Positions 1-35,277 of a stretch of DNA of 35,277 bases are shown here, one piece after another. Source of the stretch: Methanomassiliicoccales archaeon (GTDB lineage: Archaea; Thermoplasmatota; Thermoplasmata; Methanomassiliicoccales; UBA472); NCBI GenBank assembly GCA_050015815.1, contig JBEKAR010000001.1, forward strand, positions 1-35,277, in the 5' to 3' direction. Below the pieces are notes generated by a model, which saw only the letters and a program-made list of their open reading frames with translations, was not told the DNA's origin and did no database searches. The translations under genes and the position numbers were made by a program. Every line of letters begins with the position of its first letter. The stretch's first letter is position 1.

Positions 1-287
1 ATCAGAGCGATGATGAGGGCGATCTTGACCTTCCTGAAGACGCGCATGAAAAGTCCGAAGCCGAGCAGGCCAGTGATCAGTAAGGTCGAGCCGGCATGCC
101 CTCCGCCCGTCCAGAGCAGGATCGCCTCGATGATCATCACGGCGCCGACGACGAACCCGAGGGCCACGGCGATGTTGTCGATCTTCGTCTTCGGGTTCCT
201 TCCGACTATGGCGATGACCAGGGCGATCAGGCCGCCGAGCATCAATAGGAGCTGCGGCATCGGGGAGGCGGTGAGATCGAAAGCCAT
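1..287 (-). CDS. small integral membrane protein, N-terminal part (gene runs off the window start)
   Basis: ATG at 287..285 preceded by GGAGGG. The minus frame is open to position 1 and translates MAFDLTASPMPQLLLMLGGLIALVIAIVGRNPKTKIDNIAVALGFVVGAVMIIEAILLW..., i.e. consecutive hydrophobic helices. Absent from the ORF track, probably because no stop lies inside the window. Confidence 0.5.
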   Translation of the reverse strand, partial: MAFDLTASPMPQLLLMLGGLIALVIAIVGRNPKTKIDNIAVALGFVVGAVMIIEAILLWTGGGHAGSTLLITGLLGFGLFMRVFRKVKIALIIAL

Positions 288-378
288 CCCTCCGATATCC
301 GCCTCCGCTTACATTTATCTTATCAAGGGCATAGGATTATCCCGGGCCGTCGGACATACTCCCGACGGGAGGAAGGAC

Positions 379-948
379 GTGGACGTCGCAGATGCGATTC
401 GTGCTAGGAGGGCTCTTCGCGCGTTCGACGAGAGGCCGGTCGAGAAGGAGAAGGTCTCGGCCTTGATAGAGGCGATGCGCCTCGCCCCCTCGTGCAACAA
501 CAATCAGCCATGGAGGGTCGTCGTTTGCCGCGACCCCGAGTCGCTGGCCAAGGCGAGGTCGGCGCTGTCGAAGGGCAATGCCTGGGGCACCACCGCTCCA
601 TTGATCTTTGTCGTCGCAGCGAAGTTGGAGGACGATTGCCACCCGTCGGACAGCCGTGACTACTTCTTGTTCGGCTGCGGCCTCGCGGTCGGGCAGATGT
701 GCCTCATGGCGGTCGATCTCGGCCTCGTCGCCCATCCCGTCGCTGGATACGACCCATTGATACACAAGCACGAGCTCGGCATCCCCGACGAGTATGTCGT
801 CATCACCACCATCATGATCGGCTATCCCGGAACCGATCTTTCCATGCTCTCAGACAAGCAGAAGATGCAACAGACCATCAGGCCGGAGCGGAAGCCGGTC
901 GGAGAGAACTTTTTCGAGGGGAAGTGGGGCGTCCCGTCCCAAGGCTGA
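379..948 (+). CDS. nitroreductase-family (FMN) oxidoreductase
   Basis: C-terminal 189 aa of track ORF 10..948: AIRARRALRAFDERPV...LAPSCNNNQPWR...GYPG, a typical nitroreductase-fold N-terminus and core. The first 123 codons of the track ORF are antisense to the membrane ORF at 1..287 and contain no ATG. I start at in-frame GTG 379 behind GGGAGGAAGG (367..376). Confidence 0.8.
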   Translation: MDVADAIRARRALRAFDERPVEKEKVSALIEAMRLAPSCNNNQPWRVVVCRDPESLAKARSALSKGNAWGTTAPLIFVVAAKLEDDCHPSDSRDYFLFGCGLAVGQMCLMAVDLGLVAHPVAGYDPLIHKHELGIPDEYVVITTIMIGYPGTDLSMLSDKQKMQQTIRPERKPVGENFFEGKWGVPSQG

Positions 949-1842
949 TCAGAGCCGGAGCAGTCTGCTCATCGTTCCGCCGAGGACCTCTTGCTTCGTC
1001 TTTGCCGAGGCCCATTCCTCTTCCCTGACGAATCGGGCCCAATAGGTGTAAGGATAGCTCATGTCGAACAAGGGCCAGTCCGAGCCAAAGATGATCCGGC
1101 CGGGCATCCTCGTGACCGCCTCCTTTAGCCTCGAGCGACACGTCTCGGCTTCTCCCGGCAGCCATCCCTGGAGAGCGGCGCAGTCGGCATAGACGTTCGG
1201 GAACTCCGCTGCCAGCTCGTAGGTCTCCGAACGGAACTTGCCGCCGATGTGGGCTATGACCAGCTTGAGCTCGGGGTGCTTCTCCAGCACCTCCTTGAAC
1301 AGGATCGGATGGGTGAATGTCTCGTCAAGCGGCCCCCATGTCGCACCACCGTGGGTGACGACGATCAGCCCGTAATCCTCGACCATCCGCCAGAAGGGTT
1401 CGATCCTCTCTTCATTGGGCGAGTATCCTGTTGCCGGGTAGACCTTCACCCCTCGCGCATCACATGTCTTCGCATACTTCTCGAGGAGCTCTTCCGCCCT
1501 CTTCCCACGGCTCGGGTCGATGCCGATGAACGGGATCAGATGACTGTCGGAATTCCTGCAGTTCTCGAAGACCCAGTCGTTGTACTCTTCGATGCCGACC
1601 TTCGTCTCCCCTAGCATCCCGAAGTCTAGCGGAAGGATGACGGCCTTGTCTACGCCGGCGTCGCGCATGCATTCCAGAAGTGTCGAGGCGCTGACCTCGG
1701 ACATCGGCCAGTCCTCCTCGCGGTCGATCGTCATGTCCATGACGATCCCATCGAGGGCGAGTAGCGGCTCGAGGTAGGCCCGGAGCAGGGAGGAGGGCAA
1801 CATGTACCTCTGCCAGATGTGAACATGGCCGTCGATTATCAT
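949..1842 (-). CDS. amidohydrolase_2-type TIM-barrel metal-dependent hydrolase/decarboxylase
   Basis: 297 aa. N-terminal MIIDGHVHIW (HxH metal ligands), VIAHIGG and FGSDWP boxes are typical of the amidohydrolase_2 family. Convergent with the nitroreductase gene; the two stop codons abut. Confidence 0.8.
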   Translation of the reverse strand: MIIDGHVHIWQRYMLPSSLLRAYLEPLLALDGIVMDMTIDREEDWPMSEVSASTLLECMRDAGVDKAVILPLDFGMLGETKVGIEEYNDWVFENCRNSDSHLIPFIGIDPSRGKRAEELLEKYAKTCDARGVKVYPATGYSPNEERIEPFWRMVEDYGLIVVTHGGATWGPLDETFTHPILFKEVLEKHPELKLVIAHIGGKFRSETYELAAEFPNVYADCAALQGWLPGEAETCRSRLKEAVTRMPGRIIFGSDWPLFDMSYPYTYWARFVREEEWASAKTKQEVLGGTMSRLLRL

Positions 1843-1938
1843 GCTTCGTCGAATCTTCGTGTCGTGCTATATACTCTCTCGCCGCAGGCGCCGCAGAACA
1901 GAAATACCTGAGGCTGGGACACAATCCACGGTGCAACC

Positions 1939-2262
1939 ATGGGAAGATACAAGATCGGAGTTCGGTCCGACTTCCAGCCAGGGAAGTTATATGGCATCGA
2001 GGTGCAGGGGAAGAACGTCATGGTGGTGAACCTAGAAGGACAGATCTACGCCATCGATGGCATCTGCGGCCATCATGGAGGACATCTCTGGGATGGAAAG
2101 CTCGAAGGCGGAAAGGTGAAGTGCCCGAGCCACGGCTTCGAGTACGACGTCCGAACGGGCAAGCTGGTCGGCGGGCACACCAGGCTGTTCGGGAAGGCCC
2201 GAGACGTCGAGGCTTACCCGATCATCTTTGAAGGGGACGACGTACTGGTCGAACTGCCTTGA
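1939..2262 (+). CDS. stand-alone Rieske [2Fe-2S] ferredoxin-like protein, copy 1
   Basis: 107 aa. Rieske ligand boxes C-x-H (ICGHHGG) and C-x-x-H (CPSHG) at the canonical spacing. Confidence 0.85.
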   Translation: MGRYKIGVRSDFQPGKLYGIEVQGKNVMVVNLEGQIYAIDGICGHHGGHLWDGKLEGGKVKCPSHGFEYDVRTGKLVGGHTRLFGKARDVEAYPIIFEGDDVLVELP

Positions 2263-2331
2263 GCGAAGCGTAATGGCTCTTCGGGGCAGGTATGAAATAG
2301 CCATCGCTCGAACAATGGGTCGAGTGAAAAA

Positions 2332-2655
2332 ATGACCAAGGCGAAGATCGGAAGGCAGACGGACTTCCCACCGGGCAAGCTGTGCGGGATAGACGTGAAT
2401 GGGAAGATGGTTTTGGTGGTGACCGTCGACGGCAAGCTGTGCGCGGTCGACGGCATATGCACTCACATGGGTGGTCATCTCTGGGAGGGCAAGCTGATCG
2501 GCAACGTTGTCAAGTGTCCTCGCCATGGATCGGAATTCGACCTCCGCACTGGCAAGGTCATGAAGGGCCCATGGGTCCCATTCGGCAAGGCTCACGATCT
2601 GAATTCGTATCAAGTAGGGATCGAAGGCGATGACGTCGTCATAGAGATGCCCTGA
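2332..2655 (+). CDS. stand-alone Rieske [2Fe-2S] ferredoxin-like protein, copy 2 (tandem paralogue)
   Basis: 107 aa. Boxes ICTHMGG and CPRHG. 60 of 107 positions are identical to copy 1 in my ungapped hand alignment. Confidence 0.85.
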   Translation: MTKAKIGRQTDFPPGKLCGIDVNGKMVLVVTVDGKLCAVDGICTHMGGHLWEGKLIGNVVKCPRHGSEFDLRTGKVMKGPWVPFGKAHDLNSYQVGIEGDDVVIEMP

Positions 2656-2786
2656 ACCAAGTCCCATATCTGGGCCGATGTACTGAATGTGGTTCGGACC
2701 GGACATTGTCTCATCGCACCGGAGATTCCTCTCCGAGCGAGCTAGAGGCGAGACGGCCGCTCAAGGAAGTCGATAGAAAGATAGAG

Positions 2787-2859
2787 TGGACCGGGCGAGA
2801 TTTGAACTCGCGGCCTCTACCATGCCAAGATAGCGATCTTCCAGCTGATCTACCGGCCC
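2787..2859 (-). tRNA. tRNA-Ala (anticodon GGC)
   Basis: Minus-strand GGGCCGGTAGATCAGCTGGAAGATCGCTATCTTGGCATGGTAGAGGCCGCGAGTTCAAATCTCGCCCGGTCCA folds as a cloverleaf. It has a 7-bp acceptor stem with the G3:U70 alanine identity pair, anticodon stem CTATC/GGTAG, loop TTGGCAT, and T arm GCGAG-TTCAAAT-CTCGC. CCA is not encoded. Confidence 0.9.
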
Positions 2860-2885
2860 AGGTGGAAATGGCAAAGAAATCAATC

Positions 2886-2894
2886 TAGTTAAAG
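2886..2894 (-). promoter_or_regulatory. TATA-like box for tRNA-Ala
   Basis: Minus strand reads CTTTAACTA, centred about 31 nt upstream of the tRNA 5' end (2859). Confidence 0.4.
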
Positions 2895-3089
2895 TTTGGG
2901 ATAGCCAACATCCTGTCCACGACCGCCGCAAGCAGCGCTTTGTCCTCGATGAAATCGGATGCCTGCTTCGCATGGAACAGTCAGAGAGACTGCGGCAGCT
3001 ATTTCAGATCGTTGGAAGAAGCGGGGAGAGAACCGGTCTGCGGCCTCTGCCTGTATGTCTTTCCTTACGGACGAAAGGCATCCGAGAGG

Positions 3090-4490
3090 CTACACGTCCA
3101 GCTTCTTCTGGAACCGCGTCCTCTCACCAGGAACGTTCGACGGGTACTCGCCGGTGAGACAGGCCATGCAAAGGTCGCACTCCGCCAACCCGAGCGCCCT
3201 GACCAGGCCCTGGACCGATGTGTAGGCGACGCTGTCGGCGGTGATGAGCCTGGCGATCTCCTCGACGCTGCGGTTCGTCGCGGCGAACTGCTCCCGCGTC
3301 TTCATGTCGATGCCGTAGTAACATGGAGCTCGTACCGGCGGGCAGCCGATGCGCACATGCACTTCCTTCGCCCCGGCCCTCCGGGTCATCTGCACGATGC
3401 GTCTCATGGTGGTGCCGCGGACGATCGAGTCGTCGACGATGACGACCTTCCTTCCCCGGATCGTGGAACGGATCGGATTGAGCTTGAGCATGACGCCTTC
3501 GTCCCTGGCGTTCTGCTCCGGCATGATGAACGTCCTCTCCACATATCGGTTCTTCATGAACCCCTCCTCATAGGGGATGCCGGAGACTTCGGCGTAGCCC
3601 AGAGCGTGGGCCCTTCCCGAATCAGGGACCGGAACGACGACGTCCGCCTCGCATGGATGCTCCTCGGCGAGGATCTGCCCCAGCCTTTTCCTCGACGTGT
3701 AGACCTCGAGGCCGTCGATGAGGGAGTCGGGGCGGGCGAAGTAGACCCATTCGAACATGCAATGCGCCTTGTGCGGCATCGCCGGGACGCTGTGGGACTG
3801 GAACCCCTCAGGCGTGATCTCGACTATCTCCCCCGGGACGACGTCGCGGATGAACTCGCCCTGCAGGACGTCGAAGACTGCGCTCTCGGAGGCGATCCCG
3901 TAACCGTCGTGAAGCCGTCCGATGCAAAGGGGCCGGAACCCGAGAGGGTCGCGCACCCCGAACACCCGGCCGTTGAACATGACGGTCAGCGAGTACGCGC
4001 CGTCGATAATCTTCATCGTGTTCTTGATAGCCCGGATCGGGTCGGGGTTCTGGCTCAGCTCGTTCGCCATCAGCCGGACGATTATCTCCGAGTCGGTGGT
4101 GGTGAGGAAGGCCCATCCTTCCGTCTGGAGCTTCGCCCTGAGCTTGTCGGCGTTGACTATGTCGCCGTTGTGAGCGAGGGCGACCTCGCCCTGCAGGGTC
4201 GTGACGACTATCGGGGCGCTGTTCTCCTGGGACGAACTTCCGGTGGTGGAATAGCGGACATGGCCGATGCCGCACTCCCCTCTGAGGTGAGCTACCGCCT
4301 GGGGCGCCAGGACCTCATGAACCAGCCCCATGCCCTTGACGGAGCGGATCTTGCCGTCGAAGATGGCGATGCCAGCGGACTCTTGGCCCCGGTGCTGGAT
4401 GACACGCAGCGCCTTCTTCAGGACCGGCACCGCGTTCGTGGTCAAGGCCATGCCGGCCACCCCGCAGAAGTGCTTGGGCTTGTCGGTCAA
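3090..4490 (-). CDS. purF: amidophosphoribosyltransferase (glutamine-PRPP amidotransferase)
   Basis: Ntn nucleophile context F-CGVAGM, PRPP loop VVIVDDSIVRGTT, and a Cys-rich C-terminal part (CPPVRAPCYYG, CDLCMAC) consistent with the Fe-S class of PurF. No Met directly precedes the catalytic Cys, so a short propeptide is implied. I start at in-frame TTG 4490 (MTDKPKHF|C) just behind GGGGAGG. The track maximum is TTG 4526, which would overlap L37e. Stop is TAG. Confidence 0.9.
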   Translation of the reverse strand: MTDKPKHFCGVAGMALTTNAVPVLKKALRVIQHRGQESAGIAIFDGKIRSVKGMGLVHEVLAPQAVAHLRGECGIGHVRYSTTGSSSQENSAPIVVTTLQGEVALAHNGDIVNADKLRAKLQTEGWAFLTTTDSEIIVRLMANELSQNPDPIRAIKNTMKIIDGAYSLTVMFNGRVFGVRDPLGFRPLCIGRLHDGYGIASESAVFDVLQGEFIRDVVPGEIVEITPEGFQSHSVPAMPHKAHCMFEWVYFARPDSLIDGLEVYTSRKRLGQILAEEHPCEADVVVPVPDSGRAHALGYAEVSGIPYEEGFMKNRYVERTFIMPEQNARDEGVMLKLNPIRSTIRGRKVVIVDDSIVRGTTMRRIVQMTRRAGAKEVHVRIGCPPVRAPCYYGIDMKTREQFAATNRSVEEIARLITADSVAYTSVQGLVRALGLAECDLCMACLTGEYPSNVPGERTRFQKKLDV

Positions 4491-4507
4491 GGCCTCCCCT
4501 CTAGAAT

Positions 4508-4675
4508 TCAATGAGTCTTGGCCCAATTATAGGATCTCCGCTTGGCCGACGCTCCATACCCGCAGGACGCGCAGACGCCCTTCCTGATGTTGTAAGCGTG
4601 CTTTCCGCATCGGCGGCAAGGGACGTGAACCTTCTTGCTGCCCATCTTTCCCATTGCGGGGGTGCCCTTTCCCAT
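4508..4675 (-). CDS. rpl37e: 50S ribosomal protein L37e
   Basis: Not in the ORF track (55 aa). Minus strand from ATG 4675 reads MGKGTPAMGKMGSKKVHVPCRRCGKHAYNIRKGVCASCGYGASAKRRSYNWAKTH, stop TGA at 4508..4510. It has the C-x-x-C...C-x-x-C zinc ribbon and GKGT N-terminus of L37e. AGGAG lies 9 nt upstream, overlapping the LSm stop. Confidence 0.85.
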   Translation of the reverse strand: MGKGTPAMGKMGSKKVHVPCRRCGKHAYNIRKGVCASCGYGASAKRRSYNWAKTH

Positions 4676-4686
4676 TATATCAGCTC

Positions 4687-4917
4687 CTAAGGCGAGATGT
4701 AGATGACGTTGTCGCCGCGGACTATGGTGACCGGCAGCTTCCGGACGACCTCTTTGTTGATGAGCTCCTCGGCGTTCTTGAGCACGACGTTCATGTGGGG
4801 GTCGTACCCGTCAAGGACTCCCCGGTATTCGCGGTTGCCCTTGAGCTCGACGATGACCTGGCTGTTGATCGCCTGGTTCAGTACCGCGAGGGGTTTCTGC
4901 ATGTCCTGAGTCACCAA
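4687..4917 (-). CDS. Sm-like archaeal protein (LSm/SmAP)
   Basis: 76 aa with Sm1 ([26 protein letters not shown]) and Sm2 ([12 protein letters not shown]) motifs. It sits in the conserved archaeal LSm-L37e arrangement. Stop is TAG, followed 3 codons later by TAA. Confidence 0.9.
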
Positions 4918-4938
4918 TCTGCGGGATAAATGCGACAG

Positions 4939-4951
4939 TATTAAAGCTTTT
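4939..4951 (-). promoter_or_regulatory. BRE/TATA promoter of the LSm-L37e-purF unit
   Basis: Minus strand reads AAAAGCTTTAATA. The TATA centre is about 25 nt upstream of ATG 4917, implying a leaderless mRNA. The 12-nt core AAAGCTTTAATA is identical to the box upstream of S3Ae. Confidence 0.5.
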
Positions 4952-4972
4952 GTTCTATGGATGGCTCGGTAG

Positions 4973-6106
4973 TCATACGAACGCGCCTATCGTCGGTGCG
5001 TCCAGCCGGTCCATGTCGTAGTAGATGATCGCTTCCTTCACTCCCTCCCGGTCGAGCCTGCCCTTTCGCATATGAGCGAGGAGCGACCCCCGCCACAGAA
5101 GGTCCAGCGCCGCAGTCGCCATCGCACCGTAGTAGACGTTCGACACGTAGTCCTCGTATGCCAGGTCATCGACGAGGAAATAGGCGTGGCCGAGCATGCT
5201 GTCCCTGCGGTTGAGGATGCCTATGTAGTGGACGAAAAGCTTCGCCCCGTCTCCCTCGGGCGCAAGCAATGGAATGGTGTTCGGGTCGACCGTTTGCGTC
5301 CTGCTCAGGCTTCCTTCCTTCGTCATCTCGTATAGCTCAAGCTCGTAATCGCTCGACATGAAAATCGTCCATCTCCCGGACTCGTCGCAATACACCGGCG
5401 AGGACATCGGGTCCATCGACGAAAGTGAATCGAGGGCCGTCTCCATCGCCGCCTGGCGCAGCTCCTCCATCCGTCCCTTCTCGACGGTCTCGAAGCGCTC
5501 AGGCAGCGACATCTCGTCTTCCTCGAGCGATAGGTCGAGAAGCCTGCCCAGGTAGAGAGGGTCGGAGGTGAGGGCTAGCTTCGGCTCCAGGGCCTTCCTG
5601 AGCCGGGAAGGATCGGGATCGATGCCCGCGTCGGCGCAGTTCGTGCGGAACTGCTCGTAGACCTCACTCGAGTCCTTCAGTCCTCTTGCGATCCTCTCGC
5701 GGTTCTCCTCGACCAGTTCGAGCGCGAACACCGTCGCGTCAGCCCCCTGGTCGCCCCAAGCTCCGCGGCAAGAGAGGTCGAGCTCTACCTGTGCCCGGTC
5801 GCCGAGGTACACGTGGAACGGGAAGGCCCGACAGTAATGCGGTCGCTGCTGGTAAACCGAGCACCTTCCCTCGTCGAGGAAAATGCAAGGCCCGCCTCCC
5901 TGCTTCATCGCGAGCGCGGTGTGGCGGTGCGGCGTCCTCCGGCTCACTATCTTATCTGGGAAGTCCTTGCGGAAGAACCTCTCCTCGTCCTCGAGGAGCT
6001 CGGGCTGGCAGAGGCAGCACAAATGGCAATTGTCGAGGCAGACGAACTTGCGTCCCTCGATCTCCGAAAGGTCAAGCGGAAACTCTTGATTTCGGTACAA
6101 CGACAT
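4973..6106 (-). CDS. YkgJ/UPF0153-type Cys-cluster (Fe-S or Zn) protein with a long uncharacterised C-terminal extension
   Basis: The N-terminal ~110 aa carries [11 protein letters not shown] ... [25 protein letters not shown], the CxxCxxCC ... CxFL ... C.(I/V)Y..RP..CR.FP pattern of YkgJ-family proteins. The remaining ~230 aa has no motif I recognise. Its start overlaps the pyrC stop by 35 nt. Confidence 0.7.
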
Positions 6107-7349
6107 CCCTGCCCGTACGCTCCCCTACGATGGAGCCGTCCTCCGTGAGCATCATGCCCCTCAAGAACGTTGCCCTCGGGAATATCGCCTCGCGACCATT
6201 ATAGGGCGTCCAACCGCACTTGCTGTGGAGCCTTCGGACGCTGATGATGGAAACCTGCCTCATGTCGAAAACGTTCAGGTCGGCGTCCATCCCCGCCGCG
6301 ATCGTCCCCTTGTTGAGGCCGAAGATCTCTGCGGGGCGTTCGGCCGAGGCCTTGATCAGGACCGGGAGCGGGACGACATCCTTCTTCACCAACGCCATCA
6401 TCATCGGGATCGAGGTCTCCACACCGGGCACGCCCGACGGCGCCTGGGTGAAATCCTCCTCTTTCTCCTCGATGGTGTGCGGGGCGTGGTCGGTCGCGAG
6501 CATGTCGACCTCACCTCCAGTGAAAGCCGTCAGCAATCCATCAGCCTCCTTCTTTGTCCTTAGGGGCGGGTTCACCTTGAGATATGCTCCGCCCTTCATC
6601 GACCGGTCGAGCAGCATGTGATGCGGCGTCGCTTCCACTGTGAAACCGACCGCCTTGGCGGCATCGAGCACTTCCCGGCAGGTGACGTGGCAGACGTTGA
6701 CCTTCGCGCCGTTGGCGAGCTTGGCGAGCCTTGCTATCGCCGAGAGCTCAGCTGAGACGGGCCTAGCCTCATCGTGGTCCCGGAGCGTTCCCTCCTCCTT
6801 CTTCACCAGCATCCTCTGGTCCTCGGCGTGGACGCTCACCACCTTCCCGAGCTTCTTCGCCGTGTCGAGAACGCGGGCGATGTCCCGGTCCTCGGTGAGA
6901 AGCATGTCCCCGGTGGTGGAGCCCATATAGACCTTGAAGCCCACGACCTCGAGCCCGATGCGGAACATGTTCGAATCGGGGGTCGTCCCTCCGAACAGCC
7001 CGTAGTCGACCCAGGCCTTCTGACTGGCGGTCGATTTCTTGTCCTGCATGTCGTCCCGGCGGATCGTCGGAGGGTTCGTGTTCGGCATGTCGAAGATGCA
7101 GGTGACGCCCCCGCACGCGGCGGAGATCGTACCGGTGGCGAAGTCCTCCTTCCTCGTCATCCCTGGATCGCGCATGTGGGTGTGAACGTCGATCGCCGAG
7201 GGAAGGACGATCGAGTCCCCGTAGTCGATCCGGTCCTCGCCGCCGCGGATCGACTTCTTGACTTCGATGATCTTGCCGCCCTCTATCGCGATATCCACTG
7301 GCTGCAACTTGCCCTTCAGATAGGCCCGGCCGCCGATGACCAGGTCCAT
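6072..7349 (-). CDS. pyrC: dihydroorotase
   Basis: 425 aa. Boxes DVHTHMRDPG (HxH), FKVYMG (carbamylated Lys context), VHAED, and ATDHAPH (catalytic Asp). Confidence 0.9.
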   Translation of the reverse strand: MDLVIGGRAYLKGKLQPVDIAIEGGKIIEVKKSIRGGEDRIDYGDSIVLPSAIDVHTHMRDPGMTRKEDFATGTISAACGGVTCIFDMPNTNPPTIRRDDMQDKKSTASQKAWVDYGLFGGTTPDSNMFRIGLEVVGFKVYMGSTTGDMLLTEDRDIARVLDTAKKLGKVVSVHAEDQRMLVKKEEGTLRDHDEARPVSAELSAIARLAKLANGAKVNVCHVTCREVLDAAKAVGFTVEATPHHMLLDRSMKGGAYLKVNPPLRTKKEADGLLTAFTGGEVDMLATDHAPHTIEEKEEDFTQAPSGVPGVETSIPMMMALVKKDVVPLPVLIKASAERPAEIFGLNKGTIAAGMDADLNVFDMRQVSIISVRRLHSKCGWTPYNGREAIFPRATFLRGMMLTEDGSIVGERTGRDVVVPKSRVSA

Positions 7350-7353
7350 GCTC

Positions 7354-7956
7354 TCACTTCTGCTCCTTGCGCGCCACCTTGCCCCGCGGCGTCTCCTCGG
7401 TGAATATCTCCGCCTCGAAACGGTAGGTCTTGCAGGTCTTGTCCATCCATGAATCCGGGGTCAGGCCGGCCTTGATGCAGGTCTGTGAGAGGAACTCCTC
7501 CGGGCCCCAGCCCCACTCCGGTGCTACCTGCGGGAGCAGAAGGCCGCGGCAGAACCCCATCTCCATGATCAGGCCGTGCTTGCCGATCTCAACCTCTTTC
7601 GGCAGGTCTAGCTTGGAATGGTTCTTGAGCTCCTCTGGCACCGTGAGGATGCTGACCTCGACGATGACGTGTTCGAGCTCCCCTTTCCTAAGGTACGGGA
7701 ATCTCGGATCGTGGCATGCCGCCTGCGCCGCCTTCACCAGCGCCTTGGCGAGCGAATAGACCGGCTCGGGATAGCCGATGCAGCCGCGGAGGGCCATATC
7801 AGGATAGGTGTGGAGGGTGACGAACACACCCCTCTTCTGACGGAAGCTGTCTGGCGCGTCAATCTGGCCGGGCTCTTCGTCCTTCGCCTCCGCCTCGATC
7901 GTCTGCCGGGCGATTCTCACCGCCCTCTCGCCCTCGCCGTCCTTCGTCACCGTCAC
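7354..7956 (-). CDS. AMMECR1-domain protein
   Basis: 200 aa with the RGCIGYPEP core and the GVFVTL / HGLI.. boxes of AMMECR1. GTG start (a GTG two codons downstream is equally possible). There is a 4-nt gap to the pyrC ATG. Confidence 0.85.
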   Translation of the reverse strand: MTVTKDGEGERAVRIARQTIEAEAKDEEPGQIDAPDSFRQKRGVFVTLHTYPDMALRGCIGYPEPVYSLAKALVKAAQAACHDPRFPYLRKGELEHVIVEVSILTVPEELKNHSKLDLPKEVEIGKHGLIMEMGFCRGLLLPQVAPEWGWGPEEFLSQTCIKAGLTPDSWMDKTCKTYRFEAEIFTEETPRGKVARKEQK

Positions 7957-8120
7957 CTCTCCGACCCAAATCCAGAAGCAGAGCCGACCTCAAGGGTCGA
8001 GTACTGTAATGGTGGAATATTGAGCGGTTACCTAGTTCAATCTTTTCCCGGGTCGATGGGGAACGGCAGCGCACCTCCTTCCAAAGCTTGGTTGGTGGTA
8101 ACACTCGAACATCGGGACGG

Positions 8121-8134
8121 AAAAGGCTTTAGAG
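8121..8134 (+). promoter_or_regulatory. BRE/TATA-like box of the CBS gene
   Basis: AAAAGGCTTTAGAG, centre about 27 nt upstream of ATG 8157 (leaderless spacing). Confidence 0.4.
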
Positions 8135-8156
8135 CACGCTCTACAAAGATAGAATC

Positions 8157-8732
8157 ATGATGGGAGCGGCCAAGGAGATCTACATCGAGGAGGTCATGAC
8201 CAAGGAGCCGAAGACCGGTAGGCCAGACATGACAGCCCAAGAAGCTGCGAAGGTGATGAGGAAGGCGCAGGTCGGGAGCCTGGTTGTAATGGACGGAAAG
8301 AGCCCCCTGGGCATCCTGACCGAAAGGGACATCATGGAGAAGGTCGTGGCCGAGGGGAAGGCGGCCTCGAAGGTCAAGGTCGGGGACATCATGTCGGAGC
8401 CGCTCATCACCGTCGGCCCGAAGGATACCGTCGGCGAGGTCGCGAAGAAGATGTCGACGATGAAGGTACGCCGCCTGCCCGTCGTGGAGAACGGCGTCCT
8501 GGTCGGCATCGTGACCGAGAACGACATGCTGCGGCTTTCCCCGTCATTGATAGAGCTTACCAGGGAGTACGCGAAGATGGGCGAGTGCGGCCCGATCGGC
8601 GAGGCGCCGACGACCACCGCCGGCTATTGCGAGAACTGCACTCAATACTCCGACGAGCTGATCGAGCGTGACGGCGAGCTGCTCTGCCGGGAATGCTACG
8701 ACCAGATAGGGTCGAGAGAAGAAGCGCAATGA
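8157..8732 (+). CDS. CBS-pair protein with C-terminal zinc ribbon
   Basis: Two CBS repeats (GILTERDIMEKV..., GIVTENDMLRL...) followed by CENC...(16 aa)...CREC. Confidence 0.85.
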   Translation: MMGAAKEIYIEEVMTKEPKTGRPDMTAQEAAKVMRKAQVGSLVVMDGKSPLGILTERDIMEKVVAEGKAASKVKVGDIMSEPLITVGPKDTVGEVAKKMSTMKVRRLPVVENGVLVGIVTENDMLRLSPSLIELTREYAKMGECGPIGEAPTTTAGYCENCTQYSDELIERDGELLCRECYDQIGSREEAQ

Positions 8733-8747
8733 TAGTGGCCTAAAGGC

Positions 8748-8993
8748 TCACTCCACCTTTATCTTCCGCAGCCCGATCGAGGGGCCAGTCTTTTCTGCTT
8801 TCTCGCACCGCTCCAAGTTTGCATCGATCATCGACCTGAACATGAGCAGCATCTCCTTGTGCGCGCCGATGGCGTGCTTACGCGCCTCCTCGGGCATGAC
8901 GAAGTTCTTGGACACGGTCTCCATGGCCGTGGCGAACTCGCTCGCCGCGTTCGCGAAATGCAGCTGCGCATCCCTGGGGATGGTGTGCTGCAT
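8748..8993 (-). CDS. small helical hypothetical protein downstream of the ArsA-like gene
   Basis: The track ORF 8748..9077 starts at a GTG inside the ArsA tail. ATG 8993 (MQHTIPRDAQLHF...) lies 13 nt after the ArsA stop behind GAGGAGGA. GC3-rich codon use matches the neighbours. No recognisable motif. Confidence 0.5.
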   Translation of the reverse strand: MQHTIPRDAQLHFANAASEFATAMETVSKNFVMPEEARKHAIGAHKEMLLMFRSMIDANLERCEKAEKTGPSIGLRKIKVE

Positions 8994-9006
8994 CCCCTCG
9001 TCCTCC

Positions 9007-10230
9007 TCAGGAGCCGCTCTTTGCGCTTCCTCGCTTCCCTTTCCGCTTTTCCTTGTTGACGCCATCGTCATCGCCACCTTCGAATCTGATTAGCAGCCGG
9101 CCCTCTTTGAACTCCGCCCTGGTCGTCTCCTTCTTCGTGAGCGTATATGGAAGGGTGATAGACCGCTTGTACCAGCCGACCTGAACGATTAGGGTCTCCC
9201 CTGACTTATATAATTCTACTTCCTGCTTCTCGGAGAAGGGCAGTTTGATCGACATCGTGTCGAGCCCGTTGTCGGTGTAGATCTCCAGCGCCTTCTCCCT
9301 GGAGTAGACGACGGTCGGATCGTCCTGGTGGAACAGCATCTCGGCGAGGATCTCGAGCGATCCCCAGCCCAGCAGCTCCGTGCTGAACTGCGTCGCGGTG
9401 AGCATCTTCAAGGGGCTGAACCCCTCCTCGATGACCTTCATGTAGTACGCCTGCTCCTCCAGCTTCTTCTTGAAGTACTCGCCGTTCGCCTCCTCCGGCA
9501 GGAGGCGGTTGATGATCAAGGCCTCGACGGTCAGGTTGTAGAGGCTCAGGTAGGTGAAGGCGCGCTTCGTCTCGTTGATCACCATCCTCTCGGGATTGAC
9601 GACGAGGCGGACGCTCGTGATGTTCGGGTCGACCAGGATGTCCTTGACCCTCTTCATCCGATCCCTTATCGCATCGATGTCCTTGAACAGCTCATCGGAC
9701 GGCAGAGGGGCGTTCATGATCTTCCCCACCGTGAGGCGCGCGAGCCTGACCATGTTCCTCATGACCCGGTATAGCTTGTCGAAGTACCAGTCGGACACGT
9801 CGGGGAACGAGAGCAGGCGCAGCGTCTCGCCCGTTGGTGCCGTATCGAGGATGACGACGTCGTACTCCCCCGACTGGTCGTAATCCCAGAGATAGAAGAG
9901 CGCGGACATCAGCTCCATGCCAGGCCAGACGGACATCTCCTTCGCCGTGACGCCCTCGATCCCCTGGGACTGGAGGAACTCGGTCACGTACTGGTCGATC
10001 TCCTTCCATCGGTGCTCCATCTCGTACAGGACATCGACTTCGAGCGCGTCAAGGTTGGGGGCAATGTTCTTCGGCTGCCCGGAGAGCGGGACCTCGAGCG
10101 AGTCGGCGAGAGAATGCGCCTGGTCTGTGCTGATCGCGATCGTCCGGTACCCGAGGGCAGCGGAGCGTAGCGCGGTCGCCGCGGCGACGGAGGTCTTGCC
10201 CACGCCGCCCTTGCCGGTGTAGATGATCAC
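9007..10230 (-). CDS. ArsA/GET3-family ATPase with C-terminal Hsp20 (alpha-crystallin)-like domain
   Basis: P-loop GKGGVGKTS at the N-terminus and an A-loop/switch region DTAPTGETLRLL. The last ~70 aa (IKLPFSEKQEVELYKSGETLIVQVGWYKRSITLPYTL...AEFKEGRLLIRF) follows the alpha-crystallin strand pattern. GTG start. Confidence 0.85.
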   Translation of the reverse strand: MIIYTGKGGVGKTSVAAATALRSAALGYRTIAISTDQAHSLADSLEVPLSGQPKNIAPNLDALEVDVLYEMEHRWKEIDQYVTEFLQSQGIEGVTAKEMSVWPGMELMSALFYLWDYDQSGEYDVVILDTAPTGETLRLLSFPDVSDWYFDKLYRVMRNMVRLARLTVGKIMNAPLPSDELFKDIDAIRDRMKRVKDILVDPNITSVRLVVNPERMVINETKRAFTYLSLYNLTVEALIINRLLPEEANGEYFKKKLEEQAYYMKVIEEGFSPLKMLTATQFSTELLGWGSLEILAEMLFHQDDPTVVYSREKALEIYTDNGLDTMSIKLPFSEKQEVELYKSGETLIVQVGWYKRSITLPYTLTKKETTRAEFKEGRLLIRFEGGDDDGVNKEKRKGKRGSAKSGS

Positions 10231-10343
10231 CCTGATTGGAACACCAGGCGGGTGACCGACTAACGGCTACAAGAAGATGAGGTCTTGCGCCGCCTTTCGA
10301 GCCGGCGGAACGACCTTGGAGAAACGGATGAAAAGCGGGAAGG

Positions 10344-10449
10344 TGCCGGGGACGGGGTTCGAACCCGTGACCTTCGGATCTCCCTGGATGGGGTCTGGTC
10401 GACGAAATCCCTATGAGTCCGACGCTCCACCAGGCTGAGCCACCCCGGC
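10344..10449 (-). tRNA. tRNA-Met (anticodon CAU; elongator type, Ile2 not excluded) with a 32-nt intron at 37/38
   Basis: Exon 1 is 10449..10412 (GCCGGGGTGGCTCAGCCTGGTGGAGCGTCGGACTCATA). The intron is 10411..10380 (GGGATTTCGTCGACCAGACCCCATCCAGGGAG). Exon 2 is 10379..10344 (ATCCGAAGGTCACGGGTTCGAACCCCGTCCCCGGCA). Acceptor stem GCCGGGG/CCCCGGC, anticodon stem TCGGA/TCCGA, T arm ACGGG-TTCGAAC-CCCGT. The splice sites fit a slightly relaxed bulge-helix-bulge: bulges TA|G and AG|A, inner helix GGAT/ATCC. Confidence 0.85.
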
Positions 10450-10456
10450 GTTAGTC

Positions 10457-11251
10457 TCACTGCTCGCCGGATCCCTTCTCCTCGTTCAGTACCTCTTCCT
10501 CGGAAACCTCTTCCTCGGACTTTATCTCCTCGGTCTCCTCGGGCTGGGCCGCCGGCGCTTCCGTCGTGGTCGCCTCGCCCTCGGTGGGCTTCGCTTCCTC
10601 GGCCGGCGCCTCGATGATCGACTGATCCTGCGACGCCTTGCTGCCCATCTCGAGCACCTCGGTCTTGCGGATCTCGACCCTCTTGATCGGTACGATGACC
10701 TTCGAAACGTTCGACAGGTCCCTCGCCATGTCCCCGGAGATGATCGCCTTCACCAGTTCGGATAACGTCATCTCGGACGCGCTCTTCTGCAGGGCGTTCG
10801 TCATCAGCGTCCTGACGGCGGTCTCCTGCGAGGCCTGGATCCTCTTGTCGGTGATGCTCATCGGCTTGATCCTGATCTTGTAGCCGTCCTTCGTGACGAC
10901 ATCGATGACGTGGTCGGTCTTCGTCTTCTTCCTGCGGGTCAACCGGCGGATGTAGTCGCTCGTCAGGTCCTGCCCGACGAAGATGGTGTGCGCCTCGAAG
11001 CCCCGGACGTCATCCACCTTGAACTTGAGCTTGACGTGCATCTTGGAGAAATCGCCGGTTAGATCATGGACCGTGACCTCTGTCATCCTCCCGACGAGGC
11101 TCGCGGCGTCAGCGCTCGGCGTCTCACCGAGGACAGCCTGGTTGAACATCATCGGGGCGTGGATCTTGTACCACTCCTTCGCCTTCCATCGGTCCTTGAC
11201 CTTCCTCGCGGTCGGCTTCTGCACCGCCGCCTTCTTCTTCTCAGTGGCCAA
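10457..11251 (-). CDS. rps3ae: 30S ribosomal protein S3Ae (eS1) with acidic C-terminal tail
   Basis: N-terminus KVKDRWKAKEWYKIHAPMMF and a core typical of S3Ae. TTG start at 11251 sits 7 nt behind GGAGG (11259..11263 on +). The last ~60 aa are E/T/A/P-rich. Confidence 0.9.
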   Translation of the reverse strand: MATEKKKAAVQKPTARKVKDRWKAKEWYKIHAPMMFNQAVLGETPSADAASLVGRMTEVTVHDLTGDFSKMHVKLKFKVDDVRGFEAHTIFVGQDLTSDYIRRLTRRKKTKTDHVIDVVTKDGYKIRIKPMSITDKRIQASQETAVRTLMTNALQKSASEMTLSELVKAIISGDMARDLSNVSKVIVPIKRVEIRKTEVLEMGSKASQDQSIIEAPAEEAKPTEGEATTTEAPAAQPEETEEIKSEEEVSEEEVLNEEKGSGEQ

Positions 11252-11295
11252 CTAATAGCCTCCGTGCTTCAGGCAGATTCGGAAACCCATCTCCC

Positions 11296-11309
11296 TATTA
11301 AAGCTTTAT
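11296..11309 (-). promoter_or_regulatory. BRE/TATA promoter of S3Ae
   Basis: Minus strand reads ATAAAGCTTTAATA, about 48 nt upstream of the TTG start. This leaves a ~20-nt leader carrying the GGAGG. Confidence 0.5.
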
Positions 11310-11549
11310 CGGCAATCGCGGGCGGCCGGACGGGCGGCTATACATCAGTCCAGAGCCTCCACGAGCTACGATTCGCCGGCCAACCAAGGGTTTGTTTAAG
11401 GACTTGTCCACGCGAAGCATCCGGCAGTGGCTAGAGGGGGCACGCGTGTTCCCGTTACCTTTCAAACCTGCCAAGCTTCGTATTCCTTGTCTAGGAACGC
11501 CTATGGACCTCTCCTAACCAGTACTAGAAAACGGAACTCTCGAGCTAAT

Positions 11550-11843
11550 TCACTGGGTCTTGCCAAGCCTATCGTGCTCGATTACCTTCTCGATCGAGGC
11601 GCGTGAAACCGGCGTGAGCTCGCACTCCTGCTCCTTCAGCTCCGCCTCGAGCTGCTCCATCGAAGAGATGGTGTCGAGAAAGAAAGTGAGGTAGGAGAGG
11701 GTGTCTTCGATCTGCAGGGCGACGAACCTGTCGCCCATGCTCAGCTCCCTCCTCCTCCGCCTCGCCTCAAGATTAACGAAGGGGCGCAGCTCGTCGGGCA
11801 TCTCGCCTACCGTGTACACCCCGACCAGCTGCGCTTTGAACAA
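11550..11843 (-). CDS. small hypothetical protein immediately downstream of hdrB
   Basis: 97-aa track ORF starting at TTG 11843, 9 nt after the hdrB stop. ATG 11801 (MPDELRPFVNLEARRRRRELS...) is an alternative start. GC3-rich codon use as in neighbours. No motif recognised. Confidence 0.5.
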   Translation of the reverse strand: MFKAQLVGVYTVGEMPDELRPFVNLEARRRRRELSMGDRFVALQIEDTLSYLTFFLDTISSMEQLEAELKEQECELTPVSRASIEKVIEHDRLGKTQ

Positions 11844-11852
11844 ACCGATGCC

Positions 11853-12704
11853 TCAGAGCTTGAACTTGACCTCGTGCGCGTCGAGACCGAGCGACTCCTT
11901 CGGGAGCCCGAAGGCCATGCCGTACAGCTGCGAGAGGTGGATGATCGGTATGTCGTAGCCGGGCAGGTCCTTCTGCGACCGGTCGTACTGAAGGTGGCAG
12001 AACGGACAAACGTCCAGGATCATCTGGCCGTTGACCTTCTTCACGTTCTTCAGCTTCTCCTCGGTCATCTTGAGGGCGATCGCGGAGTCGCGGGATCGGA
12101 CTCCACCACCGGCGCCGCAGCACATGATCTTGTCCTTGTAGTTGATGCTCTTCGCTCCTGTCACCTCGACCAGCTCGTCGAGGATGCGCGGCCTCTCCGG
12201 GTCGTCCAGGTTCTTGATCCTCGAGGGCTTGATGAAGTGGCAGCCGTAGTGCACCGCCACGTTATAGCTCAGGGGGTTCTTGACCTGGGCCTTGATCCTC
12301 TCAACCCCGACATCCTTGTACAGGACCTCGGCGAAGTGCCTGACCTTGGTCGTGCCGTTGTACTTCAGGCCGACCTTGGCGAGCACCTCGTTGACCTCCT
12401 TGAGCTTCTCCGGGTGGTGGGCGAGGACGTAGTTGACCTCGAACATCGAGCCGTAGCAGCCGTTGCAGATGGTCATGACGTCGACACCTTTCTTCTCCGC
12501 CAGGGCGAGGTTTCTCGCACCCAAGGCGAGCCAGGTCGTCTGGTCGAAGGAGCGGATGACTCCGGGGGCGGGGCAGCAACCGGCGCCCTCAAGCTCGACG
12601 AGCTCGACGTTGAGCGCCTTGAAGACCTCGCGCGTCGCCTTCTCGATGCCTGGGTACCTGTACGGAGCGACACAGCCCAAGAACAACGCGAACTTAGCCA
12701 TCAC
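11853..12704 (-). CDS. hdrB: heterodisulfide reductase subunit B
   Basis: 283 aa with two CCG-type cysteine motifs (GAGCCPAPG..., IMCCGAGGG) and LGCVAPYRYPG at the N-terminus. Its start overlaps the hdrC stop (ATGA). Confidence 0.9.
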   Translation of the reverse strand: MMAKFALFLGCVAPYRYPGIEKATREVFKALNVELVELEGAGCCPAPGVIRSFDQTTWLALGARNLALAEKKGVDVMTICNGCYGSMFEVNYVLAHHPEKLKEVNEVLAKVGLKYNGTTKVRHFAEVLYKDVGVERIKAQVKNPLSYNVAVHYGCHFIKPSRIKNLDDPERPRILDELVEVTGAKSINYKDKIMCCGAGGGVRSRDSAIALKMTEEKLKNVKKVNGQMILDVCPFCHLQYDRSQKDLPGYDIPIIHLSQLYGMAFGLPKESLGLDAHEVKFKL

Positions 12705-13222
12705 TTCTTCCCTCCCTTCATCAGTTTGTCGAAGCCAGTGATCTCCATCACCTTGCGGAAGTCCTCCATTGCCTTCGTGTCGGAGACGGTGGTCGGCGGC
12801 TCGGCCGGGAGACCCATGCTCGCTCTGAGCTTCTTCATGTCATCCCCGAACGGGACTGTGGAACCGATCTTCATCATGTTCTCACCGATCTTCTTATGCG
12901 CCTCGGACATGTAGCCCTCGCGCACGGCGAAGTTCCGCAGGATGAATATGATGTCAGGAATCTCGACCATGCGCGGGCAGCGCTCGACGCAGGTGTAGCA
13001 TGTGGTGCACAGCCACAGCTCCTCCGTCGGAAGGATCTCGTCCTTCAGGCCCAGCTGGGCCCGCCTGATCGTCTGGCGAATCCTGAACGCCGTCAGCCTG
13101 CCGGAGGGGCAGGAACCCGTGCAGGTCCCGCACAAGTAGCAGGCCATCAAGGTCTCGCCGCCAGGCCCTCCGTTCTCGACCTTCTTCGTGAACTCTGGAT
13201 TGGGCTCTACGACCTTTGCCAT
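12701..13222 (-). CDS. hdrC: heterodisulfide reductase subunit C
   Basis: 173 aa with two [4Fe-4S] ferredoxin motifs, CYLCGTCTGSCP and CTTCYTCVERCP. AGGTG lies 8 nt upstream of the ATG. Confidence 0.9.
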   Translation of the reverse strand: MAKVVEPNPEFTKKVENGGPGGETLMACYLCGTCTGSCPSGRLTAFRIRQTIRRAQLGLKDEILPTEELWLCTTCYTCVERCPRMVEIPDIIFILRNFAVREGYMSEAHKKIGENMMKIGSTVPFGDDMKKLRASMGLPAEPPTTVSDTKAMEDFRKVMEITGFDKLMKGGKK

Positions 13223-13254
13223 CGTTGCACCTGTGGTCGCCTAACGACAGTGTG

Positions 13255-13263
13255 TTATTTAAA
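13255..13263 (-). promoter_or_regulatory. TATA box of hdrCB
   Basis: Minus strand reads TTTAAATAA, about 37 nt upstream of ATG 13222. Confidence 0.45.
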
Positions 13264-13264
13264 C

Positions 13265-13292
13265 GGTGACTCAAAAACCATTCAGTGTCACC
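13265..13292. promoter_or_regulatory. inverted repeat GGTGAC-N16-GTCACC abutting the hdrC TATA box
   Basis: Arms at 13265..13270 and 13287..13292 are perfect reverse complements. The repeat lies between the stop of the regulator gene (13322) and the hdrC TATA. Confidence 0.35.
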
Positions 13293-13321
13293 TAAAATGG
13301 TAATACAATCCGACCAGGGAC

Positions 13322-14125
13322 CTACAGACGCTCCTTCCTGAGCTCGCGGAGGAGCCAATCGATCTCTTGATCCTCCTTCCGGTAGATTGCCAGAATCTTG
13401 TGCTTCAGAAGCTCTGGGTCGGTCGAGCTAGACAACCTCAGGCCTCTTCTTAGTGCCAAGCTTTCGTTTACGAAGAAGCTCCGATTGCCGCGCACTAGTG
13501 CTGAGACGGAGCGGCTCGTTCCCTCAATCGAGTAGCTCCTCTGCATCGAGTCAAGATGGCGGAATCCCAGGCGCTGGGCTCCGTAGCGGAAGCGGACGTA
13601 CTTCTCGCCCCGGTCGATGTGGAGCAGCCTGTCCTCTGCCGCCTCCTCGAATCCGACCTCCTCCATATCGTAGGCCGCCAGGGGGTCGTCCAGCAGCACG
13701 ACGTCCATTAGACCTGCCTTGAAATCCTTGATGTTGCGCTCATCATCGGATATCACCAGGTCATACATCGCCTCTGGGTCCAGCCTCGAAAGGACGGCCA
13801 AAAGCAACTCCTCGGTGATGATCGTGCCGCCGATAACCGTGGACTCGCCAAGTCTCATCCTCTCGATCAGGGCCGCGTACTCCTGCGCGATTCCTTTGCC
13901 ATCGTCATTGAGTTCAGTCCCCCGCGGAGTTGTGATGAGGAGCGCCGCGCCGCACTTCGCCTCTACCTGCGCCAGGTACCGGTGGACGACCGGCACCGCA
14001 AGGCCGAGCTGCTCCGCCGCCTTCCTTTGGCTGCCCTTCCGGTAAACGGCGAGGAGCACGTCAAGCTGGTGCGGCGTTAGAGCGACACCATTTACCCTCA
14101 ATGATACAACTGGCTCAACCTGCAC
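13322..14125 (-). CDS. LysR/ModE-type winged-HTH transcriptional regulator with substrate-binding-like C-terminal domain
   Basis: HTH segment LTPHQLDVLLAVYRKGSQRKAAEQLGLAVPVVHRYLAQVEAK. The track ORF begins at TTG 14245 and would overlap the divergent MFS gene. There is no in-frame ATG, so I prefer GTG 14125 (TTG 14101 is also possible). Stop is TAG. Confidence 0.65.
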   Translation of the reverse strand: MQVEPVVSLRVNGVALTPHQLDVLLAVYRKGSQRKAAEQLGLAVPVVHRYLAQVEAKCGAALLITTPRGTELNDDGKGIAQEYAALIERMRLGESTVIGGTIITEELLLAVLSRLDPEAMYDLVISDDERNIKDFKAGLMDVVLLDDPLAAYDMEEVGFEEAAEDRLLHIDRGEKYVRFRYGAQRLGFRHLDSMQRSYSIEGTSRSVSALVRGNRSFFVNESLALRRGLRLSSSTDPELLKHKILAIYRKEDQEIDWLLRELRKERL

Positions 14126-14205
14126 GGTCTGGCATTGCCCCCTGGATACTTCAATACATTCATTAGGATGCGAGCGGACAGAGCGTTCCAAGGACCGCAG
14201 AGTCT

Positions 14206-15714
14206 GTGTACCCCAACCATCATACGGCTGACGCCGGGGCGCCAATCGTGGACCAGGAGAGAAGCTATCGCCGGACCGTGCTGCTCATCACCTCGATAGG
14301 GGCGATGATGGCGCCGCTCGACAGCACCATCGTCTCAGTCTCGCTTCCGACGATGGCCAGCGACCTCAACATGGACTACGCCTCGATCATCTGGGTGCCG
14401 ACCGCCTACCTCGTCGCCCTGGCGGTGCTGATCCTGAGCGTCGGCAGGCTATCGGACATCCGGGGGCGGAAGCCGATCTTCATCACCGGTTTCATTATCT
14501 TCGTCATCGGCTCATTCCTCTGCAGCATCGCGCCAAATGGCGGAGAACTGATCCTGTTCCGCGTCGTCCAAGGGGTCGGTGCCGCGTTCTTCGGAGCGAC
14601 CTCGGCCGCGATCATCACCGACACCTTCCCGCGCGAGGAAAGGGGGAAGGCGCTCGGCATCAACGCCATGGCGGTCTACATCGGCCTCTCCCTTGGACCT
14701 CCTCTCGGAGGCGCGCTCACCGCCGCGTTCGGCTGGCGCTCCATATTCTACATCAACATCCCGATCGGCATCGCCGTGGTCCTGATGGCGAACCACTACA
14801 TCAACGAGGGAGTGTCGGCCCGGAGGAAGGAGCGGTTCGACATCAGGGGGCTGCTCACCTTCTCCATCGGCCTGGTGTCGCTGCTGGTCGCGCTCACGCT
14901 CGGCGAGCAATGGGGTTGGACGTCTGCCGGCATCATCATACTCGAGGCGCTCGCGGTCGTCTTCCTCGCCATGTTCGTCCTGATCGAGAGAGGACTCGGG
15001 AGCAGGGCGATGCTCGACCTCTCCCTCATCACTCGGAACCGCCTGTTCGCCGCGGCGAACATATCGGCCCTCCTCAACTACATCTCGTACTTCGGAGTCT
15101 CGCTCATCCTCTCATTCTACTTGCAGCGCGTCCTTGGATTGTCGGTGCTCGAGACGGGCCTAGTGCTTTTGGTGATGCCGATAACGATGGCCGTACTGTC
15201 CCCGATCAGTGGCCTGCTCTCGGACCGCATGGGTTCGCGCTTCCTCGCTTCAGCAGGTATGTTCATCATTGCTGGTGGCCTCGTCCTGCTTTCTCTCCTC
15301 GGCGTCGACTCGTCGACGGTCCTGGTCGGAATCGGACTTCTCGTCGTCGGACTGGGCATGGGACTTTTCGCCTCGCCTAACACGAGCGCCGTAATGGGGT
15401 GCGTCCCGAGGAACCAGCTTGGCGTGGCCTCGGGAACGCTCGCAACGATGAGGTTCGTGGGCCAGGCGACGAGCCTCGCGGTAATGGGGGCAATCGTCGC
15501 CACGGTCGCGTCGACCGCGGTCGTCTCGAGCCTCTTCACCGGCCTCGACATCGGAAGCATCCAGGTCGCCTCCCAGGACTTCGTCAACGGCATGCGTCTG
15601 GCCTTCCTTGTCTCAGCGGCGATCGCGGTCATCGGGGCGATAACCTCGCTTGCGAGGGGGCCCACGACGGTTGACGAGGGCGGCCCGTGCCCAGTCAAAC
15701 CGGAGAATCAGTGA
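14206..15714 (+). CDS. MFS transporter, DHA2 (EmrB/QacA-like, 14-TMS type)
   Basis: 502 aa and highly hydrophobic. Boxes LDSTIVSVSLPTM and GRLSDIRGRKP (MFS motif A) and length fit the DHA2 drug:H+ antiporter family. The start is GTG 14206 or in-frame GTG 14248. Confidence 0.8.
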   Translation: MYPNHHTADAGAPIVDQERSYRRTVLLITSIGAMMAPLDSTIVSVSLPTMASDLNMDYASIIWVPTAYLVALAVLILSVGRLSDIRGRKPIFITGFIIFVIGSFLCSIAPNGGELILFRVVQGVGAAFFGATSAAIITDTFPREERGKALGINAMAVYIGLSLGPPLGGALTAAFGWRSIFYINIPIGIAVVLMANHYINEGVSARRKERFDIRGLLTFSIGLVSLLVALTLGEQWGWTSAGIIILEALAVVFLAMFVLIERGLGSRAMLDLSLITRNRLFAAANISALLNYISYFGVSLILSFYLQRVLGLSVLETGLVLLVMPITMAVLSPISGLLSDRMGSRFLASAGMFIIAGGLVLLSLLGVDSSTVLVGIGLLVVGLGMGLFASPNTSAVMGCVPRNQLGVASGTLATMRFVGQATSLAVMGAIVATVASTAVVSSLFTGLDIGSIQVASQDFVNGMRLAFLVSAAIAVIGAITSLARGPTTVDEGGPCPVKPENQ

Positions 15715-15754
15715 TGTGATTCTGGATAGAATTCGTAGACGACGTTCAAAACCC

Positions 15755-15761
15755 TTTTATT
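15755..15761 (+). promoter_or_regulatory. TATA box of the hydrogenase protease gene
   Basis: AAACCCTTTTATTCC context; the centre is 28 nt upstream of ATG 15786 (leaderless spacing). Confidence 0.45.
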
Positions 15762-15785
15762 CCGCGCCAACTTCCCCAGCAGCAG

Positions 15786-16244
15786 ATGAAGCGCGCCCTC
15801 GTCATCGGCATCGGCAGCCCAATCATCAGCGACGATGCGATCGGCATCCGTGTGGCCGAGGAAGTGATGAAGCTCGACCTGCCCGATGTCGATGTCGAAG
15901 AAGCGAGCGTCAGCGGGCTGGACATGATCGAGAAGATGCTCGACCACGAGCCTGTGGTAATCGTGGACGCGATTGTGACGAAGGAGCTGGAACCGGGCAC
16001 TGTGGTTGTCCTGAGCCCGGACGTATTCAGCTCATCGGTCCACGGCACCAATCCTCACGAGACGAACATCGCCACGGCCATGGAGCTCGGACGACGACTG
16101 GAGCCGGAGCGCTTCCCGAAGGAAATCTTCTTCGTGGCGGTCGAGGCGCTCAACACCATCGACATCAGCGAGGAAATGACCCCGCCGGTGAAAGCGGCGC
16201 TCCCCGTCGCGGTGAAGAAGGTCCGCGAGTTGCTCGAGCGTTAG
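15786..16244 (+). CDS. [NiFe]-hydrogenase maturation endopeptidase (HycI/FrhD/HyaD family)
   Basis: 152 aa. N-terminal VIGIGSPIISDDAIG (GxGxxxxxDDxxG box), a later DA box (VIVDAI) and HGTNPHE. Stop is TAG. Confidence 0.85.
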   Translation: MKRALVIGIGSPIISDDAIGIRVAEEVMKLDLPDVDVEEASVSGLDMIEKMLDHEPVVIVDAIVTKELEPGTVVVLSPDVFSSSVHGTNPHETNIATAMELGRRLEPERFPKEIFFVAVEALNTIDISEEMTPPVKAALPVAVKKVRELLER

Positions 16245-17506
16245 AAGTCTAGGGATTCCAGGCTCTTCGCGATCTTTTTGCCAGGCTTCTTCTCCGCGTA
16301 GAGCAAGAGACCGAGCTTCTTCCGATCAATCATCTTCTTTGCGACCCTCAAGACGTCCTCCTCGGTCACCGCCTCGATCTTGTCCAGGACCTCGTCCCCT
16401 GTCGTGGGTCTTCCGTACTGGAGATAGGCCTCGCCGAGGAAGAACATCCGGTTCTCCGCCGAGGATTCGAGCCGCCTGACGATCAATCCCTTGATCCATT
16501 TCTTCGCCCGATTGAGCTCGCCCTTCTCCAGACCGTCGTTCTGCAAGTTCGCGAGCTCCTCGGCAATCATCCCCATGACCTTCTGCGTGTTCTCCGTCGA
16601 GGTCGAGAAGAAGAAGCCGGTCATGCCGGTGTCGGTGTAGGCGTAGGTGACCGAATAGATCGAGTACACCAGACCGTTCTCCTCCCTTACCTTCTGATAG
16701 AGGCGGGACGAGGTGCCAGCAGCCAGTATTCCCCCGACGAGGCCGTGGGCGTACCTGTCCTTGTTCCTCGCGTCGACCGAGGGGAAGCCCATCGCAACGT
16801 AGGCCTGGTCCCCCTCCCTCGGGAAGAGCTGGATGCCTGGCTTGAAGGTCGGTGCCTCCCGCTTCTTCAGGGTGCTCGCCATCGGAAGATCATCGAATGC
16901 CTTTGTGACCCAATTTACCACCTGCTTCGACTCGACGTTTCCGCTCGCCACGACGACCATGTTCGGCGGCCGGTAGAATCCCTCGAAGAACCCGCTGACC
17001 TTCTTCCGGTCGAGCGCCTCGACGCACTCCACGTACCCGGCCTCTGGATCGGCCATGGGGTTTCCCTTCCAAACCTTCTTCATGAGGAGCTCGTGGCTGT
17101 AGGTGTCGGGGTCGTCCTCGGACATCTTGATCTCCTGGGTCACGACCTTCTTCTCTGTCTCGATGTCCTTTACTTCGAGCAGCGGCTCCTTGATGATCTC
17201 GGCGAGCAGTTCTTCGGCCGTGCCGAGCGTCTCGTCGAGTGTCGATACATAGTACGCGGTCATCTCCTTGGTCGTGTAACCGTTCATCTCCCCGCCCGCC
17301 GCCTCGATCTCCTGCGACATCTGTCGGGAGGTGTGGTGACCCGTGCCTTTGAACAGCACATGCTCGAGCATGTGCGCGATGCCGTGCTGATCGGACGGCT
17401 CGTCCCTCGAACCGACCCCGATGTTGACCGCCACTGCGGCGGACTTCGACCACGGAAGCGAATCTACAAGGATCGGTATGCCTCCGGGCGTCGTCTCAAT
17501 CCTCAT
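16241..17506 (-). CDS. M16 (pitrilysin/insulinase-like) zinc peptidase
   Basis: Inverted zinc motif HMLEHVLFKG (HxxEH) about 50 aa from MRIETTPGGIPILV. The track start at 17557 is a GTG; ATG 17506 gives the usual M16 N-terminus. Confidence 0.8.
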   Translation of the reverse strand: MRIETTPGGIPILVDSLPWSKSAAVAVNIGVGSRDEPSDQHGIAHMLEHVLFKGTGHHTSRQMSQEIEAAGGEMNGYTTKEMTAYYVSTLDETLGTAEELLAEIIKEPLLEVKDIETEKKVVTQEIKMSEDDPDTYSHELLMKKVWKGNPMADPEAGYVECVEALDRKKVSGFFEGFYRPPNMVVVASGNVESKQVVNWVTKAFDDLPMASTLKKREAPTFKPGIQLFPREGDQAYVAMGFPSVDARNKDRYAHGLVGGILAAGTSSRLYQKVREENGLVYSIYSVTYAYTDTGMTGFFFSTSTENTQKVMGMIAEELANLQNDGLEKGELNRAKKWIKGLIVRRLESSAENRMFFLGEAYLQYGRPTTGDEVLDKIEAVTEEDVLRVAKKMIDRKKLGLLLYAEKKPGKKIAKSLESLDF

Positions 17507-17623
17507 CTGGCTTAGAGCCTTCAATCTCTCCTGCCTCCCGCCTATTACACAGGGCACGCGATTTGAAGCTATGGGTTTTCAGTCCAGATGGGCGATAAGG
17601 CACCAGGCGAAGACATCGGTGGA

Positions 17624-17640
17624 ATCCGTGCTCCACGGAT
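17624..17640. promoter_or_regulatory. perfect palindrome ATCCGTG-CTC-CACGGAT upstream of the GTPase promoter
   Basis: 7-bp arms at 17624..17630 and 17634..17640, in the divergent intergenic region about 35 nt upstream of the TATA at 17673. Confidence 0.35.
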
Positions 17641-17672
17641 GATAATCATCCCCTAACTTCGCCAGCCAACCG

Positions 17673-17679
17673 TTTAATA
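17673..17679 (+). promoter_or_regulatory. TATA box of the GTPase-V4R/DUF835 operon
   Basis: AACCGTTTAATAGAGC context. ATG 17686 is only 7 nt downstream of the box. ATG 17704 is about 28 nt from its centre (leaderless spacing). Confidence 0.45.
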
Positions 17680-17703
17680 GAGCGCATGGGGATACTCGCG
17701 GGA

Positions 17704-18213
17704 ATGGAGCGCAAGCGCTACATACGCAAGGTCTGCCTCCTCGGGGACGGAGGGGTCGGGAAGACAAGCCTGGTGCGACGCTATGTCGACGACGTGTTCA
17801 ATGACAAGTACATCGTCTCCTTCGGCACGAAGGTCTCCAAGAAGGTCATGAACGTCGATGACGTTGAGTTGACCCTGATGATCTGGGACGTCCTGGGACA
17901 GAGCAGTGAAGACTCGCTGCACGCCGCATACTACCGCGGCTCGAACGGGGCGATGCTCGTCGGCGACCTGACCCGGCCGGAGACATTGGAACACCTGCAG
18001 AAATGGCGCGACGACCTGCTTGCGGTGGAGAGAGGGGCGAAGACCGTAATCGTCGGCAACAAGGCGGACCTGGAGATGGGCATCACGCCGTCCTCTCTCG
18101 CCTCGCTGTCGAAGCAGCTCGGCTCCGACGTCTACCGCACCAGCGCCAAGACCGGAGACGGTGTGGAGAGGACGTTCGAGCAGCTCGGCAAGATACTCCT
18201 GGGTGGTGTCTGA
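17704..18213 (+). CDS. Ras-superfamily (Rab/Ras-like) small GTPase
   Basis: G1 GDGGVGKT, switch-I FGTKV, G3 WDVLGQ, G4 NKAD, G5 TSAK. No lipidation box at the C-terminus. The track start is ATG 17686; I prefer ATG 17704 (MERKRYIRKV...) because of the TATA position. Confidence 0.85.
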   Translation: MERKRYIRKVCLLGDGGVGKTSLVRRYVDDVFNDKYIVSFGTKVSKKVMNVDDVELTLMIWDVLGQSSEDSLHAAYYRGSNGAMLVGDLTRPETLEHLQKWRDDLLAVERGAKTVIVGNKADLEMGITPSSLASLSKQLGSDVYRTSAKTGDGVERTFEQLGKILLGGV

Positions 18214-19158
18214 ATGGCACGCTACAATCCGTTCTTCGTCATGCCGGGGTCGGCCTTGCTCGACCTCAGGGAAGAGCTTGAGCTTATCGAGGACAAGGGA
18301 GCGGGAGAGACGCTGGAAAGGTATGGATATCGCGCTGGCGTCGGCCTGATCGGGGTGCTCGACGTGTCGGCGGAGAACGAGGATGATCTCAGGCAGATGC
18401 TGCCCCAGATCTGGTCCGAGACCGGCCTAGGAAGGATGAAGATCAAGAAAGCCTCCCGAGGAGAGATCGAGGTGGAGATCGAGGAGAGCATCGAAGCGTT
18501 CCACGGACGCAAGTGCGACTTCACTCGTGGTTATCTTGCCGGCATAGTGTCGTCCCTGCTAGACACGCGCTACACCGCAGCGGAGAAGGAGTGCATCTCA
18601 GACGGCAAGGACGCTTGCGTCCACGTGCTCCTCCCGGCGGAGGATAGGGTGGAGGAAACGGTCGCGGAAAAGATCGAGAAGCCCGAGGCGGAAGGTCTCG
18701 AGCCCGGCAACTCCTACCTCATCGAGTCGGAGGACCAGTATGCTGGCTTCGATGTTTTCACTGACCTGGTCTCGAAGGGCGCGAGGTGCATGAGCATCGT
18801 CCGGGAGTATCCAGATAAGCTCAGGAAGAAGTTCGACCTCGGCGCTTCGCCGTGCCTCTGGCTTTCATATGAACGGGACGTAAAGTACGCGAGGGAGCCG
18901 ACGAACGTCCCGCTGATCTACTCCGAGGTGAAGAGCTTCCTCGACGGGGAGGAAGGGAGCGTCGTGCTCATCTCCGGGCTCGAGTATCTCGTGAGCCAGA
19001 ACACGTTCCTCAAGGTGCTCAAGTTCCTCCAGTTGCTCAACGAGAACGTCGCGGTGAAGGACGCGATGCTCCTTCTGCCGCTCAGCACGCAGGCGCTCAA
19101 CCCCCGCGAGGTCAAGATCCTCGAGAGGGAGATGCGGGTCTACAAGCCCACGCAGTGA
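18214..19158 (+). CDS. V4R-domain (Bet3-like fold) + DUF835-like two-domain protein
   Basis: Its ATG directly follows the GTPase stop (TGAATG). The N-terminal domain ends with CDFTRGYLAGIVSSLL...AEKECISDGKDACVHVL, the C..F..G...G ... E.C...G...C signature of V4R. The C-terminal half (GNSYLIES...ARCMSIVREYPDKLRKKF...CLWLS...VVLISGLEYLVSQNTFLKVLKFLQLL) matches my recollection of DUF835. Confidence 0.75.
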   Translation: MARYNPFFVMPGSALLDLREELELIEDKGAGETLERYGYRAGVGLIGVLDVSAENEDDLRQMLPQIWSETGLGRMKIKKASRGEIEVEIEESIEAFHGRKCDFTRGYLAGIVSSLLDTRYTAAEKECISDGKDACVHVLLPAEDRVEETVAEKIEKPEAEGLEPGNSYLIESEDQYAGFDVFTDLVSKGARCMSIVREYPDKLRKKFDLGASPCLWLSYERDVKYAREPTNVPLIYSEVKSFLDGEEGSVVLISGLEYLVSQNTFLKVLKFLQLLNENVAVKDAMLLLPLSTQALNPREVKILEREMRVYKPTQ

Positions 19159-19210
19159 GCCTGCCGCAGTCAGATAGGATTAAGTGCCATAATCGAATTA
19201 CGTCGGCACC

Positions 19211-19681
19211 ATGAACATAGTGCCCAAGAAGTTCTTCATCACCTCGGGCTGCGCCGTAAGCAAGGTGTCCGACCTGAACGCCTTCGACGAGGCCCTGAAG
19301 AAGGCCCGAATCGGCGAACAGAACCTCGTCTCGGTCTCGTCGGTCCTGCCGATCGGGGCCAAGCAGGTCCCGGTCAGGGAGATGCCGATGGGCGGCGTGA
19401 CCTTCTGCGTCCTGGCCCAGATGAGGGGCGGGGAGGGTGAGATGATCTCGGCCGGCATCTGCTACGCCTTCAGAAAGGACGGCAAGGGCGGCTACGTGGC
19501 GGAAGGGCACATGCACGGCACGAAGAAGGCCCTGAAGGAAGTCCTCGAGTGGAAGATGACCGAGATGTCCAAGCTCAGGGGGATCGAGCTGAGGACGATC
19601 CACTACATGGTCGAGGAGCTGTCCATTCCCATGGATCATTACGGCGCTTGCGTCGGCTCCTGCGTCTTCGTCGAGTTCTGA
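19211..19681 (+). CDS. pdaD: pyruvoyl-dependent arginine decarboxylase
   Basis: 156 aa. VPKKFFITSG N-terminus and the NLVSVSSVLP self-cleavage site context typical of PdaD. Confidence 0.9.
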   Translation: MNIVPKKFFITSGCAVSKVSDLNAFDEALKKARIGEQNLVSVSSVLPIGAKQVPVREMPMGGVTFCVLAQMRGGEGEMISAGICYAFRKDGKGGYVAEGHMHGTKKALKEVLEWKMTEMSKLRGIELRTIHYMVEELSIPMDHYGACVGSCVFVEF

Positions 19682-20121
19682 TGTTCGGAGTCGTCGTCTG
19701 CCCTAAGTGCAAGAAGGCGAGAGGTGTCGTTCTAGGTTCAGCGAGGGCCAGGTGCCCCCGCTGCGGTCACTCCATTGACCTTTCCAAGGCGAGAGTTTTC
19801 TACAAGACGGATTCACAAGCCGAGCTGGCCGAAGCTGTGAAGAAGATGATGGACCGCCTGAACGAGGGCATCGAGGAGATCGACGTCGAGAGGAAGAGAC
19901 GCCGACCCTTCGAGAAGAAGGAGGTGCGGACCCGGCGCACCGAGGACTCGCTGCTTGCCGCGGTGAGGGAGCTGAGCGAGAGGCTTGGGACGTTCGGGCC
20001 AGAAGATTTCGCCAAGAGCATCGAGACCAAAGACGTCGAGGAGGCCTCGAAGCTGATCGACAACATGCTCGCCCAAGGCCTTCTTCTCGAGCCTAGGCCG
20101 GGGCGCTATCGGTCCGCGTGA
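19681..20121 (+). CDS. zinc-ribbon + probable winged-helix protein (conserved archaeal hypothetical)
   Basis: ATG 19681 shares its A with the pdaD stop (TGATG). It is codon 45 of track ORF 19549..20121, whose upstream part lies inside pdaD. N-terminus CPKC...(14 aa)...CPRC. The C-terminus (LLAAVRELSE...AQGLLLEPRPGRYR) looks wHTH-like. Confidence 0.65.
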   Translation: MFGVVVCPKCKKARGVVLGSARARCPRCGHSIDLSKARVFYKTDSQAELAEAVKKMMDRLNEGIEEIDVERKRRRPFEKKEVRTRRTEDSLLAAVRELSERLGTFGPEDFAKSIETKDVEEASKLIDNMLAQGLLLEPRPGRYRSA

Positions 20122-20479
20122 CGACCGAGATCTGCACCTGCTCGGAGAGCGCCGCGTCGACGGCAAGAACGATCCTCTTCATGGAGTCGCTATGGTGAAT
20201 TGAGGTGTAGACCTCTGAGAAGGTCGGCTCGACCCCGGGCGGATAGGTGAGCGGATCGTACGAGCAGTGGAACGAGTAGTAGTAGTCGAAGAGGTCCGCC
20301 ACGACGCCACCGTTCGCTCCCGCAACGAGATCGCGCTGCACCACGAAATCGCTCGAAGCGGGAACGCTCTACTGGAAGAGGATTGCGATCAGGCTCTGGA
20401 TGTACGGCATCAGGGTCACCAGGGCGACGATGAATACCGCCGCTGCGGCGATCCCGGCTATCCTGCCACGGGCGACCAT
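20093..20479 (-). CDS. signal-anchored small protein ORF interrupted by an in-frame TAG (two ORFs, readthrough/recoding, or pseudogene)
   Basis: ATG 20479 lies behind GGGAGTG, 16 nt after the PrsW-like stop, and gives MVARGRIAGIAAAAVFIVALVTLMPYIQSLIAILFQ. TAG follows at 20371..20369. The same frame continues SVPASSDFVVQRDLVAGANGG...TRTDSAPA to TAG at 20095..20093. The downstream part has no ATG near its start; the track ORF 20093..20344 begins at a GTG. Confidence 0.4.
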
Positions 20480-20495
20480 TCTTTCACTCCCGCAG

Positions 20496-21206
20496 CTAGA
20501 CCTTCTTCAGCTTCCTCGCCTTCTTACCGAAGCGCTTCACCTCGCCCTCCACCAGGTTCGGGATCATGCGGCTGTGCACGTACCAGTAGTAGTATGCCGG
20601 TATGATCGTCGCAGCGGCAAGGAAGACGATGTTGAACGGAAGGCCGAGCAGGTAGAATCCTATCATGATCAAGTTGACCGCGACGTGCACCATCGTCGCC
20701 TGAGCGAAGTAGCTGAACGGGATGTTCTTCGCCACGCCCGCCCCGATGGTCGCGCCGGTCGCTCCTCCTAGGGTTGCCAGTTGCACCGAGATGACTATCA
20801 GTATGGCGATGTCCCCCACGCCGGTGAGGCCGTTGAGCGACGAGAGCGAAGCGAACACGTTCCCGGTGGCGATCGCCCCGCCCATTCCCAGGCCGAGCAC
20901 CAGGCCGATGAACGTCGTGTCCAGTTTTCGTTGGAACCGCTTGAAGTTGAGGATGACGAGCCTGACCAGCTCTTCTAGGACGGCGAAGACGAGAGCATAG
21001 AGCACGAAGCTCAGGTCGAAACCGAACTCGAAGAACCAGATGACAACGCCGATGATCAGGCCGATCGCGAGGAATAGGAAGATGCGGCGGTCGTCGAAGA
21101 ACGCCTTCGCCACCGCCGGGTAAGTGTAAGACCGGAGGGTGAAGTACATCAGGAAAAGGGCCGGACCCAGGCCGATCGCCCCGGCGATGAGGAAGTCGAA
21201 GCTCAT
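20496..21206 (-). CDS. polytopic membrane protein, PrsW-like (or CPBP-like) intramembrane protease
   Basis: 236 aa with at least 6 hydrophobic helices. E-E-x-x-R box (AVLEELVRL) and H-x-x-x-N box (MVHVAVNL) lie inside predicted helices, as in PrsW-family proteases. Stop is TAG, followed 3 codons later by TGA. Confidence 0.55.
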   Translation of the reverse strand: MSFDFLIAGAIGLGPALFLMYFTLRSYTYPAVAKAFFDDRRIFLFLAIGLIIGVVIWFFEFGFDLSFVLYALVFAVLEELVRLVILNFKRFQRKLDTTFIGLVLGLGMGGAIATGNVFASLSSLNGLTGVGDIAILIVISVQLATLGGATGATIGAGVAKNIPFSYFAQATMVHVAVNLIMIGFYLLGLPFNIVFLAAATIIPAYYYWYVHSRMIPNLVEGEVKRFGKKARKLKKV

Positions 21207-21230
21207 TCCGCCTCACTCAGCGCTTTTCCC

Positions 21231-21238
21231 TATATAAT
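21231..21238 (-). promoter_or_regulatory. TATA box of the PrsW-like gene
   Basis: Minus strand reads GGATTATATAGGG. The centre is about 28 nt upstream of ATG 21206 (leaderless spacing), inside the 45-nt gap after the upstream gene. Confidence 0.45.
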
Positions 21239-21251
21239 CCTGCTCCGGGTA

Positions 21252-23147
21252 TCATGCCTCGGCCACGAGCTTGTCGTAGTAGTGGGCGACGACGCACGCC
21301 TCGGAGCACTTGCCGCATTGCACGCAAAGCTCCTCGTCGACGACCGGCCCTTCGTCCAGGCGGATCGCCTTCCTCTTGCAGTTCTTGATGCATATGCCGC
21401 ACATGGTGCACATCTCCGCCCGGAGGAACGCCTTCACTCCCGCCTCGAACGCCTCCTTTGCGTTCTCAGGCGTCGAGCCGGTGGCGACGACCTGGCCGCC
21501 GCCGAACGCCTTAATGGTCGTTTCCTTGCCTTTCGTCAGAGCGATCTCGTACTCCTCCGAGATCCTGGTCTTGCCAACCGTCTTGAGGACCTCCCCAACC
21601 TTGGAGAAAGGTCTGGAGCATGGAACGGAGATCACGCCCTCGATCGAATAACCGCCAGTTAGGCAGGGAGAGAGCCCCTTGACCATCTTGAGCCTGAGGC
21701 GGTCGGACCTTTGCCGCGGCACCTGGAGCTTGATCTGCTCCGCTAGAAGACGCATCTTCGCGGGAAGCACCTTCCAGCGCCAGAAACCGAATCTGACGAA
21801 GTCCGGGCTGACCGCTCCCGCCTTCGCCCACCGGTTCAGGTGCTCCGTCCACTTCTGATAGAGATCGGGATGAATCCTCTTGGTCTGTCTCCACTCGCTT
21901 GCCAGGCATGACGGACAGAGATAGCAGCCAATTCTCTCGAAGTCCTCCTCGTAGAGCGGACTATACTCGAGCCCCTTCCACCAAACATAAGCCCAGACGT
22001 CCGCCGCCCTCCAGTGACGGATCGGGTTGAGAACCGTCTGGTTCGGAACGAACGGGTTCCTCTCGACGAAGTTGATGTCAGCGCGAGCGAACGACTCGAG
22101 CTGCCGGTTCCCCTCGACGGTCGTCGTGCCCTCGGGGTACGTTCGCTCGATCAGGTCGGTGAGAGGCCCCAGCTTGCAGACCTTACAGCACCAACGGAAG
22201 TCCTTCGCCGGCGGGCCGAACGCCTCGACGTTCTCCCAGAAGGCGTTCCCTGCCTCCGCCACCATCAGCCGGTCACCGTGCTTCGCGGCGAACCGCTTGA
22301 CGTACTCCTCCGTCTCAGGGAACTCAAGACCGGTGTTGACGAAGATCAGCGTCACCTCCCTCATCGCTTTCTTGGACAACGCGTAGGCGGCGAGCGAGTC
22401 CTTTCCCCCGCTGAAGGAGACGGTCAGCGGTGCCTTGCCCTGCTTGGCGTACGACTTGATGTCGCTCACGCCCTTCGATTCGAGCTTCAGCAGGTGGTCC
22501 GCGTTCGCCTCAACGAAGACGCGTTCGTCGCTCTTCCCCGCCTCCCACTGGCCGTCCGCGTTGCCCGCTCCGCGAATGTGGATCGCCTTGTCCCCCTTCT
22601 TCGCCTCCGAGGATGGGACCCTGGCGTTCGCCGCGCAGACTAGGTTTCCTGTCAGCGCGATGACCGGGTCGCCGGCTTCGAACTCTTCGTTGAGCTCGAC
22701 GACCTCGCTCCCGGGAACGTTCTTGCCCTTGAGGTGGCCGGACAACGGTGCGAGCTTGACGATCCCTTTCTTGGCCTTCTGGAATAGCAAGAGGGCACCA
22801 TCGACGTTCAGGTCGAGGCGCATCCTCTGGACTGGGATATCGAATCTCAGGATCCCGATGACCCTGCCGCCGACTATCACCTCGTCGACACGGTCCTCGC
22901 CCGCGGTCTTGTTGAAGAACACAATCAGGTCGTCGAGGGCCTCGCCACAAGCGAAGTGCCTCTGGACCTCGTCCCGCAGCGTTTCCGCGCCCCCGCTCAG
23001 CGAAGGCCTGATGTCGCCGGGCTTGGAGACCTCGAACTCCCTTCCGATGGATCCGCACCTCGAGCAGACGGTCGAGAGGAGGAGTGTCGCGCAATGGTCA
23101 CACCAGCGCATCGCCACCTTCCCGTGCCTGGTATCCCTTTCCGACAT
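21252..23147 (-). CDS. Zn-ribbon / PUA-like / PP-loop ATP-pyrophosphatase (PAPS-reductase family) / 2x[4Fe-4S] ferredoxin fusion protein
   Basis: N-terminus CDHC...(10 aa)...CSRC. PUA-like stretch KGKNVPGSEVVELNEEFEAGDPVIALTGNLVCAANARV. PP-loop SFSGGKDS, then the RWCCKVCK box of the PAPS-reductase/DndC-like family. C-terminus CTMCGICIKNC ... CVQCGKCSEAC. The track start 23159 is a GTG; ATG 23147 lies behind GAGG. Confidence 0.8.
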   Translation of the reverse strand: MSERDTRHGKVAMRWCDHCATLLLSTVCSRCGSIGREFEVSKPGDIRPSLSGGAETLRDEVQRHFACGEALDDLIVFFNKTAGEDRVDEVIVGGRVIGILRFDIPVQRMRLDLNVDGALLLFQKAKKGIVKLAPLSGHLKGKNVPGSEVVELNEEFEAGDPVIALTGNLVCAANARVPSSEAKKGDKAIHIRGAGNADGQWEAGKSDERVFVEANADHLLKLESKGVSDIKSYAKQGKAPLTVSFSGGKDSLAAYALSKKAMREVTLIFVNTGLEFPETEEYVKRFAAKHGDRLMVAEAGNAFWENVEAFGPPAKDFRWCCKVCKLGPLTDLIERTYPEGTTTVEGNRQLESFARADINFVERNPFVPNQTVLNPIRHWRAADVWAYVWWKGLEYSPLYEEDFERIGCYLCPSCLASEWRQTKRIHPDLYQKWTEHLNRWAKAGAVSPDFVRFGFWRWKVLPAKMRLLAEQIKLQVPRQRSDRLRLKMVKGLSPCLTGGYSIEGVISVPCSRPFSKVGEVLKTVGKTRISEEYEIALTKGKETTIKAFGGGQVVATGSTPENAKEAFEAGVKAFLRAEMCTMCGICIKNCKRKAIRLDEGPVVDEELCVQCGKCSEACVVAHYYDKLVAEA

Positions 23148-23237
23148 GGACCGCCTCACATTACGTAAACCCGTACTTCAACCTATGCTGGAACGGGACG
23201 ACGTATCTGGCCCTTCCGAATCCGCCGAGGATAAGCC

Positions 23238-23245
23238 TTTATAGG
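23238..23245. promoter_or_regulatory. near-palindromic TATA element in the divergent region between the PAPS-reductase-like and S2P genes
   Basis: AAGCCTTTATAGGGGCTT. The box is only about 15 nt from ATG 23256, so the S2P gene may really start at ATG 23280 (MYDEYGNLY...), or this box serves the minus-strand gene. Confidence 0.3.
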
Positions 23246-23255
23246 GGCTTCCGCC

Positions 23256-23906
23256 ATGCGCGACGAAGGCCAATCTGAGATGTACGACGAATACGGCAAC
23301 CTGTACGTGCCCGCTGGGTTCGGCAAGATCCATTTCGGACGGCAGGAGATCATGCATATCGGGATAGCGGTGCTGGTGCTGACCATCGCTTTTACCCTAG
23401 TCATAGGAGCCTCACCGCTCTGGTTCGCCTTCGTGATCTCGCTCGTAGCGGTTTCGACGGGCTTCCTCCTGCACGAGCTGATGCACAAGTTCGTCGCGCA
23501 GCGCTACGGGGCATGGGCGGAATTCAGGGTGTTCCCGCTCGGTCTTGTGATGGCGATAATGTTCTCCTTCTTCGGCTTCGTGTTCGCCGCGCCTGGTTCG
23601 GTGTATATCCAGGGAAGGCTGACACCGAAACAGAACGGACTGGTCAGCATCGCTGGCCCAGGCACAAACCTCGTCATCGGAGGCGTGACGCTATTCGCCA
23701 GCTACCTCTTCCCGTCTAACTCGCTCGAGGCGGGAGTGCTCGGCATCGTCGCCGGGGTCAACATCTTCCTGGCGTTGTTCAACATGCTTCCGATCCCACC
23801 GCTCGATGGCTCGAAGGTGTTCTACTGGAACAAGATCGTCTACGTTGGCGCTCTGGCAGCCTCTATAGTCCTCCTCGCCATCGCCTGGGGATTCATCCCC
23901 CTCTAA
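23256..23906 (+). CDS. M50-family site-2 protease (S2P) metalloprotease
   Basis: HELMHKF (HExxH) in a TM helix and NMLPIPPLDGSKV (the LDG box) in a later helix. Polytopic, 216 aa. Confidence 0.85.
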   Translation: MRDEGQSEMYDEYGNLYVPAGFGKIHFGRQEIMHIGIAVLVLTIAFTLVIGASPLWFAFVISLVAVSTGFLLHELMHKFVAQRYGAWAEFRVFPLGLVMAIMFSFFGFVFAAPGSVYIQGRLTPKQNGLVSIAGPGTNLVIGGVTLFASYLFPSNSLEAGVLGIVAGVNIFLALFNMLPIPPLDGSKVFYWNKIVYVGALAASIVLLAIAWGFIPL

Positions 23907-25346
23907 TCACTTCTGGTACTGTTCGCAGGGATAGCGCAACCTCGTCAGAATGCTTCCTTCCCACTGCGCCGCCTTCCCCGGGTTCAGGATGTTGTTCGGG
24001 TCGAGCGCCCTCTTCACCGCCATCATCGCGTGGATCGAATTCGACCTCTCGTCCTGCATGTATGGTGCCTTCGAGATGCCGACGCCGTGCTCGCCGGAGA
24101 CCGTGCCGTCGAGCGATAGAACCACGGCGTAGACCTCTCCCACCGCCTTCTCTGCCCTCTGCCAGTAATCTGCGGAAGTGGGATCAAGGAGCATCTTGGT
24201 GTGGAGATTCCCATCCGCGGCGTGGCCGTACGTCCCGATGACGACGCCATTCCTGTCCGCGATCTCGTGGATCGCCACCACGGCCTCCGGTATCCTCGAT
24301 ATCGGCACGGCCATGTCATCGGCCAGAGAGACGGAGACCCAGCCTTCGCCGTATCGGCTCAGGGAAGACATGATGCTCTTGCGGCCGTAGGTCCACCTCG
24401 CCATCTGTGCCGCTTCGGAGGAGCACTCGACGCTCGTCGCCCCGACCTCCTTGCAGACCTGGCGCACCGCCGCCGCCTCCTTCTCCACCGTCTCCGGTTC
24501 GCCATCCACCTCGATCATGCAGAGCGCTTCGACGTCCGGGAAGCCCGCCTTGACCGTCTTGTTGACAGCCCGGATGCAGGTCGAGTCCATCAGCTCGATC
24601 GCCGACGGAATGACGGGCTTGGCGATGATGCTCGAGACGCACTTGCCCGCGAGCTCCAGGGTCGGGAACGCCGCGACGATCATCGCCGCTTGCTTCGCCT
24701 TCGGAACGATGCGAAGCGTGGCCTTCGTCACCACCCCGAGCGTTCCTTCGCTGCCGACGAACAGCCGCTCCAGTTGATAGCCAGAGGAGTTCTTGAGCGT
24801 CCTCGTGCCGACATCGATCACGTCTCCGCCAGCGAGGACGACCTCTAGGCCGAGGACGTAATCTCGCATCGCGCCATACTTGATCGCCCTCATACCCGAG
24901 GCGTTGGTCGCGACCATCCCTCCGACGGTGCATGCCTCCGAGCTTCCTGGCGCTGTGGGGATGGCGAACTTGTGCTTCGCCAATTCTTCCACGAGCCGGT
25001 CGAAGACCACCCCCGCCTCGCAGACGCAGAGAAGGTCCTCGACCTTGACCTCGAGGATCCTGTTCATGCGGCTCAGGTCGAGCACGATGCCGCCCTCGAT
25101 CGGGACCGCGCCGCCGCATAGACCGGTTCCAGCGCCCCTCGGCACGACCGGAATTAGCGCGTCATCCGCCAAGTGAAGCACCTGCGAGACCTGCTCGGTG
25201 CTTATCGGCCTGACGACGATGTCTGGATTCTGATGATGTATCGACGAGTCGAACCCATAGGTGTATAGGTCCGCGGGTGTGGTCGAATATGCCCCCTCGC
25301 CGACGATGTCCGCGATCCTCTCCACGACCTCCTTCTTCAAGCTCAT
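23907..25346 (-). CDS. FAD-linked oxidase (GlcD / D-lactate dehydrogenase family)
   Basis: 479 aa. FAD-binding PCMH-type N-terminal domain (VVPRGAGTGLCGGAVP) and the C-terminal GTVSGEHGVGISK box typical of GlcD/Dld. A TTTATA box (minus strand, about 25365..25375) lies about 25 nt upstream of the ATG. Confidence 0.85.
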   Translation of the reverse strand: MSLKKEVVERIADIVGEGAYSTTPADLYTYGFDSSIHHQNPDIVVRPISTEQVSQVLHLADDALIPVVPRGAGTGLCGGAVPIEGGIVLDLSRMNRILEVKVEDLLCVCEAGVVFDRLVEELAKHKFAIPTAPGSSEACTVGGMVATNASGMRAIKYGAMRDYVLGLEVVLAGGDVIDVGTRTLKNSSGYQLERLFVGSEGTLGVVTKATLRIVPKAKQAAMIVAAFPTLELAGKCVSSIIAKPVIPSAIELMDSTCIRAVNKTVKAGFPDVEALCMIEVDGEPETVEKEAAAVRQVCKEVGATSVECSSEAAQMARWTYGRKSIMSSLSRYGEGWVSVSLADDMAVPISRIPEAVVAIHEIADRNGVVIGTYGHAADGNLHTKMLLDPTSADYWQRAEKAVGEVYAVVLSLDGTVSGEHGVGISKAPYMQDERSNSIHAMMAVKRALDPNNILNPGKAAQWEGSILTRLRYPCEQYQK

Positions 25347-25642
25347 TTCATTCTGCGGAACCCTCTCACCGGCTATAAATCTGCCTCGGGGAGCGTCTGG
25401 CTGAAAGGATTATCGCATTACCGACAATCCACCAGAAACCTTTTAGGTCTGGATGGTGGATAGCGGTCCGCTCCGAAAGGGCCGTGACACCCGATGGAAG
25501 AGTGCAGTTCCGAATCCGAAGATGGTGATAGTAGCAAACGGAGACCCGACACGCGGGTCACTGGTTCTTGTGACGGAACTCGGCACGTGAACATATATTC
25601 CATATCGGCCCTGCCATGCGCTCCAAATCGAGATGAACTGTG

Positions 25643-26317
25643 ATGAAGCGCAACGGCGAAAGGTTCCTCAAGGAGGACGAGATCGTTTCCCTTCCGTTCG
25701 ACGAGACGACGCACATCGTCAGCGAGAACCATTTCTACAAGAGCGAGGGGTACTACGCCCTCGTCAAGAACGAGGTCAGCGGCGTCAGGACCCTGCCGAG
25801 GAGCAGCGATGTTATCGACGCATACGTTGTCCCGATCTGCCTGGAGAAGGCGAAGCTCGAGGGGATCGACGTTTGCGACTGGGAGATCTCATACTCCTAC
25901 GCCAAGCCCCCATGCATCATCTACGGGCTGAACTACTTCTCGACGCCGGACCAGTTCATCGTCGCGAGCGATCAGGACCAGGTTCGCCATGCAGTCAAGC
26001 ACGTCACGAACAACGGCCGATATCCCTTCTGCTATCAGCCGCTCCGTGATGGCGAGAAGCCGTTCAAGGCGACCGCGGTCTTCGGCGACCTCGCGAAGCA
26101 GAAGGACGAGCGACTCGTCGACCTGGCGAAGAAGGTCTACGACGTTTTCAGCATCCCCTTGGTCACGATTCTCTATGTCCGTCGCGACGGTATTCCCCGG
26201 CTTTCCTCGCTGGGCCCGGTGAAGTACTCGAAGCTCACGAAGCAGGAGCGCGAGGTCCTCGGGAAGTACCTCGACGCGAAGTGGCAGCCGTTCGAGGGGG
26301 ACGCGCACGATGTCTAA
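25643..26317 (+). CDS. RLAN-like (RimK-like ATP-grasp N-terminal domain) protein, unfused
   Basis: 224 aa. The stretch FYKSEGYYALVKNEVSGVRTLPRSSDVID resembles the Y.S.GYY.SLLAEARG..V.PS...I.D core I recall for RLAN domains. Its last 8 nt overlap the start of the ATP-grasp gene (ATGTCTAA). The track start 25640 is a GTG directly before ATG 25643. Confidence 0.55.
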   Translation: MKRNGERFLKEDEIVSLPFDETTHIVSENHFYKSEGYYALVKNEVSGVRTLPRSSDVIDAYVVPICLEKAKLEGIDVCDWEISYSYAKPPCIIYGLNYFSTPDQFIVASDQDQVRHAVKHVTNNGRYPFCYQPLRDGEKPFKATAVFGDLAKQKDERLVDLAKKVYDVFSIPLVTILYVRRDGIPRLSSLGPVKYSKLTKQEREVLGKYLDAKWQPFEGDAHDV

Positions 26318-27185
26318 CCTCGGCATCTTCGTCAACCGCCAGACAGTCGCCTCGGGCGATCAGCTCGAGACGCTTATCAGGTGCCGTGACGCGGCGGAGG
26401 ATCTGGGGCACACCGCCGACTTCATCTTTCCCACGGAGATCAAGAAAGTCGTAAGGACCGACGGCCTCTTCATCCGGCACAACACCGACCCGATGAACAT
26501 GGCCTTCGTCGCGGCGAAGATGGCCACGCTCCACAACATACCGGTCATCGACGATCCGGAATCTATCCAGATCTGCGCCGACAAGATCAACATGTACTAC
26601 CACCTGATGAGGAATGGCGTGCAGATCCCGCGCACCGAGTTCATCGGCAGGAAGGACGTCTCGGTGGGCAAGGCGGTCGAGCTCTTCGACCGCTGGGGCA
26701 CACCGCTCGTGCTGAAGGAACCGAGCACGAGCTTCTCGGCGCGGGTGGAGAAGGCGAACGACCCGATGGATTTCGTGCGCCTGGGCAAGAGGTTCACGCA
26801 CCTATCCGACTGGATCGTGGCGCAGGAGTTCATCCGCTCGACGTACGACTGGCGCCTCGGCTTCCTGGACGGGCAGCTGCTCTACGCATGCAAGTACCAC
26901 ATCCCGCCGGAGACGTTCAAGATACAAGCGTCGGTGAACGGCCACGTCGTCTACTGCCGCACCGAGAGCGTTCCGGTGCAGGACATCCCCCAATCGGTGA
27001 TGGAGATGGGCCAGAAGGCGGCAAGCTCGATCGGTAACGGTCTCTACGGGGTCGATCTCAAGGAGGCGAACGGCGGCGTCTACGTCATTGAGGTCAACGA
27101 TAACCCGTCGCTCGACGACGGGGAGGACGCGCACTATCCAGAGATCTACCACAAGATAGTGCGCAAGCTGCTAGAGTCAAACTGA
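26310..27185 (+). CDS. RimK-like ATP-grasp amidoligase
   Basis: 291 aa. Boxes VIDDPESIQICADK, PLVLKEPSTSFS, IVAQEFI, YDWRLGFLDG, GLYGVDLKE and VIEVNDNPSLDDGED match the ATP-grasp fold of the RimK branch. Confidence 0.85.
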   Translation: MSNLGIFVNRQTVASGDQLETLIRCRDAAEDLGHTADFIFPTEIKKVVRTDGLFIRHNTDPMNMAFVAAKMATLHNIPVIDDPESIQICADKINMYYHLMRNGVQIPRTEFIGRKDVSVGKAVELFDRWGTPLVLKEPSTSFSARVEKANDPMDFVRLGKRFTHLSDWIVAQEFIRSTYDWRLGFLDGQLLYACKYHIPPETFKIQASVNGHVVYCRTESVPVQDIPQSVMEMGQKAASSIGNGLYGVDLKEANGGVYVIEVNDNPSLDDGEDAHYPEIYHKIVRKLLESN

Positions 27186-27186
27186 T

Positions 27187-27741
27187 TCACTTCAGCGGAT
27201 GCTTATCTCGCCATTCGGAAAGAAGCATGGACATCACCACATCGTCGGTGAAGACCCCATCCTTGAACCGGTTGTGCCTCAGGACCCCTTCCCTCCTGAA
27301 ACCAACCTTGCGGTAGCAAGCCTGGGCTTTCTCGTTCCGCTCGTCAGCGTAGAGCCAGATCCTTTCCATGTTCAGCTCATCGAACATGTAATCCAGAAGA
27401 ACCGTCAGCGCGTCGGTGCCGTAGCCCTTGCCCCAGAGGTCTTTCTCGCCGATCACTATCCCGATGTCCGCTTTTCTCTCTGTGTAATCGATGTGGATTA
27501 TGCCAACGTTCCCGATCAGCTTGCCCTCGAGCGTATCGATGGAGAATACCTTCCCTTCTCGGATCAGGAGCCCGTCGTACCAGCGTTCCTCCTCCTCCAT
27601 CGACATCGGCGGGCTGCGAAGCAAGAATTGAGTCACCTCCGGATCGTTGAACCAGCGAACGAACGCAGGGAGGTCGCTCCTCTCCACGGCCCTCAGCCTT
27701 ACGAGCTTACTTTCGAGCGTCGGCCAGCCCCCTGAACTCAT
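27187..27741 (-). CDS. GNAT N-acetyltransferase, RimJ/RimL-like, copy 1
   Basis: 184 aa. LRAVERSDLPAFVRWFNDPEV N-terminus and the acetyl-CoA box IVIGEKDLWGKGYGTDAL. Its ATG lies 35 nt inside the upstream paralogue. Confidence 0.85.
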   Translation of the reverse strand: MSSGGWPTLESKLVRLRAVERSDLPAFVRWFNDPEVTQFLLRSPPMSMEEEERWYDGLLIREGKVFSIDTLEGKLIGNVGIIHIDYTERKADIGIVIGEKDLWGKGYGTDALTVLLDYMFDELNMERIWLYADERNEKAQACYRKVGFRREGVLRHNRFKDGVFTDDVVMSMLLSEWRDKHPLK

Positions 27742-28258
27742 CCTCGAGGATGCTCATGTGCAGAGCATCCTTCCAACCGCCTTTGTGGAAGTGGTCGTGC
27801 CTCGCTCTGCCTTCCAAGCTGAAGCCGCATTTCCTGTAATACGATATCGCGCGCTCGTTGTAGGCCGCGACACGTAGCCAGACGCGGTGAAGGTTCCTCA
27901 CTGTGAAGGCCTGATCGAGCATTATCTTGATCGACTCGGTGCCGAGGCCTTTGTTCCAGTGCTTCGGCTCACCAATCACGACCCTGAGCTCGGCCGAGGA
28001 AGAGCGTCGGTCCATCGCGGCCAGACCGATGATGCCGATCGGCTCCCTCTGCTCCAGTTCGTGGACGATGAACCATACCGCCTCGTCGTCGTTTACCATA
28101 TGCTGAGTGACCGCGGCCTCCTCTTCCAGCGAGACCGCGAAGTACAGGTGCTCCGCCCCGAGGTCCTCGAGCACTCTCTGGTCGTTGAACCATTTGTGCA
28201 GGAGCCAGGCATCCACCGCTTCCAAAGGCCTCAGCCCGACCGACTTGCCCTCGAGCAT
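27707..28258 (-). CDS. GNAT N-acetyltransferase, RimJ/RimL-like, copy 2
   Basis: 183 aa. LRPLEAVDAWLLHKWFNDQRV and VVIGEPKHWNKGLGTESI. A tandem paralogue of copy 1. Confidence 0.85.
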   Translation of the reverse strand: MLEGKSVGLRPLEAVDAWLLHKWFNDQRVLEDLGAEHLYFAVSLEEEAAVTQHMVNDDEAVWFIVHELEQREPIGIIGLAAMDRRSSSAELRVVIGEPKHWNKGLGTESIKIMLDQAFTVRNLHRVWLRVAAYNERAISYYRKCGFSLEGRARHDHFHKGGWKDALHMSILEDEFRGLADARK

Positions 28259-28334
28259 CGTGCGTCAATATGGCCGACCAATAATAAGCGTTCCCGCGAG
28301 CGGGGCCGTGTCCACGACCAGACAAGTGTCCCGG

Positions 28335-28347
28335 AAAGGATTATGAA
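28335..28347 (+). promoter_or_regulatory. BRE/TATA-like box of adk
   Basis: AAAGGATTATGAA, centre about 29 nt upstream of ATG 28371. Confidence 0.35.
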
Positions 28348-28370
28348 CGGGAAGGCTGTTAGGCCGTGGC

Positions 28371-29003
28371 ATGGACCGGACTATCGTGATCATGGGCCCA
28401 CCTGGCTCGGGCAAGGGAACGCAGACGGAGAGGCTCTGCGCCGAGTTCAAGCTGACCAAGATCTCAACCGGGGACCTTCTGCGCGAGGCGGTCAAGCAAG
28501 GCACCCCGCTTGGTGTCAAGGCGAAGTCGTTCATGGACGCGGGCAAGCTTGTCCCGAACGACCTGGTCATCGCCCTCATCAAGGAGAAGCTGAAGACGCT
28601 CGAGGGCGGCGTCATACTGGACGGTTTCCCGCGCAACCTGGAGCAGGCCCAGATGCTCGAGAAGATCGCCAAGGTCGACCTCGCGATCGATCTGCAGGTG
28701 AACGAGGAGAACCTAGTCAAGAGGCTAACGATCCGCAGGACGTGCAAGAACTGCGCTGCGGTCTATCATCTGGAGTACAATCCTCCGAACGTCGCGGGCA
28801 GGTGCGACAAGTGCGGTGGCGAGCTCTACCAGCGCTCAGATGACACGGAAAAGACGGTGCGCGAGAGGCTCAAGGTCTACAGGAACCAGACCCTTCCGCT
28901 CGTGGCGTTCTACAAGGAGAAGGGCGTCCTCGAGGAAGTCGACGGCGAAGGTGGGATCCCGGCAGTGCACGACCGCCTTGCGAAGATCATCAAGGCGAAG
29001 TGA
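28371..29003 (+). CDS. adk: adenylate kinase, long bacterial-type with zinc-binding lid
   Basis: P-loop GPPGSGKGTQ, NMP-binding region, and lid with CKNC...(17 aa)...CDKC. Confidence 0.9.
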   Translation: MDRTIVIMGPPGSGKGTQTERLCAEFKLTKISTGDLLREAVKQGTPLGVKAKSFMDAGKLVPNDLVIALIKEKLKTLEGGVILDGFPRNLEQAQMLEKIAKVDLAIDLQVNEENLVKRLTIRRTCKNCAAVYHLEYNPPNVAGRCDKCGGELYQRSDDTEKTVRERLKVYRNQTLPLVAFYKEKGVLEEVDGEGGIPAVHDRLAKIIKAK

Positions 29004-29026
29004 GCCACCGGCCTCAAGCCAAAAGG

Positions 29027-29034
29027 TTATTTAT
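29027..29034 (+). promoter_or_regulatory. TATA box of tRNA-Gln
   Basis: AAAAGGTTATTTATC, centre about 30 nt upstream of tRNA position 1 (29061). Confidence 0.45.
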
Positions 29035-29060
29035 CTTGAGCATTTTAGCGAAGACGCACT

Positions 29061-29136
29061 AGCCCCGTAGTGTAGCGGTCAATCATGCGGGACTCTGGAT
29101 CCTGCGACGGCAGTTCGAATCTGCCCGGGGCTACCA
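29061..29136 (+). tRNA. tRNA-Gln (anticodon CUG), 3' CCA encoded
   Basis: AGCCCCGTAGTGTAGCGGTCAATCATGCGGGACTCTGGATCCTGCGACGGCAGTTCGAATCTGCCCGGGGCTACCA. A1:U72 acceptor stem AGCCCCG/CGGGGCT, anticodon stem CGGGA/TCCTG with loop CTCTGGA, T arm GGCAG-TTCGAAT-CTGCC. Followed by CCCTTTTCG. Confidence 0.9.
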
Positions 29137-29217
29137 TCCCTTTTCGTCCTCAGCTCGACAAAGCTGAATGCCGAAACAATCTATACTCAGCATAGGATTC
29201 TCGAAGCGGGGAGAGGC

Positions 29218-30375
29218 ATGATTTCCCGGGACACGATCATCGAGAAACTGCACGGATACAAGACGGACAAGATCCGCATCGGGGTCCTTGGCTCGCACTC
29301 GGCGCTGGACGTCTGCGACGGCGCGGTCGACGAAGGGTTCCAGACGACCGTCGTCTGCCAGAAGGGACGGGACAAAACGTACTCAGAGTACTTCCGGGCC
29401 CACCGGGCAATGGAGGGTGAGGTGAGGCGGGGGATGGTCGACGACGTGATCCTGCTCGACCGCTTTGACCATATCATCAGGCCGGAAGTGCAGCAGAAGT
29501 TGCTCGACGACAACGTTCTCTTCGTCCCCAACCGTTCCCTGACCTCATACATCGGCATGGATGCAGTCGAGGACGACTTCGCCGTGCCGCTGCTCGGAAG
29601 CCGCAATCTCCTTCGTTCCGAGGACCGTGGCTTCGCAAAGGATTACTACTGGCTCCTGAAAGAGGCGAACCTACCGTTTCCCAAGAAGATCGAGAATCCC
29701 CGGGACATCGACCGCCTGGTCATCGTCAAGCTGCACCACGCGAAGAAGAAGCTGGAACGGGGATTCTTCACCGCCTCCTCATTCGAAGAGTATTCGCAGA
29801 AGTCAGAGCAGCTGATCACCCAGGGAGTGATCGACCGCGAGACGCTCGGCGAGGCGAGGATAGAGGAATACATCATCGGCCCGGTTTTCAACCTTGACTT
29901 CTTCTACTCCCCGCTGGAGAACTTCTGCTCGAAGATCGAGCTCCTCGGAATCGACTGGCGGTTCGAGAGCTCGCTCGATGGCCATGTGCGCCTGCCGGCT
30001 CCGCAGCAAATGACGCTCAACGAGGCGCAGCGCGTCCCGGAGTACACGGTCTGCGGGCACAATTCCTCCACGCTCAGAGAGTCGCTACTCGAGAATGCGT
30101 TCGAGCTCGCGGAGAAGTACGTCAGGGCGACCCAGGAGCACTACGCCCCGGGCATCATCGGCCCGTTCTGCCTCCAGACCTGCGTCGACAAGGACCTGCA
30201 GTTCTTCATTTATGATGTGGCGCCGAGGGTGGGCGGGGGCACTAACGTGCATATGAACGTCGGCCACTCCTACGGCAATTCGCTTTGGCGGACGGAGATG
30301 AGCACGGGACGCCGCGTCGCTCGAGAGGTGCGCAACGCGATCGCCGAGGAGAGGTTAGAGGAGATAGTAACCTAG
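29218..30375 (+). CDS. purP: 5-formaminoimidazole-4-carboxamide ribonucleotide (FAICAR) synthetase, ATP-grasp type
   Basis: 385 aa. IGVLGSHSALDVCDGAVDEGFQT N-terminus and GPFCLQ...YDVAPRVGGGTN C-terminal boxes characteristic of archaeal PurP. GGGGAGAGG lies upstream. Stop is TAG. Confidence 0.9.
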   Translation: MISRDTIIEKLHGYKTDKIRIGVLGSHSALDVCDGAVDEGFQTTVVCQKGRDKTYSEYFRAHRAMEGEVRRGMVDDVILLDRFDHIIRPEVQQKLLDDNVLFVPNRSLTSYIGMDAVEDDFAVPLLGSRNLLRSEDRGFAKDYYWLLKEANLPFPKKIENPRDIDRLVIVKLHHAKKKLERGFFTASSFEEYSQKSEQLITQGVIDRETLGEARIEEYIIGPVFNLDFFYSPLENFCSKIELLGIDWRFESSLDGHVRLPAPQQMTLNEAQRVPEYTVCGHNSSTLRESLLENAFELAEKYVRATQEHYAPGIIGPFCLQTCVDKDLQFFIYDVAPRVGGGTNVHMNVGHSYGNSLWRTEMSTGRRVAREVRNAIAEERLEEIVT

Positions 30376-30441
30376 ACCCGGAACGGGGCGGAAAGGGGCG
30401 ATTGGAACCCCTCTTCCGACGGCGATAATTCGCCGCCTCTT

Positions 30442-30489
30442 GGAGCTAGCCAGTATCTCGTCTCCGTTGAGCAAGGTTTATCTAGCTCC
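30442..30489. repeat. 8-bp perfect inverted repeat GGAGCTAG ... CTAGCTCC bracketing the surface-protein TATA box
   Basis: Arms at 30442..30449 and 30482..30489. The 3' arm overlaps the TTTATCTA box at 30477..30484. Confidence 0.4.
30477..30484 (+). promoter_or_regulatory. TATA box of the surface glycoprotein gene
   Basis: GCAAGGTTTATCTAGC, about 80 nt upstream of the start. This predicts a ~50-nt leader ending in GGGAGGG (30547..30553). Confidence 0.4.
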
Positions 30490-30558
30490 AACGTATTCGG
30501 CACTCTAATCCTTACTCAGGGACATCGCTTAGAATACAGGCCGTGAGGGAGGGAATTG

Positions 30559-33501
30559 ATGGAAATGAAAGCGAGGAAAATAGCAACAGGCATGCTGGTG
30601 GCAGTCCTGCTACTGTCGTCGATGGCGATCATATTGCCAGCGGCGATGGTCCAGGCAGCCGGCGCCTCAAGTGCGCAGATATCGTTCAACGTGGTGGACA
30701 CGAACAACCTGCCAGTCGCAGGGGCGACCGCCACTTTGACTGAAACACACACTTCGACAACGTACACGAACACATCGAACGCCGGCGGTCTGGTCACGTT
30801 CTCCCCGCTCCCTGGTTACTACCTACTAACGATAACCAAGACGGGATACTATACTCTGCAGTATTCGGCCGTGGTGAAGTTCAATGGGGTCAATTCTGCC
30901 TCCCTTGGACCGATCCAGATCGCGCCGCTCCCTGCAGCGACCGGAAGCCTCACGGTGATCGTTACCCCGGGTACGGCCAGTGTGACGATGACGACCATTG
31001 ACTACAACTCGAACCCGAAGATGCAGGTCACCTACGCGGCGTTCACGGGCACGACGACCAAGTCGGTCTATCCCACAACGTACCACGTGGTACTGAGTTC
31101 GACGGGCTACGAGAACGAGGTCCGCAATGTGACGGTCGGGGCTGCCCCGGTGACACTTACCGTTTCGCTGAACGCGTCGGTGACGCTCAGCGGCTTCGTC
31201 TACAAGAACGGAGCCGCCCCGAGCGGCGTCACCGCGGTGCTGGTCTCCACGGACACGACGAAGTACGTCGAGAAGAGGATCATCCAACCGAGGGTCCTGA
31301 GCTCGAACTACTTCCTGTTCGACGCCTATCCCGACTCGTACACGCTCCTGGTGGATTCGGCCGATTCCGTGGCCTACATGGCCTCGGTGACCGTCCTGCC
31401 AGGGACGCCTCAGACGCTGAACGTGAACCTCGTGGCCCAGAGCGGCCAGAAGGACACGTCCATGGTCGCGTTCGGGGCCAACGACTGGAACTCGTTCAAC
31501 CTGACCCGGGTCATGAACAGGAACTTCGATGCGTCCTGGGCGAACATCCCATATAGCTACATCCCCAACCTGAGGATGCAGATCGACTTCGCCTTCGGTA
31601 ACGGCGATGGGGTAGTCCAGCCGAGCGAGTTCCAGGCGTTCCTGAACCGCGTGACCGCGTTCGGTCCGCAGAACGTCACCTCCGATTACATCGTGAGGGT
31701 GAACGGAACGAAGTACATGAACAGCGCGGACTTCACGCAGGTATCGTTCAGCAACATCTCTGGAACATCGGTCACGTCGACGAACGGATACATCGCAGCA
31801 TTCAAGACCCCGTACCAGTCGACGGCGACGATAACCAACGGCTACAGCGCCTACACCGTGCTCGGATACGCCAAGTATGACACCCTTTCCCTCAACTACA
31901 GAGAGACCCTGAAGTGGCCGAACGGATACGAGATGACGAGCAACACCACCCAGACATCATTCGTCAAGGTCTCGGGCTACCTGAACGTCACGATCGACAC
32001 GACGATCCGCACGTCTGGGACCGGGACCTACGAGCAGGTCACCATGGGCATCCAGCAGTCGATCGCCCCGAAGGCGGTCGGTGGCGTGGGAGTTCCCTCC
32101 AACTACGCATACGCCGTGACAAGCTCGACGGGCAAGGTGCTCTACTACATCGTCTCTACGAACCGGTCGATCGTCTACACCGGGAATGGCTCGTCCGACC
32201 CGAACGGCAATCCGCTGAAATACACCTGGAACTTCGTCGGAATCGGAACGGTCGGCCCGATCAGCAGCTCCTGGACAGGATTCAACATCAGCGTGGCTAC
32301 GTTCAATATCACGGTCGTTCTGACCGTGACTGACGTCGCTGGCCTGACCAACCAGAGCACGTTCTACATCAAGGCCGATGGGATCGCCCCGGTGGCAGAC
32401 TTCAGCGTGCAGAACCATACGGTCTCCGCCGGCACCCTGAGTGTCAACCAGAACGAGGCGCTGGTGTTCAACGGCGCTAGCTCCTACGACCACATCGCGA
32501 GCAACTCCGACGTCGGCGTCATCAAGACGTACGTGTACACATGGGGCGACGGCAACAAGACTACCGTGAGCGTGGGCGAGAACATGAACGTGACCAAGGC
32601 CTATGCCAGGCCGGGCACCTTCAACATGTTCCTGAACGTGACGGACGCCGCTGGACACTATGGCATCAAGTCCATCGTCGTCGTGGTGAAGGACAAGACC
32701 CCACCGGTCGTATTATTCTACGTCAGCCTGCCAGGCTCTACGAAAGCAATAGCGACGGCTCAGGAGAACGTCACGCTGGCCTTCAACGGCAATGGGACGT
32801 ACGATCCGTACGTCCCGTTCAGCCAGCTGAACTTCACCTGGACCTTCGGAGATGGTGCCAAGGCCTACGGCAGCTACGCCACCCACATGTACCAGAAGAT
32901 ACAGGTGTTCGCGCCGATGCTGACGGTTGTCAACCCGACGAACAACTCCGCAAACACGACACAAAGCCTGACCATCACGTCCCAGAAGAGGCCGGACCTG
33001 CGCGTTGTATCACTGACGTTCAGCCCATCGACCTTCACTGAGGGCGATTCGGGGACGATCATCGTCAACATCACCAACGTCGGCAACGATGTCGCAGGGG
33101 CGCCATACGTCGCGTTCTACATCCTGCAGAACTCCGCGGCGAAGACCCCGATCGGTAACTCGTCCAACCTTCAGGTCAACGGAACGACACCGGTCCCGTC
33201 CCAGCTCAAGCCGGGCGAGTACGGTGTGATCACCCTCTCCTGGACTCCATCGTCCAGGGGCAACTACACGATCTTCGTGAACGCAGTGACCAACGGTGAG
33301 ATCAACAAGACGGACAACACAGACCAAGCGCCGGTGACCGTCAACGAGGCGGCATGGAAGGCAGTGGCCCTCTACGGCGGAATCTTCGCCGTGATCATCG
33401 TGGTCATCGTCCTCTTCTACATGAGGAGGCGTCTGCCGAAGCTTCCGAAGATCGGCGGCAAGGGAAAGCCTGAGGAGAAGAAGCAGTCGGGCAAGAAGTA
33501 G
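30559..33501 (+). CDS. large secreted cell-surface glycoprotein (S-layer/adhesin candidate) with CarboxypepD_reg-like, PKD-like and CARDB-like domains and a C-terminal TM anchor
   Basis: Signal peptide KARKIATGMLVAVLLLSSMAIILPAAMVQAAGA. Three W/F-x-F/W-GDG type PKD-like repeats (YTWNFVGIG, YTWGDGNKT, FTWTFGDGAKA). CARDB-like PDLRVVSLTFSPSTFTEGDSGTIIVNITNVGN. About 28 N-x-S/T sequons by hand count. C-terminal helix AVALYGGIFAVIIVVIVLFY followed by a basic tail. The track start is TTG 30556; ATG 30559 sits 5 nt after GGGAGGG. Stop is TAG. Confidence 0.85.
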   Translation: MEMKARKIATGMLVAVLLLSSMAIILPAAMVQAAGASSAQISFNVVDTNNLPVAGATATLTETHTSTTYTNTSNAGGLVTFSPLPGYYLLTITKTGYYTLQYSAVVKFNGVNSASLGPIQIAPLPAATGSLTVIVTPGTASVTMTTIDYNSNPKMQVTYAAFTGTTTKSVYPTTYHVVLSSTGYENEVRNVTVGAAPVTLTVSLNASVTLSGFVYKNGAAPSGVTAVLVSTDTTKYVEKRIIQPRVLSSNYFLFDAYPDSYTLLVDSADSVAYMASVTVLPGTPQTLNVNLVAQSGQKDTSMVAFGANDWNSFNLTRVMNRNFDASWANIPYSYIPNLRMQIDFAFGNGDGVVQPSEFQAFLNRVTAFGPQNVTSDYIVRVNGTKYMNSADFTQVSFSNISGTSVTSTNGYIAAFKTPYQSTATITNGYSAYTVLGYAKYDTLSLNYRETLKWPNGYEMTSNTTQTSFVKVSGYLNVTIDTTIRTSGTGTYEQVTMGIQQSIAPKAVGGVGVPSNYAYAVTSSTGKVLYYIVSTNRSIVYTGNGSSDPNGNPLKYTWNFVGIGTVGPISSSWTGFNISVATFNITVVLTVTDVAGLTNQSTFYIKADGIAPVADFSVQNHTVSAGTLSVNQNEALVFNGASSYDHIASNSDVGVIKTYVYTWGDGNKTTVSVGENMNVTKAYARPGTFNMFLNVTDAAGHYGIKSIVVVVKDKTPPVVLFYVSLPGSTKAIATAQENVTLAFNGNGTYDPYVPFSQLNFTWTFGDGAKAYGSYATHMYQKIQVFAPMLTVVNPTNNSANTTQSLTITSQKRPDLRVVSLTFSPSTFTEGDSGTIIVNITNVGNDVAGAPYVAFYILQNSAAKTPIGNSSNLQVNGTTPVPSQLKPGEYGVITLSWTPSSRGNYTIFVNAVTNGEINKTDNTDQAPVTVNEAAWKAVALYGGIFAVIIVVIVLFYMRRRLPKLPKIGGKGKPEEKKQSGKK

Positions 33502-33521
33502 GCAAACCTCTTAGAAATCCC

Positions 33522-33539
33522 TTTCTTCTTACATTTTTC
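33522..33539 (+). terminator. oligo-T archaeal terminator candidate after the surface-protein gene
   Basis: TTTCTTCTTACATTTTTC begins 20 nt after the stop codon. Confidence 0.4.
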
Positions 33540-33554
33540 ACCTCCAGCGAGAAG

Positions 33555-33563
33555 CTTTTTATC
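33555..33563 (+). promoter_or_regulatory. BRE/TATA box of the lipoate ligase gene
   Basis: GAGAAGCTTTTTATCTCC, centre about 27 nt upstream of ATG 33586 (leaderless spacing). Confidence 0.45.
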
Positions 33564-33585
33564 TCCGCCACAGGCTCTAAGGACG

Positions 33586-34314
33586 ATGCTCCTGAGGGTG
33601 GTGGACAGCGGGGTCATCGATCCGGTGAGGTCGGTCGCCACCGATGAAGCGATGCTCATGGCCAGGCATCTGAGGATTGTGCCGAACTCACTCCATTTGT
33701 ACATACGTGACCGCCCCGTCGTGTCGCTCGGCTACTTCGAGAAGGAGGAGGAAGCGGTCGATCTCGGCGTCGCGAAGGCCAAGAACGTCACCGTCGTAAA
33801 AAGGGCGAGCGGGGGCAGCGCGATCTACACCGATCCAGGGCAGTTAATCTATGCTCTGGTGCTCGACAGCGAAATGGCCCCGGAGAGCCCCGAGGAGATG
33901 TTCAAGCAGACCTGCGGAGGCGTCGTCAAAGCGCTGGACGTGCTCGGGCTGAAGGCGGAGTTCAAGCCATTGAACGACGTCCTGGTCAACCACCGCAAGA
34001 TCTCGGGGAGCGCACAGTTGCGCCGCTGGGACGTGGTCCTGCAACACGGCACAATGATGGTGGACACCGACATCGACCTGATGTTCGAGGTGCTGCGCAC
34101 GCGGAAGAAGGGGCGCTCCAAGGACTCGGTAACCACGCTGGCGAAGGAGCTCGGCGAGGTGCCGACGATGGACCGTGTCAAGCACGCCATGGTCGAGGGG
34201 ATATCGGGCGCCTTCGGCATGGAACCGATGAACGGCGTCCTCTCTCACTATGAAAGGAAGACGATCGACTCGCTCATCTCAGGAAAGATGAAAAACGAGC
34301 CTCCGCTCAGCTGA
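33586..34314 (+). CDS. lplA: lipoate-protein ligase A catalytic domain protein (BPL/LplA/LipB family)
   Basis: 242 aa. RASGGSAIYTDPGQL and the lysine box NHRKISGSAQ typical of LplA-type ligases. No C-terminal accessory domain. Confidence 0.8.
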   Translation: MLLRVVDSGVIDPVRSVATDEAMLMARHLRIVPNSLHLYIRDRPVVSLGYFEKEEEAVDLGVAKAKNVTVVKRASGGSAIYTDPGQLIYALVLDSEMAPESPEEMFKQTCGGVVKALDVLGLKAEFKPLNDVLVNHRKISGSAQLRRWDVVLQHGTMMVDTDIDLMFEVLRTRKKGRSKDSVTTLAKELGEVPTMDRVKHAMVEGISGAFGMEPMNGVLSHYERKTIDSLISGKMKNEPPLS

Positions 34315-34315
34315 G

Positions 34316-34807
34316 CTACTTCACGCCGCCCAGGTCGAGGAACGCGATCTTCCTCGCATCGATGAAGAAGCCGGCCTTCTTATGCATCGTGACCGACTTC
34401 GGGTTGTCCGGCATGATTGCGCTGGACACCGCCAACGCCCCCTTCTTCTTCGATTCGGTGGCGAGTCGCTTGAGGAGCTGCAGCCCGATGCCACGCCTGC
34501 GATAGGAGGGGTGGACGCCGATGTTCTCGATCCAGACGACCTTAGGGATGTTGCTCATGTGCTCCACCATCTGGGCGAAGACATAGCCGACGATCTGACC
34601 ATCCTCCTTGGCCACGAAGCTCAGGCCTGAACCGAGGTAGTGCTCGAACGAACCCTTCGCCGTCGCGCCAAGCTTCTCCACGAAATCCTGGTTGAGGTCG
34701 TCCCACTTCCTTCCCAGGGTCGCCTCGAAGTACTCCTTCATGATGAAAAGCTCGAGCGCCCGCACGTGACCCTTGTCTTCCTTGGTTAGCTTGGCGATCT
34801 GCGCCAT
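34316..34807 (-). CDS. GNAT family N-acetyltransferase
   Basis: Acetyl-CoA box VHPSYRRRGIGLQLLKRL. ATG 34807 shares one base with the argS stop (TGATG), giving MAQIAKLTKEDKG.... The track ORF extends to 34864 inside argS. Stop is TAG. Confidence 0.8.
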   Translation of the reverse strand: MAQIAKLTKEDKGHVRALELFIMKEYFEATLGRKWDDLNQDFVEKLGATAKGSFEHYLGSGLSFVAKEDGQIVGYVFAQMVEHMSNIPKVVWIENIGVHPSYRRRGIGLQLLKRLATESKKKGALAVSSAIMPDNPKSVTMHKKAGFFIDARKIAFLDLGGVK

Positions 34808-35277
34808 CACATCTCCTCCGGGGCGGCGATTCCGAGAGAATCGAGGACGCTCCTGAGGACCCACATGGTCGATTCTACCAGAGAGAGCCTCGCATCCTGA
34901 AGCTCACCTGACCTCAGCACAGGCACATAGGCGTAGAACTGGTTGAAGGCCGATGCGACCTCGTGGCCGTACGCGGGCACCAGGTGGATCCTCCTCTTCT
35001 CCCCGCTATCCCTCAGGGTGGCGGGGTATAGCGCGAGGGCTCGAATAAGCTTTCGCTCGTATTCGTCCTGGAGCTGGTCCGGCGCGGCGACGCGCTTGAA
35101 TTCGGGAGCCTTCCGCAGGATCGAGCAGCAGCGGGCGTGCGAGTACTGAACGAACGGCGCGGAGTTGCCTTCGAAGTTCAATGCATCCTCCCACTTGAAG
35201 ACAAGCGCCTTCTCTGCTTGAACCCTGACGATGTTGAAGCGCAGCGCACCGCGGCCGATCTCCCGCGCGATGCGGAA
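34807..35277 (-). CDS. argS: arginyl-tRNA synthetase, C-terminal part (gene continues beyond the window end)
   Basis: The open minus frame to the window edge contains the DALR anticodon-binding domain (APFVQYSHARCCSILRKA..., ...AFNQFYAYVPVL...) and ends in ...GIAAPEEM, the usual ArgRS C-terminal Met. Confidence 0.85.
   Translation of the reverse strand, partial: FRIAREIGRGALRFNIVRVQAEKALVFKWEDALNFEGNSAPFVQYSHARCCSILRKAPEFKRVAAPDQLQDEYERKLIRALALYPATLRDSGEKRRIHLVPAYGHEVASAFNQFYAYVPVLRSGELQDARLSLVESTMWVLRSVLDSLGIAAPEEM

Follow-up and report, generated by a model that had tools for sequence, protein, structure and literature searches.

In prokaryotes, the Ras-superfamily GTPase MglA is genetically coupled to its partner MglB, an arrangement found for 404 of 488 MglA genes (PMC4316618). 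The same survey couples no Rup GTPase to MglB and mentions neither V4R nor DUF835 among neighbors; it describes Rup members and Rup-system interactions as still uncharacterized, and it found the archaeal Rup group to lack conserved neighbors (PMC4316618). In the literature that we searched, we likewise found no experimentally characterized partner of a prokaryotic Ras/Rab-like ("Rup") GTPase, and archaeal Rab-like proteins could not be placed in published analyses (PMC4915359). A documented GTPase operon of Euryarchaeota encodes ArvA, a small GTPase of Haloferax volcanii, together with ArvB and ArvC; these partners, proposed to act as GEF and GAP, are conserved beside ArvA in most genomes (PMC10927574). 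For Asgard archaea, the accessible part of a study on TRAPPC3 proposes ligand binding and reports longin-TRAPPC3 as well as Roadblock/longin-GTPase fusions; that part reports no GTPase-V4R fusion or operon (PMC10933270). The DUF835 domain, named iKaiC, is treated as a signaling output domain, for example in REC-DUF835 and PAS-DUF835 proteins (PMC5847659). Here, we analyze an archaeal locus at which a Ras/Rab-like GTPase gene adjoins the gene for a V4R-DUF835 protein. We found no prior description of this pairing in the accessible literature, a scope outside which the 2017 mBio article on KaiC hubs by Makarova, Galperin & Koonin fell, and it appears to represent a hitherto undescribed kind of GTPase signaling module.

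The locus lies in a 35,277-nucleotide stretch of a Methanomassiliicoccales genome (henceforth termed the window). A first-pass annotation, made from the letters of the window, had listed two consecutive forward-strand reading frames, and both exist: 17686..18213 (175 aa, henceforth ORF A) and 18214..19158 (314 aa, ORF B). For ORF A, the frame is indeed open from 17686, but the start codon placed there is less likely than Met7 at position 17704, which yields a protein of 169 aa (17704..18213, +). We consider Met7 most likely to be the true start because the NCBI record, which names the protein "Rab family GTPase", is 169 aa long, orthologs begin with "ME(K/R)...", and a TATA-like box is located 31 nt 5' of this ATG. 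The assignment of ORF A to the Ras family was upheld by HMM searches, in which it reached 119.3 bits against Pfam Ras (E 1.6e-34; cut-off 21.6), 90.3 bits against Roc and 59.6 bits against TIGR00231 small_GTP, versus only 40.7 bits against Pfam Arf. The protein consists of one domain whose 169-175 aa lie within the Ras-superfamily size limit (<240 aa) and whose score exceeds the gathering threshold. Its nearest solved structures are the Rabs Rab21, Ypt7/Rab7, Sec4 and Rab1 (E 4e-29 to 1e-23), and it carries a RabF4-like YYRG motif. Neither a Rab C-terminal Cys prenylation motif nor a hypervariable tail was found in ORF A, which ends in ...GKILLGGV. Its sequence places ORF A among the canonical Ras-superfamily GTPases of the Rup/eukaryote-like branch.

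To assess conservation, residues of both proteins were counted over 105 orthologous pairs. All G boxes are present in ORF A, and the GxxxxGK[TS], DxxGQ and NKxD motifs are invariant. In the numbering of the 175-aa frame, the G1/P-loop GDGGVGKT (17743..17766, +) spans residues 20-27, with G20, V24, G25, K26 and T/S27 each retained in 105/105. The same holds for D, L, G and Q of the G3 motif DVLGQ (17887..17901, +), which supplies Asp68 and the catalytic Gln72, for N, K and D of the G4 motif NKAD (18058..18069, +), and for S and A of the G5 motif SAK (18142..18150, +), whose last position is K or R in 99/105. The earlier reading of FGTKV as a G box needs correcting: the position of its threonine is Ala in 38/105 pairs, and the equivalent of Ras Thr35 is Ser45 (17818..17820, +), which aligns to the switch-I Thr of Rab21 and is Ser in 58/105 and Thr in 47/105 pairs. 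From these conserved catalytic residues, ORF A is predicted to be a catalytically competent switch. With its single-domain Ras-superfamily GTPase gene beside a co-expressed, dedicated, non-enzymatic partner, the locus resembles MglA-MglB. It differs in that ORF A has the canonical DxxGQ with Asp, which is the Rup/eukaryote-like type, and in that ORF B combines V4R and KaiC-like folds whereas MglB is a Roadblock protein. An MglA identity was therefore rejected, since Asp68 is invariant and no Roadblock gene occurs in the window or at related loci (criterion from PMC4316618).

ORF B (18214..19158, +; 314 aa) matches Pfam V4R and DUF835, and its AF2 model shows two domains with a disordered linker between them. 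The V4R assignment proposed earlier survived an HMM search by a small margin (32.2 bits, cut-off 31, residues 89-139), and Foldseek and a profile alignment delimit a V4R (4-vinyl-reductase/Bet3-superfamily) sensor domain at residues ~12-141 (18247..18636, +). In the Foldseek ranking, PoxR, MopR and DmpR come first (E 2e-7 to 1e-5), followed by the V4R protein MJ1460 and then by Bet3/TRAPPC3 chains, Thorarchaeota TRAPPC3 among them, at E 1e-5 to 1e-4, ~15% identity and TM values of ~0.5-0.71 when normalized to target length. The profile alignment matches residues 5-151 with the MopR sensor domain. The first-pass annotation had read a cysteine signature of V4R near the end of this domain; the V4R part of that reading holds, but the metal site is better described as Cys101-Glu124-Cys127-Cys135, which aligns to a Cys/Glu/Cys/Cys set in MopR that we take to be its Zn ligands. 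This putative Zn site (18514..18618, +) comprises Cys101 (18514-18516), Glu124 (18583-18585), Cys127 (18592-18594) and Cys135 (18616-18618), each kept in at least 104/105 pairs; His137 is present in 66/105 only. The alignment shows no variation at the two GxxxG pairs (G38/G42 and G106/G110), and such motifs are typical of Bet3/V4R proteins, which share a fold (PMC2253512). Together with the metal site and the Foldseek matches to PoxR/MopR, they support the V4R-type fold, a helical layer with a 4-stranded sheet. Among NCBIfam models, the closest to the V4R part of ORF B is the V4R domain of the redox-responsive regulator MsvR (PMC3729527). The closest counterparts of the N-terminal domain are thus the MopR/PoxR phenol sensors, and it resembles Bet3 in fold only. 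It aligns over its full length with the phenol-sensor domain, keeping fold and Cys/Glu/Cys/Cys positions. MopR, PoxR, DmpR and MsvR, however, have AAA+/HTH or DNA-binding outputs, whereas ORF B carries an inactivated KaiC domain and is accompanied by a separate GTPase.

The two domains of ORF B are connected by an acidic disordered linker of variable sequence (residues ~142-162; 18637..18699, +), with pLDDT <50 in both AF2 models. The C-terminal half (residues ~163-310; 18700..19143, +) had been compared to DUF835, and this assignment received clear support from the HMM search (93.9 bits, cut-off 33.1, residues 178-307). Foldseek matches FlaH/ArlH (4yds), Elp456 and KaiC, and no Walker A motif (GxxxxGK[ST]) is present in residues 160-314, in line with DUF835 being an inactivated KaiC/RecA-like domain (iKaiC). 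Invariant positions over the 105 pairs are R197, P200, W216, L217, P229, G255, E257 and Y258. Since Arg197 is common to all DUF835 proteins, GTPase-linked or not, its conservation does not point specifically to an arginine finger. Of the two roles previously suggested for this domain, output is backed by the literature (PMC5847659), whereas mere oligomerization does not fit an inactivated KaiC/RecA-like domain. A census of DUF835 proteins agrees with the output view: the domain is fused to 7TM, PAS, GAF, REC and V4R domains, the last in 16 of 130 DUF835 representatives (Pfam; best E-value 1.5e-13). As in REC-DUF835 and PAS-DUF835 proteins (PMC5847659), DUF835 follows the sensor or receiver domain at the C-terminus of ORF B; what sets ORF B apart is its V4R input and the tie of its subfamily to a Ras-like GTPase.

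The stop codon of ORF A and the start codon of ORF B are contiguous (TGAATG, 18211..18216, +), as had been noted, and this 0-nt junction implies that translation of the two genes is coupled. At orthologous loci, the junction is ATGA in 20 cases, TGATG in 6 and a gap of 0-2 nt in 11; the remainder mostly have GTG or TTG starts within a few nucleotides. An overlap or a gap of at most 2 nt is hence the usual arrangement, and tightness is kept even though the junction sequences differ. Upstream of the two-gene unit, the TATA-like element TTTAATAG (17673..17680, +), 31 nt 5' of the ATG at 17704, is a putative promoter box. Among 103 distinct upstream regions of orthologs, ~95 carry a comparable box 29-38 nt 5' of the ATG of the GTPase gene.

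The adjacency extends well beyond this genome. In a gene-neighborhood census of 111 loci from the main clades, each with a complete V4R-DUF835 gene preceded by at least 560 nt, the GTPase gene is directly upstream in 110. Some V4R-DUF835 loci were collected by a scan with a DUF835-only alignment, and a word-indexed search with an alignment of distant V4R-DUF835 clusters as query returned 8 proteins. Within the Methanomassiliicoccaceae, the pair belongs to a syntenic 9-kb block encoding HycI, M16, the GTPase, V4R-DUF835, PvlArgDC, DUF5817, a membrane protein and a PAPS-reductase-like protein. As the whole block is syntenic, adjacency inside this clade does not count as independent evidence. Overall, at least 5 genomic contexts retain the pair. 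In the type I context of Methanomassiliicoccales, M16/HycI precede it and PvlArgDC follows; the type II context, from MAGs labeled Thermoplasmata or Thermoplasmatota, lacks M16, HycI and PvlArgDC. Locus P0246 has the order Ras, V4R-DUF835, V4R between unrelated flanks, P0244 has a Ras gene overlapping the V4R-DUF835 start, again with unrelated flanks, and P0249 has the inverted order, V4R-DUF835 before Ras. Three natural fusions join the components in a single polypeptide, P0348 as Ras-V4R-DUF835 and P0353 and P0323 as Ras-DUF835 without V4R. Distant contexts are represented by a small sample of ~9 clusters. In some lineages no GTPase adjoins V4R-DUF835: within 6 kb of P0242 there is none, and in P0245/P0392 a GTPase is ~5 kb away. 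KaiC-like ATPases are the neighbors there instead, which shows that proteins of this family can do without an adjacent GTPase gene. The tight or overlapping junctions, the putative promoter of the pair, the at least 5 contexts (one inverted) and the three fusions nevertheless lead us to regard the ORF A and ORF B genes, judged from genomic sequence, as a genuine conserved and presumably co-expressed module across Thermoplasmatota. PADLOC protein models returned no match to ORF A or ORF B at E <= 0.01, and a known anti-phage defense system was rejected on this basis.

We favor, with a probability of roughly 0.6, the interpretation that the pair is a dedicated two-protein module in which a V4R-iKaiC sensor-adaptor regulates a Rab/Ras-like GTPase switch. 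The genes would be transcribed from their own promoter, and coupled translation would deliver the proteins at roughly 1:1. ORF B would serve as a cytoplasmic sensor-adaptor whose V4R domain, with its MopR/PoxR-like Cys-Glu-Cys-Cys site, may perceive a small hydrophobic ligand or a redox/thiol signal. DUF835, a KaiC/RecA fold minus the nucleotide-binding loop, would mediate contacts with other proteins and the output. ORF A would bind ORF B directly, whichever of the two domains makes the contact, and by analogy to MglB acting on MglA, ORF B would most likely set the nucleotide state of the GTPase in a GAP- and/or GEF-like manner. V4R input would thereby be converted into a GTP- or GDP-bound GTPase that acts on downstream targets. 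An AF2 model of both proteins as a fused chain, computed from an alignment of the window fusion, the 3 natural fusions, 40 ORF B homologs and 10 GTPase homologs, contains well-folded domains (mean pLDDT 89.2). Its pTM of 0.47 indicates no confident interface; given the unpaired alignment and the monomer model, this is a weak test, and we read it as uninformative rather than negative.

Signals might also flow in the opposite direction, with the GTPase as the upstream switch and the V4R-DUF835 protein as its effector. GTP-bound ORF A would then bind the inactivated KaiC domain and gate the contact of DUF835 with targets such as KaiC-like ATPase "hub" proteins. In this view, the NTPase activity missing from DUF835 would be contributed in trans by the GTPase. 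This tentative alternative draws on the structural resemblance of DUF835 to FlaH/ArlH and KaiC, on the position of the GTPase N-terminal to DUF835 in the fusions, and on gene neighborhoods: V4R-DUF835 genes without an adjoining GTPase and one other DUF835 gene adjoin PF06745 KaiC-like ATPases (loci L057/L061, L144/L145 and L153), and an archaellum cluster containing a KaiC-like ArlH-type gene has a further DUF835 gene upstream of it. A KaiC-like ATPase was, however, sought within the window without success, none was noted at the GTPase-linked loci P0246, P0249 and P0244, and the sensor domain of ORF B fits the input side better.

We consider it unlikely that the V4R domain or the whole V4R-iKaiC protein directly regulates a Rab-like GTPase of non-Asgard archaea through nucleotide exchange or GTPase activation. 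The first-pass annotation had suggested a specific mirror of the Rab-TRAPP relationship, in which the V4R/Bet3-like domain itself is the exchange factor for the Rab-like GTPase and the pair is a forerunner or analog of TRAPP; we consider this mechanism speculative and quite improbable. Several observations are compatible with it. The N-terminal domain of ORF B belongs to the V4R/Bet3 superfamily, with Thorarchaeota TRAPPC3 among its Foldseek matches and with the common fold and invariant GxxxG pairs typical of Bet3/V4R (PMC2253512), and the best solved relatives of ORF A are Rabs. Among the DUF835 genes examined, a Ras neighbor occurs only beside V4R-containing ones, with none at the two that lack V4R. 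The identity of ORF B to TRAPP and Asgard TRAPPC3 is, however, only ~15%, and its N-terminal domain has nearer relatives in the MopR/PoxR ligand sensors, whose metal-site pattern it keeps. In TRAPP, the longin subunits Bet5 and Trs23 make up most of the Ypt1-binding surface, to which Bet3 adds its C-terminus only. No longin-type (Bet5/Trs23-like), Sybindin, Sedlin or Roadblock gene appears among the annotated genes of the window or of loci P0246, P0249 and P0244, and the hosts are Thermoplasmatota, not Asgard archaea. Moreover, the fusions P0353 and P0323 do without V4R, and the fused AF2 model, again with the caveat of its unpaired alignment and monomer mode, shows no confident V4R-GTPase packing. 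The specific analogy is thus unsupported.

Co-expression without direct interaction, through inherited gene order or a shared promoter serving unrelated processes, is very improbable. It could draw on the complete synteny of the 9-kb block in Methanomassiliicoccaceae and on the lack of an interface in the fused-chain model (unpaired alignment, monomer model), but the pair is kept where every flank differs and where its order is inverted, overlapping stop/start junctions persist although their sequences differ, and single-polypeptide fusions arose three times independently. Scarcely credible, finally, is the idea that ORF A is an ArvA-type vesiculating GTPase with ORF B and a nearby Zn-ribbon protein as ArvB/ArvC-like partners: although that documented euryarchaeal operon also pairs an archaeal small GTPase with neighbors (PMC10927574), and loci of both type I and type II carry a Zn-ribbon gene (DUF5817) one or two genes 3' of the pair, ArvA belongs to the Arf/Sar1-like GTPases, bears an amphipathic helix at its N-terminus and has SepF-like and Zn-ribbon partners, ArvB being the SepF-like one (PMC10927574), whereas ORF A scores as Ras (119 versus 40.7 bits for Arf), has Rabs as best solved relatives, only ~8 residues before strand 1 and no visible membrane anchor to match the demonstrated membrane/vesicle role of ArvA, ORF B is V4R-DUF835 and not SepF-like, and DUF5817 was not found in the independent contexts P0246, P0249 and P0244. 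The ArvA identity was rejected on the grounds of the Ras-type score, the short N-terminus and the non-SepF-like downstream gene.

Returning to the interpretation of a sensor-adaptor coupled to a GTPase switch, V4R-DUF835 provides a specific, testable partner for a Rup-type GTPase, and studies of co-evolution and structure can draw on over 100 orthologous pairs, 63 of which are less than 88% identical. The module ties the V4R sensor and the inactivated KaiC domain, two archaeal signaling elements that are poorly understood, to a GTPase switch. Were the partner an effector, GTPase switching would be connected to the proposed archaeal KaiC-based signaling hubs. If it regulates the nucleotide cycle, it would represent a new GAP/GEF architecture and would bear on how Bet3-fold proteins came to serve Rab GTPases. 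Should the V4R domain or the V4R-iKaiC protein prove to be the direct regulator, the pair would offer a prokaryotic functional precedent for the coupling of a Bet3 fold to a Rab-type switch, and the inactivated KaiC domain would constitute a new class of small-GTPase regulator.

The small GTPase gene (ORF A, 175 aa, 17686..18213, + strand) and the V4R-DUF835 gene directly 3' of it (ORF B, 314 aa, 18214..19158) lie on the same strand and in the same frame, joined by the sequence TGAATG with a stop codon as their sole separator, as the first-pass annotation had described. The GTPase reading frame that it placed at 17686 is likewise real, but translation most likely begins at Met7 (17704), because orthologues start with ME(K/R), and 31 nt upstream of that ATG there is a TATA-like box (TTTAATAG, 17673-17680, + strand). 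Of 103 distinct upstream regions from orthologues, ~95 have a comparable box 29-38 nt 5' of the ATG, implying that the pair has its own promoter and that its leader is very short. The NCBI record annotates the GTPase as a 169-aa 'Rab family GTPase', and homologues of ORF B appear there as 'DUF835 domain-containing protein' or 'predicted hydrocarbon binding protein'.

ORF A matches the Pfam models Ras (119.3 bits, E 1.6e-34) and Roc (90.3 bits), in agreement with its initial assignment, and in NCBIfam the generic small_GTP model is its only match. The nearest solved structures are Rab21, Ypt7/Rab7, Sec4 and Rab1 (E 4e-29 to 1e-23), with a Thorarchaeota Rab also among the matches. Counted over 105 orthologues paired with ORF B homologues, no variation occurs in the P-loop GxxxxGK[TS], in DxxGQ or NKxD, or in the Ser-Ala of G5, which bears out these Ras boxes as originally read; the Thr of the proposed box 'FGTKV', however, is replaced by Ala in 38/105 and is therefore not the one that binds Mg. 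At the switch-I position, all have either Ser or Thr, the residue in the window being Ser45. An MglA-type identity is ruled out by the invariant G3 Asp (criterion of PMC4316618). With no C-terminal Cys or tail in its sequence, and no N-terminal amphipathic helix in sequence or model, the protein looks like a soluble, catalytically competent switch, unlike a prenylated Rab or a membrane binder of the Arf/ArvA type.

AlphaFold2 models of ORF B, one built from 17 sequences (mean pLDDT 79.5) and a later one from 54 (most 10-residue blocks in both domains at pLDDT of at least 90), agree on two domains, residues ~12-141 and ~163-310, with a disordered acidic linker between them. The V4R assignment of the N-terminal half holds in Pfam, though marginally (32.2 bits against a cut-off of 31), alongside a weak NCBIfam match to the V4R part of MsvR, and is matched at the level of fold. 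Foldseek against the PDB ranked the phenol-sensor domains of PoxR, MopR and DmpR first (E 2e-7 to 1e-5), followed by the archaeal V4R protein MJ1460 and YslB, and thirdly by Bet3/TRAPPC3, including Thorarchaeota TRAPPC3 (E 1e-5 to 1e-4; ~15% identity). In a profile of ORF B homologues, residues 5-151 align with the entire MopR sensor domain, and Cys101, Glu124, Cys127 and Cys135, kept in at least 104 of 105 sequences, fall on C, E, C and C of MopR, the Zn ligands of that sensor. His137, suggested as a ligand by the V4R signature first proposed, is present in just 66/105. ORF B also has both GxxxG pairs reported for Bet3/V4R (PMC2253512), G38/G42 and G106/G110, invariant in the alignment of its homologues.

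The C-terminal half, correctly recognized from the outset as DUF835 (Pfam, 93.9 bits), adopts a RecA/KaiC-like fold in the model, with FlaH/ArlH, Elp4/5/6 and KaiC as Foldseek matches in the PDB. Its sequence has no Walker A motif, and R197, P200, W216, L217, P229, G255, E257 and Y258 are invariant. Galperin and colleagues place DUF835, as an inactivated KaiC ('iKaiC'), among the output domains of archaeal response regulators (PMC5847659). At E <= 0.001, 2,261 representative proteins were retrieved by an exhaustive HMMER search; across 130 DUF835 representatives, the fused N-terminal domains include V4R (16), 7TM (14) and PAS (~10), with further fusions to GAF (8), REC (4) and Ras/Roc (3).

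Taken together, gene junctions, genomic contexts, a locus census and natural fusions make it very likely that the GTPase and the V4R-DUF835 protein form a functional partnership, probably a physical one. Loci were fetched by similarity to ORF B, the counts cover V4R-DUF835-bearing loci, and taxonomic labels are those of record titles and cluster names. In Methanomassiliicoccales-type genomes, the GTPase lies directly upstream in all 56 species-level loci retrieved; since the whole HycI-to-PAPS-reductase-like block is syntenic there, adjacency in that clade alone proves little. The stop/start junction differs in sequence from locus to locus, with an ATGA overlap at 20 loci, TGATG at 6, a gap of 0-2 nt at 11, and mostly near-abutting GTG/TTG starts at the remainder. 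A metagenome scan with a DUF835-only query added 80 loci, annotated by local HMMs. By such annotation, the GTPase still abuts V4R-DUF835 in a second context (type II) from which M16, HycI and the pyruvoyl-dependent arginine decarboxylase PvlArgDC, the flanks of the Methanomassiliicoccales (type I) loci, are absent. ORF B of type II is 42-48% identical to that of the window, the labels of cluster members read 'Thermoplasmata archaeon', 'Candidatus Thermoplasmatota archaeon' and 'Euryarchaeota archaeon RBG_13_61_15', and in one such MAG members of the GTPase and ORF B clusters carry consecutive accessions. In 111 loci the V4R-DUF835 gene is complete and preceded by 560 nt of sequence or more; in 110 of them the GTPase gene is the next one upstream, the sole exception, L017, having a disrupted GTPase. 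The adjacency is thus not unique to this genome and recurs amid unrelated flanks.

A small sample of distant contexts, from 50%-identity clusters whose identity to ORF B is 35-44%, comprises Ras > V4R-DUF835 > stand-alone V4R (P0246) and a Ras gene overlapping the ORF B start (P0244), both with unrelated flanks; an inverted order, V4R-DUF835 > Ras (P0249); a Ras gene of the same subfamily ~5 kb off, with a KaiC-like ATPase adjacent (P0245/P0392); and no Ras within 6 kb, with one KaiC-like ATPase adjacent and two more nearby (P0242). P0313 was left out, its contig being too short. Three natural fusions occur: P0348 is Ras-V4R-DUF835, keeping the gene order, and P0353 and P0323 are Ras-DUF835 without V4R.

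Several loci show further peculiarities. A second, stand-alone V4R gene (~174 aa) lies directly 3' of V4R-DUF835 in one distant lineage (L126, L127, L146, L147), where the order is Ras > V4R-DUF835 > V4R. The P0348 gene (527 aa; L143 8001-9584; assembly GCA_030595765.1) adjoins genes for a UbiA prenyltransferase, an MFS transporter and a >2,800-aa protein. L017 and L056 have an interrupted GTPase gene, while matches to ORF B in L053 and L056 are fragmented and just 38% identical. These three loci come from 'MFD' series MAGs and may reflect assembly indel errors or gene decay.

The two fusions without V4R suggest that DUF835 is the GTPase-proximal element. A counterweight is the lack of a Ras neighbour at two non-V4R DUF835 genes examined, one with a convergent KaiC-like ATPase next door and the other (P0261; L151/L152) ~2.5 kb upstream of an archaellum cluster (archaellins, FlaC/D/E, KaiC-like ArlH). 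DUF835 genes without an adjacent GTPase (L057/L061, L144/L145, L153/L154) adjoin KaiC-like ATPases (PF06745) in convergent or divergent orientation, and this direct juxtaposition may mean that an inactivated KaiC domain is paired with an NTPase provided in trans. A fused-chain AlphaFold2 model mimicking P0348, from an unpaired alignment and without PAE output, has well-folded domains (mean pLDDT 89.2) and no confident domain arrangement (pTM 0.47).

Beyond domain identity, motif conservation and linkage, we infer the function of the pair, for which a sensor-adaptor plus switch is the best model: the V4R domain would sense a hydrophobic ligand or a thiol/redox signal, DUF835 would make protein contacts, and ORF B, like MglB with MglA, would set the GTPase's nucleotide state. 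In the main rival the complex is the same and the flow is reversed: the GTPase would gate the iKaiC adaptor and might take the place of the KaiC-like ATPases found beside relatives that lack a GTPase. The initially proposed Rab-TRAPP likeness is weakly supported, as V4R resembles Bet3 at the fold level only, the N-domain of ORF B retains a bacterial-sensor-type metal site, longin subunits are not encoded nearby and V4R is missing from some fusions.

In type I loci, a second tight pair lies 3' of the GTPase module: the PvlArgDC gene (19211-19681, + strand) and a DUF5817 Zn-ribbon gene (from 19681, + strand) overlap stop to start and together span 19211-20121. In type II loci, which lack PvlArgDC, the gene next to V4R-DUF835 on its 3' side appears to be DUF5817. 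Near a distant V4R-DUF835 gene, a toxin-antitoxin-like HEPN/nucleotidyltransferase pair (L057 3084-3711, - strand) sits between a KaiC-like ATPase and a 1,032-aa CARDB protein. Elsewhere in the window, a 106-nt tRNA gene just downstream of the ribosomal protein S3Ae gene (10344-10449, - strand; Rfam 57.7 bits; missed by ARAGORN) probably encodes an intron-containing archaeal tRNA, and those for Ala(GGC) (2786-2859, - strand) and Gln(CTG) (29061-29136, + strand) are ordinary. Four ORFs of 224-524 aa (2032-2706, - strand; 2940-4514, 11874-12914 and 27887-28843, + strand) have no Pfam match at E <= 1e-4, and some may not be real genes in a window of 60% G+C.

In a survey of prokaryotic Ras-like GTPases (PMC4316618), coupling to MglB was found for MglA only and no conserved neighbours are reported for archaeal Rup members; V4R and KaiC do not come up in it. 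Single Rab-like proteins were described in a Thermoplasmatales archaeon and Aciduliprofundum without context analysis (PMC4915359), and the original V4R-Bet3 paper nowhere mentions GTPases (PMC2253512). The Asgard GTPase/TRAPPC3 structural work proposes that TRAPPC3/V4R binds ligands, and among the domain fusions mentioned in the passages compared, neither an operon nor a fusion joins a GTPase to V4R (PMC10933270). The pair described here is also distinct from the ArvA/ArvB/ArvC GTPase operon. It is a known arrangement for a small GTPase to share an operon with its cognate partner; what appears new, being undescribed in the literature compared (Makarova et al. 2017 lies outside this comparison), is the V4R-DUF835 architecture of the partner.
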